64,000 nt of DNA. It comes from Octopus vulgaris (lineage: Eukaryota). The stretch lies in assembly GCA_951406725.2 (NCBI GenBank), contig OX597829.1:17050001-17114000 (forward strand). Direction: 5' to 3'. Numbering within the stretch: the first letter of the stretch is position 1; each line of letters begins with the position of its first letter. This document shows, one piece after another, positions 1 to 64,000 of the stretch. Below the pieces are notes generated by a model. That model was not told the origin of the DNA, searched no databases, and saw only the letters and a list, made by a program, of their open reading frames with translations. The translations under genes were made by a program, and so were the position numbers.

Positions 1-219
1 GCTTCAGCGTTATATATTTTTTACATTAATCTTAATCTTATTTCGGCCAGAGTTCTTTCGTCACACTTCTGTGACCTCGTCAGTGACCGTTAATAAGGAG
101 AGACACACAAATATGAAAGAAGAAAGCAAATAACCACTGACGCAATCACACGAGAGTGACAAAAGAACTCTGGCCGAAATAAGATTAAGATTAATGTAAA
201 AAATATATAACGCTGAAGC
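1..219. repeat. Inverted repeat pair (about 1-89 vs 134-219), PLE pseudo-LTR-like
   Basis: Bases 1-74 are the near-exact reverse complement of 146-219; both arms carry a hammerhead-like fold; related sequence recurs near 24745-24800. Confidence 0.75.
44..89 (-). ncRNA. Type I minimal hammerhead ribozyme motif
   Basis: Minus strand: CGGTCA-CTGACGA-G-GTCAC-agaagt-GTGAC-GAAA-gaac-T-C-TGGCCG. 6-bp helix I, CUGANGA and GAAA cores, 5-bp helix II, short helix III, NUH triplet CUC. Confidence 0.7.
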
Positions 220-749
220 AAAGTAACACGTTGATGAGTATACTTCATCAAATCCACCAGAGTTGTTTGTTTTTCAAGTGTGGTTCTTATTTAATCGAAA
301 TCCTTTGAACATTGCAAGCTTTTTTGTTTTGGCAATGTGTGGCTATTTCTCCCTCGCTCTCGCATAAGGCTTTTCTTTTATAACCTTTAATATCCATTGT
401 AATCTGTTTACCATTCCTTTTCGCGCTATTATTTTCAATTTCTGTTTATAGTTGCGTTCCAGATATCTCGAATTGTGGCAGTGGACAACAATTATCTCAA
501 ACGAATATGTAATTTACAAAATTGCAACTGGAAAGAATTTTTTTTTTTTTTTTTTGTGAAAGTAAAATAGTTGTATCCTTTCTGTAGATGTAAGAACAGA
601 AATTAGAAAATAAAGAGCTGAAAGAAAGAGTTGGTGGGAGTTGCCCTAAGATTACAGTTAACTGAAAGGCTGGATGGACATTTTTTCCCTTGCATCTCTG
701 ACTTAGGACATAAAAACTACGTACAATTATCACCCATCCAAAAATACAT

Positions 750-826
750 TCATACATACATACACACGAACGCACACACATATACATACACACATACACA
801 CATACATACATACATACATACATACA

Positions 827-857
<31 letters not shown>

Positions 858-1050
858 GCATTCATACACACACATACGTATATTCAAACATGCATACAAC
901 ATACATACATACATACATGTACATACATAAATACATACATACATAGATACATACACACACACACATACATACATACATACATACATACATACATACATAC
1001 ATACATACATACATACATACATACATACATACAAGCATACATATATACAT
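750..1050. repeat. (TACA)n microsatellite; similar arrays at 1370-1757, 7528-7847, 13098-13252, 20040-20740, 33538-33625, 40257-40395
   Basis: Direct tandem repeat; source of the MYVC/HTYI pseudo-ORFs. Confidence 0.95.
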
Positions 1051-1051
1051 G

Positions 1052-1365
1052 ATGATGGCCGTCCACTCGTGACCGAGGAAGACCATTGGCGACCTTCAAG
1101 AACATTGTGCGCTCTAGGACTAACTTATATTTTGCATTTGCAGCTCCGTTGGTGGCTAATGAGCCCTGCTCTTAACAAGCATACACGACTGCAAACATTG
1201 CAGACCAAACTTTTCCCATTCACTATGCTAGCAGTGCGCTTTCGATCAACACGCTTAAATTCTTAAATTGTGAGATACATTCTGAATGTTCGCTGGATCT
1301 TAAGAACCCCAAACATACAGGTCCTGAGGAAAGCTGATATCTTGAGTATTGAGGTGATGGTGGTA
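1052..1365. mobile_element. RTE-clade LINE 3' fragment with internal inversion
   Basis: Minus strand 1060-1262 encodes ...LVCNVCSRVCLLRAGLISHQRSC (RTE C-terminal zinc-finger-like); plus strand 1270-1355 encodes RYILNVRWILRTPNIQVLRKADILSIE (RTE post-RT motif). Confidence 0.6.
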
Positions 1366-1617
1366 CGTACAACATACATATATACATTGATACATGCATA
1401 CATACATACATTCATACATACATACATACGTACATACATAAGTACATACATACATACCTACATACCTACATACATACATACATACATATGTACATACATA
1501 CCTACATACATCATACATACATACCTACATACATACATACATACATACATACATACATACATACATACATACATACATACATACATACATACATACATAC
1601 ATACCTACATACATACA

Positions 1618-1653
<36 letters not shown>

Positions 1654-2294
1654 TACATACATACAAACATACATACATAATACATACATACATACATACA
1701 TACATACATACATACATACATACATACATACATACATACGTACATACATACATACATCCGCACGCAATATTGTCTTAGCATACAACAAATGTAGCTACAG
1801 ACATTGTTCTCACGCAATTATTGTGGTTACCAGTTTTTGTTATTCAAAAGTTACTGGGTTGGTAGTGGTGGGGGTGGGGGTGGAGATGGTGGCGGCTGGT
1901 GGCGGAGGCGGCAGCGGCGGTTGTGGCGGTGGTGGTGCGGGTGACGGTGGTGGTCTGACGGTGGTGGTGGTTGTGGTGGTGTTAGAGATAGTGCTTATGG
2001 TCATGTTGAGAGGCTCTGTCGGCAATGGCTTCAATTATATTATTCCTGTAATTGTTATGGACCCTGATTGACCTAACATCAAAGACATTTTGTGCAACAT
2101 TTAAAATACACTACGGTACAGCATTATCTCATCTCATTGTCCTTTTTTTATTTATCTATTTCTCTTTCAGATGGCATCGCTTGTTAATTGTTGGCGGTTG
2201 TGTTCATTAAGGTATTTCTGTTTTTGGTAATACAGGAGGTTGCGTTACATTCAATGTTGACTGAGGTTGTGATGATGTTCAAATTGGTGACAGT

Positions 2295-2359
<65 letters not shown>

Positions 2360-2448
2360 AGAGGTGGAGGTGGGGAAGAGATTCCTATTAGATGGACAGA
2401 CCAGACAGATAGACAAACAGATAAACAGTCAGACAGGCAGACGTACAG

Positions 2449-2484
<36 letters not shown>

Positions 2485-3134
2485 ACATATATATATGTAT
2501 GTACAACACTGTATAAATTCTGTACTTGGAATGACCAAGTTTAAATACTGATGGATCTCACTCATATTGCTATTGGAAACTTACATTGTGTATAAACTCT
2601 ATATTTGTTCGAGCTCTTCTTTCGTGCAATCCAATTTTCCGCTTTTACTTTCAGTAAATAAATGTTTCGCATATTGATAGGAATTGTTCACAAAGCTACA
2701 ATGGTTCTTTTCTCTCTCCTTTCTTCTGCTCTTCCTTCTTTGTTTTCTTAGTTGACTGCGATCCTTTTTTTTTTCTCTTTATATAGCTTCTTTTTCATCC
2801 CATATTCTCTTAATTCGATTCATGAGACCTCTTTTATTTAGCTCACCGCTCAGCCAGTATTCTGTTTCTATTTCGTTTACATCTTTTTCCCATTTCATTC
2901 TTTTTTTTTTTTTGCACTTTTGACTGCTTTTTTGATCCTGGTCAATAGCTTCATGACGACCTGCCGGAGCTTCATTAGATACTTCCTGCCTGCCTGCGTG
3001 ACACCTTCGCTGTTAAGAGTTCCAAATCCCGTTAGCAAGGTTGTGGTTATTATTTAATCTTTACATTGCTCATTTAGAGGTGGAACTTGTAAGGTTGTGT
3101 AAGCACCAGTATTTTTATTGTGACATCATCACTA

Positions 3135-3368
3135 GACAGCGAGCTGGCAGAATCGTTAGCACGCCGGGTTAAATGCTTTGTGGTATTTTGCCCGCCACAG
3201 CGTTCTGAGTTCAAATTCCGCCGAGGTCGACTTTGCCTTTCATCCTTTCAGGGTCGATAAATTAAGCACCAGTTACGCACTGAGGTCGATATAATAGACT
3301 TAATCCGATCGTCTGTCCTTGTTTGTCCCCTCTGTGTTTAGCCCCTTCTGGGTAGTAAAGAAATAGGT
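3135..3368 (+). mobile_element. tRNA-derived SINE family A (Nin/Deu-like central domain)
   Basis: A-box-like GAGCTGGCAGAATCGTTAGC, B-box GAGTTCAAATTCC, central GCCTTTCATCCTTTC.GGGTCGATAAATTAAG; about 20 related copies in the window. Confidence 0.85.
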
Positions 3369-4389
3369 CGCTGACGAAGGCTTCGAGAGTCCGCACTTGC
3401 CCTCGTGTACACAGTGCCAGTCTCGTTCACTCCATTGTTTTATATCTTTGTATTTGACATTGGAGTGCTAATGTTCATCCTCCTCGACACGCTGTTGTTA
3501 CCTATTCGGGAGAGATATTCGGTGGAGTGAGGGTGGGGGCTGTTAGATGGGTTTCAGGTTTGGTCTGTTATGTTAAGAGCGAGGGGGTTAGTGGGGGGTT
3601 ATTAGGTATTATTATCATCCTCATCATCATCATCATCATCATCAAGTGAGGGAGCAGCGCATGCCATCAAAGTGACATTGCGGTACAAATATACGAGGCC
3701 CAATATATCCATCGTGACTACCCGTATGATAAGGGTACACTAGGCACATGGATCACAACCAAATGTGCGCGACATAGTGATTCTCATATCAAGATAAAGA
3801 GCGCACGACCTTGCAGGTGGGAGCCCAGTTAGAGTGTTCTTCAAGTCGAGTAGCCCATCAGTGAATAAAGTTTATTCAAGGGTGATGAACGAAACATCCA
3901 GAAAAGAATTATTCAAACCCCAAAGAATTCCTCTCAATACATGGCTATGAAGCCCACCCTACCACCACCACTGCTACTTCTGCTCGTGATCAGAGATGCA
4001 CATATCGTCATCCATTAAGGAACATGTTCGACTGGTTAAGGTCAAGTAACTGACAGGCAAATCTGTGGTATTGAGCAGAATATTTGCTGTAGCCCATCTT
4101 TTATACCAAGACAAAACAATGTACATGATAACACTTCCAATCAGTTAAGATTAGAAACCATGCGGTTCAGTGCCTGTTACTGCATCAGGGCATTAGCACG
4201 CCGGGTGAAATACTTAGCGGTTTTTCGTCCGTCTTGACGTTCTGAATTCAAATTCCACCGAAGCTAACTTTGTCTTTCATTATTTCGGGGTCGATAAAAT
4301 AAGTACCAATTGTGTAATCGACTGACACACCCCACACCCCAAAAAAAATTCAGGCCTTGTGCCTGAAAAGATTTATTATTTATTTTTAA

Positions 4390-5540
4390 AGAAAAGATTT
4401 GTTTTCTTCTGCTCTAAAGCTTTGTTCGCATCCAATAAGTCCACTTACCCCTCTTTTTCTTGGTACAAACAGTCTGTCTGTGCCACTTTTTGGGTGGAGT
4501 ATCCCATATCTAGTCAGCAACTTCCTTGTCTTTCTGTCTAAGCTGTTTAGTTCGTTTGTTGTCCATGCGATTACCCCTGCTCCATATCTAAGGAGTGAAA
4601 CTACCCAGGTGTTGATAGCTTCAATCTTATTCCATCCGTTTAATTTCGACTTAACGATCAGTCTCAGTCTGCACAAGTACTCTACCTTAAATTTTTCTCT
4701 CATTTCTTTCTCCATCAATTTATCCATTTCCAATATCCCCAACTACTTATTACCCGTCTCTTCTATCTGCTTCACAACCTCCCCTGACGGTATCGTCCAT
4801 ACATTTGATTTTGCCTCTCTTAAAGACTAACACACCACACTTTCTCAGTTCGAACTCCATTCTGATATTAGCACTGAAAGGATACACCGTATCAACGAAG
4901 GAACTGACTTGGGATTCATCTTTACCGTAAAGTTTGAGGTCATCCATGAATAACAAATGGTTGACTGTTTGTTGGTGGCTCTTGAATACATACTTAGCTT
5001 TTGCTTTCCTCAGAATCAGTGTTAGTGGTATCATGCACAGTAGAAGGATCAGTGGGGACAGGCAGTTCTCTTATAAGATGCCTCTCCTGATTTCTATTGT
5101 CCTTAAACTTCTTCCATATGCTGTCAGTTCCGTCCTCCACTTCGTTATTTCGCTATACTTTTCCCAAGCAATCGCTCAACATTCGATGCAATACCAAATA
5201 GGTTCATACACTCCATAATCCAAAAATGTGGGATTATATCGTAAGCCTTACGATAATTGATCCATTAAATGGCTAAGTTACTTATCCTCCTCTTGCAGTC
5301 TCTAAGTACATTTTTGTCTATCAGGAGTTAATCCTTGGTACCTCTGCACTTACGCTTGCAACACTTCTACTCCTGTAGCAGGCCTCCATTTTTTTTTCCA
5401 GATGTCCGTACATTGACTCTGCGACTATTCTAGTGAATAATTTCCACATTAGTGGCAAGCAGGATATCGGCCTGTAATTGTGTACCTTTTTCGATGTATC
5501 AGGAGCTCGCCTGATACAGACATACATCAAGACACTATAC
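4390..5540 (-). pseudogene. Decayed R4/Dong-clade non-LTR retrotransposon RT
   Basis: Frameshifted fragments [82 protein letters not shown]. Confidence 0.85.
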
Positions 5541-5760
5541 TTTTGCCAAAATCAATGTTCACGGTAAAGTTACTGTTGAGTAGAGAGGAGGCAAGCAAAG
5601 AAAACTGTTCTGGAAACTTCGAAAACTGGACAGGTCTCGATACACTAGCCCTTCTCCATGTCGTGAAGAGCAAGGACAAGCGACAGTCACACTGTGACAG
5701 CGTCCAGAATAGTGCATCAACGAATGGTTGCGCTAATCACACGAAAATAAATGAATGAGA

Positions 5761-5984
5761 TACACGGGAGGGGGGCTGAAAAGCTCCTGAATTTAAGGGT
5801 GTCGCGAAAGGCCTGGCTGGAGGCCCGACCATCCGAGTTCTTTTACATGGCTTAGAAAAACTGAAGGGCCGCTGCAGTAATAGCGTAAATCTGAGAGAGA
5901 AACATGATGAATAAACTCATAAATATCTTATTCTCCCATATTTTCTTTTACCCAAAGCCAGGAATTTTTCAGCACCCCCTCATA
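5761..5984. mobile_element. Mariner-type MITE
   Basis: Imperfect TIRs GAGGGGGGCTGAAAAGCTCCTG / CCAGGAATTTTTCAGCACCCCCTC followed by ATA. Confidence 0.65.
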
Positions 5985-6029
5985 CATTCATAGTGACACG
6001 GTCCATTCTAAGGTATTTTTATGAGTTAA

Positions 6030-6226
6030 GGCGGCGAGCTGGCAGAAACGGTAGCATTACGTTCTGAGTTCAAATTCCGCCGAGGTCGACTTTACCTTTC
6101 ATCCTTTCGGGGTCGATAAATTAAGTACCAGTTATGCACTGGGGTCGATGTAATCGACATAATCCGTTTGTCTGTTTGTCCTCTCTGTGTTTAGCCTCTT
6201 TGTGGGTAGTAAAGAAATAGGTATTT
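6030..6226 (+). mobile_element. SINE family A, internally deleted
   Basis: Same sequence as 3135-3368 without part of the head. Confidence 0.85.
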
Positions 6227-6719
6227 TTATAAGAGTTTATGGCTGACTCGAAATTTTCTGGTCGGATGTCAATGATCGTGAGACACTAACAAGTAATTTG
6301 GCTGGTGAAGTTTGGCTATACACGAGACTAGTTATTGTAGTGGGAGTCGTTATGTGAAGAAAGAAAGCCCCTTTTCCTGTAGTTTTTTTTTCCTGGATTA
6401 TCTAAATTTTCTAGATAATTGTATAGAAAGAATTTAGGTGAACTTGCTCCAAAGTGGGGCAGTATTATAGAGTTATTGTAGTCAAGGTGCATTGACCTTA
6501 ATTATGTTGACAGGTGTACATGAATGAGTGTTGCTAATAATAGCACATGATGATTTCTCGTAAGGAATTTCATTAATGCGAAGCTTTTGTTTTTGCTATA
6601 CATGAATATGTATGCTGTTATATGTATGCATGTATAGGTGTGTGTGTACGTGTGTGCACAGAGGTACAAACACACACATATATAGTTGTAAATATATATA
6701 TATATATTTATATACATAT

Positions 6720-6771
<52 letters not shown>

Positions 6772-6831
6772 GTGATGCATACATACATACATCATATATA
6801 GAAACAGAGAGAAAAGTGGATAGATATAAGC

Positions 6832-6862
<31 letters not shown>

Positions 6863-6898
6863 AAAGGTTTGTATGATTTTGTATAGAGGGATTTATAT

Positions 6899-7107
6899 TA
6901 TTCAAAGAAATTCCAACTCTGTCTGTTTTTTATGTTTTATTTATATTCTTTATAATATTAATGTAGAATATAGATTATATAGTATAAATAGTATATATAG
7001 TAAAATGAAATGAAGTATTGATTGTCTTATTGAATAGATGAAATGTTGAATATCAAATATTAAGGGACTAGTATACTTTCTTACATTAAAGCAGTCTTCA
7101 AGGTCCC
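6899..7107 (-). repeat. Short AT-rich repeat (partial second copy 7998-8137) carrying a hammerhead-like fold
   Basis: 6899-7036 is repeated at 7998-8137; the fold lies at 7064-7107. Confidence 0.6.
7064..7107 (-). ncRNA. Degenerate type I hammerhead-like fold
   Basis: GGGAC-CTTGAAGA-CTGC-tttaat-GTAA-GAAA-GTATAC-T-A-GTCCC: perfect helix I, palindromic helix III, one extra base in the core, imperfect helix II. Confidence 0.45.
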
Positions 7108-7121
7108 AGGTTGTGTGTGTG

Positions 7122-7231
<110 letters not shown>

Positions 7232-7324
7232 CATGCATACATACATACATTTACAAATATCTGTCTACTTTTTCTCTCTTTCTTTTACAGTGTCTTTCGA
7301 AAACTAGACCAATATCGGCATACG

Positions 7325-7355
<31 letters not shown>

Positions 7356-7526
7356 ACAATTGCAGCGTGGAAGGTGTTTATAAGCCATTTAAAAACACAC
7401 AATAACCATTAGGTTCACTTCAACATTTAAATTTAATTTGTCAAAATATTTTCAGCGCTTTGAAACCGCGACATGTTCACAGAAAAAATTTCATGCTGCA
7501 TCTGAGAAAGTAACAGTTAGTTCATG

Positions 7527-7557
<31 letters not shown>

Positions 7558-7844
7558 TGTATGTATGTATGTATGTATGTATGTATGTATGTATGTATGT
7601 ATGTATGTATGTATGTATGGATGGATGGATGGATGGATGGATGGATGTATGTATGTATGTATGTATGGATGGATGGATGTATGTATGTATGTATGTATGT
7701 ATGTATGTATGTATGTATGTATGTATGTATGTATGTATGTATGTATGCATGCATGCATGCATGTATGTATGTATGTATGTGTGTATGTATGTATGTATGT
7801 ATGTATGTATGTATGTATGTATGTATGTATGTATGTATGCATGT

Positions 7845-7925
7845 ATGAATCGTATTTCTGCTTCTTGCAAGGCATTTGGACCCAGCATTAGCCTGGACAA
7901 AACTTTTGTGATATTCCAGCCTACA
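7845..7925 (+). pseudogene. RTE RT fragment
   Basis: MNRISASCKAFGPSISLDKTFVIFQP resembles the RTE RT motif F..AC..FGL.ISL.KT.V..QP. Confidence 0.5.
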
Positions 7926-8680
7926 CTAAGAGATCCATATGAAGGAACAATTCTGGCAGCACACTCAGCCGTTCTTGCTCCTCGGATATATATATACTAT
8001 TCAAAGAAATTCCAACTCTGATTGTTTTTTATATTTTATTTATATTCTTTATAATATTAATGTAGAATACAGAATATATAGTATAAAAAGTATATATAGT
8101 AGTATAATGATATGAAGTATTGATTGTCTTACTGAATATATATGTATATGTGTGTGTGTATGTATGTATGTATGTATGTATGTATGTATATGTATATATT
8201 ATAATCATTAGGGAAGATTAATTCCGAGTCCACAGGAATGTGACGTTCAAATTAAAGGTACTAAAGTGAACTTCTCTCAATATTTTATTCATATATATAA
8301 AAGTAGTTTTAGAGACAGAACCACCCTCAACTCAATCAACATTGAAACATATTATACCCAACCGAGCCATAAAATATTATATATTATACTTACTATATCT
8401 ATTCAGAATCCCATACTTTCCATACGTGTTTCATACAACACGTGTTTCATGACATGTATCTCAGTATTGTTGAGATATAAGGTCTCTAGTTTCCATACTC
8501 AGTTAAATCAACGTACTCCCAATCTTCAGGTCTGGATTCTACAAATTTATTCACACAAGTACCAAGTATGTTAAAGGTAGAAATTCCAGGTTTTGGTGAA
8601 ATTTTTTTGTATTACATAAATGAATAAATAAATAAATAAATAAATGGAGTTAAACGCAAGTGTTATTCAAACCTTTATAC

Positions 8681-8766
8681 TTCCGACATATGTTTCGAAG
8701 TAAACATTGGTATTATTCCAGAAAGAATAAACTGATGCCAAACAGTGTAATCTTCTCATCAAGGAA
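8681..8766 (-). ncRNA. Type I hammerhead-like fold (C3U variant)
   Basis: TTCC-TTGATGA-GAAG...CTTC-GAAA-C-ATAT-G-T-C-GGAA; GUC triplet and palindromic helix III loop. Confidence 0.55.
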
Positions 8767-8874
8767 AAAAAGAGAAGCAAAACGCATCAATAAGTCATTT
8801 TAACCGAATGTGATTACTGGATATATGATGAGGAGAACGCTGGTAAGTTAATTACGCTGGTAAGATCTAGATAT

Positions 8875-9070
8875 AATATTCCATTCGAAATCAAATTGTT
8901 TATTATGGAATTTTCTATCTAGATCTATTCCTTATGATAAAGGTAAATCCTTTTGTTTGCTCTATAACTATGAACTGTACTTCATCCAATTCTCAGAGAA
9001 TCCTCTTGTAAACACGTTTAAAGAACGCGTTTATCGTTGCAAACATTGGCAAAACATACCTTTAGTTCCT
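8875..9070 (+). pseudogene. PLE GIY-YIG endonuclease C-terminal remnant
   Basis: LSRSIPYDKGKSFCLLYNYELYFIQFSENPLVNTFKERVYRCKH fits the PLE PY...C.LC..E...I...N...E...C.H pattern. Confidence 0.6.
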
Positions 9071-9224
9071 ATATATGATTTCTACCAGTCTATAAAATTC
9101 GGCCTTTGACTGTCTTCTTACATCTCACTTCCACTAAATATATCTATTTTCATGCCCTTTAACCTCTATTCCTATTCACCTATCGCACTAGCAGTCTTTA
9201 ACAGCATACACCGTTGTCCGTCAC

Positions 9225-9420
9225 TGAGATGATCCTCATACGCAATCAGATGCGTTGGAGAGGGCACCTTACTAAAATGGAGGATGACAGTTACAGGGAG
9301 TTGCATTGTGGTAAACGTCCGAGACATACACCTGAGAAATGCTTTAGGTATGATGTTAAAAGACAAAAAAGATATTCCTATGACTCTTAGTGTGGATCTT
9401 GAAGACTGGGAAGAAGGACA
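9225..9420 (+). pseudogene. RTE LINE C-terminal fragment
   Basis: RNQMRWRGHLTKMEDDS...ELHCGKRPRH resembles RTE QLRWAGHV.RM...YGEL..G.R. Confidence 0.55.
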
Positions 9421-9540
9421 GCAGTGTATGATGCTAGAGAGTGCTATTCGATGTTTAAAATATGTGAGTTTGTACATGTGCGCGTGCACCTGTATATGTG
9501 TGTGTGTGTGTGTGTGTGTGCACGCATGCGTGTATACATA

Positions 9541-10007
9541 TATTTCTTTACTATCCACAAGGGGCTAAGCACAGAAGGGACAAACAAGGACAGACAAACG
9601 GATTAAGTCGATTACATCGACACCAGTGCGTAACTGGTACTTAATTTATCGACCCCGAAAGGATGAAAGGCAAAGTCGTCCTCGGCGGAATTTGAACTCA
9701 CAACGTAGCGGCAGACGAAATACGGCTACGCATTTCGCCCGACGTGCTAACGTTTCTGCCAGCTCGCCCTCTTATAATACCTATTGCTTTACTACCCACA
9801 AGGGGCTAAACACAGAAGGGACAAACAAGGACAGACAAACGGATTAAGTCGATTATATCGACCCCAGTGCGTAACTGTTACTTATTTAATCGACCCCGAA
9901 AGGATGAAAGGCAAAGTCGACTTCAGTGGAATTTGAACTCAGAACGTAACGGCAGACGAAATACGGCTACGTATTTTGCCCGGCGTGCTAACGGTTCTGC
10001 CAGCTCG
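9541..10007 (-). mobile_element. Two adjacent SINE family A copies
   Basis: Reverse complement of the family A sequence, twice. Confidence 0.85.
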
Positions 10008-10565
10008 AAGAAACAAGAAACAAGACAGAAACAAAGAAGGATTGAGAATGAACGTGAAAGAGAGAGAGAGAGAGGGGGGAGGGAGGAAGGGGAAAGAGTC
10101 TTCTTAATTTTAATCGAGGATTCACGAGTGATTTCTACACAGACTTACAAACAATTGTAAATATTTGAGACAGGTGACGTAAATCGCAAAGAAAATCAAT
10201 GGAAGAAAGGAATGGTAGCATACTGAATATGAATATAATTGCTTCGTGAAGCACCACGGTGACTAATATATGCTTCTTCGAGACAAGCATTCCTGCGTGT
10301 CGGGCAAATAGATGTTTCTCTTTAAGACATGACAAGTCGATCGTTCACATTTGGTGGGTTTTTTTTTTAACAAAGACAGAGAGACAAACTATTTTGTTTC
10401 CACGATATATCAATCTTGCTTTGTGGGAAATCTTGTAAATTGTATGCGTGTGTGTGTGTGTATGTGTGTGTGAATGTGTGTGTGTGTCTGTCTGTATGTG
10501 TGTGTCTGTCTATATGTGTGTGTGTCTGTAACTAAACCGGAAATGGTTGACACCACTATTAAAAG

Positions 10566-10886
10566 TACTTACTTGTACTTGTGGCGACATTCACCCTGGG
10601 CGGGTTGAGCCAGCTTCTTCTACTCATGTAGAGACATCCTGTTTGCCGCAGATTGTCCGCAGACGCAGGGACAGAACGACCGAGGAGCCGCCGGTTGCCG
10701 AAGCAGACACTCCGAGGATTTTCACTAGAGCCCCGTCTGCCGGGTTGTGGCCCTAATACCACTCGGTGTCAGACCAATCCGCCTTGGGTGGCCCTACCAG
10801 GAACCGAAGTTCCCGACGGCACAGCTCTGACTCTACCCGTTGCCAGCTTCCCCACCACGGTGAGGAGGGGATGGACTTTGGGGACA
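10566..10886 (-). mobile_element. Bipartite non-autonomous RTE derivative (5'UTR plus 3' tail)
   Basis: 12-bp TSD CACTATTAAAAG (10554-10565, 10887-10898); minus strand has RTE 5'UTR-like GAGCTGTGCCG...AGGGCCACCCAAGGCGGA and an AAGT-repeat tail. Confidence 0.65.
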
Positions 10887-11078
10887 CACTATTAAAAGCA
10901 GTGACTTGGATTCATAATTGCATACGGAGTAATGTGCAGTCGCTGATGTAGGAACATATTTTGGGTCAGTATTATGTATGTTTTAAAACACTTGGATGTG
11001 AATAAATCTCCACTCTTCTCTTGGTTGCGAAGAAGATTCTTACCACGGAGCCACACCCATGCACGTGCGTGTGTGTAG

Positions 11079-11122
<44 letters not shown>

Positions 11123-11396
11123 GTGTGTGCGTGTGCGTATAGACACGCACAAACACAAATTTATATGTAATTATCTTTTATCTTCTTTTTATTATTTTTT
11201 ATTTGTTTCGGTCCATTTGGCTACGGCCATGCTGGAGCACCGCCTTGAAGAGTTTTAGTCAAACAAATAGACCCCGCGACTTATTAATTTTTTTGTTTGT
11301 TTTAAGCCTGCTACTTATTCAATCGGACCCTTTTTGCCGGACCGCTAAGTTGCGGGGACGTAAAAACATAGACATAAAGACACACGCACACACACG

Positions 11397-11472
<76 letters not shown>

Positions 11473-11743
11473 TTTACATAAACATATACATATATATATA
11501 CGCACATATATATATGTTTGTGTGTGTGTGATATATGTGATATATATATATATATATGACTATATATATACATGAACATATAAATATATATACGAATATA
11601 TCTATATGTATACATATATATAATATATATTATATATATATCCATATATATATATGGATATATATGAATGTATATATATTATATGTGTATATATATAAAT
11701 ATATATGTATATATATATATATAAATATATATATATGTGTATA

Positions 11744-11793
<50 letters not shown>

Positions 11794-11838
11794 TATAATA
11801 TATATAAAATATATAGATGTATATATATCCACGTGCGC

Positions 11839-11876
<38 letters not shown>

Positions 11877-12812
11877 CTGCATATATTTGTATGTATGTAA
11901 ATGACCATGTATTTGTAAATTATCCATAAAATGGCTGTAGACGTTTGTCTATGATCTGTCACATTCGATTCGGTTAGAAACACCAAGAAACTCGTAAGCA
12001 AGCAGAGGGGGGGGGGGAGGGAAATGCATTTATGTTTCTGTTTTGAAGATAACCCTTATTATGATTACGATAATCTTTTTCAATAAAAATGTAAAAAAAA
12101 TTAGATAAAGGCGACAACCTTCAAGCAAACGATAATTTGCTCAGTATTAACGAACTATAATTAAAAATAGGTACTAGTTATTTAAAAGTGACAATAGTGG
12201 GAAGGGGAAGGAAACGTGTTCTGTTCTGTGAGTACATTTAATTTATTGTAGATTATGAGGTGAAGGAGCATCTTGAGCAAAAGAGGAAGAAGATCGGTCT
12301 GAATGAGATCAATTTCATTCCAATTTTGTAACACACAACTGTGAAATTAAAAAAATATATCGGGTATGTACTCCTAAATCATGTGCTCACTCTCTCGCTC
12401 TCACCTGCTTTTATTTCCTCGTTTCCTTCTTTATTCTCCTCCCACCCTCCTCCATCATTCACTACATCTTTTTCCTTATAATGTATAATTTGTTTTTTTT
12501 TTTGCCTTTGTTATTATTTCTTTCCGTTTCTTTTCCACTTGTCTCTATCCATCTCATAAATATACTTTCATGATAAGGAGTCCCCGATTTTTTTCTGTGT
12601 TTTGGGTTTTTTTTTTTGCCTGTCTGTGTGATCACATTCGCTAACTAACACCGTAGGCATTCAGTTAAAGCATAATAACTATATTGCTAGACCAGACAAT
12701 TCCCATACACACCATAAATGTAAATATCCGCGCATATTCACGTGGCGCATGCAAGTACATACACACTGATCGAATATCAACATATTTAGAGGATTTATAC
12801 ACACACACAAAG

Positions 12813-12857
<45 letters not shown>

Positions 12858-13136
12858 GATAGAAAGAAAGAAAGATAGATAGAAATAGTGAGAGAGTAAG
12901 AGAAAAACAGAAAGACAGACATAGATATATAGACATATATGTGTGTGTGTGTGTGTATGAGGAGAGACAGACAGACAGATAGAAAGATAGAAAGATAGAA
13001 AGATAGAAAGAAAGAAAGAGAGATAGATAGACAGACAAACAGACTGATGGACAGGCGGACTGTCAGACAGACAGACAGGCAAACAGATAAATAGGTACGT
13101 ACATACATACATACATACATACATACATACATACAT

Positions 13137-13176
<40 letters not shown>

Positions 13177-13252
13177 ACACACACACACATACATACATAC
13201 ATACATACATACATACATACATACATACATACATACATACATACATACATAC

Positions 13253-16200
13253 AGCAAAAACTGTAAGGGCAGGGAAAGAAACACCTGCAAATTCTACCTG
13301 AGGGGGGACTGCTGGTACGGCGTTGAAGGTGCAAACTGTCGCTTTGCACATCGGAGGCCCTACCAAAACCGCACGGACGCGAGACAGAGGTCCCTCCCTC
13401 AGGGAGAACAAAAACAAAAACAAAAAGAAAAAGTTAAAAGAAGGGAAAAAAGCGCACTGACCACTACTGAAAGACGGTATGCAGATGTGGTGCGCGGAAA
13501 CCCAACAGGTGGCCAGCTTCACCCAGATGTGAGAAGGGCGGCAGCTGAACAGCAGTCTTTTTGTGCATGGCACAAAAAATTGTTCAGCAGCTGACCTGGC
13601 TACAAGCACAAAGCTGGAACTACCACCACATAAGGCCACCTCCAACAGATGCAGGATGGCCACCACATAAGGCCACCTCCAACAGATGCAGGATGGCCAC
13701 CACAGACACCAACACCAACACACACACCACAAAAATATTTCTACTGAATGTAGGAGGGCTGCTGCGCGGAAACTGTAAAAATAAAATTTCATTCCTGAGA
13801 GACCTTGTGACATGCAATCAAGCTATATGCATGGCACTCACAGAAACGCATCTTGAACCCGATATAGGTGATGCAGAAATACAAATGCCGCAATATGCAG
13901 TCATACGCACAGATAGAAAAGGGAGGAGCCATGGTGGAGTTGCAATGTACATCCGAGATGACCTCACGCCCCAGGTCCTGCTGTCATATTCAAACTCAGT
14001 ATGTGAAACTCAAATTGTACACATAAGACAACTGAATATCGTCATATGCACTACATATCGCCCACCAGATGCCCCAAAACACTCAGGCATGTTTGAAGAC
14101 TGCCTAACAAAAATAGGAGAAGTCCTCACCAACCTTGAACAGCACAACAGTGTATTCTTCATGGGTGACTTTAACCTCCCCAATGTGGAATGGCCTGGGG
14201 GGCAGATGCTCCCAGGGATGACACACCATCAGCAGGCACAGGTGGAGTCCCTGCTCCATCTCACAAATGTCTCTTTCATGGAGCAAATAGTTCTGCAACC
14301 AACAAGGGCAGATAATATACTGGATCTCTGCTTCACAAACAATATGGATATTATCCATAATGTTAATGTGATGCCGACAATGATCTCGGATAACAACATA
14401 ATAGAGCTGTCTATGTATGGAACAAAAGCCCCCGCAGACACACAGCCTATACGAAGCACCCACCATCTCTCCAACTTAAACTTTTATAAAGCCAACTGGA
14501 AGTCGATTGAGAAAGAGATCCTCAAACAGGATTGGCCTGAATGTCTCTCCACACCGGACATAAACATGAAACACAAACACTTCATGTCCATAATACAAGC
14601 CATATGTGACAAATATGTCCCAATGTGCAGGGCCAGCACACTCAAGAACAAAAACAGGATCCCTAGAGAAAGGAGGATTCTTATGAGACGACGGACAAGG
14701 ATTGCAAACCGCCTGAGCAAGCACACCAAAAGTGGTGAGAAGTCTCGGCTCGAAAGAATGCTAATGGAAACTGAGAAAAGTCTACATCAGTCCCATGAAA
14801 AGGAGAGAGCAGATAAAGAAGCTTGGGTGATAGAAAATATAAAATCAAACCCTAAAGCTTTCTTTAAGTTTGCCAAAGAGACAGCCACAGTGCACCAGAG
14901 AATAGGACCTCTCTTCCAAAAAGATGGCTCTCTCACAGGAAATCCCACGAGGATAAGTGAAATACTGAACGAACAGTTCCAAAGTGTGTTCACTACACCT
15001 CTAGGACACAGGCAAGTAAACAACCCAGAAGAATTCTTTGCCACTTTACCAGCGGCCAAAGAGACAAAAATTGAGTACATCAACATCGAAGATGATGATA
15101 TCACACTAGCCATTGATGAGATTGACACAAACTCAGCTGCTGGACCTGATGGATTCCCAGCGATCCTTCTCAAATCGTGCAAACGAGCCCTTGCAAAACC
15201 GCTACAGCTTCTTTTTCAGAGCTTTCTTACAAGTGGTAAGCTCCCAGTCAAACTGAAAGAGGGGGTAATATGCCCTATCCATAAGGGAGGTAGCAGAGCA
15301 GATGCTAAAAATTATAGGCCTATCTCTCTGACCTCACACATCAGCAAAGTCATGGAACGAATAGTCCGTAAGAAACTAATCATGTTCCTTGAAGAAAATG
15401 ACTTACTGTCTAACACCCAGCATGGATTTCGACCAGGTAGAGGCTACCTAACACAGCTCCTGCAACACTATGACTGGGTGTTGAAACAGCTACTAAATGG
15501 CTCAAATGTGGATGTAATATATCTTGACTTTGCAAAAGCCTTTGATAAAGTCGACCATGGTATGATCTGTCACAAACTGCGTGGTCTCGGCATAGGCGGG
15601 AAACTTGGAGAGTGGCTGCACAACTTCCTAAAAGACAGAAAACAGGCAGTTGTGAGCAATGGAGCCACCTCCAAGGAAACGCAAATAACAAGCGGTGTCC
15701 CACAGGGCACTGTCTTGGGGCCACTGATGTTCATAGTGGCCCTTTCAGACATGCCTTCAGTTGCTACGATGACCACCCTTGCTAGCTATGCAGATGACAC
15801 AAAAGTCACCCACGCAATACAAAACCCTGAAAATATTGCGCATCTGCAACATGAGCTGGACACAATATACAGGTGGGCTGAGGACAACAACATGCAGTTT
15901 AATGCAGGTAAGTTCCAGGCCCTGCGCTACTGGCACACTAAGGTAAATGACGTGAAGACTGGATACACTGGCCCAGGAAGAATTGCAATCCCTGAGTCAA
16001 AATCAGTGCGTGACCTGGGCATTGACATGAGCAATGATGCATCTTTCCAAATGCATATTGCTAATCTGGTGATAAAATGCAGACGGCTAGCTGGATGGAT
16101 TCTCCGAACTTTCAGAACAAGAGAGAAGGAGACACTGATGGTCCTATGGAAAACATTCGTCCTCAGCCGCTTGGACTACTGCTCCCAACTTTGGTCACCA
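13253..16200 (+). mobile_element. CR1-group LINE, 3'-truncated
   Basis: ORF1-like CCCH zinc finger at 13286-13351 (CKFYLRGDCWYGVEGANCRFAH), then the APE-RT ORF; ends abruptly at a Helitron fragment. Confidence 0.85.
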
Positions 16201-16227
16201 CGACCACCCTTGGACAGTTTTAAATGA
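13561..16227 (+). CDS. LINE ORF2: AP endonuclease plus reverse transcriptase (C-terminus chimeric, true start uncertain)
   Basis: APE motifs LNVGGL, LTETHL, GDFNLP, LDLCF, SDN; RT motifs YRPISLTS, QHGFRPGR, YLDFAKAFDKVDH, GVPQGTVLGP, YADD. Confidence 0.85.
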   Translation: MCMAQKIVQQLTWLQAQSWNYHHIRPPPTDAGWPPHKATSNRCRMATTDTNTNTHTTKIFLLNVGGLLRGNCKNKISFLRDLVTCNQAICMALTETHLEPDIGDAEIQMPQYAVIRTDRKGRSHGGVAMYIRDDLTPQVLLSYSNSVCETQIVHIRQLNIVICTTYRPPDAPKHSGMFEDCLTKIGEVLTNLEQHNSVFFMGDFNLPNVEWPGGQMLPGMTHHQQAQVESLLHLTNVSFMEQIVLQPTRADNILDLCFTNNMDIIHNVNVMPTMISDNNIIELSMYGTKAPADTQPIRSTHHLSNLNFYKANWKSIEKEILKQDWPECLSTPDINMKHKHFMSIIQAICDKYVPMCRASTLKNKNRIPRERRILMRRRTRIANRLSKHTKSGEKSRLERMLMETEKSLHQSHEKERADKEAWVIENIKSNPKAFFKFAKETATVHQRIGPLFQKDGSLTGNPTRISEILNEQFQSVFTTPLGHRQVNNPEEFFATLPAAKETKIEYINIEDDDITLAIDEIDTNSAAGPDGFPAILLKSCKRALAKPLQLLFQSFLTSGKLPVKLKEGVICPIHKGGSRADAKNYRPISLTSHISKVMERIVRKKLIMFLEENDLLSNTQHGFRPGRGYLTQLLQHYDWVLKQLLNGSNVDVIYLDFAKAFDKVDHGMICHKLRGLGIGGKLGEWLHNFLKDRKQAVVSNGATSKETQITSGVPQGTVLGPLMFIVALSDMPSVATMTTLASYADDTKVTHAIQNPENIAHLQHELDTIYRWAEDNNMQFNAGKFQALRYWHTKVNDVKTGYTGPGRIAIPESKSVRDLGIDMSNDASFQMHIANLVIKCRRLAGWILRTFRTREKETLMVLWKTFVLSRLDYCSQLWSPRPPLDSFK

Positions 16228-16319
16228 CCATAGAAAGTGCGAGCCCTCTAACTGAAAAATTGTGGATTTGTATAAAGGATACACACACACACACATTTTG
16301 CCATTTATATATAGAGAGA
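16199..16319 (-). mobile_element. Non-autonomous Helitron 5' fragment
   Basis: Matches 21216-21350; begins A|TC on the minus strand. Confidence 0.7.
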
Positions 16320-16343
16320 TACATATGTATATATACAAGCATA

Positions 16344-16401
<58 letters not shown>

Positions 16402-16825
16402 CTGACAGATAGGATGTATATGTGTATATATATTATGATATTATGAATTTATTAAATATATTAATATTAGATATTTACGTTCATGATTTCTCACGTAATG
16501 AAATAATTGTATCAGCAGAATTAAAAATAATACCTTAAATTGTAATCTTTGATTTAATATATTTATTTAAGCATGTTAGCATGTATATGTATATACATTT
16601 TTGTCCTTGCACATATATAATTAAATATCTAATGAAGATCAATATGTAATTAAATATATAATTAAAATACACATACATACCCATACAAATACATGCGTAT
16701 AAATACGAATATATGCATATATTTACACGTACATACGAGGCAACTCTTATTGTCCATCTCAAACCCGTAGGTATTTGATCAGAATAATACAGCAGTAAAT
16801 ATAATGACCGGGGTGGATAAATATA

Positions 16826-17045
16826 CAGTAATCTCTTGACTAACGCAGGTGTTACGTTCCAAAATCCCCGCAATAAGTGAGAATCCGCGAAGTAGCAACA
16901 GTACAGTATTGTATATTTTTTTTAATTATTTTTAATTTGTATATATTCATTTTATTATAAATGCAAAACAACACTATAGAGGAATCGAGGTAAGCTTAAA
17001 TAATAAACCACGATAGGTGAACCGCGATATAGCGATGGATTACTG
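16826..17045. mobile_element. Tigger/pogo-like MITE
   Basis: TA-CAGTAATC...GATTACTG-TA termini with imperfect ~24-bp TIRs. Confidence 0.7.
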
Positions 17046-17975
17046 TACATATATACATAATAAAGGATAACATCATTAAAAATTAATGATTTTATCAGTG
17101 GCCAGCATATAATAAAAAAACCATACAGGTGAAATCAATATATTAATATATAATTATCTATAATACATTAAAAGTCAGTTTGAATCTTTCTTGCAATACT
17201 ACCCAGCCAAACTATTGCATAATGGGAAAATACTATGAATTAATTTACCCTGAAATGTTAATACAAACGGAATAAAAAAAGTTTCGCGTAAATCGGATAA
17301 TAGAGGTTTTCCGTTATAAATACCCAAAACGGTGCATAATGGGAAAATATTCCGAAAATAATCTTAATCCTGGAAGGGAAGAAACTCTTATGTTTCGATT
17401 AGACAACCGACTTGACAACAAAAAAATACGAATTCTTTTTTTATTTGTACAGTAAATGCTTCTATTTTCGATTTTGTTAAACACATCATTTTAATCATTT
17501 AGAAATATATCAAAAATGTAAGTTGTTTGTACAGTAAGATTTTATATTTTAGCTTTCTTTAAACAGACAATATTTTAATGTTTTTTAAAAATTATTTTCA
17601 AGTGAATACCATTCCAAAAATTTATTGGCATATTTAAAAAATATTTTAAAATGAAAATAACTTTGAATATACGGTAAATATTTCGTAAACGACCCGTTCG
17701 TAACCTCGGTGTGAAATATTTTTTCCGTAGGTTTTTCGAGTGCATTCAACGTATCTCACCTCCAAATATTTGACTGCTATTTCTAGCACGCCCTGCCACC
17801 ATGTAACAGCTATTTGCGATAAAGGACCCGAAGCATGTATGTGTGTGTTATAGGTGTGTATATAAGTGGTGGGGGAACGTGGATTAGGGGTTAGGTTCGG
17901 CTCATGATAGTATGAGCATGAGTGATTTCCGCTTGCGCATTGTACACTTAAGCAAGAAACTTTATTGCATCTTTC

Positions 17976-18345
17976 TGCATGGGAGTGGATGTGTGGTAAG
18001 TAGCTTGCTAACCAACCACACGGTTGCGGGTTCAGTCCCACTGCGTGGCATCTTGGGCAAGTGTCTTCTGCTATAGCCCCGGCCCGACCAATGCCTTGTG
18101 AGTGGATTTGGTAGACGGAAACTGAAAGAAGCCTGTCGTATATATATATATATATGTATATGTGTGTGTGTTTGTGTGTCTGTGTTTGTCCCCCTAGCAT
18201 TGCTTGACAACCGATGCTGGTGTGTTTAGGTCCCCATCACTTAGCGGTTCGGCAAAAAGAGACCGATAGAATAAGTACTAAAAGGTGGTGCTCCAGCATG
18301 GCCGCAGTAAAAATGACTGAAACAAGTAAAAGAGTAAAAGAGAGA
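17976..18345 (+). mobile_element. tRNA-derived CORE-type SINE family B (octopus OR-like)
   Basis: Head TGG.TGTGTGGTAAG...GGGTTCAGTCCC, CORE-like CTTGGGCAAGT, internal microsatellite, GTAAAAGA tail; other copies near 11200, 23615, 30060, 55410 and 56415. Confidence 0.8.
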
Positions 18346-18574
18346 GTATGCCATATAGCTGGCAAAAATGAGTGGCAGCATGTAATACAAATGGCCAGCC
18401 TTGTCTCATTCTGTGTTAAGGTGAATCTCCTTGAGAGCTACGCTAAGGGTTCATGTGTCTGGAGAATACTGAGCCACATACACGTTCATTTCACGAGCAG
18501 GCTTTTCTGTTGATCAGATCATCTGGAACACTCGTCTTCATAACCGACGGTTTGCCATTTTCGTTTAGTGTATG

Positions 18575-18632
<58 letters not shown>

Positions 18633-18659
18633 TATATATATAACTTATAAATATATATA

Positions 18660-18900
18660 TATAACTTATAAACAAGGGCAGAAGAAACATTTATTTCTAT
18701 GCCAATATGCTGAGAACAGACTTTTAATCGTCAATTACTACATTACAATATACATTCATTATAAATACACGTCGTGCTGAAATCGAGGATCTCAGCACGA
18801 CGTGTATTTATAATGAATGTATAATGAAATGTGGAAATTGACGATTTCTCAGCATATTGGCATAGAAATAATTTTTCTTTTGCCCTTATTTTTAAGTTAT
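18660..18900. repeat. Foldback inverted repeat
   Basis: Perfect 32-bp arms 18749-18780 / 18792-18823, extended by imperfect outer arms. Confidence 0.85.
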
Positions 18901-18984
18901 TTATAATTTTAACCTTTAAATGGATTTTGATATGCTGCCACATTTGATGAAATTTTTTTCTGAAAAATATTTAATCCTATATTA

Positions 18985-19035
<51 letters not shown>

Positions 19036-19040
<5 letters not shown>

Positions 19041-19234
19041 AGAGTTTACGAAAAAAACAAAAGACGAAGACAGGTGGTGTACAAAACAAACACAGATGTA
19101 TTAGTATAACGCTTAGGAATAGAAAAAGTCTTTTACGTTTCGAGCCTACGTTCTTCTACAGAAAGGGACACAAAAAAACAAGGAGAGAAACAAGGAGAGA
19201 AAAAATGTGTGTAGTGGTTAACGATCTATCATAG

Positions 19235-19237
<3 letters not shown>
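19036..19237 (-). mobile_element. ~200-bp PLE pseudo-LTR-like repeat inside (TA)n, with hammerhead-like fold
   Basis: Homologous to 36717-36909; fold at 19130-19165. Confidence 0.6.
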
Positions 19238-19292
<55 letters not shown>

Positions 19293-19603
19293 TAGATTGC
19301 TAGAAATAAGAGCTAAAATGTTCTAATGGTGTAGTCAACACACATAATTGTATACATGTATTCAGACAGGGATTATAATTCAGTATAAGGAATTCTCGAA
19401 CGTCGTTTTCGGACAATTATATTCCCTGTATGTATGTATGTATGTACACAATTATGAGTTTTGATCACAATGTTAGAGCATTTTAGCTCTTGTTTCTAGC
19501 AATGTAGGTGTTTATATCACCCTAGTAGCATTTAGTGACAATTATAGTTTTCCTTTTTGATAAAACATTGCAAACTGTTGTCTATTTTGATTTATATATG
19601 TAT

Positions 19604-19764
19604 AGGCGTAGGAGTGGCTGTGTGGTAAGTAGCTTGATTACCAGCCATGTGGCTCCGGGTCAGTGCCATTGCGCGGCACCTTGGGCAAGTATCTTCTACT
19701 ATAGCCTTGGGCTACCAAAGCCTTGTGAGTCGATTTAGTAGATGGAAACTGCAAGAAGCTCGTA

Positions 19765-19808
<44 letters not shown>

Positions 19809-20036
19809 GTGTGTATATATGTTTGTGTGTCTGTGTTTGTCCCCCCTACATCGCTTGACAACCGATGCTGGTGTGTTTACGTCCCCGTAACCTGGCGGTT
19901 CGGCAAAAGTGACCGATAGAATAAGTACTAGGCTTACAAAGAATAAGTCCTGGGGTTGATTTGCCCGACTAAAGGCGGTGCTCCAGCATGGCCACAGTCA
20001 AATGATTGAAACAAGTAAGAGAGTAAAGAGTAAGAG
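19604..20036 (+). mobile_element. SINE family B, near full length
   Basis: Same structure as 17976-18345. Confidence 0.85.
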
Positions 20037-20075
20037 TATACATACATACTACATACATACATACATGTACATGCA

Positions 20076-20109
<34 letters not shown>

Positions 20110-20276
20110 CTAACATACATACATACATACATACATGCATACATACATACATATATACTAACATACATACATACATACATACATGCATACATACATACAT
20201 ACATACATACATACAAACATACATACATACATACATACATACATACATACATACATACATGCATACATACATACTA

Positions 20277-20309
<33 letters not shown>

Positions 20310-20355
20310 CTAACATACATACATACATACATACATACATACTAACATACATACA

Positions 20356-20387
<32 letters not shown>

Positions 20388-20491
20388 CACATACATGCAT
20401 ACATACATACATACTAACATACATACATACATACATACATGCATACATATACACATACATACATACATACATACATACTAACATACATACA

Positions 20492-20523
<32 letters not shown>

Positions 20524-20707
20524 CACATACATACATACATACATACATACTAACATACATACATACATACATGCATACATACATACATACATACATACAT
20601 ACATACTAACATACATACATACATACATACATACATACATGCATACATACATACTAACATACATACATACATACATACATACATACATACATACATACAT
20701 ACATACA

Positions 20708-20743
<36 letters not shown>

Positions 20744-20965
20744 TATATGGTAGAAGTTTGCATAACATCCATAATTTCATTGCTTTCCGTTGTTAATTTC
20801 ATTGTTTAGCCCCGGGTCGGCGCTAAATCAGCGAATCACATTACCAAAAGTACTCCCGTCTTTTCTTCTCCTTACTATGTATCTTCATCTTATATGTTAC
20901 ATTAGTTGTTTAGGTTTAACCTGCAATTTTATATTCAAATGGGGGAAAAGGGTTTTATAAAATAA

Positions 20966-21350
20966 CTAGCACTATGACCCGGCAACGCCGGGTCATAGTG
21001 CTAGTGCATGCATATACAGCTGCGTGAGTGCGTGCGCACATACACGCGAGTACTGTTTAAATCTCCGACCAATCACATACAGCTAGTTGGCATTTAATTG
21101 GCGTATCAAGTTTCGGGCATGTTGATTGGGTTTTGGATAGGAAAAAACACAAAAAAGTCACTTCTATTGATTTTTTAATGGCTTTGCGGGGTGACTGGGG
21201 AAATGTAAAGATGTGCACGACCACCCTTGGACGGTTTTGAATGACCATAGAAAGTGCGAGCCCTCTAACTAAAAAATTGTGGATTTGTATAAAGGGCACA
21301 CACACACACACACACACAGAGGCAGACATTTTGCCGTTTATATATAGAGA
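20966..21350 (-). mobile_element. Non-autonomous Helitron
   Basis: Minus strand starts A|TC and ends CTAG|T, with a terminal GC-rich palindrome (19-bp arms, 20965-21005); no TSD. Confidence 0.75.
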
Positions 21351-22106
21351 TGACAGTGCTGACCTGTCGTATGGTTTGGTTGCCTTTCTTTATTTAAGAT
21401 AGCAGCATGTATAATATTTAACCTCTGATTCTATTAGGTCAGAAAGCACTCCATTAGCTTGAGGGACTCTCCAATTTCAAAATGGGCTCTTTTTTTTCCA
21501 AAATGGACATCTACATCTACCATCATAAGCATACGATACGGAAACTTTATTGTACGAGTTTCCAATTTACGGCAGTTTTAATTAAAATTTTAAAGAATAC
21601 CTTTATTTTATTTCCATGGAAACAGAATGAGGGACAAAAAAAAAAATTAAAGACTACCAGCTTCTTACGATTTATTATTCCCATGGAGATTCTTTTACGA
21701 AATTATTCTTTACTGTAATCATAATACAACCACACCTATTTAAGGAAACGGTTTCACGTTGATTCGTAACAGGGAATCGTAAAAATTTGATATTATTGAA
21801 ACAGCTTATTAACTTGGGAAAAGTGAAATTTCTGTCACTGTCTTTTCTCATACATCTCATTAGAGAATGCTTTCAGCATCCGCAACGATTCGCCTCATTC
21901 TGGTGATAAGAAAACGTCAGTTGAATATTTGTATTATCAGCCTCTTTAATTTTTCTTATCAAAGACCTCATACCAAGAATAGCTCCTTCGTTATTGCCCC
22001 CTTTTTTCTTCCATGCCAGTTCAGCCCTCCAACGGAGTAAGAATATACTTTAACCCCTATTAACTTGTTTTTACTAAAAGACCTTTACATATATGTTTCT
22101 AGACAG

Positions 22107-22276
<170 letters not shown>

Positions 22277-22431
22277 AAACGTAGCTATATATGTGTGTAT
22301 ATGTATACATATATATATACACACACTCATGTATTCATTAATATATGTTATATACATATGCTTTCATTTGTTCATATACATACGCGCACACACACCGCAC
22401 ACACACCACACGCACACATATACATTCATAC

Positions 22432-22502
<71 letters not shown>

Positions 22503-22513
22503 AATGTGCAGAG

Positions 22514-22546
<33 letters not shown>

Positions 22547-22863
22547 TACACACACACAATGCGGCTGAGGGTTTAGTGTTAGACATTTACTACAGGAGAC
22601 TTGTTAAATGATTTTTCTTTTAATATTTTTCCCTATTAATCATTTTTGTTTTGTTTTTATTTTATTTTTATTTTTTGTTGTATATTTTTTTCTGATTCTT
22701 TTGTTTTCTTTCTTCTTATTATTATTGTTTTTATTTATCAGTCACTAATTTGACGTCTAAGTGTTTCAATTACAAGAAGAATAATCAGAAAATTGATGAC
22801 GACCTTTCCCCGCTTTACTATTAATCCTAGACTGAAAGAAAGGTTAATTACTTCACTTTATCT

Positions 22864-23026
22864 TGCAGGCGCTGTCGTGTGGTAAGAAGCTTGCTTCCCA
22901 ACCACATGATTCCGGGTTCAGTCCCGCTGCGTGGCACTTTGGGCAAGTGACTTCTTCTGTAGCCTCAGCCCGACCTAAGCCTTGTGAGTAGATTTGGTAA
23001 ACGGAAACTGAAAGAAAGCCCGTCGC

Positions 23027-23084
<58 letters not shown>

Positions 23085-23164
23085 TTATATATATATACAT
23101 ATTTATATATATATACATATATATATATATATAATATATATATATATTTATACATATATATATA

Positions 23165-23197
<33 letters not shown>

Positions 23198-23431
23198 GCG
23201 TGTGTGTGTATGTATGTATGTGTTTGTTTGTTGTGTCTGTGTTTGTCCCCCACCATCGCTTGACAACCGATGTCGGTGTGTTTACGTCCCCGTCAACTAG
23301 CAATTCGGCAAAAAGAGACCGACAGAATTAGTACTAGGTTTACAAAGAATAAGTCCTATAGTCCATTTGCTCGACTAAAGGCGGCGTTCCAGCATGGCCG
23401 CAGTTAAATGCCTGAAACAAGTAAAAGAGTA
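22864..23431 (+). mobile_element. SINE family B with expanded internal (TA)n
   Basis: Family B head, CORE-like segment and tail. Confidence 0.8.
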
Positions 23432-24069
23432 AACGCCATTGAGAGAGAACCTCTGCATGGACTCTTGACAGGTTAGAAAAAACAACAGACAAAACCTCAC
23501 TTGATTCCTTGGTAACCGTTTTGTTTTTATCACAAAGGGGGACTTTAAGTAATTTAGTCTAGATATAAATTTAAAAATAGACGACTGTATCAACCAAAAT
23601 TTTCCTTTCTTTTAATTTTTACTTCGTTCAGTCATTGGATTCCGCCCATGCTGGAGCATCACCTTGAAGGGTTTGATCGAAGAAATAGATCCCAGCACTT
23701 ATTTTTATTTTTAAAGTCTAGTTCTTATTCTATTGGTCACTTACGCCAAACGAAGTTACAGTGACGTGAACAAACCAGCACCGGTTGTCAAGCTGTCTAA
23801 TGGAACACAAACACTGATACAAAGACACCGCGATACGTACATACATACATACGTAGCCGTGTGAGTGTATGAAAGACAGGCTTCTTTCAGTTTCCATCTA
23901 CCAAATCCACTTACAAAATATTAGTCGATCCAGGCTATTTGCATTATAGTAAGACACTTGTGCAACGTACTGCACAGTCGGACTGAACCTGGAACCTCGC
24001 AGTTCAAAGCGAGTCTTAACTGCACAGCTATGCCTACATACAGTAAGTAAACTATATATTAGTCTCCAA

Positions 24070-24485
24070 GGCGGCGAGCTGGCAGAAACGTTAGCACGCC
24101 GGCCGTAATGCTTAGCTGTATTTCGTCTGCAGTTACGTTCTGAGTTCAAATTCCACCGAGGTCGACTTTGCCTTTCATCCTTTCGGGGTCGATTAAATAA
24201 GTACCAGGTACGCACTGGGGTCGATATAATCGACTTAATATGTTTGTCTGTCCTTGTTTATCCTCTTTGTGTTTAGCTCCTTGTTGGTAGTAAAGAAATA
24301 GGTATTTCGTCTGCCTTTACGTTCTGAGTTCAAATTCCGCCGCGGTCGACTTTGCCTTTCATCCTTTCGGGATCGATTAAATAAAGTACCAGTTTCGCAC
24401 TGGGGTCGATATAATCGACTTAATCCGTTTGTCTGTCCTTGTTTGTCCCCTCTGTGTTTGGCCTCTTGTGAGTAATAAAGAAATA
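24070..24485 (+). mobile_element. SINE family A head-to-tail dimer
   Basis: Junction AAAGAAATAG|GTATTTCG; TSD TATATAT(T/C)AGTCTCCAA at 24053-24069 and 24486-24502. Confidence 0.85.
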
Positions 24486-25544
24486 TATATATCAGTCTCC
24501 AACTTGTGGCAGTTCAAATTTGATTTTTTTTCAGAACGTCGTTATGAACTGCTCCACGAAAGTAGAATGAGAAACAAAATTAAGACGTACCAGCTTCCCG
24601 CAGTCTTTTGTTCTCTCTATTATTCTATCTCATTACCTACAATACGTGTGGAGATCACTTCTCAAAATTTTCTTTTAGGCTGTTGTATTTCAGAATGGTC
24701 ATTTTGCCAGTTTAGCCAATAAAAACACACGCACTATATATTTGGTGTTACTTTGCTTCAGCGTTATTTATTTTTTGCATTAATCTTAATCTTACTTTTA
24801 GGCTGTTTAAAAAAAAAGATGATCATGGTTTGAAGACCCTTCCTAGGAGGAATTCCAACCAGGCAGACGCTAAAGACATCATCAGGAAGAACCACGTCCG
24901 GTTTCGGCCCCTACTCCTCTACCGTTTTCGATGTGGCGGAGTCCCTCCTTTCGGAGGTGTCTTCAGCTCTGGTGTTGAGTGCATTTCTTCTTTTTTCTCT
25001 TTCTGTCTTCTGTTCCATGGCCTCTTCGATGCAGCGTCAACGAATGTCGGCGAGCGACTGACCATCCTGCCAAATTTCCCTTTAAATACTTACTGGTAGG
25101 CTCCAGCAGCCAGCACCGGCTAGTTGTCAAGTGACACTGTTTAAACTTCAACTGACCAATGGAGGGGAAATGTGCGTAATCTTAGACTACATTCTCACAA
25201 AACCTGCCTTCAAACAGTATCATGTTAGTTACAGTTCCAGCAGCCAGATCCGACCAGGTGTTTGGTGGTACAAGCCTTCGAACCAGGAGGACGGGGCGGC
25301 ATCAACGAGACCGCTACCTGTAAATCAGCGATGCTGCTTAAGCGTTAACCAGTCTCACCAAGCGATGCTATTTCCAGCCGGCATGCCATGGTTTTCAAGC
25401 CATTTTACTACATCAAAGATTACTCAAAATCAAACAATTATAACAACGAAAGTAATTGTATATACGCATTATATACAAGTACTTACAAATTACAGGTTCA
25501 AGGACTCTTAATTCTCGTTTCTTTTTGGCACAAATAGTGTACAG

Positions 25545-25662
25545 ACGACAATGATGATGTTGATGATGATAATGATGATGATAATGATGATGATTGTAAT
25601 GATGATGACGAGAAGGATAATGGTGATGATGCCAACGACGACGATGACGATGCCGACAACGC

Positions 25663-25750
<88 letters not shown>

Positions 25751-25796
25751 AAGAAGAAGAAGAAGAAGAAGAAGAAGAAGAAATAATAATGATGAC

Positions 25797-25831
<35 letters not shown>

Positions 25832-25871
25832 CGAGGAGGATAATGGTGATGATGCCAACGACGAAGACGAC

Positions 25872-25960
<89 letters not shown>

Positions 25961-26045
25961 CGACGACGACGACGACGACGACGCACAACAGCAGCTAAAA
26001 GCAAGAACAGTGAAAACAGCAGCATCAACAACAACAACAATAATA
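25545..26045. repeat. Compound trinucleotide microsatellite (GAT/AAT/GAA/GAC)
   Basis: Direct observation; contains an internal duplicated block GGATAATGGTGATGATGCCAACGACGA. Confidence 0.9.
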
Positions 26046-26511
26046 CAAAGCAAAATTTGTTGAAGAATAAGAGAAACAAAAAAAAATAAAGAATCCAGCA
26101 GAATGAATGGTAAGTGGAAGACCACTGCTACAATGACATTCGATGCTTTGAGTAAACAGGCAATTAATTTTTCACGCGGTTTGCTTTTCAATTCATTTTT
26201 GTTTCTGTTCTGTAAATGTTTTCGCTTTCTGTCAAACGTTTCAACTTTTTAAAAAACATTAAAACTATACTCTCACAACTTTTAACTTTTAGATACGGTG
26301 TTTATGTTTTTTATCCACGAAAAAGTTGCAGTTGTTAAAACAAAGGCTTAGCCGCAAAACAATGAACACATTTTTCTATTATTAACCGATAACAAAAAGA
26401 AATATATATATATATATATATATATGCATACATATTATATATACATATAAAGAAGTTATATACCCTTTAGTCAGTGAAAACACAAGTTTGAAATCCTTGT
26501 GTGCTTTCGCA

Positions 26512-26935
<424 letters not shown>

Positions 26936-27553
26936 TCTCCCTTCTTCCCCCTTCTCTCTAAAAGTGTGTGTAAGCATCTGTTTTTCTGTAGGTATGTATG
27001 TACGTCCATACATACATACATATATACATACACTTTGAATGCAATGAAATATAAAAGAAACGAAAAATACAACAGGGAACCTGGTTTAGTAAATACCGTT
27101 TATCGCTTAAATGAATGAAAACAGTGGCAGCGGTTCGGACGATAGTCCTTCATCAAAACAAAGAGAAATACATTGCGAGAATAAGAAAGAGGAAAAGGGT
27201 TGAACAAGAATATGTTTGAATATCTAGAGATGATATAATACTATATATATATATGTATATATGTATATATAAAATAGAAAAGAGTGAAAAAACTACAGAA
27301 GGCTTGTTTTATAAGGTTAAAGAATATATTTAAGTCGTTATGTTAGAAAAATGTTAGAAAATTTTGCGTATAGTAACATAGTTTTTGGAGAAATAACCGG
27401 TTTCGTGTAAACTTTTCAAATTTCTCAAATTTCTTTTACCTACACCGTGTCATGTCTTCGTTATGAAGTGCAAAGAAGAGTTCCAGGCAAGGGGAGGTAA
27501 TAAGGTTATTTTCCGGTATAAGAGAGATAATCGCCTTATACTTTTCCTCTTTT

Positions 27554-27778
27554 TTAATGAGATGAGTTTCTCTGTATAAGACTGTTAAGATGGTTAAGTT
27601 CAGGCTTATATTTTTCGATGAAGAATGTTTCCTTGTTTAGTCTAATTTGTGTTGGTGTTCCAATAGCACATTGATAGAATGGAAAGATTAAAAATTGTGG
27701 TAGTACTTGCTTTGCGCATTTCTTAATATGCTCACTAAAGGGTATCATTCTGTATTCTGGGAATGCAATCTGTTGATA
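27554..27778 (-). pseudogene. PLE GIY-YIG endonuclease C-terminal remnant
   Basis: QQIAFPEYRMIPFSEHIKKCAK...FLIFPFYQC...RLNKETFFIEKYKPELN fits PLE GIY-YIG C-termini (SEH...C...FP...R..KE..FI....P.LN); a decayed hammerhead fold lies downstream at 27391-27458. Confidence 0.65.
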
Positions 27779-27780
27779 CC

Positions 27781-28145
27781 CTTTACTCTTTTACTCTTTT
27801 ACTTGTTTCAGTCATTTGACTGCGGCCATGCTGGAGCACCACCTTTAGTCGAGCAAATCCACCCCAGGACTTATACTTTGTAAGCCTAGTACTTATTCTA
27901 TCGGTCTCTTTTGCCGAACCGCTAATTTACTGAGACGTAAGCACAACACCATCGGTTGTCAAGCGATGTAGGGGGGACAAACACAGACACACAAACATAC
28001 ATATATATATATATATATATACGACGGGCTTCTTTCAATCTCCGTCTACCAAATCAACTCACAATGCTTTGGTCGACCCGGTGTCCAAGGTGTCATGCAG
28101 TGGGTTGAACACGGAATCATTGTACTAACCACACAACCACTCCTG
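27781..28145 (-). mobile_element. SINE family B
   Basis: Reverse complement of family B. Confidence 0.8.
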
Positions 28146-28245
28146 AACTTTTTATAGTTATTTTTCAGTAATGACCACACCCTTCCCTCTATTCTTATCT
28201 TTCTCATCCTACTTCCTAAAATCTTGCAAGGACACCAGCCCTGTG

Positions 28246-28278
<33 letters not shown>

Positions 28279-28341
28279 ACCTATCTGTCTATGCTTTCCT
28301 CATCCTTTATTATTTTTTCTTCTTTCTTGATTGTCCTGAAA

Positions 28342-28417
<76 letters not shown>

Positions 28418-28776
28418 AGGCATCTTTTCAAAATACGCCAGCTAAACTTGTTGTACTGTTTATTAGTCGTAAGACACCTGCTGTTTTTGTCCTGTTTTTA
28501 CCATTATTGTTTTTTGTATTTTATATTCATGTGTCATCGTCCGTTTTTCTGTCCCTGTTTCGTATACATTCGATCCTTCTTCTAAGAAATCTAATGCTCG
28601 TAGATTAGTTTTTCCTTGGGGCTGGCCGGATAGGAGCGATCCCAAGATTAATCAGCCGAAATTGCTAGGATGATCCGGTTCTTGATTGAAGATTGAAGGC
28701 TTCGAATGTCCCGTCCGTGTTTTTTGTATCGTCTTCTAAATGTTTTATGTTCTTGTCCCAGTTTGTATTTTTCTAC

Positions 28777-28835
<59 letters not shown>

Positions 28836-28981
28836 CTCCTCCTCTTCTTTTTCTTCTCCCTCTTTGGATCTTTTCTTTTTGAAGGCCAGATTTTCCTAGT
28901 TAACTAAACAATTTGAAACTTCGTATACTGGTAGAATGTGTCAAAAGAAAACATTATTGTAAACAAAATTGAAAACAAAAT

Positions 28982-29197
28982 TGTAATTCGTAACTTAAAA
29001 GTAGTTTAATTTTAAGAATTTTAACCAATGAAATCGCAGCATTCGAGCTCAAATTATTTACCTCTTCTTCTGTCTTCTACATGTGCTTTCTAGCACATGT
29101 AGAAGACAGAAGAAGAGGTAAATAATTTGAGCTCGAATGCTGCGATTTCATTGGTTAAAATTCTTAAAATTAAACTACGTTTAAGTTACGAATTACA
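28982..29197. repeat. Near-perfect palindrome, 106-bp arms, 4-nt loop
   Basis: 28982-29087 vs 29092-29197 with one mismatch; adjoins a MITE-like segment starting GGATCTTTTC at 28866. Confidence 0.9.
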
Positions 29198-29668
29198 TCT
29201 ATATCTCTTAAATCGATTAATTTCGTCGCCCAATAAAAATATTAACGATATTTTTTAAATATTTTCTTTATTCTTTTTTTACCGAAAAGGCTTCTCCCAT
29301 GGTTTTGAAGGGCCAGAAACAACAAAAACAAAACAATAATATGCCTAAATCGGTCTCGAGTTTGCGCGTGGAGTATGAGTCGTATTGTAAAAATTTGCGA
29401 AATATTTTTTCATAAAAGGATGCCTCCAGCTTATCGGAAGCTGTGATATAAATTGGGGAAAAAATCCTCGACACCAGTGCGTAATTGGTACTTAATTTAT
29501 CGACCCCGAAACGATGAAACATTGCCCCCCCCCCCTTTTGTGCAAATTTGTTGCGGCAAGTGGCAAAACACAACGTGTATTTTTGCTTGTGTGCGTATGT
29601 GTGTGTATGTATATGTCCGTTTGTATGTGTGTGTACGCTTATATATTAATTACTATGTGCTTATGCAA

Positions 29669-29719
<51 letters not shown>

Positions 29720-30268
29720 TGTCGTGTGTGTCGTGCATCTGCTATATTTCTTTATCAATATCGATAACGCAGCAATGTTGGGATTTCATTGTAGCAGAGT
29801 TAGTAGCAGAGGTGAAAGGGTATATGCATCAAATGAAATATAAAACAGAACACAAAGGATGTCGCAGTACACGTGTTTCAAGCTTTATACAACAACCTAT
29901 TCTTACATCAATGTATAATCGACGTAACAGATGGACACACACATACATATATACATCCATGTATACCTATACATACGCATATACACATGCATGTATATAT
30001 GTTAGGTATATGTATGCGTGCGTGCGTGTGTGTGTGCGTGCGTGTCTGCGTGCGCGCGTGAGCTTGTGTATGCATGCTCCAGCGTCGGTGCGGTATCCCA
30101 GCATGGTCACAGTCCACTGACTGAAGCAAGTTAAAGAATACGCATAAACAATAACAGTACGTTTTGTGTACAAGTGAATAGGAATGCGTTGTGTTTGGGT
30201 TTCTACAGAGAAGTGAATAATCATCATTCTACTCTATTTGGTTTACTTTACAAAATTTTATTAATTAC

Positions 30269-30846
30269 CTATTTCTTTACCACCCACAAGGGGCTAAACA
30301 CAGAGAGGGCAAACAAGGACAGACAAACGGATTAAGTCGATTATATCGACACCAGTGCGTAACTGGTACTTAATTTATCGACCCCGAAAGGATGAAAGGC
30401 AAAGTCGACCTCGGCGGAACTTGAACTCAGAACGTAACGGCAGACGAAATACCTATTTCTTTATTACCCACAAGGAGCTAAACATAGAGGGGACAAACAA
30501 GGACAGACAAACGGATTAAGTCTATTATATCGACACCAGTGCGTAACTGGTACTTATTTAATTGACCCCGAAAGGATGAAACGCAAAGTCGACCTCGGCG
30601 GAATTTAAACTCAGAACGTAGCAGCATGCGAAATACCTATTTCTTTACCACCCACAAGGGGCTAAACACAGAGAGGACAAACAAGGACAAACAAGCTGAT
30701 TAAGTCGATTACATCGACCCCAGTGCGTAACTGGTACTTATTTAATTGACCCCGAAAGGATGAAAGGCAAACTCAGAACTTAACAGCAGACGAAATACGG
30801 CTATGCATTTCGGCCAGCGTGCTAAAGATTCTGCCGGCTCGCCGCC
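30269..30846 (-). mobile_element. SINE family A trimer
   Basis: Three tandem units joined at CGAAATAC|CTATTTCTTT; one head only. Confidence 0.85.
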
Positions 30847-31494
30847 CTTTATTAATTTATTAATTACTACCTTAAAAGAAGCAAGTTCTGTTCCACTCCT
30901 TTCTCTTGAGCTCACAAATGTAACCCTTTGTTATTCGTTGGTTTTACGCGACATTTAACAGAATAGCATGAAGAGGGATTCGTATTCACTGCGCATTCTA
31001 AATTCATTGAAGATTTAATCATTAACCTTAACAAGTTCCCAGTTAACGCGACCGTTTATAGTTTAATCACGTTACGCTCTGCTTCTCTTCCTTAACACCG
31101 AGTCACCCTTAGCCTATGATCAAAAATGATCCATCCACGACTATACTGCCACATTTGTATGTCTAGAACTATAAATCAGTAATGTATCCTTCCATTTTAA
31201 GACGTGATTTAGAGTAATTTCACAGCTGTTTCTCACTAGTCAAGCGACAAACACAGAGACTCATTCTTTCCCCCTTGTACGAGCTAATGACAAGATCGGT
31301 TGTTCCTTTCCGCTAATTTATAACCATTGTGCTACTTTTGGAAGTGATAGTTATTAGTTGTAGTAACAACGTGAAGGTTGCTGGTGAGTCGGATTCCGAA
31401 TTTATTACACCATGTTGCGATCAGAGTTTGAACCCCTGCTGAGGTGAATATGATCTTTTATCGTTTCATTCTGTTATCAGTTGTGGATAGAATA

Positions 31495-31906
31495 ATCCTT
31501 TCTATTATAGGCACAAGGTCTGAATTTTTTTCCTCTTTTTTTGGTAGAGGAGCACTAGTCTATTAAATCTACCCCAGTGCATAACTGATGCTTTATTTAT
31601 CTACCCCGAAAGGATGAAAGGCAAAGTCGACCCCGGCGGCATTTGAACTTGGAACGAGAAGATAGACGAAATACCTATTTCTTTACTACCCACAAGGGAC
31701 TAAACACAGAGAGGACAAACAAGGACAGACAAACGGATTAAGTCGATTACATCGACCCCAGTGCGTAACTGGTACTTATTTATCGACCCCGAAAGGATGA
31801 AAAGCAAAGTCGACCTCGGTGGAATTTGAACTCAGAGCGTAACGGCAGACGAAATACGGCTACGCATTTCGCCTGGCGTGCTAACGATTCTACCAGCTCG
31901 CTGCCT
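31495..31906 (-). mobile_element. SINE family A dimer
   Basis: Same fixed junction near 31677. Confidence 0.75.
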
Positions 31907-31966
31907 TGGTTATGGATAAAATAATTCCTAGTTAGGTATCTGCATCGATTTAATCAATGGAAATTG

Positions 31967-32301
31967 CAGTTGTGATACCAGTGCCGGTGGCACGTAAAAG
32001 AACCATCCGAACGTGGCCGTTGCCAGCACCACCTCGACTGGCCTCCGTGCCGGTGGCACGTAAAAAGCACCAACCGATCGTGGTCGTTGCCAGCCTCGCG
32101 TGGCACCTGTGCTGGTGTTACGTAAAAAGCACCCACTACACTCACGGAGTGGTTGGCGTTAGGAAGGGCATCCAGCTGTAGAAAAATTGCCAGATCAGAC
32201 TGGTACTTGGTGCAGCCTCCTGGCTTCCCAGACCCTAGTCGAACCGTCCAACCCATGCTAGCATGGAAAGTGGATGTTAAACGAGGATGATGATGATGAT
32301 G
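31967..32301 (+). mobile_element. Meta-domain-like SINE family C with (GAT)n tail; copies at 32932-33230 (-) and 62307-62495 (+)
   Basis: GGCGTTAGGAAGGGCATCCAGCTGTA core; CCAACCCATGCTAGCATGGAAAG...GTTAAA(CGA/TGA)n end; three copies. Confidence 0.75.
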
Positions 32302-33535
32302 AATCCACCATTTTATATATAAGAGTTTGCAGTCAACATTTTCATTTTCCCATCCATATTCACAAATAACCCTTCTTTTCACATTGTACAAAACACTAAA
32401 AACAAAAAAATCATGATACATTCAAGAACAACTATTCTTTCAGAATTGCTTTCATTTCCAAATAATTTAGACCAATTAAAACAATGTCAAATGTATAGTC
32501 AAGAATAAGTAACATTCTACTAAGCAACAGATTGGAATACAGATATTTTGAATATAATTGTTGTTCATTACCTGTGCATAAAAATAATTCATCCTTATTT
32601 TCTGCTCTTTCGTTACGAAACTGGCTCTGGCTCTTTAGTACAAATGTTTTGTTTTCATAAGTTTTGAATGAAAATCTTCCACCAAACCTTAGTCACAATT
32701 TATGTTCCTAACACTAATTCACAGACTTTCACAAATTCACATACTTTTAAAAATAACATTGCATAGACAACCAAAACCATCTTAGTAGAAGGATATGCAA
32801 TATCAAACCCCCAAAACTCTTCTTAGATGGACTACAGTAAGGGCAAAATAATTCTTTCATTACTGCCTCAGTGTTATTTTCCTGTTTACAAGTATCTTAC
32901 AGGCTTCTTAGCCTAAAGAGTGAAACCAAACATCATCATCATCATCATCATTTAACGTCCGCTTTCCATGCTAGCATGGGTTGGACGATTTTGACTGAGG
33001 TCTGGCGAACCAGACTCCAATCTTGATCTGGCAGAGTGTCTACACAGCTGGATGCCCTTCCTAACGCCAACCAATCCGAGAGTGTAGTGGGTGCTTTTAA
33101 AGTGCAACCGGCACGAGGACCAGTCAGGTGATACTGGCAATGGCCATGCTCAAATGGTGCTTTTTATGTGCCACCAGCACAGGAGCCAGTCTAGCGGCAC
33201 TAACGACGACCACGCTCGAATGTTTCACATGCCAATAAATAAATAACATTTTAAGAGAATTTATCATCAGAAACACTGGACATACTCTTTCCTTTGTTCT
33301 AACTCCCAATCCAACGTGCAAGAGTTTGTTGGTGAGAATCGTTGTGTGTGATTTTAGGTAATGTCTTCAGATATTCTACACACACTACACTTCATTGAAT
33401 ACTATTCCCCATGCATTCTATATGTATACTAATGTATATATATTACACAAATATATGATACAATGTAAAATACACTATCTAAAGATAGCGTATTCCCACT
33501 AGTGTGTGTATATATATATGTGTGTGCGTGTTTAA

Positions 33536-33566
<31 letters not shown>

Positions 33567-33870
33567 TGTATGTATGTATGTATGTATGTATGTATGTATG
33601 TATGTATGTATGTATGTATGCATGTATGTGTGTGTTCGTGTATTTTTGTATGTGTGGGATGTGTGTATAACAGCTTTACAATGAAAAGGAAAAAGGACTA
33701 TCTGAATTACATGCATAATTAGAACCAAATGGGTAATATAATAAGTCTTGTGTCTAGAACGGAACGAACGGCAGACAGACAGACAGATAGGTAGATACAT
33801 ACATACATACACACATATATAAAGGGATGAATAGGTTAATAGATAGGTAAATAGTAATAATAATATATAA

Positions 33871-33952
<82 letters not shown>

Positions 33953-33982
33953 GCAGAGAGAGGAGGAGCTGAAATGATATAT

Positions 33983-34233
<251 letters not shown>

Positions 34234-34918
34234 ACGATGCACGGATTACAGTATGTATGTAATGTATGTACGTGTTGTCGTCTAGTTTGAGAATAAACAG
34301 TAGCGATAATTTTTTTTATTTTCCCAGCGGTGAGTAGAGTAAACGAAAAAATGTTCCCACTTGAGTGTCAAAAATCGCCCGAAAACTTAACCCGTAGTTG
34401 AATGAAAGGATTCACTGTGAAATGACAAGAAAGATGAACAGACATTCTTTATGTCTTTAATTTTGTTATTTATAATTTAATCACATAATTAGCAAAAATA
34501 TGCTAAATGGAATCATAGTAGATGGGTTCAGAGAAAAACTTGCCTGTTGAACAAGTTATCAGTTTCGTAAAATTAACATGATTTACAATGGACTCAGGAG
34601 GGAAATATTTATGAATCACGCCGCCATTGTCAACAGTACCAGTATACAAAATGCATGTAAATGTTAACCAAACAACATTTGATATTTAGAATTCTTTTGT
34701 CTTATTGTTTGAACAGTGGGAGAATGACTTCTAAAATAGATAAATTAATGAACGGAATCCAAAAAAAGGACTTCAAAAGAGCAATTGAAAATGCTAGCTC
34801 AGGAAATCTATTGGATGTTATCGAAAAGAAATTATTCTTTTGTTACCAGAATAGGCGCTTACGTATTTATTTATTCGTTTCCATTTTTTTTTTAGTGACA
34901 GGTACTTACTCGTAAATA

Positions 34919-35400
34919 GGCGGCAAGCTGGCAGAAACGTTAGCACGCCGGGCGAAATGCGTAGCCGTATTTCGTCTGCCGTTACGTTCTCAGTTCAAAT
35001 TCCGCCGAGGTCGACTTTGCCTTTTATCCTTTCGGAAGTCGATAAATTAAGTACCAGTTACGCACTGGGGTCGATATAATCGACTTAATCCGTCCGTCTG
35101 TCCTTGTTTGTCTCCTCCGTGTTTAGCTCCTTGTGGGTAGTAAAGAAATAGCTATTTTGTAAGGCGGTGAGCTGGCAGAAACGTTAGCACGCCGGGCGAA
35201 ATGCGTAGCCGTATTTCGTCTGCCGTTACGTTCTGAGTTCAAATTCCGCCGAGGTCGACTTTGCCTTTTATCCTTTCGGAAGTCGATAAATTAAGTACCA
35301 GTTACGCACTGGGGTCGATATAATCGACTTAATCCGTCCGTCTGTCCTTGTTTGTCTCCTCCGTGTTTAGCTCCTTGTGGGTAGTAAAGAAATAGGTATT
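34919..35400 (+). mobile_element. Two near-identical full SINE family A copies in tandem
   Basis: Both have heads and share private variants (CTTTTATCCTTTCGGAAGTC), indicating local duplication. Confidence 0.85.
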
Positions 35401-35590
35401 TACTAGTAATTACGCTCGCGCGCACACATACACATACACACACACACACATATACACAAACACAAACACGTACACAAGCACTCACAAACGATAACGAGTC
35501 TGTAATATTGTGTGTGCGTGCGCGCGCGTGAGTGTGTATATGTGCGTGTCGTATGACTATATATATATTATCTCTGTCTTTCTCTCTATA

Positions 35591-35635
<45 letters not shown>

Positions 35636-35644
35636 ACAAGCACA

Positions 35645-36151
35645 TAAATATAATAATAGCAATAATTCTAGGATGGAACTTATAGATATTTAATACATCG
35701 CTACGCGCGTTTCCACAAATCAAATGATTTTAACATCAGAGTCCGTAACTTTGCGATGATTACGGAATAGTCCGTATTATCTGTGGGCATTCGATTGATC
35801 ATCATCACAGATCCATTGCATCAGGGGATACTGTATTATTGGATTAATCACAGAGGGAAGCTTATCCCTTCTTGCCTGTATGAAGGTCAATTTAGCTATG
35901 TAAGTATGGATTGATACTGGCCAGAAGGGATAAACAACCTTCTGTGATTCATCCACTATTGTTATATCGCCTGATGAAATGAATCAATGATAATGATCGA
36001 CGGAATGCCCACGGATTATACGGACTATATTGTACTAATCCCAAGCATACCGTCTCTGATGTTAAAATCATGCAATTTGTGGAAACGCGCGTAGCGATGT
36101 ATTAAATATTCATAAATTCCATCCTAGAATTATTGTTATTATTATATTTAT
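35645..36151. repeat. ~500-bp diverged hairpin, inverted PLE pseudo-LTR-like pair
   Basis: About 240-bp arms (35645-35884 vs 35911-36151), colinear without visible indels. Confidence 0.8.
35963..36101 (+). ncRNA. Type I hammerhead-like fold with a 104-nt helix II region
   Basis: TATATCGC-CTGATGA-[104 nt]-GAAA-C-GCGC-G-T-A-GCGATGTA; 8-bp helix I; base of helix II is weak. Confidence 0.5.
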
Positions 36152-36370
36152 CCTACTATCCTATTTGCAACCCCGAAAAACTGACTCACCAGTCGGTACC
36201 ATTATACAGTATGATGAAATGGGAGCTTTATTTACATAACCCTAACGTTACCATAAACGAATAAAAAATATATACACACACATACATACATACATACATG
36301 CATGCATGCATGCATACATACATACATACATACATACATACATACATACATACATACATACATACATACT

Positions 36371-36418
<48 letters not shown>

Positions 36419-36660
36419 GAAAAATAGAGAGAGAGAGAGAGAGAGAGCCAACAGATGTGATGGCGAGAATCTCAATGTAGAAAACACTTGGTGCGCTCAG
36501 AAGATTTGAACTTACACTTCGATATCTTTGCCGGGGAACAAATCGAATGCAGCTGTGCATCGTTAACCAGCTAGAGAAGATGTCCTGTTGAGGTTTTTAA
36601 AATCGCAAGAGTCCGCTAGGACGGACAACCATGTTAAAGTGGCTACGAATATTATATACA

Positions 36661-37055
<395 letters not shown>

Positions 37056-37513
37056 TATACATTTGCAAATAAATGTAGATATGCACGTATGCATGTAAGT
37101 CCCTGTGTTGGTATTTGCTGGCTTTCTCCAATATTTGAGCGAATTCTATATATTCCACGATTCTATAGCGTCCCACTTTTTGGAACTATATATACGACAA
37201 ACAACAAATTCTTCTCAACACAATCGTTTGCTCTTTCTGGAATTATTTTTATAAACGTTAGCGACATATTATTTTTGGATTAACTTGAGAATTACTTGTG
37301 TAGATATTTAAGGAGGAGGAGTAAAAGAAGAACTGGGAAAATAGATGAAGACAGACATGGGGACGAAAAACAAGAACAGGAATTACAACAACAACACTAT
37401 ATTAAATCAAACAAAAACTCAACCGAATTATAAACAATTGCTCAGCAGCTGTTGTTGCTGCTGCTGCTGCTCTTCTTCTTCTTCTTCTTCTTCTTCTTCT
37501 TCTTCTCATTACT

Positions 37514-37745
37514 TATTTCTTTACTACCCACAAGGGACTAAACACACATGGGGACAAACAAGGACAGAAAAAGGAATTAAGTCGATTATATCGACCCCAG
37601 TGCGTAAATGGTATTTATTTAATCGACCCCGAAAGGATGAAAGGCAAAGTCGACCTCAGCGGAATTTGAACTCAGAACGTAACGGCAGATGAAATACGGC
37701 TAAGCATTTCGCCCGGCGTGCTAACGTTTCTGCCAGCTCGCCGCC
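37514..37745 (-). mobile_element. SINE family A
   Basis: Full-length reverse copy. Confidence 0.85.
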
Positions 37746-37890
37746 TTATTCTCATTACTATTAAGGCAGTGAGCTGGCAGAATCGTTAACACGCCAGACA
37801 AAATGCTTAGCGTCGTTACGTCCTGAGTTCGAATTCCGCCGAGGTCGACTTTGAATTTCATTCTTTCGGAGTCGATATACTAAAGTACCA

Positions 37891-38102
37891 TACAGTTCTA
37901 TATTTAAGAGATGAGGAAATATGTACATTATTTACATTATTTACATTTGATGGATATTTGTCCTCATCGTGTTAGTTGTTAACTCAACGTTTCGCCCTAT
38001 GCCCGTGGGCATATGCCGTAGTAGTTAAGAGCGCGGGCTACTAAGCCCAATATTCCGAAATCGATTCCAGACAGTGACCTGAATAATAATAATAATAATA
38101 AC

Positions 38103-38163
<61 letters not shown>

Positions 38164-38306
38164 TCGAAAAGTAGCTTAGGAATGAGAACCCAGGTTCGAA
38201 ATTTCACCAAGGCACCTGATGAAGGCTGGAGGGTACATCAGCTGAAACGTTGTGCTAACAACAAACAAGATGAGAACAAATATCCATCAAATGTAAATAA
38301 TGTAAA
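37891..38306 (+). mobile_element. tRNA-headed, hammerhead-bearing non-autonomous element (copy 1) with inverted 3'-end fragment
   Basis: TSD TAAAGTACCA (37881-37890, 38307-38316) inside a family A SINE; inverted piece 37891-37994; tRNA-like head 38007-38079; (AAT)n; hammerhead 38211-38256. Confidence 0.8.
38211..38256 (+). ncRNA. Type I minimal hammerhead ribozyme motif
   Basis: GGCAC-CTGATGA-A-GGCTG-gagggtacat-CAGCT-GAAA-CG-T-T-GTGCT. Confidence 0.7.
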
Positions 38307-38389
38307 TAAAGTACCAGCTGAACACTGGAGTCGATATAAAACTAACTTGACACCCAAAATGTCAAGCCTTCTGCCTATTGTAGAAAGAA

Positions 38390-38471
<82 letters not shown>

Positions 38472-38488
38472 CATTAAAGGTGTTGAAA

Positions 38489-38720
38489 GGCGGCGAGCAA
38501 GCAAAATCGTCAGCACGCCGGGTGGAATACTTAGCGGTATATCGTCTGCCGCTGCGTTCTGAGTTCAAATTCCGCCGAGGTCAACTTTGCCTTTCATCCT
38601 TTCGGGGTCGATAAATTAAGTACCAGTTACACACTGGAGTCGATGTACTCGACTTAATCCGTTTGTCTGTCCTTGTTCGTCCCCTCTATGTTTAGCCCCT
38701 TGTGGGCAATAAAGAAATAA
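38489..38720 (+). mobile_element. SINE family A (older copies follow to about 39110)
   Basis: Family A sequence. Confidence 0.8.
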
Positions 38721-39283
38721 GTATCATTAGTGCACTGAACGAATTGCTTACCTGTATTTCACCCGTCGCTACGTACGGAGTTCAAATTCTGCCGAGGTCG
38801 TCTTTGCCTTTCATCCTTTTGGGGGTCGAAAAATTAGTACCAGCTGAACACTGAGATTGATGTAATCGACACGGCCCCTCCTCCACAATTGTTGCCCTTG
38901 TGGTAAAATTTGAAACCATTATTAAAGTGGAGAGCTAGCAAGATCATTAGCACGCTGGACAAAGATGCTTAGCGGTGTTTCAAATTCCGACTAGGTCTGC
39001 ATTCCATTTTTCAGGTCTTCGATAGAATAAGTACCAACTGAGCACTTGTGTCGATTATATCGATTTACCCTCTCCCATGAAATTACTGGCCTTGTGCCAA
39101 AATTTATAACTATCAGTATCATCATCATCTTCATCATCATTGTTAGTTGTATTATTAGTGTTAAAATATGAGAATGGTATTTTGAGAAACCCTCTCCGCA
39201 AGAAAACGAAGACCTGCTTAAGCTCCAGCTATATCAACCTTTTGAGGGCATTTTTCTTAATTATCATTATTATTTTAATATTA

Positions 39284-39695
39284 GGAACTTTTCGGTTTGA
39301 ACGGCAGTTTTTTCTAGCGGTGTCATATGAAATTGTCACCCATAATTATGACCCTAGTATCGATCTATTGCATTTCAATCTGTTTTAGGGTTAGGGGTGG
39401 GGGATGTGTATCTTTTTTTCTTCACAAATGTAAATAAACCCAATCTGTTTCTTAAACGAGGGACATATTCATACGGCACAGAATGTTTTCACCTAAAATA
39501 GACATCACCGATTGGTTGAAATTGCAGAAATTGAAGAAAATAAAACAACAAATATCTTACAAACTATAGAATTTTCTCAATAAAGCCAAGAGAAAAAGAT
39601 GTTTTATAAACACATTCTACCAGTATACGAAGTTTAAAAGTGTTTAGTTACGTGGAAATTATTTTTAAAAACTGCCGTTCAAACCGAAAAGATCC
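39284..39695. mobile_element. MITE with internal TTAGGG repeats (GG...CC ends, 8-bp TSD; Merlin/Mutator-like)
   Basis: ~29-bp TIR GGA.CTTTTCGGTTTGAACGGCAGTTTTT; TSD TAATATTA on both sides. Confidence 0.85.
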
Positions 39696-39804
39696 TAATA
39701 TTATTTTATCATTTAACTGCTGTGTTGTTTTATTTTCAAAAAATATAATGACAAAACAATAATCGAATTACATTGTCTTTCTGTATTGATTATTATTGGA
39801 TCTG

Positions 39805-40220
39805 CACATCTTGTTAGCATACTTTTGTCTCGGGAGACAATGGAGTTGCGCATAAACCAATTCAGTCTGGTTTTTACATTTCATGTACTCTCCAGTTTTG
39901 CGCTGGCCTGGGCTAGATGTTAGAACATCCTGGGTAGCCCAATCGACAGGATTCCTCTCTCGACCTTGCTGACATTGTCAAAAGGAGTGCAGAGCATTAC
40001 GTTTGGCATCAGCTTGTTTGCAGGAACTGCCAGAAGAGTGTCGAGTCAAACACTAAACCGCCTACGGGACTCCACTCCGGATTTCTTTGAAGGGTGTCTC
40101 CTTTCCGTAACCCTGGATAGGGGCCCATACCGGGTACTGTTAGCCGGAGCCAGCTGAGCCCGGGACTCGTATCAGGCAGGGTCATCACTCCCTGAAGTAG
40201 TGGAGAAAATCGCTGCCCAC
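39805..40220 (-). mobile_element. RTE-derived non-autonomous element
   Basis: RTE 5'UTR-like motifs GGAGTGCAGAG.ATTACGTTTGGCA and GGGACTCCACTCCGGATTT; single copy, boundaries approximate. Confidence 0.45.
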
Positions 40221-40253
40221 TACCTACAATGTGTACAATTACACACACATCTG

Positions 40254-40285
<32 letters not shown>

Positions 40286-40685
40286 TGTATGTATGTATGT
40301 ATGTATGTATGTATGTATGTATGTATGTATGTATGTATGTATGTATGTTTGTATGTATGTAAGCATGTATGTATGTTTGTATGTATGTATGCATACATGC
40401 ATGTGTACATGTATGGACAGACATGTCTGTGTGTGTATTTATATACATACATTATGTACATAATTAGATATACATACATTTGTACAAACGTACAAGTATT
40501 TATGCGCATATATATACATGCATACATGCATGCATGCACAATACAAACATGCATATAAACATACATGCATACATATCTACATTCATACACACATACACAT
40601 AAATACATACGTAAATATACACACACATACATAAATACACATACACACGCACACACGCGCGCACACACACACGCGCGCGCACACG

Positions 40686-40736
<51 letters not shown>

Positions 40737-41145
40737 CACGTATGTATGTTAAATGAACATCTGCTAAATTTGGATAAACGCCAGTCTTGTTTTCGAAATT
40801 GAAGCGGCTTTGTGAGTAAGTGATCAACATTGAAAACGGCTAAAGCAATGGCGTAACATTAAACCGTAAACCTAACTCATTCTTTGGGTTACTAAAATAA
40901 CAAAGTTGCTTAGATTAACAGTAAACCGTAAATCATGCGAATGATTGGTAAGGAATTAACAGTTTGACTATATACTGTTGAGGTGAAATAGTGTAAGGTT
41001 TGGCTCACACTTTTGTCCAAACATAGCGCGTACCTTTATATAAATATTATATTATATACATTCACACACATACACACGCACATATGTATGTAAACGTATT
41101 ACACACATACGTGCGTGCATGAATGTATGTGTCAATGAATGTATC

Positions 41146-41199
<54 letters not shown>

Positions 41200-41426
41200 G
41201 GTGTTTCTAGTTGTAGACATACAATGTCGTTCGCTTCGAATATTGTTGAGTGTAAAATAATATCAAACTTTATAAACACCAATCAGAAAAAGTCAGAAAA
41301 AGAATAAATATAGCCCCCTTCACCCACAACAGCACCACCCCAACAACACCAACAACAACACCTTCACTATCATCACCCTCACCACCACCACCACCACCAC
41401 CATCACATTATATCTGATGAGGAGTT

Positions 41427-42015
41427 AGCATCGCATTATATCTGATGGCAGAATCGTTAGCACGCCGGGCGAAATGCTTAGCCGTATTTCGTCTGTCGTT
41501 ACGTTCTGAGTTCAAATTCCGCCGAGGTCGACTTTGCCTTTCATCCTTTCGGGGTCGATAAATGAAATACCAGTTTCGCACTGGGGTCGATGTAATCGAC
41601 TTAATCAGTTTGTCTGTCCTTGTTTGTCCCCTCTATGTGGGTAGTAAAAAAAAAGCAAATAGGTATTTCGTCTGTCGTTACGTTCTGAGTTCAAATGCCG
41701 CCGAGGTCGACTTTGCCTTTCATCCTTTCGGGGTCGATTAAATAAGTACCAGTTACGCACTGGGGTTGATGTAATCGACTTAATGCATTTTTCTGTCCTT
41801 GTTTGTCCCCTTGTGGGTAATAAAGAAATAGGTATTTTGTCTGCTGATACGTTCTGAGTTCAAATTCCGCTGAGGTCGACTTTGCCAGTCATCCTTTCCG
41901 GGTCGATAAATAAAGTATCAGTTTCGCACTGGGGTCGATATAATCGACTTAATCTGTTTGTCTGTCCTTGTTTGTCCCCCTCAATGTTTAGCCTCTTTTG
42001 GGTATTAAAGAAATA
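41427..42015 (+). mobile_element. SINE family A trimer in one 18-bp TSD
   Basis: TATATCTGATGAGGAGTT at 41409-41426 and 42016-42033; units joined at AATAG|GTATTT. Confidence 0.85.
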
Positions 42016-42562
42016 TATATCTGATGAGGAGTTCTTAGTGTTTTGAAAGGATGGAAAAATAAAAGGAAGGCAGATAAATGGAATAACAACAGCTGAATAA
42101 CTATTGGAACAATTGATAAGAGTTGTATGAAGAAATATTGAAGGCATTCTTCCAAATATAAAATGGTAACTTCTTTTTTATATTTTTAATTTGAAGAACC
42201 ATTATAGCAAATCTTTATAAAAGAGAAAAAATACCCATGAAATAAAACGAAACAGCGAAAAAAAAAAAAAGGAGAGAGAGAGAGAGACAAAAATCTCGCT
42301 ATCGTTGAGATCTACGAAAGAATATTTCCCAGACATCCGAGATGGTGCTGCTATTTGACATATTTACATCCTTTGAATATATAAACAAAAAGTGTGCTTC
42401 TCCATTGACTGGCGTGAAGTCATACGCGGACACTGCAGTTTCTGATCTACAGATGGGTTTTTAGTAGTTCAGCAATCCTCACTTTTGTTAATACAGGAGG
42501 CTGAAATTCACCCCAGTTTTTTTTATTTTCTTATATGTATGTTTTTAGATTATTTTTGTATT

Positions 42563-42717
42563 CTTATTTACATTATTTACAATAGACAGATATTTGTCCT
42601 CATTTTGTTTGTTGTTAACACAACGTTTCGGCTGATATACCCTCCAGCCTTCATCAGGTGTCTTGGGGAAATTTCCAACCTGAGTTCTCATTCCTAAGGT
42701 ATTTTTCCATGTTGTTG

Positions 42718-42755
<38 letters not shown>

Positions 42756-42857
42756 GTTCAGTCACTGCTTGGAATCGAATTCGGAATCTTGGGGTTAGTA
42801 GCTTGCGCTCTTAACCACTACGCCATATGCCCGTAGGCTCTTAAATATAGAACTGTA
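42563..42857 (-). mobile_element. tRNA-headed, hammerhead-bearing element (copy 2) with inverted 3'-end fragment
   Basis: TSD TTATTTTTGTATT (42550-42562, 42858-42870); head 42760-42832; inverted 20-mer 42838-42857 is the exact reverse complement of 37891-37910. Confidence 0.8.
42617..42662 (-). ncRNA. Type I minimal hammerhead ribozyme motif
   Basis: GACAC-CTGATGA-A-GGCTG-gagggtatat-CAGCC-GAAA-CG-T-T-GTGTT. Confidence 0.75.
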
Positions 42858-43029
42858 TTATTTTTGTATTGTTTTGTATTTTTATATTATCTTGCAAAAA
42901 TTGTTTCACCATTAGAATTGCATCATCAAGCGAAACATTTTTACTAAAATAAAAATGATAAAAAGGAAGAGACAGAGAGGGAGGGAGGGAGAGAGAGAAA
43001 GATACGGAGAGAGAGATAGCGAAACAAAC

Positions 43030-43325
43030 AGAAAGGAAGAGGGGAAAGAAAGAAAGAAAGAAAGAAGGAAAGAAAGAAAGAAAAAAGAAAGGAAGGAAGG
43101 AAAGGAGGAAGGAAAGAAGGGAAGAAGGAAGGAAGGAAGGAAAGAAGGAAGGAAAGAAGGAAAGAAGGAAGGAAAGAAAGAAGGAAAGAAGGAAGGAAGG
43201 AAGGAAAAGAAGGAAAGAAAGAAAGAAGGAAAGAAAGAAAGAAGGAAAGAAAGAAAGAAGGAAAGAAAGACAGGGCGAGTGGTAGAAGAAAGAAAGGAAG
43301 GAAGAGAGATAGAGAGAGAAAGAGG
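43030..43325. repeat. Polypurine (GAAA/GAAG)n tract
   Basis: Direct observation. Confidence 0.9.
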
Positions 43326-43901
43326 GAGCTGTGTCAAAACAAGGGGGCTTCAATGGTGTCTTCCGACCTGATAGGTATAACAATCACTTCACTCTCAAAT
43401 CGCAATGTTATTTTGAAGAAGGGAAAAGGTTCACTAGATATATGTTAACTTTATTCTGGGACGACACACTATATCGGAAAGAAACGAGGTAGGGTAACTG
43501 TGCGAAAATGCTTTTGATGATACGCTTGTTCGTTTAGGGGTGACCTTAAGCAAAAAGAATGACACCAGCAACAAACAAAATCGTATCAAAATGTTTCTAA
43601 ACGCCCCAGTTACCCCTATTTTTTTTTCATTTTTCACATTTAATCTTTACTAAAACAAATTTTTGCTCTGTTAACTTTTTTCTAAATCATTTATCACTCA
43701 ATTATGCAGTCTATTTAAATTATAGATACTCTTTAAATCCAAACTCTGTCTGCCACCAAAAAGGCGGTGAAATGGAGGAATCTTTGGAGCGTAAAACAGA
43801 ATATATATTTCTTTACTATCCACAACGGGCTACACACAGAGGGGACAAACAAGGACAGACAAAGGGATTAAGGCGATTACATCGACCCCAGTGCGCAAAT
43901 G

Positions 43902-44328
43902 GGACCTTTTCGGTTTCAACGGCAGTTTTTTCTAGCGGTGTCATATGAAATTGTCACCCATAATTATGAGCCTAGTATCGATCTATTGCATTTCAATCTG
44001 TTTTAGGGTTAGGGTTAGTTAGGGTTAGGGGCGGGGGGGTATCTTTTTTTCATCACAAATGTAAATAAATCCAATCTGTTTCTTAAACGAGGGACACATT
44101 CATACGGCACAATGTTTTTTTTTTACCTCAATAGACGTCATTGATTGGTTGAAATTGCCGAAATTGAAGAAAAAAACCCAACAAATATCTTACAAACTAT
44201 AGAATTTTCTCAATAAAGCCAAGAGAAAAATATGTTTTATAAACGCATTCTACCAGTATACGAAGTTTAAAAGTAATTAGTTACGTGGAAATTCTTTTAA
44301 AAAACTGCCGTTCAAACCGAAAAGATCC
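43902..44328. mobile_element. TTAGGG-containing MITE, copy 2
   Basis: Same TIRs and body as 39284-39695; no matching TSD. Confidence 0.85.
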
Positions 44329-44637
44329 TAAATCATTATTTATTATTCAATTATGTGGTCTATTTGAATTATAGATACTCTTTAAATCCAAACTCTGTTA
44401 GCCACCAAAAAGCGGTGAAATGGAGGAATCTTTGGAGCGTAAAACAGAATATCTTCAGTTATTTATTCGGATTCTTTACGTTCTGAATTCGAATCTCGCC
44501 AAGTTCAGCTTTAACATTCGTCATTTTGGGGTCGATGAAAAGAATGTACCAATCAAGAGCAGTGGATTGGCGGAGCTATTCGCAGGGCAAGTGGAGATGC
44601 CCTGCGATTTCTGTTCAGCATATATATGTTTTGACAA

Positions 44638-44867
44638 GGCGGCAAGCTGGCAGAAACGTTAGCATGCCGGGCGAAATGCTTAGCAGTATTTCGTCTACCG
44701 CTACGTTCTGAGTTCAAATTCTGCCGAGGTCGACTTTGCCTTTCATCCTTTCGGGGTCGATTAAATAACTACCAGTTACGCACTGGGATCGATATAATCG
44801 ACTTAATCCGTTTGTCTGTCCTTGTTTGTCCTCTCTGTGTTTAGCTCCTTGTGGGTAGTAAAGAAAT
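44638..44867 (+). mobile_element. SINE family A
   Basis: Full copy; TGTTTTGACA duplicated in the flanks. Confidence 0.85.
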
Positions 44868-45334
44868 GTATATATATGTGTTTTGACAGCAACGCCAGCA
44901 CCTGGGATAACGCCAAGTTGTATAAGCCATAAAAGCGGTGACCCTTTGCGTGAAAAGACACCTCCGACGTGAGGAGACAAGACTTACTTGCAAAGACAAC
45001 TGCCAGTTTTACACACACATATACACATACACATTGCCCAGGCTTGAAAATGCAAATGTATTCAACCCTAATTATTTACAAATTCTAATTCATAGATTAT
45101 TGTTGCTGTTGTTGTTTTACACCAGAGCAAGCCTATTACGAAAAGAGTGGCGTATTCTGAGTAAAATCTCACGTTGGGTGAAAGGGAGAGAGTGAGAGTG
45201 ACGACATAATTTATTCCCATGAAAAGACAGATAATCGGTCCTTTCTTTACTTGTTGGTGTTTTCCATTAGTAAATCTTTGTAAATTCGTTTTATTTTCCC
45301 TCAGTTAATTTCTCGTCTCGTCAGGATATTTTAT

Positions 45335-45749
45335 GGATCTTTTCGGTTTGAACGGCAGTTTTTTCTAACGGTGTCATATGAAATTGTCACCCATAATTAT
45401 GACCCTAGTATCGATCTATTGCATTTCAATCTGTTTTAGGGTTAGGGTTAGGGGTGGGGAGAAGGGTATCTTTTTTTTCGTCAGAAATGTAAATAAACCC
45501 AATCTGTTTCTTAAACGAGGGACATATTCATAAGGCACAGAATGCTTTTTACCTCAATGGACGTCATTGATTGGTCGAAATTGCAGAAATTGAAGAAAAA
45601 AACAATTTATCTTACAAACTATAGAATTTTCTCAATAAAGCCAAGAGAAAAAGATGTTTTATAAACACATTCTACCAGTATACGAAGTTAAACATTTTTT
45701 AGTTACCTAGAAATTATGTTAAAAACTGCCGTTCAAACCGAAAAGATCA
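45335..45749. mobile_element. TTAGGG-containing MITE, copy 3
   Basis: Same TIRs; flanks TATTTTAT / TATTTTCT (7 of 8 match). Confidence 0.85.
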
Positions 45750-45904
45750 TATTTTCTTCTTTGTCCTTTTTGCCATGTTTTTAGGATTCGTTTGTGTGTT
45801 GGTGCGTTATTTCTTGGTGCGATGCAGTCTTTGTTTCGTGCAATGTTCGTATGTTAATGTTTGAGGTTCATTAACACTTTCCTTTTATTTACATTTGTTT
45901 GTTT

Positions 45905-46198
45905 CTTCTCGAGCTATGCCTGGTTCATAAGGGCCGGTTTCCCGGTTTCCTTGGCGTATAGGTTCCCCACCTGGACGGAATGCCGCTCCATCGCAGGTGA
46001 GCTGCAAAATGCAGGAGGAAAGAGTGAAAGAAAGTAGGGGCGAAAGAGTCAGCAGAGGTTCGCCATTACCTTCTGCAGGAGCTGCGTGGAGCTTAGGTGT
46101 TTCGCTCATAAACACACACATCGCCCGGTCTGAGATTCGAACCCGCGATCCCTCGACCGCGAGTCCGCTGCTCTAACCACTAGGTCATGTGCCTCCAC
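45905..46198 (-). mobile_element. tRNA-derived SINE family D with V-domain-like core; related copy 52225-52552 (-)
   Basis: Head GGAGGCACATGACCTAGTGGTTAGAGCAGCGGACTCGCGGTCG...GGGTTCGAATCTC; core CCTGCGATGGAGCGGCATTCCGTCCAGG. Confidence 0.7.
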
Positions 46199-46320
46199 TT
46201 ATTTACATTTATGACTTCGTAATTTATGATGGATTTGTGAGTACGCGTTATTGATTTCAATTTGGATTTGGTTGTGCTTGTAGTGTTAATGTTATTTCTA
46301 GTGATGATGGTGGTAGTGGA

Positions 46321-46702
46321 GGCGACGATCTGGCAGAAACGTTAGGACGCCGGGCGAAATGCGTAGCCGTATTTTGTCTGCCGCTACGTTCTGAGTTCAA
46401 ATTCCGCCGATGTCGACTTTGCCTTTCATCCTTTCGGGGTCGATAAATTAAGTACCAGTTACGCACTGGGGTCGATGTAATCGACTTAATCCGTTTGTCT
46501 GTCCTTGTTTGTCCCCTCTGTGTTTAGCCCCTTGTGGGTAATAAAGAAATAGGTATTTCGTCTGCTGCTACGTTCTGAGTTCAAATTCCGCCGAGGTCGA
46601 TATTGCCTTTCATCCTTTCGGGGTCGATTAAATAAGTACCAGTTACGCACTGGGGTCGATGTAATCTCTGTGTTTAGCCCCTTGTGGGTAGTAAAGAAAT
46701 AG
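46321..46702 (+). mobile_element. SINE family A dimer
   Basis: Unit GT(46369)...AG(46552), 184 nt; TAGTGGAGG duplicated in the flanks. Confidence 0.85.
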
Positions 46703-46959
46703 TTAGTGGAGGAGTGTTGTAGTGACGTTTTGCCCACCCCTCAAATCTTCCATCTTTCCGTCTGGACAGATTCGTTTTGTGCTTTTTCCTTTCAGTCTCC
46801 TTTCTTATGGGGACATTTTTCTATTTTTCGAAATCATCTTGCTTTCTTATATAACATGCCTGAATGATCTGATAGAGAAGCGTTTTGTTTTACGTTACAC
46901 TGGGATTCGGAATTTTGCAACCGATTTTTGGTGATGTTCTTTCTGTTGTTTTTTGATAG

Positions 46960-47240
46960 CATATAACTGTGTACACTTGGGTGCTTTCCAGTTTATCTTT
47001 TTTTCTTCTTATTCGTGACTGTTATATTCTGCTGTATTTTCCGCCAACTTCCATTTCTCTCAAATTCCCGTAACCTTTCTGCTTGTATTTTGTTGGCCTT
47101 CTTTGCTCCAGGATTTCTGCTCAGAATTTCCTTGTTGCTTCAGCATCTGGCATATCATTCCCTTTGTACTCTTCTTCATTGTTCAGTTGTCTATAGAATT
47201 TTCCTTCGTTTTTCTTTCTTTCTTTTTTTTTTCCAGAGTC
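46960..47240 (-). pseudogene. Old R4/Dong-like LINE fragment
   Basis: NEGKFYRQLN...PDAEATRKF...NWKAP read across frameshifts and stops. Confidence 0.45.
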
Positions 47241-47714
47241 TATGTCCTAAAACTAATTTGATCTCAGTTGATATCTGTTTCTTTTATCCAACCCTGCTTT
47301 GATTTCTTTTCTCTTAGTTTCTCTTTAACTACTGGCAATCCTTTGTGTCTTGCGTTGTACTTCCTTTGCTGTTCGTTCTAGCGTCTTTCCTTCACCTGCT
47401 TCTTTTATATCATTGCTTGTATCAGTCCCACCACGGGACTTTGCCCTTTGTTTTGTAACAAGATGAAGGTCTCAGGAACACTTGAGGGGTGTCTGTCTTA
47501 TCTTGTCACATACAATTGTCTTTAATAGCAATAAATAATACTTTATTTTTTTCCGGGTTTCGCAAATACAAAATATATACACATATATTGGGCGAACCGG
47601 TAGCCAAGTCCACAAGACTGTTCACAAATGTTCACTTGGGTGAGCCAAAATTACTGTCTTCGTTCCCGCTTAGCAGAAGAGCTTCTCTATATGTAGGGTT
47701 TTCCCTGGGAGAAG

Positions 47715-47870
47715 GTTGGTGACGTCCACTTGGTAGGGTTGCTGATTCAAAACGACAGATTTAGCGGGAACGCTTTCAGTGTGCAGTTCTCTGCGCATGC
47801 GCAAGAAGGAACTTCCGTCGGCCTACCGGAAAAAATCCAACTCTGCGCATGCGCGCTGAAAACTTCCAAA
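47715..47870. promoter_or_regulatory. Cluster of NRF1-, ETS- and CRE-like motifs
   Basis: TGCGCATGCGC at 47792 and 47844, ACTTCCG at 47811, CCGGAA at 47826, TGACGTC at 47720. Confidence 0.3.
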
Positions 47871-49983
47871 AATAGCGTAACTACAGTTCTTTCTTTGACA
47901 TTTAATCCCAAGAGTTTGCGCAGCGACAACATTTATGCCACATATAACGTAGTTTTGACATGTTATGTTTCCGATGTAGATTTTCCTTAACCGTCCGTCC
48001 ATCTTTTTCACTACTTCGTATAGTCTTCCTCTTTCGATTCGTCTTTCTTTTGCTTATTTCGTTCTTCATTCAGGTGAAGTAGTAAGCTCCTTTCTTTCTT
48101 CTGTAACAGTCTTTCCCTCCACAAAGTAAAATTACCTTCGCCAGGAGCTTTTTCTTCTGTGGAAATTTATTAATCCCTCTGATCATTCTTGTTCTTCTGC
48201 TTTATTTTGTTCTTTGTGTTCACCGTAGTCACGTTTACACTCTTTCACTATTGCGGAGATCTCCACCTGTTCAAAATGAGACAGCCACTGTCTTTTCATG
48301 ATTAATTTTTTTTTTTATCTAAAACTCTTTGCTCCGTGATAGGGAACATATCTTTGTCCAGATTTCATGCATTCTTTTCCGGTATTCTATTTTGGTAGGC
48401 TTGCTTCTGTAACAGCATTCCGTTACAGTTCTTTTGTCAAAAGGTAAAATTTATCACAACTTAAAAGTAAATGTTGCGCTAGAACACACACTATTGCAAT
48501 GTTTACCATGCGAAAATCTGTCATATGGTTTTGTGGTGCATACGAGCATTCCTGTTCACACTGCTAGCGGATAACAATCATTGCCATCCCCGCTGCCAGG
48601 AGTACCAGATCACATGATTTTGGCCTCCTGTGAGCTTGTCAATGGTAGATACCTGTCGGCTGGAAATAGCAGCGACCGTCTCGCCAATAACATACATAGA
48701 TTAACAGGGTCCAATGTAGTGGTATGTTTTGAGTGCGTGTGTGTGTGCGTGCGCGCGCACTTCTGAGTTTATCCATGTAAGACGTGGAGAAAAGGTGGAA
48801 GTGAGTGTTGAGTTTAAGTTTCTCATTTTTGTGGTGAATTTCTTCTATATTGCTGCCACCGCAGTTGCTACAGAGAACAGGAACTCATAAAAAGAGATCT
48901 GTCCTTTCTATGCGTTCTAGCTTAACTTGGAGAAGAATCCTCAGTTTGGTCCTAGAGCAGTTCTCTCACTTCGACATTTTGAGATATAGCAAGGTCTCGC
49001 TCTTCTAGAACAATACATGCTAGAATCCACCAGATATTCAGCTCTGATGGGATACCCGATATTCTTAACTTCATTAGTCTCCTACCCAAATACGTGGAAG
49101 GCGAGCGGACTCTCCACTATGGGAGGGGTAACGGAATGCTGCAATGCAAGGGCTCCAGTCTTAAGCGAAACTTCGACATCTTAGAAACTATTTGCCTTTG
49201 ATGTATACTGCCACATATTTAGAAGTGCCCTCTCCGACAGTGCTGTTTCCAGTCACTGTTTCCAGGCGACAAATTTTTAAAGAAAATCATCGATATAATA
49301 TGGTATGTTTAGCTGTTCTTGATAGATTTTTCAGACATTGGTACCAAACCAACTTTACTCCTCTCAATTTTTCATAATCAAATGGCATCCAACAACCTGG
49401 ACCGTTTATTGTCCACTGAAAGCTATAAAGCTCCTTATGGGAAAACCACTCCCGCAGAAAAGGTCTTTTCTAGAAGTGCCACTGTTGTCGGAGTTATTGC
49501 CTTTTATTCAACCGCTGCTACTACTTCTGTATCCACTGTCACGGCTCCCGTTCCTGTCGTCGAAGTTCTTGTTACTGTTGCTGATGTTATAGTTGTTGTT
49601 GCCGGGTATTTTTGATGTTGTTAACAGCTTTGGCCTTCGGGTCGAAAGCATCGCTGTCATTACTATTGCTCGTGTTGTAATTGTTCTTTGTAACAGTAGT
49701 TATTTTTTGTTGTTGTTACCGTTGCAGCTGCTGTGCCTCTCATATTTGTCAGTAAGATTACATGAACCGGTTTCGACATCACTGCGACTAATGAAGACCT
49801 TAAGGCTGGATTTGGTGTAAAAGTATTTAAGATAATTTGGACTTGCGCTTTATTCCCATATCAATTTGAACATTTCTTTTAAAAGTGGGAGTCTTGCTAT
49901 TTGTATCGTAAGTAAAATACACCATCACTCTTCCATTAAAAAAATTTACATAACATATCTACAAGGGCTCTTTCCTATCTATA

Positions 49984-50211
49984 CCTACTTCTTTACTACC
50001 CACAAGGAGCTAAACACAGAGGGGACAAACAAGGACAGACAAACGGATTAAGTCGATTACATCGACCCCAATGCGTAACTGGTACTTAATTTTATCGACC
50101 CCGAAAGGATGAAAGGCAAAGTCGACCTCGGCGGAATTTGAACTCAGAACGTAACGGCAAACGAAATACGGCTACGCATTTCGCCCGGCGTGCTAACGTT
50201 TCTGCCAGTTC
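49984..50211 (-). mobile_element. SINE family A (further minus copies near 51605, 53207, 56815 and 59404)
   Basis: Family A sequence. Confidence 0.85.
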
Positions 50212-50629
50212 GTCTTCTTTCCTATCTATACCGCCGTCAAGTAGGACAAGGAATATCTATCCGTCAAGTAGGACAAGTATACCGCTGTCAAGTAGGACAA
50301 GGAATAACCATCCACATTTGCTTTAATAAAGCACAAATAACTTAACCTTTCTATTTCACGCCCTTCTGTGATGGATTGTTAGGCACAGGTCTTTGTGAAC
50401 GAAATGTTACAAAGCTGTAGTTCCTGCAGCAACATGTTGTAACCGTAATAAATTTAGTATTTATTTTTTAAAGTTTGCCTCATAAACGATTGCGGTTTGC
50501 CATTGTTCATCACGTTTTCTTTTGTCATATACATAGTTATATACTGTTGCAGTAGGTGTTAAACGAGTTGTCTTTTATATTATGCATTTTCTTTTGTTGA
50601 ACTGTCAATACTCTTTTCATTTTTATTCT

Positions 50630-50979
50630 TTCCTTTGTACTCTTTTATTAGTTTCAGTAATTTGACTGTGGCCATGCGGGAGCACCGCCTTTCGTCGAGC
50701 AAATCAACCCTATGACTTATTCTTTGCAAGCCTAGTACTTATTCTATCGTTCACTTTTGCCGAACCGCTAAGTTACGGGGACGTAAACACAGACAAATAC
50801 ATATACACATATATGCGACGGGCTTCTTTCAGTTTCCGTCTACCAAATCCACTCACAAGGCTTTGGTCGGCCTGAGGCTATAGTAGAAGACACTTGCCCA
50901 AGGTGCCACGTCGTGGGACTGAACCCAGAACCATGTGGTTCGTAAACAAGCTACTTACCACACAATCACTCTTGCGCCT
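50630..50979 (-). mobile_element. SINE family B
   Basis: Reverse complement of family B. Confidence 0.8.
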
Positions 50980-51565
50980 ATAGTATTTTCATAAAATCTA
51001 TTTTTTTATATATTTTTCTAGTTGAAAGCTGCTGTGCTTTTGTCTCATTGTAATTTTCATTGGAACAGATCTTAAAAAAAAAAGTTAAGAATACATTTTT
51101 GTCTTCGAATTAGAATGTAAAATAGAGTGAAAATATAAAAAAAAACCCCCAACCATGTAAGAAGTTAAACATTCCAAAATGTTCAATAGCAACAGCTCCT
51201 CTCAAAAATTAAGATTTGTTTTGTCAATTAAATTTGAAGAGGTTTTAAGAATTCGTAGAGTTACAATTTCTAAGCGTCTGAACAAGTTGACAGAAAATGA
51301 TAAACAATATTAACAAAGGAAAAAAAATAAACAAAAACGAAAGGAAGCTTTATATAAAGGTTTTATTGAACAGAATAAAAAGTTTCGTGTCCATTTGCTC
51401 TGAAGCAAAATAATAATAATAATAATAATAATAATGAAGCAACAATGCGTTAGATTTTAAGAAATATTACATAATGGAATTTTTCGTTGTTGTTCATGGT
51501 TTTAAAAGTTGCTCTGATATGAATATTTCTTAATATTGATTCATGTGACGATATGATAAAAATGT

Positions 51566-51607
<42 letters not shown>

Positions 51608-51796
51608 CCTTTCTATTGGTAGCACAAGGCCTCAAATTTATGGGGAGGGGGCTAGACGATTACATCGACCCCGAAATAATAAAAGGTAAAGGCGACCATG
51701 ACGGAATTTTGAACTCAGAAAGTAGCGACGGGTGAAATACCACTAAGCATTTCGTCCATTGTGCTAGCGATTCTGCGAGATCGCCGCCTTAAAGGA

Positions 51797-51833
<37 letters not shown>

Positions 51834-52609
51834 TCTTATGGTAACAATGAAGATTATGTAATAGTAGTAAAATTATGATTGCAATACGGATATATGAAAG
51901 AGAATGAGGTTGTAGATGAAGGTAACAACAACTATCTTTAAAAAAAAAAAACTTTTCTTTCAAAGATAGACATGAGGCACAAAAATGAGGGTTGGATACA
52001 GTCGATTAAATCGACCCCAGTATTTGACTTCCACTCTATTTTATCGAACCCAGAAGAATGAAAGACAAGGTTGACATTAGCGTTATTCGAACTTAGAATG
52101 TAAGCTATCAGAAAAACTACAAGGTATTTCGTCTGATTCCCTTAACGATTCTGTTAATCCACAACCCATATCACCGTTATTGTTATTATTATTACTACTA
52201 CTACTACCACCACCACTACTATTGCTGCTGTGTGTTGCGGTCTTCGTCCCAGAGTGTAGTGAGAGAAGTCCGAAACGTGGTCCTTTGCTATTCGTAAGAC
52301 CCGCAGAAGAGAAAGCAGGTCAACCCCCGACACCGAAAGCATCGACGGGTGGACGAATGCGCAGCATCCAAGCTCAGCGCTTGCGTAAGAAGTCGGGGAC
52401 AAGAAACAGGAAGAAAGAGTGAGAGTAAGTTGGGGCGAAAGAGTACAACAGGGGTCGCCACCACCCCCTGCCGGAGCCCGGTCTGGGAATCGAAACCGCG
52501 ATCCTCCGACCGCGAGTCCGCTGCCCTAACCATTGGGCCATTGCGCCTCCACTGCTGGTGCTGCTTCTACTAGTACTACTAGTATTAAATCTAATGCTAC
52601 AACTGTTGC

Positions 52610-52640
<31 letters not shown>

Positions 52641-53426
52641 TTTAAAATTTATTATAATAATGATAAATCTAAATGAACATGACAATCATGTTGCTGCTGA
52701 TGATGATGATGACTATGATGATATTCAGATGTATTGAGTAAAATAAGTGCCAAAAAAAAAAAAATTCACAAAAATAATAAAGAATTACAATTTGCTATTA
52801 AATATCAATTCAGTTGATTATGCGTATATATATACCCTCATTAATTGGCAACTTATATTAGCAACAAATACATTTAAGATCGGGAGATAACAGTGATTGT
52901 TGTGTTAAATATACATATATTTAAAAAAAAATTTTGGATGAAAAAAAAAAATGTCTTTGTACATTTATTCTCTACATTCAACGAAGTATTGAATAATATT
53001 TATGATTTCGTTATTTCCTTTCATTTTCATTGTATTTATTTACGTTCATATTATATAATTTGCATATCAGGACAATGTAAAATTATAAGAGATATGCTAA
53101 TTTGCGTGTGTGTGAATACATATGCATTTATATATACACAAACATACATCATATACTATACATATGTTAATGTGTGGATATATGTATATACACATATATA
53201 TATATATCTTTACTACCCACAAGGGGCTAAACATGGAGGGGACAAACACGGACAGATTACATCGACCCCAGTGCGTAACTAGTACTTAATTTATCGACCC
53301 CGAAAGGATGAAAGGCAAAGTCGACCTCGGCGGAATTTGAACACAGAACGTAACGGCAGACGAAATACGGCTACGCATTTCGTCCGGCGTGCTAACGATT
53401 CTGCCAGCTTGCCGCCTTTGCACAGG

Positions 53427-53466
<40 letters not shown>

Positions 53467-55600
53467 GCGTGTGTGTGTGTGTGTGTGTGTGTTAAATATA
53501 TATTTTTGAATGTTATTAAGGCTCGGTTACAACTGCTAAACAATTTGAGAAATACAATTATGTATTTTTATTTTGTTTAAAACCTATTTCAAAATAGTTA
53601 ACAATATTATAATACGCTACAAATTTGTCTTAGCTATTATTATTATTATACATTACTATATAAAGTTAGCAACTTGAATGCATAAATTTACATATGCAAA
53701 TTTAGTATTTTTACTACTCCATTATTTTTAAAAAAGAAAATAGTAATAATTAAAAAAAAGCATGTATAGAAAACGATGAAGTTTCGGGTAGATAAGGCAC
53801 CGTGGTCTCTGTTAATCAGAATTATGATCTGAGTTTAAAAAAAAAATATCGCTGCCAGCATTTACGTTATTATAAGTTGCCTCTGTTCAATCTAGTTCAA
53901 CGTCTCATAACTTTCTTGATGTTCACTCACCCTCTTTGATTTAAAGGTGGAGGGGGAGTAGCATGCACCTATTATGAACGGACAAAGATAGGTATAGGCT
54001 TTAATTCTTTCAGACTTTGACACAAGGTCAGCAATTTTTAATATGCAAGCTGTTAATCATGAACAAAGATTCTAGTACTTGACAGGTGCTATATTTTATT
54101 GACACCTCAAAAAGATGAAAGGCAGAAAGGCAGTCTCATGGGTATTTCAACTCAGAATGTAAGAAGTCAGGAGAAATACCACTTACCATTTTGCCCGACA
54201 TTAGCAAGTCATACAACAAAAATGGTTAGTGGTGTCTTCTCACCTTCTTAAAAAAGAAAAGTTTTTTTTTAAATTTTACTTTAAGTTACTTATGGCCCAT
54301 TCTGAACTAATCCACATCTTACCTTGAGAAAATCTAATCAAGAAATAAGCTATATCTTTCATCCCTTTGTTACATTTGCATTCACTTGGATCACCGACTT
54401 TAAAGAGACTTAAGTTTTAGCAACATTTTGGCAAATTTTTATATATTGGGGTTTGACATATATGGACACAACTTGGCCATATGTATACACATACATAATA
54501 CTATGTGTGTGTATATATATATGTACATATATATATATATATATATGTACATATATATATATACACACACACACACACATACTATATATACACACATACA
54601 TACTAAATATGAATATACATATACATACAGACTAATGTATATATACATGCTTACATACAATATATGTATGTATATACATACATACTATATATACATAATA
54701 TATATAAGTATATCTATACATACTATATATAAGTATATATATATACATACTATATATATATATATGCATGCTATATATGTATATATACATACTATGTGTT
54801 TCTGTGTATATATATGACTTTGGACGGGTATTTTACTTGATAAACATATTTTTTAATTATATATTTATTTTATATTTATTCATTTTGGGCAATTCCACAA
54901 TTCCATAAAATTCCTTTTTTTGTTTTTGTTTTCTGACAATGATTTAATAATTTTCCGAGAAATATTTACGCTAATTTCGTAAAAAAAAAAAAAAAAAAAA
55001 AAAAGGAAAGAAATTACATCAAGCTAGCTGACAAACAATGTATATTGCATACTTGCGACATAGCAGTATAGACGTAAAAAAAAATTTTTTTTAATTAAAA
55101 ACGGAAAATTTTTGGTCCATTCTGGTTCCTACACTATAATACACTTTATGAGCGACGGAATGTTTTTTTACAATTTCATTAAGATGTAATATAAAAGTGT
55201 CTATATGAATACAATATTCATTTTTCCATTGAGAAATATATCAAAGAAAATTCACAAATAATAATAATAATAATAATAATAATAATCTGTGATAAATGTA
55301 AAAAAAAAAAAGACTAAGGCCTTTCGAAAAATATACAAACATGTAGTTTTAAGCTTTAATGGAATCGATAATTTATAAAGTGGTTTTTCAGTTCAAAATT
55401 CAATATTCTTTAATTCGTTTCAGTCATTTAACTGCGGCCATGCTGGAGCATCGCCTTTAGTCGCATAAATTCTTCATCTGTTGTGTGTATACATACATCG
55501 TTGTGCGTCTGTGAGTGTGTGTGTATGTGTAACATATATATATATAAAGTTTGACAGTGACTTTGAAGTTTCAGTTTGCTGGCCTTTGTTGGACTGCGCA

Positions 55601-55641
55601 CAGTCTGACGAGCAGAGCAAGCCGAAACTTCGGCGTCAATG
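55601..55641 (+). ncRNA. Hammerhead-like motif
   Basis: CAGT-CTGACGA-gcagagcaagcc-GAAA-C-ttcggc-G-T-C-AATG; both cores and the GUC triplet are present, helices I and II imperfect. Confidence 0.4.
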
Positions 55642-55756
55642 ACATTTTTTTTTCTTTCTAAAAGTTTAATGAATGTGTGCTCCACTAAAAAGTATTAAAA
55701 AATTCTTAAGTTTAAGGATAAATTTTTCTATAACTTGATAGAAAAATAAACATTGA

Positions 55757-55798
<42 letters not shown>

Positions 55799-57344
55799 TT
55801 TATGTATAATTACAGCTGATTATAAGGCGAAATCTAATTTCCTAATAATAATAATAAGCATGATGTATCACAGAATTCTTCTTGGAATTTAGCAACGTTC
55901 TTGGACCCTTTTGAAAGAAATTATAGAAAAATAGAAAAAAAAAAAAAAAGAGAATAAAAAAAGTCTTACAAGCCACCACTTGTGATTCAAATATCAATTG
56001 TGCATTTCAAAGATTTAAAAATATATATATAATCGTAATTATAATAGTCATAACAATATAAAATTTAGGTTGTAAGGCTTACAAAATATAAATTTTGATA
56101 TTTTTTGGTATAAAATGCATTATAGTTGTCTTGTTTGTTTTTTTCTCTCTCTCTCTCTCTCTCCCTCTCTCTCTTTCTCACTCTCTCCCTCTGTAGTTGT
56201 CTTGAAGTAAACTGTTATCTCCAAACCATGATCTAGATAATTATTATTATTATTATTATCATTATTATTATTATTATTATTTTGAATTTTCTAAAATACT
56301 TTTGTTTTCGGAATGGTTATTCCCTTTTCTTTTACTCTTATGACAAACAGTAAAATTTAGCCAGAACACCTTATGTTTATAATTTTTCAGAGTCAACCAG
56401 CCTGAAGATGTTTCCCATTGGTTGTATGGTAATAACTTTGCTTCTCGACCACAGAATACCAAGTTCTCTCCCACTATATGACACCTTAGCCAAGTGTCTT
56501 CTACTATAGACCACTGCGCAAGTATCTCTGCTATAAGCCTCGGGGCGACCAAAGCCTTATGAGTGGACTTGGTAGTTGGAAACTGAAAGAAGCCCACTGT
56601 ATGACTATATATGAAAGTTTAAGTTTAGATCATTTTAAAGCAGAAAGTTTGTATCAGTAACAAAATAAATTACAGTACTTGACTGGCATTTTATATTTGG
56701 TGTAATTTGAACTTGGAACATGGAGAGAGAGTCAGAATACCACAAGGTATTTTCCCCCAACTGTTTGATGATCAAACCAGCTTACCTCCTTAATAACAAT
56801 AATAATCTTTTTTTTTATTACCCACAAGGGGCTAAACACAGAGGGGACAAATAAGGACAAACAGATTAAGTCGATTACATTGACCCCAGTGCGTAACTGG
56901 TACTGAATCTCTCGACCCTGATTATCTAATAAAACTAATAAAAACAGTAACAATTTTTACATCTGTCAAAGGCCCACAACACATATGTATTGGATGTCTA
57001 TATTTGATGCACTAGAACCAGTATATAACTGGTATTCATTAGTGGTGGCTCTGGATAATACTTGGCACATTTTCATTTTGGGAGGGAGACGCAAAAAAGC
57101 ATAGAAAGAGAATAACTTGAAAAAGAAATACCGAAAAGTGTAAAAGAGGATCTCAATCCATTGTGGCAGAGGAAATGTAGGAAGTCAGAGGAAGAATGTT
57201 GTCTGCATGTATGAATAGTTGAAATAGTTGCAATGTACAAAATCTCTCTCTCTCTCTTTCTCTAACTCGCATGGAATAATAATAATAACAATAAAAGGCA
57301 GTCATAAGCTTCAACACTAACAATGAATTTTACACATGGTGTTC

Positions 57345-57695
57345 ACACATGCATGTATGTATATATATACATACATATATACACATACATATATACACAC
57401 ATATATATAGATACATATATATATACATACATATATATATACATACATATATATACATATACATATATACATACATATACATACATACATACATATACAT
57501 ACATACATACATACATATATACATACATATACATACATATATACATACATATACATACATATATACATACATATACATACATATATACATACATATACAT
57601 ACATATATACATACATATACATACATATATACATACATATATATACATATATACATACATATATATATATATACATATACATATACATACATATA

Positions 57696-57787
<92 letters not shown>

Positions 57788-57948
57788 AATATATACATAC
57801 ATATATATATATATACATACATATATATATATATACATACATATATATATACATACATATATATATATACATATATATATATACATATATATATATATAC
57901 ATACATATATATATACATATATATATACATACATATATATATATATAC

Positions 57949-57986
<38 letters not shown>

Positions 57987-58292
57987 ATATATATACATAT
58001 ACATATATATATATACATACATATATATACATATACATACATATATATACATATACATATATATATACTTACATATATATATACATATACATACATATAT
58101 ATATACATATATATATACATATACATACATATATACATACATATATATATATACATTTACATACATATATATATACATTTACATACATATATATATACAT
58201 TTACATACATATATATATACATTTACATACATATATATATACATTTACATACATATATATATACATTTACATACATATATATATACATATAT

Positions 58293-58361
<69 letters not shown>
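57345..58361. repeat. ~1-kb compound (TA)n/(TACA)n microsatellite
   Basis: Direct observation; source of the 230-360 aa pseudo-ORFs. Confidence 0.95.
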
Positions 58362-58366
<5 letters not shown>

Positions 58367-59260
58367 TCATTCCAAAAATATGCGGTTTTTCCAATTGCAT
58401 GAATTAAAAGTTGGACAGGAATGGGGTAAACTACCTGCTTCAACTTGCTATAAAAGCAGGTAGTAATTTTAACTTAGACTTCTTCTTAGTGCAAATTTTG
58501 AAGAGTGCAGTTCTATTTTAACAGTTATTTTTTCAAAAAATATAATGGAAGTGACAAAGGAGCATATTTGGCATATTTACAAGTTCAATAAAGGCAACAA
58601 TCCAATGGAAAGTCTGAGGAATAATAATGCAATATAAGGGGATCAGACAATAAGCTAAGCCAGTGTCAATGGTGGTTCCAGTAATTCTGAGCCAGAAACT
58701 ACAGCCTAGAAGACAAGCCTTGTCTTGGAAGATCAGTAGAGCGCAACGAGGACAACCTGTAAATCCCGGTGGAACAAAATGCCATTATAAGTATTGAGAA
58801 TCTAGTTGAGAAGCTTGGATTTGGTCATTCAAGTCAGCACTAGAAGGAAACTGACAATCTTTGGTTTCAAGATGAAAGGTGCTCTTCCATCAGGATAATG
58901 CTCAGCCACATACAACAAGGATGACATTGCAAACTCTGGAACAGTTTGAATGGGAAATGATGCCACAATATTTATTGGACATTGTCCCATCTGATTATCA
59001 TTTATTCTGCAATCTTCAAAATCATTTGGACGGAAAAAATATGAATTCTGTAGATGAGGTCAGAACAGTACTAGAGCAGTATTTTTAGTTGCAGACAAGT
59101 GAGTTTTGGAAGAGCGACCTTGCACGTCTACCTGATAGATGGAAGAGCATTGTAGAAAATGAAGAAGAGTATGTTTTTGATTAAAAGAAGAACTTTGTTT
59201 ATCTTAATTTTGTAAAATAAATGAAGTATAAAAGAAAACCACATTTATAGGATGACCCAA
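58362..59260 (+). mobile_element. Decayed, internally deleted mariner transposon
   Basis: Transposase remnants CQWWFQ..NYSLEDKP, HQDNAQPH, DIVPSDYHLF; imperfect TIRs flanked by TA. Confidence 0.85.
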
Positions 59261-60257
59261 TATTATCATCATCATCATCGTTTGTGAAGCAAACATCTTA
59301 GCATACAGCTATAAACACAGCCATACCTGTATACACACATATATATATATACATATGCTTGTGTGTGTGGGTATACATATGTGTATATGCATATATATAT
59401 ATATATTTCTTTACTACCCACAAGGGGCTAAACACAGAGGGGATAAACAAGGACAAACGGATTAAGTCAATTACATCGACCCCAGCGCGTAACTGGTACT
59501 TAATTTATCGACCCCGAAAGGATGAAAGGCAAAGTCGACCTCGGCGGAATTTGAACTCACAACGTAACAACAGACGAAATACAGCTACGCATTTCGCCCG
59601 GCGTGCTAACGATTCCGCCAGCTCGCCGCCTTAGATTGGTTGATATATGTATATATATATATATATGGGTGTGTGTATGTATGTTATGTGGATATATATA
59701 AATATGTAATATATGCATATATATATAATGTTTGTTTTTATATAAAATTATATGTATATATCCTCATAGACATGTATGCAAACATACATATATTTATTTA
59801 TATAGATACAAACATACTCATATGCACACACACACACACATGTCTACAGTGTTAGTTAGTTTTGGATGTTTGGAAATAACAATGTTCCGTAGCTTTGATG
59901 ACAGTGAATATTCCTGCTGACCAATCAACAATATTCATTCTATTTTAATATAAAAGACTTTGTATAACACAGGCAGGTATACTAGTAATCTAATCCTTGA
60001 GAAGAATTAGATAAAAATAAAAAAATATAATAAGCAGAACCTTGGAGTTGAAATACCAAAGTCCATATGATGGGCTTCCACACAGTCTCCTCCGACTACC
60101 CTAGTTTTGTTTCCATGGTTTGAATCAATAGGATGCAATGGTAAAAAAAAAAAAGCAGGTCCAAGATAACTCTCAGTAAATTCGAACCAAGATCTCGTGA
60201 CAACCAAGTTATCAACTTCACTGCTCAAGCATACCTTTGCCCTTACCCACATGTAAT

Positions 60258-60308
<51 letters not shown>

Positions 60309-60544
60309 TATGTGTGTGTGTGTGTGTGTTCATGAAATGTTTGTCATTTAATTGTATAAATAAAATAAATTTGTTATAAAGTTTGGCTTTCTTTCTGTGT
60401 TTTGTTGTTGTGCTTGTTGTTGTTTGATAGTATTTCTTATTTAATTATCTTATTTTATTCTTATACATTTGCTTTAAAACATATTTGTTATACATCACAC
60501 CTCATGTATATGCTATCATCTTGTAATACCTTGTGATATCATTT

Positions 60545-61719
60545 TTAGTGTGCCCAAGGTCGCCATACATTTTCTTCACTTATGTTTTGCATAACAAGAG
60601 GCTCCAGGGCAACTGGATTGTTATTATTATTATTATTATTAGTAGCAGTAGTAGAAGTAGTAGTTGTAGTAGTATTAGTAGTTGTAGTAATATAATTGAT
60701 ATTATTGTTATTGTTATCCGAACTGTATATCGGGTGTTCACTTAACGATGGAAATGTCGTTATTTTGTTAGAAGGAAATGGTGGAGACATTTTTGAAGGC
60801 AACGATATTGAACTGATGTTCGGTTCGCTATAGATCTGTAAATGATCCGAAAGTGATGGAACAACTGTGGTTGTGGTAATCTGAGGGTTTGTTGCATTTG
60901 ATAAAACTTGGGAAATATTGGACGTATTCTGAATCGGTGTTACTGCACAGGTTTTCAAACCACTGGTAGCTACTTGTGGTAAAAAAGCCATCACACTTGG
61001 AGTTGAAGAGACCGTTGTCGTCAACGGACTTACTGCCGGAGGCGTCGAGGCATATATTGGAATGATATAGCTTGGTTGCTGGGTTTGCGCTCCAGCCATT
61101 ACATTTGCTGGAAAAACAAGAGCGACCTCTCCGGACGGTAGTTTTGTAGGAATGAGCTGGACTCCACTAACGAACTTAGCTGTTTGCAACGGTGAGTTTG
61201 AAGTAAACGACAAACTCCCATTCAGCGTATTTGATATTGTTGTAGTGTTGGTGCTAGATGTACATGTACCTATTGATGTTGTTGTCGTTGTTGATGACGC
61301 TGCTGCTAGGGACGCTACTGGTGTTGTTGTACAGGCTTCTGTCGTTAGTACAATGGGCTTTGATGGAGGTGTTGGTACAGATGGCGCAGCTGCGGCCACT
61401 GTCAAAACGACAGGAGATGAAGATTGAACTTTGGGTATTGAGATCTGTGGTGTTGAGGCACTTTTGGGGGATAATGTCAGAATATTTGGTGAAAGACATG
61501 AAGAACTTTCAGATACTGAAGATGAAGAGCTTATGGAACTGTTTGGTGTCGATGACGATCCACAGTTTGTCATATAACAGGCTAAATGATTGAGGAGGCG
61601 AGCTCTGACTTCTATGTTGACTTCATCAACTGAATTCAGGTACCGGCTTACTTCTGTTGCGCATTCATTGAAACCAAGGCGATATTTATTTATAATCGTA
61701 GGATCTTCATTAGCAGAAA
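60545..61719 (-). CDS. hairy/HES-family bHLH-Orange repressor, last coding exon
   Basis: Orange domain DPTIINKYRLGFNECATEVSRYL...VRARLLNHLA, hairy-type GVQLIPTKLPSGEVALVFP, end VWRPWAH*; acceptor ttttcAG at 61720-61721, phase 1. Confidence 0.95.
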
Positions 61720-62847
61720 CTGAAAAATAATATAAAAGGACATGAGATAAAATGTTGCTATGGTAATTAGAGCATAAAACAGAGCTGGTGGCATCAACAA
61801 TATACAAAAGGGTATAATGGTAAATATTTTATAGTTAGAGAGTATTGGAACATTTCTATTCTATGATTATTTTCGGTATGAATTACATACACAGACTTGG
61901 AATCTGATGCTAAAAGATCCTTTAGGAAGCCAAATGAGACCCTGTCTTACATTAACATAATTTCTTGTCATCCAATCATTGTGTGCAGGAATCTGATGAA
62001 AGGAACCAGCAGAAGAATTTCCAGCCTATCCTCATGCAAAGAGGCTTTTTATGCCACTGCCTTGAACTACAATGTGGTCCTGTAGCCAGTAATATTTAAT
62101 CAATGGATTAGTTATATGCTAACCGTACCAAGAGAAAATTCCACTGGAAAATGCTATGGGTTCACACCACACTTCTTCCTAGTGTAAAAACTGGTGTGAA
62201 CAAGATTTTCTTTAGTTTAGTGGATACACACTTTCCCCATATGAATAGGTTCTATAAACTATTTAATAGGAAAACTTTAAGAGTTTCTTTTTGCTGTGCA
62301 CCTTGCAGGTGGCACGTAAAAAGCACCCACTACACTCTCGGAGTAGTTGGCGTTAGGAAGGGCATCCAGCTGTAGAAACTCTGCCAGATCAAGACTGGAG
62401 CCTGGTGCAGCCATCTGGTTGCCAGCCCTCAGTCAAAACCGTCCAACCCATAAAAGCATGGAAAACGGACGTTAAACGATGATGATGATGATGATGTAGG
62501 TCCACACCTGAAACTGAGGCAGGATGCTGATGAAAATAGAATGCCACATATTCCTTTAAACAGCCAGGGCAATGCAGTAACTGTTGTATATGAGGTAGAT
62601 GTGAGGTCAAAGAAGTTCAGCAGGCAGCCGAGTGTGTGGAATTGTATGGGTGTGATAGGTCCTGTCAGGATTAGATTTAACAACCATAAACCCTCTTTTA
62701 ATATCCAGGAGAGAGAGAGGGACAATGTCGTAGCCCTAGCTGTCACGTATGGACGTTGAAGGAAAGTGCCATGGATTACAACATCAAGTGGAGAATGACG
62801 GAGAACTGCAAGCAGAAGGTGCAAGCTACGCTTAGGTGAGAAAAGAA

Positions 62848-63158
62848 TCTCTCTATATAAACGACAAAATGTGTGTGTCTGTGTGTGTGCGTATCCTTTA
62901 TATAAATCCACAATTTTTCAGTTAGAGGGCTTGCATTTTCTATGGTCATTCAAAACTGTCCAAGGGTGGTCGTGCACATCTTTACATTTCCCCAGTCACC
63001 CCGCAAAGCCATTATAAAAAATCAATAGAAGTGACTTTTTTGTAAATCTTCTATCCAAAACCCAATGAAAATGCCTGAAACTTGATATGCCAATTGAATG
63101 CCAGCTAGCTGTATGTGATTGGTCGGAGATTTGGACAGTTGCCGGGTCATAGTGCTAG
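62848..63158 (+). mobile_element. Non-autonomous Helitron in the HES intron
   Basis: A|TC...CTAG|T; homologous to 20966-21350 but missing one arm of the terminal hairpin. Confidence 0.75.
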
Positions 63159-63939
63159 TTATTTTATAAAACCCTTTTCCCCCAGACTTTTAACTAAACT
63201 GCAACAGCGAAAGTTTTCACTCATGCCTACATGAGGGAAAATACATGATCACTTACCTATGGGCTTCACCATACCTATAAACACTAGGACCTTAAGTCCC
63301 TTTACCATCACAACCTGATTGCACAGTAAAGTTCTGACTACACCAAAATATACACATATATGTATACACACCCGCATATGATGTTAAATCTTTGGGTTTC
63401 ACTCAATTCTCTCCTCCAAATCCCTTATGCATCACAACCCCACTACCTGCATCTAAGTCCCACTTTTGTTGGCAGTCACCACTAACTCTTGTTTCGGTGG
63501 AAATGACATAACTCTTGATGAATTCCATCTCTTTATTACCTCCTGCGGCTCCATTTCATCTATTTTCACATTACCAAAACACCAGATATGACACTTCCTC
63601 ACCTCCAGCAGCAGAGAGCAGTCAGCCCATTTTTCTTTCCATAGCAGCTAACTCTGATGAACATAGTAGGTAATTAGACAGCTATTTAATATCTATCCTG
63701 TGCAAAACCAATTGGTAAGACTGGCTATTTTGGATTTATAATACTGTATAATTTGATTCATTGTATGTATGTTTATGTGTGTGTAGTGAGAGACAGAGAG
63801 AGAGAGAGCAGTTAATGTGTGTGTATATACAAAATACTAAGCATGTACAAAATACTAAGAGCAACAACCTTGTGATAGCTTCAACTCAGTGGAATCTGGA
63901 GTGATTATTGTTTAGGTACAAAATAATAATGGGGCATAC

Positions 63940-64000
63940 CTGAAAAGTGTTGTCGCTGCAATTGCCGCACGTGTTTCACTGTCATTTCAAGAATATCTGC
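63940..64000 (-). CDS. hairy/HES penultimate exon (bHLH helix 2), runs off the window
   Basis: ADILEMTVKHVRQLQRQHFS followed by G|GTATG donor; phase 1 joins in frame to 61719 (G+TT = Val). Confidence 0.93.

Follow-up and report, generated by a model that had tools for sequence, protein, structure and literature searches.

We found that the short repeat inserted in the window (the whole stretch of 64,000 nucleotides that was analysed) is probably a lone pseudo-LTR of an autonomous Penelope-like element (PLE) with a tRNA-derived head, likely copied from an RNA that Pol III is likely to have started at this head. As judged from the order of parts in the genomic copies, the head, the (AAT)n spacer and the hammerhead tail were shown to make up one unit, the pseudo-LTR that belongs to an autonomous element of the Penelope/Poseidon type, because the head adjoins the end of the ORF and the tail runs into its start. 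The family unit reads ORF, 24-nt leader, tRNA-like head, (AAT)n, hammerhead tail and ORF start.

The repeat family and its coding element

The assembly analysed has 2.8 Gb in about 30 large contigs. Genome-wide, a 30-mer of the tail had 6,802 exact matches and a 24-mer of the head had 2,668, against 0 for the reversed controls. Therefore, the family is not a product of chance. Two insertions of the family were present in a random sample of 40 x 10 kb (400 kb), and a genome total on the order of 10^4 insertions, with a wide error, is suggested. The ORF copies had a median identity of 93% to the majority sequence (best 96.6%). The family is thus old and probably inactive in the O. vulgaris genome.

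We selected 49 loci by protein similarity only (the top 30 matches and 20 lower ones with odd match ends or long frames, including one duplicate). The head lay 3′ of the ORF stop codon in 45 of the 49. All of them belonged to one family, and no headless sister family was found among these 49 loci of the genome. Among 29 other loci selected by the tail, a common sequence was present upstream of the head in two. A DNA search with this shared upstream sequence returned 30 loci, and the head was just downstream in 28 of the 29 left when the query was excluded. At the other end of the unit, a search with the ORF start showed that the tail passes into the ORF without a break. In the tandem arrangement of family copies, the ORF begins inside the pseudo-LTR, and the first in-frame ATG is upstream of the hammerhead. 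The preliminary description had suggested that the 3′ part might match the pseudo-LTR of an autonomous PLE, and that head and tail are linked. The match was found, with the tail being the start of the PLE ORF and not a 3′ end borrowed from a LINE, and the tail was downstream in 26 of 30 heads taken in order of position.

The ORF is about 2.3 kb long and its frame was broken in every copy inspected. It carries the motifs DKG, GLPKIHK (GLPKxHK), MGSPLSP and YVDD, which we take to be those of PLE-type RTs. The C-terminus, CVYSIPCSC-YKGET-RVEEH-IADH, is kept in 15 homologs and is presumably a GIY-YIG-type endonuclease with a CCHH motif. Pfam gave RVT_1 matches in the family ORF and no GIY-YIG match, and a PDB search returned distant RT matches only. 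From YVDD to the nuclease there are just three Cys, which are scattered, and no Neptune-type zinc-finger linker is evident.

Homologs at 55-69% identity were found in ENA and Logan contigs (P0001-P0018), and no sister family was found in the O. vulgaris genome. This distribution might result from horizontal transfer. Assembled contigs of four sequencing runs, under four organism labels, covered most of the element; contigs of this kind do not reveal RNA starts or levels.

The insertion in the window

The 10-bp TSD reported in the preliminary description was found on both sides of the insertion (Table 1). Without the insertion, the flanks align across the empty site with an abundant SINE-like repeat, which gave 57 such matches in 464 kb (400 kb of random DNA and the window), so the insertion does split an older repeat, as had been claimed. 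The (AAT)n stretch and the minimal type I hammerhead with a palindromic GAAACGUU were also present. The inverted arm had been described as a copy of the element's own 3′ end. This is true of 37923-37993, which is 91.5% identical to the forward arm, whereas 37891-37922 is a terminal extension of the family. The helix II closing pair of the window hammerhead is G.U, instead of G-C, and the second family copy in the window has an unmutated hammerhead core. The type of junction seen between the two arms recurs in many family copies.

Table 1. Features of the two family copies in the window
Feature	Position	Strand	Remark
Older SINE-like repeat, 5′ part, interrupted	37771..37890	+	resumes after 38316
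TSD, left copy, 10 bp, TAAAGTACCA	37881..37890	+	
Inverted arm, pseudo-LTR tail positions 174 to about 80	37891..37994	-	long 3′ end
PLE 'tail' extension within inverted arm, ~30 nt	37891-37922	-	absent from forward arm
Palindromic junction, head's first 7 nt inverted plus 2-nt centre	37998..38006	-	
tRNA-derived head, 5′ end of PLE pseudo-LTR	38007..38082	+	
A box; B box	38014-38024; 38057-38068	+	both mutated in this copy
(AAT)n spacer inside pseudo-LTR	38082..38163	+	variable length
Pseudo-LTR tail positions 1-146	38164..38309	+	short 3′ end
PLE reading frame, first 42 codons	within 38164..38309	+	from ATG at 38182
Minimal type I hammerhead motif	38211..38256	+	assigned by core motif and place in PLE pseudo-LTR
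Hammerhead helix I; core; bulged A	38211-15/38252-56; 38216-22; 38223	+	
Hammerhead helix II; GAAA-CGUU	38224-28/38239-43; 38244-51	+	
Predicted hammerhead cut	after 38251	+	within reading frame
TSD, right copy, TAAAGTACCA	38307..38316	+	first 3 nt common to element end
Second family copy	42549..42870	-	14-bp TSD at 42857-42870 and 42549-42562
Second copy, inverted long end (20 nt); head; tail	42838-42857; 42832-42761; 42707-42564	-	

The interrupted SINE-like repeat had 33 matches in the window, often in partial head-to-tail tandems, in which the repeat starts again from position 50, and in some cases in a back-to-back arrangement (37510-37890, 9541-10007, 24069-24485, 30266-30846, 34918-35399, 41446-42015 and 46320-46705). 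Its layout recalls an insertion of the PLE or retrozyme type. The window also contains an open frame of 892 codons (13549-16224, + strand) with YADD and GDFN motifs, which is a well-preserved LINE-type ORF.

The head and the starts of copies

The majority head aligned end to end with tRNAs of the O. vulgaris genome (Arg, Cys, Ala, Thr, Ser, Lys and Glu calls), and the best was Arg with a score of 62. For the dinucleotide-shuffled head, the best score against 35 tRNAs was 29.5 +/- 4.5, and none of 500 shuffles reached 62. The majority A and B boxes match the type 2 promoter consensus, at tRNA spacing. Thus, of the tRNA-like head with A and B boxes in the preliminary description, the tRNA origin was supported by alignment, whereas the boxes of the window copy itself have decayed. 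The head no longer folds as a tRNA. Rfam searches of the window and of a near-majority head, run at both gathering and E-value thresholds, detected no tRNA, and ARAGORN called none in the window, nor on the majority head at relaxed thresholds. The head of Helenus is likewise described as promoter-only and without a tRNA fold, as is usual for such heads (PMC10886601).

We classified 87 insertions from the first 100 tail-pattern places on contig C1, merging the arms of each insertion. Thirty-nine stopped at head position +5 or before without an ORF, 14 began inside the head, 25 had no head within the fetched DNA and nine had the ORF end. Among 50 head-reaching insertions, 39 stopped at the first bases of the head. 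The 50 include two places (L062 and L032) that were left unclassified in the 87; the count is fair because both bear the ORF. The ORF truncation rate was 0.0023 per nt (30 loci), from which about 3% of stops would be expected in a 13-nt window, and a binomial test of the head-start stops was computed on 39/48. Such a pile-up fits an RNA whose start is set by a Pol III promoter derived from a tRNA. Independent samples agreed: an upstream ORF was present in three of 30 position-ordered heads (one pair looks duplicated). The same was true of two out of 29 heads selected by similarity, and of one more in the opposite arm.

Seven or fewer leader bases matched in 122 of 124 short arms, and the 11-nt leader was exact in 220 of the 2,668 genome-wide head matches. 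The three nucleotides before +1 were CAC in 15 of 30 copies and CAT, TAC or AAC in seven more. The simplest reading of these copy ends would be an RNA start 2-3 nt before the head. A few copies (L216, L198) have a complete upstream pseudo-LTR ending at +1 before the ORF, and three (L202, L208 and L210) run on into the previous ORF. Thousands of genomic copies seem to fix the RNA's 5′ end in this way and to point to a Pol III promoter. On the copy ends and the sequence of the head, a Pol III start there is likely.

Clustering at tRNA position +1 is also what might be seen if a longer Pol II transcript were cut by RNase P at the tRNA-like fold, as in MALAT1-type tRNA mimics. However, RNase P would take off the 2-3 nucleotides of leader that most copies retain, and the head has no tRNA fold, so we regard this explanation as very improbable.

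At L326:1840-1880 and in other ORF-bearing loci, the leader ends in 12 nt that are similar, apart from a 2-nt insertion, to the first bases of the head in reverse complement. The fixed junction between ORF and head may itself have arisen long ago by fold-back, like the junctions in new insertions.

Insertion footprint and the origin of short copies

The preliminary description had noted an inverted fragment enclosed by TSDs and had supposed mobilisation by PLE machinery, and both points were borne out across the family. Two divergent arms were found in 50 of the 87 insertions. In 47 of these 50, one arm was long and the other short, ending at 169-174 and 128-148, respectively. Typical 3′ ends were at about 141-147 and 172-174, and the TSDs were about 9-15 bp. 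The TSD score was at least 8 in 35 of the 50 two-armed insertions, versus 4% of mismatched flank pairs. PLEs are described as having a one-sided tail of 30-40 bp (PMC8557442). For PAc of Anolis, two internal RT start sites, two-strand target cleavage and the use of uncleaved RNA have been described in vitro (PMC11167929). The long and short arms of the octopus family match both the one-sided tail and the two RT start sites.

If we borrow the mechanism of PAc, the PLE protein would cut both target strands and start RT inside the RNA at two sites, giving a long and a short arm. Each target end would prime one cDNA, and the arms would join where pairing is possible, in many cases at the palindromic start of the head (37998-38013 here). 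In the window copy, the arms would meet at the palindromic junction, the presumed RNA 5′ end. A cDNA primed in the first pseudo-LTR would reach the 5′ end of its RNA template and run off after about 300 nt, leaving a SINE-like copy such as that in the window, and a cDNA primed in the downstream pseudo-LTR would copy the ORF. We had also considered the GT/AC centre of the junction as a mark of the first strand in a snap-back, and dropped it because twin priming yields both.

The short copies had been interpreted as a separate SINE-like parasite with a borrowed PLE tail. This interpretation was not supported, given the head in the ORF loci and the lack of diagnostic alleles in the short copies. 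We compared 31 ORF-linked arms with 124 head-start arms, two samples that were selected differently. The majority base was equal at every head and tail position but 142, and no fixed difference between the two sets was found. Position 142 is within a variable 9-nt repeat, and the remaining differences among arms are CpG decay. A non-autonomous tandem lineage was considered and rejected: the junction of the shortened unit in L198/L201 had two genomic matches and that of L204 had one. Judging from their shared majority bases and from these near-unique tandem junctions, short and long copies seem to have come from the same masters.

Self-propagation is a related possibility, in which Pol III would transcribe solo pseudo-LTRs anew and the PLE protein would copy them in trans. 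Head-start copies exceed ORF-bearing ones about 4:1 to 9:1 and carry promoter boxes and TSDs, and occasional re-transcribed solo masters are possible. However, the short copies have no alleles of their own, and the shortened tandem units have only the two matches and the one match given above. In addition, PAc is described as requiring ORF sequence past the distal RT start site (PMC11167929), which is absent in solo copies, and a short-ended arm could not template a long arm. We therefore consider a self-propagating SINE unlikely, and prefer the reading of the short copies as lone pseudo-LTRs.

Some further observations concern targets and arms. In L263 (C1:4023300-4025800), a copy was inserted at the same SINE-like repeat motif as the window copy, with a TSD overlapping AAGTACC, which hints at a preferred target. 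Unrelated copies have the same repeat of about 600 nt within their (AAT)n spacer, which another element thus seems to use as a target; L061 (second half) and L064 (far end), for example, share it over 850 nt. L063 (element-oriented 2438-4982) has 934-bp inverted arms that are 99.1% identical, in a copy only 85-90% like others, and these arms might result from recent duplication or gene conversion.

The hammerhead

The majority hammerhead has all three features of PLE minimal hammerheads: a bulged base before 10.1, G10.1-C11.1 and a palindromic 15.2-16.2. Such hammerheads are described as cutting poorly, and as dimers only (PMC4209133). The core together with GAAACGTT was intact in 36 of 118 arms. 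A search with hammerhead models had been proposed in the preliminary description as a check, and Rfam detected no hammerhead in the window at gathering or E-value thresholds. The hammerhead fold alone is not unusual (z -1.5). A predicted minimum-energy co-fold of two copies contained no catalytic dimer, a result that is uninformative either way.

The family copies span the cut site, and of 46 arms starting inside the tail, two start there. The self-cleavage supposed in the preliminary description is thus not visible in the copy ends. This is consistent with uncleaved RNA as the template, as in PAc. A candidate footprint of in vivo cleavage, suggested by L204, L224 and L280, was rejected: starts inside the tail ranged from 11 to 154, and of the four at 93, three were deletions at a short shared word. 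To cut, the hammerhead would require either a dimer or the PLE protein.

A hammerhead of the minimal, dimer type is what a retrozyme might carry, its tandem units being cut by the hammerhead, circularised and reinserted, and retrozymes have been proposed as PLE derivatives (10.64898/2026.07.22.740005). However, the distribution of copy starts just described stands against such an origin, and head-to-tail units were rare by inspection (L266, L267 and L271 among the 87). We give this explanation hardly any credence.

A role in cap-independent translation has been reported for viral type I hammerheads (PMC13725137). By analogy, the PLE hammerhead might have a role in translation here. This is conjecture, because a cut would remove the first AUG and with it the start codon.

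Minimal hammerheads with a GAAACGUU-type end and without a tRNA head were observed in distant metagenome PLE loci (L316:2380-2430; L317-L320). One metagenome scan returned none, and another returned nine distant PLE loci without an A/B-box motif or head similarity.

Possible transcription through the reading frame

We surveyed the majority ORF for TTTT runs, in a test set down before it was run. There were 0 TTTT runs in 2,317 nt, versus 30 AAAA runs. Reshuffling the ORF's own codons gave an expected number of 2.6-2.8 (P 0.03-0.05). With codon usage taken from RT frames other than this one, 3.3 were expected (P 0.03), and a shuffle by codon position gave 4.0 (P 0.012). Seven other RT frames of the O. 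vulgaris genome had 35 TTTT runs in 12.1 kb. The ORF has no TTTT terminator, and Pol III could therefore read it whole. With borderline P values (0.01-0.05) and one family only, this sequence result is suggestive, not decisive.

The pile-up of copies at the first base would be the same for any promoter starting at the first base of the pseudo-LTR. A Pol II start there (or RT fold-back at the palindrome) would leave the tRNA-derived boxes as a relic. The Penelope promoter of D. virilis is described as resembling TATA-less internal LINE promoters (PMC2377424), tandem read-through copies exist and there is a palindrome at the junction. However, the stops coincide with tRNA position +1, the majority A and B boxes are intact, copies free of fold-back likewise begin at -3 to +1, and the lack of TTTT in the ORF contrasts with the runs in the other RT frames. 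It seems improbable, then, that Pol II or fold-back set these starts, and a Pol III start is preferred.

In tandem master copies, Pol III would start about 2 nt 5′ of the head and then proceed through the tail into the ORF. A fuller proposal is that an autonomous protein-coding retrotransposon is transcribed at full length by Pol III. Driven by the tRNA-derived promoter of the upstream pseudo-LTR, an uncapped RNA of about 3 kb would pass through the terminator-free ORF and be translated without a cap, possibly aided by the hammerhead folding around the start codon, and SINE-like solo repeats would be shed as a by-product. We put this forward tentatively and consider it more doubtful than not. 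If full-length transcription by Pol III were true, there would be a direct route from PLEs to hammerhead SINEs of the Sm-alpha type.

Comparison with known systems

Minimal hammerheads in pseudo-LTRs, inverted arms and SINEs with a tRNA head and a hammerhead (Sm-alpha) are already known. No publication describing a tRNA-derived promoter within an autonomous PLE's pseudo-LTR was found, in a search whose scope excluded supplements, Repbase, Dfam and subscription journals, and the octopus family may already exist there as a consensus. In the literature found, the use of Pol III by retroelements is described for non-coding mobile elements only. The main text of an octopus repeat annotation (PMC13282606), as far as consulted, does not mention hammerheads. 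The family touches on two open questions, namely how PLEs are transcribed and what the PLE hammerhead does.

Among known systems, TRIMp3 elements (Cassandra, Helenus and Ajax) also have a Pol III promoter derived from a small RNA inside a terminal repeat (PMC10886601). By their description, they are non-autonomous true-LTR elements with PBS and PPT, whereas in octopus the autonomous element itself bears the head (PMC10886601). The same paper argues that autonomous partners must use Pol II, an expectation that would be contradicted if Pol III makes the coding RNA here (PMC10886601). Two direct LTRs with PBS and PPT were not found in the octopus family, where the arms are divergent and the ends unequal.

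Metazoan non-LTR retrozymes are similarly described as non-coding hammerhead repeats of a few hundred nucleotides derived from pseudo-LTRs (PMC7229834, 10.64898/2026.07.22.740005). They form tandem arrays and circular RNA, and the parts of these accounts consulted do not mention a tRNA head (PMC7229834, 10.64898/2026.07.22.740005). Head-to-tail tandem units with ends set by hammerhead cleavage do not characterise the octopus family.

R2 uses a transcript that is not made by Pol II, being co-transcribed by Pol I. Like the octopus element, R2 and L1Tc have a retroelement ribozyme at the 5′ end of a coding RNA (PMC6765202). They are described as differing in their HDV-like ribozymes, their LINE-type proteins and the absence of an internal tRNA promoter (PMC6765202).

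The closest resemblance in coding capacity is to Penelope/Poseidon PLEs such as PAc (PMC11167929, PMC8557442, PMC4209133). As described for these, the octopus element combines RT with a putative C-terminal GIY-YIG-type domain, the minimal dimer-type hammerhead of the pseudo-LTR overlaps the ORF start, and insertions have an inverted 5′ arm and a 30-40-bp extension at one end only, apparently from an uncleaved RNA template. In PAc, the ORF starts at the hammerhead, with the cut site within the frame (PMC11167929). Unlike PAc-type PLEs, the octopus pseudo-LTR opens with a tRNA-derived A/B-box head, the ORF is without TTTT, and solo pseudo-LTR copies ending at the head predominate.

Sm-alpha and Sj-alpha of Schistosoma are, like the octopus repeat, short, high-copy repeats in which a type I hammerhead comes after a Pol III head derived from a tRNA (PMC2770079, PMC6765202). 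By description, Sm-alpha is tandem and released by cleavage, its hammerhead is canonical and no autonomous element with a shared head is named (PMC2770079, PMC6765202). In contrast, the octopus head belongs to a coding element, and the copies, which are dispersed, have two arms and are uncleaved. An abundant 'SINE with a ribozyme' can thus represent an autonomous PLE's solo terminal repeat; this is relevant to repeat annotation and suggests that Sm-alpha and similar repeats should be re-examined.

What the first reader, a model, noticed from the sequence alone, without database searches (positions are those of the whole stretch)
42550..42870. Second independent copy shows the same architecture and a compensatory base pair
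Seen: same head-(AAT)n-hammerhead order on the minus strand with a different 13-bp TSD. An inverted 20-nt terminal piece (CTCTTAAATATAGAACTGTA) abuts the head. Helix I is GACAC/GTGTT here and GGCAC/GTGCT in copy 1 (A-U to G-C); helix II closes G-C here and G-U there. In both copies the extreme terminus exists only in the inverted piece. Inference: the RNA structure is conserved and the inversion is a regular product of integration. Two copies are too few for statistics.
Basis: partly seen in the sequence, partly recalled or inferred. Interest (0 to 1): 0.75.

Follow-up and report, generated by a model that had tools for sequence, protein, structure and literature searches.

The report
Penelope retroelement with tRNA-derived promoter
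This is a decayed, stump-sized insertion of a very abundant Penelope-type jumping gene, with a back-to-back layout already known for that class and a 'compensatory' base pair that is most likely random decay; the unusual part is that the element begins with a tRNA-derived sequence that likely acts as an RNA polymerase III promoter, possibly for the whole protein-coding element.

Summary
The sequence features are real. The unit (tRNA-like head, (AAT)n, minimal hammerhead, tail) is not a free SINE. It is the end repeat (pLTR) of a Penelope-like retroelement: an RT plus GIY-YIG-type ORF ends just upstream of the head, and the hammerhead and tail are that ORF's first codons.

The inversion is regular: 52 of 85 and 46 of 76 sampled insertions are inverted, TSDs peak at 12-13 bp, and 36 of 41 carry the tail on exactly one half. 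This architecture is published for Penelope-like elements; the data favour priming from both nicks.

The compensatory pair is not supported: 2 of 271 copies, 0.5 expected, and copy 1's own inverted half lacks the change.

Not found in print: the head derives from tRNA-Arg(ACG) with intact A/B boxes; copies stop sharply about 6 nt before it; the 2.6-kb element has no T4 run (P 0.01-0.2). Pol III transcription is inferred, not shown. The scan reached the same reading earlier on another piece of this genome (e1-8669850).

The parts
42550..42562 (.). Left target-site duplication (13 bp) of copy 2
   Evidence: Sequence
42564..42616 (-). Tail-less 3' end of the long half, ending in the ATGTAAATA repeats (proximal priming zone); part of the first codons of the ORF
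   Evidence: ORF continuity in L174 and L164
42617..42662 (-). Minimal type I hammerhead motif: helix I GACAC/GTGTT, core CUGAUGA, extra A, helix II GGCUG/CAGCC, GAAAC-GUU with palindromic zero-loop helix III; predicted cut between 42622 and 42621. It lies inside coding sequence
   Evidence: features as described in PMC4209133
42689..42691 (-). Likely start codon (ATG) of the element's ORF
   Evidence: Frame runs without a stop from here through the tail into ORF sequence in tandem copies; start codon use is inferred
42712..42758 (-). (AAT)n(AAC)n leader between head and start codon
42759..42838 (-). tRNA-Arg(ACG)-derived head: tRNA +1 at 42832, A box 42825-42815, B box 42782-42771; inferred RNA 5' end (-6) at 42838, in a GCCC-NN-GGGC palindrome
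42838..42857 (+). Inverted 20-nt extreme 3' piece (end of the 30-40 nt PLE tail)
42858..42870 (.). Right target-site duplication of copy 2
37881..37890 (.). Copy 1 left TSD (10 bp exact), inside another repeat
37891..37994 (-). Copy 1 inverted half: tail back to the hammerhead GAAA; keeps consensus U in helix I and C at the helix II closing position
37999..38309 (+). Copy 1 long half: palindromic junction (loop read in antisense orientation), head, (AAT)n, hammerhead 38211-38256, tail-less end
38307..38316 (.). Copy 1 right TSD

Best explanation
The insertion is a decayed, short copy of the end repeat (pLTR) of an abundant Penelope-like retroelement, likely made when the element's protein nicked both target strands 12-13 bp apart and primed two cDNAs on the same RNA, which likely starts at a tRNA-derived RNA polymerase III promoter. 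Shown: the ORF linkage, the architecture, TSDs, one-sided tail, shared alleles between halves, tRNA-Arg origin, sharp 5' edge. Inferred steps: (1) transcription starts about 6 nt before the tRNA-derived head and runs through (AAT)n into the ORF; (2) one nick primes at the distal site (tail end), the other 30-40 nt upstream in the ATGTAAATA repeats; (3) both cDNAs run towards the RNA 5' end and their 3' ends join head to head by microhomology, often at the GCCC-NN-GGGC palindrome; (4) priming in the first pLTR gives short stumps like this one, priming in the second gives ORF-bearing copies. Hammerhead cleavage is probably not needed for most insertions. My odds: PLE identity 0.97, two-nick priming 0.8, Pol III promoter 0.6, Pol III making the full coding RNA 0.4.
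For: ORF directly upstream of the head in most ORF-anchored loci; RVT_1 hit 5.5e-10; 40% identity over 575 columns to P0093, whose C-terminus hits Pfam GIY-YIG. Tail continues into the ORF in tandem copies. Inverted 52 of 85 and 46 of 76; exactly one tail in 49 of 50 and 36 of 41 classifiable (20.4 expected if independent, P 3e-7); TSD mode 12-13 bp. Halves are not nested: tail-less half longer in 22, tail half longer in 18, equal in 9 of 49; overlap over 20 nt in 43 of 49. Halves share 40 non-CpG variants against 9.4 for random pairs (max 19 in 1000; 61 pairs). PAc protein nicks and extends both strands and starts at two internal sites that define the tail (PMC11167929). Head is 52 of 74 identical to the genome's tRNA-Arg(ACG), the best of 11 anticodon types seen. 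5' ends: 47 of 90 at -7..+4, none at -8..-13, 19 run upstream; motif counts 4,006 versus 831 just upstream. Two template jumps leave exactly at -6 (L345, L353). No T>=4 run in 2,570 nt. Short and ORF-attached copies share the same alleles.
Against: No direct evidence of Pol III use: the RNA reads laid show equal depth on both strands and no start peak at the head. The T-run test is modest and model-dependent (P 0.011 mononucleotide, 0.026 codon shuffle, 0.09 Markov-1, 0.20 Markov-2), rests on one majority sequence, and G>=4 runs are also absent (P 0.04 mononucleotide). The 5' edge coincides with a palindrome that could itself cause fold-back (9 of 11 ends at -7 carry a fold-back signature). 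4 of 41 inverted insertions were called tail-less on both sides and 1 tailed on both. Pfam GIY-YIG was not hit by the element's own decayed ORF. No copy was seen with an upstream head, whole ORF and downstream pLTR in one piece; L350 and L371 show only head-to-ORF-start. An uncapped Pol III RNA would need a non-standard route to translation, which was not tested.
Confidence: 0.7

Rival explanations
1. Independent SINE: a non-autonomous tRNA-headed hammerhead element with its own master copies, mobilised by a Penelope partner.
For: About 80% of heads have no ORF upstream; SINE-like head; schistosome Pol III hammerhead SINEs are a precedent (PMC6765202).
Against: The head is an integral part of the autonomous element's pLTR. 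No allele separates 115 head-start from 49 ORF-attached units across 250 columns (smallest P 0.0055, at a CpG), and the linked subfamily variants occur in both classes. The body is the ORF start.
Confidence: 0.1
2. Same PLE, but transcribed by Pol II from a TATA-less internal promoter, as in Drosophila Penelope; the tRNA-derived head is a relic or makes only short RNAs, and the 5' edge marks a Pol II start or a fold-back hot spot.
For: Penelope's promoter is LINE-like and TATA-less (PMC2377424 abstract); pLTRs with 5' palindromes are known (PMC3846280); T-run depletion is not significant under Markov models; a capped RNA is easier to translate.
Against: The edge lies where a tRNA-type promoter would start; A and B boxes sit at tRNA positions 8 and 51 and match consensus while ARAGORN and Rfam no longer see a tRNA; jumps at -6 without fold-back; a control LINE ORF in the window has 4 T>=4 runs against 4.3 expected.
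Confidence: 0.35
3. Inversions form by snap-back self-priming at the 5' palindrome (one priming event; possibly on an antisense template, as proposed in PMC3846280) rather than by priming at both nicks.
For: Fold-back signature at 9 of 11 ends at -7; both halves end within 5 nt of each other in 9 of 49; shared alleles also fit copying.
Against: In 22 of 49 the tail-less half extends beyond the tail half, so it cannot be its copy, and the tail cannot be copied from a tail-less cDNA. Copy 2 is the extreme case: 20 nt versus 275 nt with no overlap. PAc extends both strands in vitro.
Confidence: 0.15
4. One reading: copies are under selection to keep the hammerhead fold, shown by compensatory pairs, and the ribozyme cut sets the inversion breakpoint.
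For: The motif has all minimal-hammerhead features; one common non-CpG variant falls on the free core position N7 (T>A in about 20%, linked to a subfamily). 10 of 112 internal 5' ends lie at body 90-93, around the predicted cut (4.3 expected, P 0.012).
Against: No pair covaries (smallest P 0.079 of 13 pairs); core, helix and other columns mutate at 0.046, 0.047 and 0.044. The 90-93 excess includes one junction counted twice, sits on a TGTTAACA palindrome, and a higher peak (13) lies at 30-33. PAc ribozyme mutants insert normally.
Confidence: 0.07

Closest known systems
Penelope/Poseidon-type EN+ PLEs, e.g. PAc of Anolis carolinensis (PMC11167929; parts 1-2 of 4 read)
   Same: RT then GIY-YIG-type domain in one ORF; hammerhead at the ORF start inside the pLTR; two internal initiation sites that define a 30-40 nt tail; AT-rich targets (TSDs 75% AT); both strands used.
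   Different: pLTR begins with a tRNA-Arg-derived A/B-box head and an (AAT)n leader; ORF starts upstream of the hammerhead rather than at stem II. Clade placement is by similarity only (an Anolis sagrei protein at 40%); no tree was built.
Adineta vaga Pen2a/Pen2/Pen3a insertions (PMC3846280; passages read) and the PLE scheme in PMC8557442 (passages read)
   Same: Adjacent inverted 5'-truncated pLTR, tail on one end only, TSD, palindrome at the pLTR 5' end, pLTR holds the first codons.
   Different: TSD 8-10 bp there, 12-13 bp here; putative TATA/Inr promoter there, tRNA boxes here; self-priming proposed there, two-nick priming favoured here.
Minimal dimer-type PLE hammerheads (PMC4209133; passages read)
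   Same: Short helix I, extra base before helix II, G10.1-C11.1, palindromic 15.2-16.2 with no loop 3.
   Different: None of note; cleavage not tested.
Schistosome Pol III hammerhead SINE-like repeats (as reviewed in PMC6765202; passages read)
   Same: Pol III-type promoter followed by a type I hammerhead in a short repeat.
   Different: Those are non-coding; here the unit is the pLTR and ORF start of an autonomous element, dispersed as inverted pairs.
Cassandra, Helenus and Ajax (PMC10886601; abstract start and figure legend seen)
   Same: Small-RNA-gene-derived sequence inside a terminal repeat.
   Different: Those are non-autonomous LTR elements; this is an autonomous PLE.

Membership tests
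EN+ Penelope-like element | Single ORF with PLE-type RT | tested here: met
   RVT_1 5.5e-10 (L178) and 2.7e-06 (L167); DKG motif visible; 891 homologues at E<=1e-30
EN+ Penelope-like element | C-terminal GIY-YIG endonuclease | tested here: met
   Indirect: L167 aligns over 575 columns (40%) with P0093, including the stretch that hits PF01541. No direct Pfam hit on the decayed copy
EN+ Penelope-like element | pLTR that contains the ORF start; partial tandems | tested here: met
EN+ Penelope-like element | Inverted 5'-truncated copy, 30-40 nt tail on one end | tested here: met
   49 of 50 and 36 of 41 classifiable inverted insertions have one tail
EN+ Penelope-like element | Hammerhead motif in the pLTR | tested here: met
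   Pattern; no Rfam hit
Penelope/Poseidon clade | RT phylogeny groups with the clade | not tested
   Only similarity hits; no tree
tRNA-derived SINE | tRNA-derived head with A and B boxes | tested here: met
tRNA-derived SINE | Non-autonomous lineage with its own masters, separate from the partner | tested here: not met
   No allele differences from ORF-attached copies; head lies within the autonomous element
tRNA-derived SINE | Pol III transcription | not testable with these tools
   uninformative; indirect signs only
Active, selected hammerhead ribozyme | Covariation of helices among copies | tested here: not met
   285 rows from one family in one genome
Active, selected hammerhead ribozyme | 5' ends at the cleavage site in retrotransposed copies | tested here: inconclusive
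   10 of 112 versus 4.3, confounded by a palindrome and matched by another peak
Non-LTR retrozyme | Head-to-tail tandem hammerhead units | tested here: not met
   Sampled copies are mostly single or head-to-head; definition from 10.64898/2026.07.22.740005

The most novel reading that the evidence does not exclude
An autonomous, protein-coding Penelope retrotransposon captured a tRNA-Arg(ACG) gene as its promoter and is transcribed end to end by RNA polymerase III: 2.6 kb purged of T4 terminators, translated without a cap through an (AAU/AAC)n leader, with one RNA primed twice to give tens of thousands of SINE-like stumps.
Probability: 0.4. Interest if true: 0.8.

Novelty: new variant of a known kind. 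Interest (0 to 1): 0.5.

Why it matters
One tail per inverted insertion, a 12-13 bp stagger and shared alleles between non-nested halves fit one RNA primed from both nicks, which the PAc in vitro system can test. If the tRNA-derived head is the working promoter for the whole ORF, this would be a protein-coding mobile element expressed by Pol III, something my searches did not find in print, and a snapshot of how SINE-like repeats can arise from an autonomous element's own end. It also warns annotators that some 'SINEs' in such genomes are PLE stumps.

Tried and rejected
Rfam at gathering threshold on the window and at E<=5 or 10 on five copies gave no hammerhead or tRNA hit; ARAGORN found no tRNA in the window. 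Covariation test negative. My first end-caller allowed cheap gaps and over-called tails (15 and 9 'two-tail' cases); it was replaced. The first continuation test used a minority variant of the ORF start (3 matches, no signal). With the majority continuation, flanks match it at +1, +2, +3 and +6, but this cannot be told apart from endonuclease preference, so it is not used as proof of internal initiation. A search with a 42%-identical homologue to find other PLE families as controls returned this same family in all 30 loci examined, so the only T-run control is one LINE ORF. RNA: no RNA holder listed; the lay shows copy boundaries at the tail end and 36 nt upstream in three runs of one study, but no usable start signal; the reference copy is diverged and has an internal deletion. 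No cross-species comparison of the hammerhead or head was obtained. Independent-SINE and retrozyme readings were rejected as above. No structure prediction or tree was run.

Full report
OBSERVATION. Copy 2 lies on the minus strand from 42838 to 42564, with the last 20 nt of the element inverted at 42838-42857 and a 13-bp TSD (42550-42562 / 42858-42870). Copy 1 (37881-38316) has a 104-nt inverted half and a 10-bp exact TSD. The window's genome is 2.8 Gb in 227 contigs. I take the host to be an octopus from its size and from recalled repeat motifs; no call names it. A 24-nt tail motif has 4,478 exact matches and a 21-nt head motif 4,006, with 0 for the reversed controls.

WHAT IT IS. Several copies continue upstream of the head into a shared reading frame. 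Walking upstream gave RT motifs and a C-terminal domain. Natural open stretches hit RVT_1, and L167 aligns over 575 columns at 40% with P0093, whose C-terminus hits Pfam GIY-YIG. Downstream, the tail runs on into the ORF in tandem copies, so hammerhead and tail are roughly the first 55 codons. The unit is therefore the pLTR of a Penelope-like element. All 30 loci examined from a search with a distant homologue belonged to this family. Copies differ from the majority by 4-5% at non-CpG sites and the two halves of an insertion by 6.2%, so the sampled copies are old.

SAMPLES. Tail-anchored: 85 of the first 100 listed matches (of 4,478). Head-anchored: 90 of the first 100 listed (of 4,006); the 10 left out were repeats of loci already held, second hits in one locus, or the last row. 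All lie on the first 80 Mb of one contig, and 7 head loci are shared with the tail set.

THE INVERSION. 52 of 85 tail-anchored and 46 of 76 head-anchored loci that had a body are inverted pairs. TSDs were found in 34 of 50 and 22 of 41 testable pairs, against 0 of 150 and 0 of 123 shifted controls, with a mode of 12-13 bp. In the head set, which does not select for tails, 36 of 41 classifiable pairs have exactly one tail, 4 none and 1 two; 20.4 would be expected if ends were independent (P 3e-7). Tail-less ends fall mostly in the ATGTAAATA repeats, 30-41 nt short of the tail end. The halves are not nested: the tail-less half is longer in 22, the tail half in 18, and they are equal in 9 of 49; they overlap by more than 20 nt in 43 of 49. 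They share 40 non-CpG variants against 9.4 for random pairs (61 pairs). This fits two cDNAs primed from the two nicks on one RNA, or on two RNAs from one locus. PMC11167929 (parts 1-2 of 4 read) shows a PLE protein extending both strands from two internal start sites that delimit the tail. The layout itself is described in PMC3846280 and PMC8557442 (passages).

THE COMPENSATORY PAIR. In 285 hammerhead rows no pair covaries. The A-U to G-C change is in 2 of 271 (0.49 expected, P 0.079), against 8 A>G-only and 7 U>C-only copies. The helix II G-U (50 of 278) decays at the CpG rate. Core, helix and other non-CpG columns mutate at 0.046, 0.047 and 0.044. Copy 1's inverted half has U where its long half has C, so that change most likely arose after insertion. 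The motif is still a typical minimal, dimer-type PLE hammerhead (PMC4209133, passages), and one common non-CpG variant sits at the free N7 position. 5' ends show a small excess at the predicted cut (10 of 112 at body 90-93, 4.3 expected, P 0.012), but one junction is counted twice, the site is palindromic and another window holds 13. This is inconclusive.

THE HEAD. It aligns colinearly with the genome's tRNA genes, best with tRNA-Arg(ACG): 52 of 74 identical, z 9-10, among 11 anticodon types seen, not all. A and B boxes lie at positions 8 and 51 (box consensus recalled). ARAGORN and Rfam no longer recognise it. Of 90 head-anchored pieces, 47 end at -7..+4, 24 at +5..+30 and 19 run upstream, with no end at -8..-13. 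Genome-wide, a 21-mer 62 nt upstream has 831 matches against 4,006, and the two motifs are retained about equally in ORF-attached copies (30 and 25 of 73). Nine of 11 ends at -7 show a short fold-back; two template jumps leave exactly at -6 without one; copy 2 also ends at -6. Head-start (115) and ORF-attached (49) units show no allele difference over 250 columns, so the short copies come from the same sources. L350 and L371 start in the head and run into the ORF.

T RUNS. Pol III stops at runs of four or more T (established knowledge). The element's 2,570-nt majority has none. Expected: 4.5 (mononucleotide, P 0.011), 2.8 (codon shuffle, P 0.026), 2.5 (Markov-1, P 0.09), 1.5 (Markov-2, P 0.20). 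G>=4 runs are also absent (P 0.04 mononucleotide, 0.8 codon shuffle). A LINE ORF in the window has 4 against 4.3. Per copy, 37 runs were seen against 152 expected in 63 alignments, none at a conserved column, but these copies are not independent. The condition for Pol III read-through is met; the evidence is modest.

RNA. No RNA holder was listed. Three raw runs of one study, plus one contig set, gave equal depth on both strands and loose ends at the tail end and 36 nt upstream, as expected from passively transcribed copies. There was no start peak at the head.

LITERATURE. Nine searches listed no paper on a PLE with a tRNA-derived promoter or on twin priming in PLEs; most hits were seen only as listings. 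A 2026 octopus repeat annotation has no 'ribozyme' or 'Pol III' in its main text (PMC13282606, passages). The retrozyme preprint 10.64898/2026.07.22.740005 has no 'tRNA' (part 1 of 5 and a term search). PMC2377424 was seen as abstract only, PMC6765202 as passages, PMC10886601 as two passages. Supplements, subscription papers and Repbase/Dfam were not seen and may already note the tRNA-like segment. The scan's own notes (consulted after my analysis) hold the same reading for another piece of this genome and the same architecture in other genomes; they are not independent support.

VERDICT. Observation confirmed. The inversion is real but known, and the compensatory pair is not evidence. The new element of interest is a likely Pol III promoter in the pLTR of an autonomous PLE. 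New variant of a known kind; interest 0.5.

Noticed in passing
window 13549-16224 (+): Open 892-aa LINE ORF with AP-endonuclease and RT domains; used as the T-run control.
   Followed up: partly
window 60548-61828 (-): 427-aa open frame with a Hairy Orange domain (1e-14): likely an exon of a hairy/HES gene.
   Followed up: no
window 55590-55640 (+): A second CTGACGA...CGAAAC hammerhead-core-like pattern, unrelated to the PLE; helices unconvincing by eye, may be chance.
   Followed up: no
L345, L353, L346, L359 (about 234 nt past the tail end, inside the ORF): Four insertions jump to the same ORF position: two from the head at -6 with two extra A, two from at or near the predicted hammerhead cut (one with one extra A, one explainable by 4-nt microhomology). 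May mark a discrete RNA 3' end or jump hot spot.
   Followed up: partly
L050, L101-L103 (G000 C1, about 7.9-9.1 Mb): Near-identical ORF-bearing copies (99%) with shared junctions, probably segmental duplication rather than recent transposition.
   Followed up: no
window 37750-37890 and 38310-38350: Copy 1 is inserted inside another abundant repeat of the 180-240 bp class that recurs across the window.
   Followed up: no
pLTR positions head 70, body 59, body 128: Three linked variants define a subfamily of about 20% of copies; body 59 is the hammerhead N7 position.
   Followed up: partly
flank after the tail, 83 loci: Bases T, T, A and T are enriched at +1, +2, +3 and +6, matching the ORF continuation; either target preference or primer-template pairing.
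   Followed up: partly
G000 C2, about 211.89-211.91 Mb: Dense array of more than 20 tRNA-Arg(ACG)-like motifs.
   Followed up: no
L123: About five tandem 150-bp repeats of the ORF end plus start of the head within one copy.
   Followed up: no
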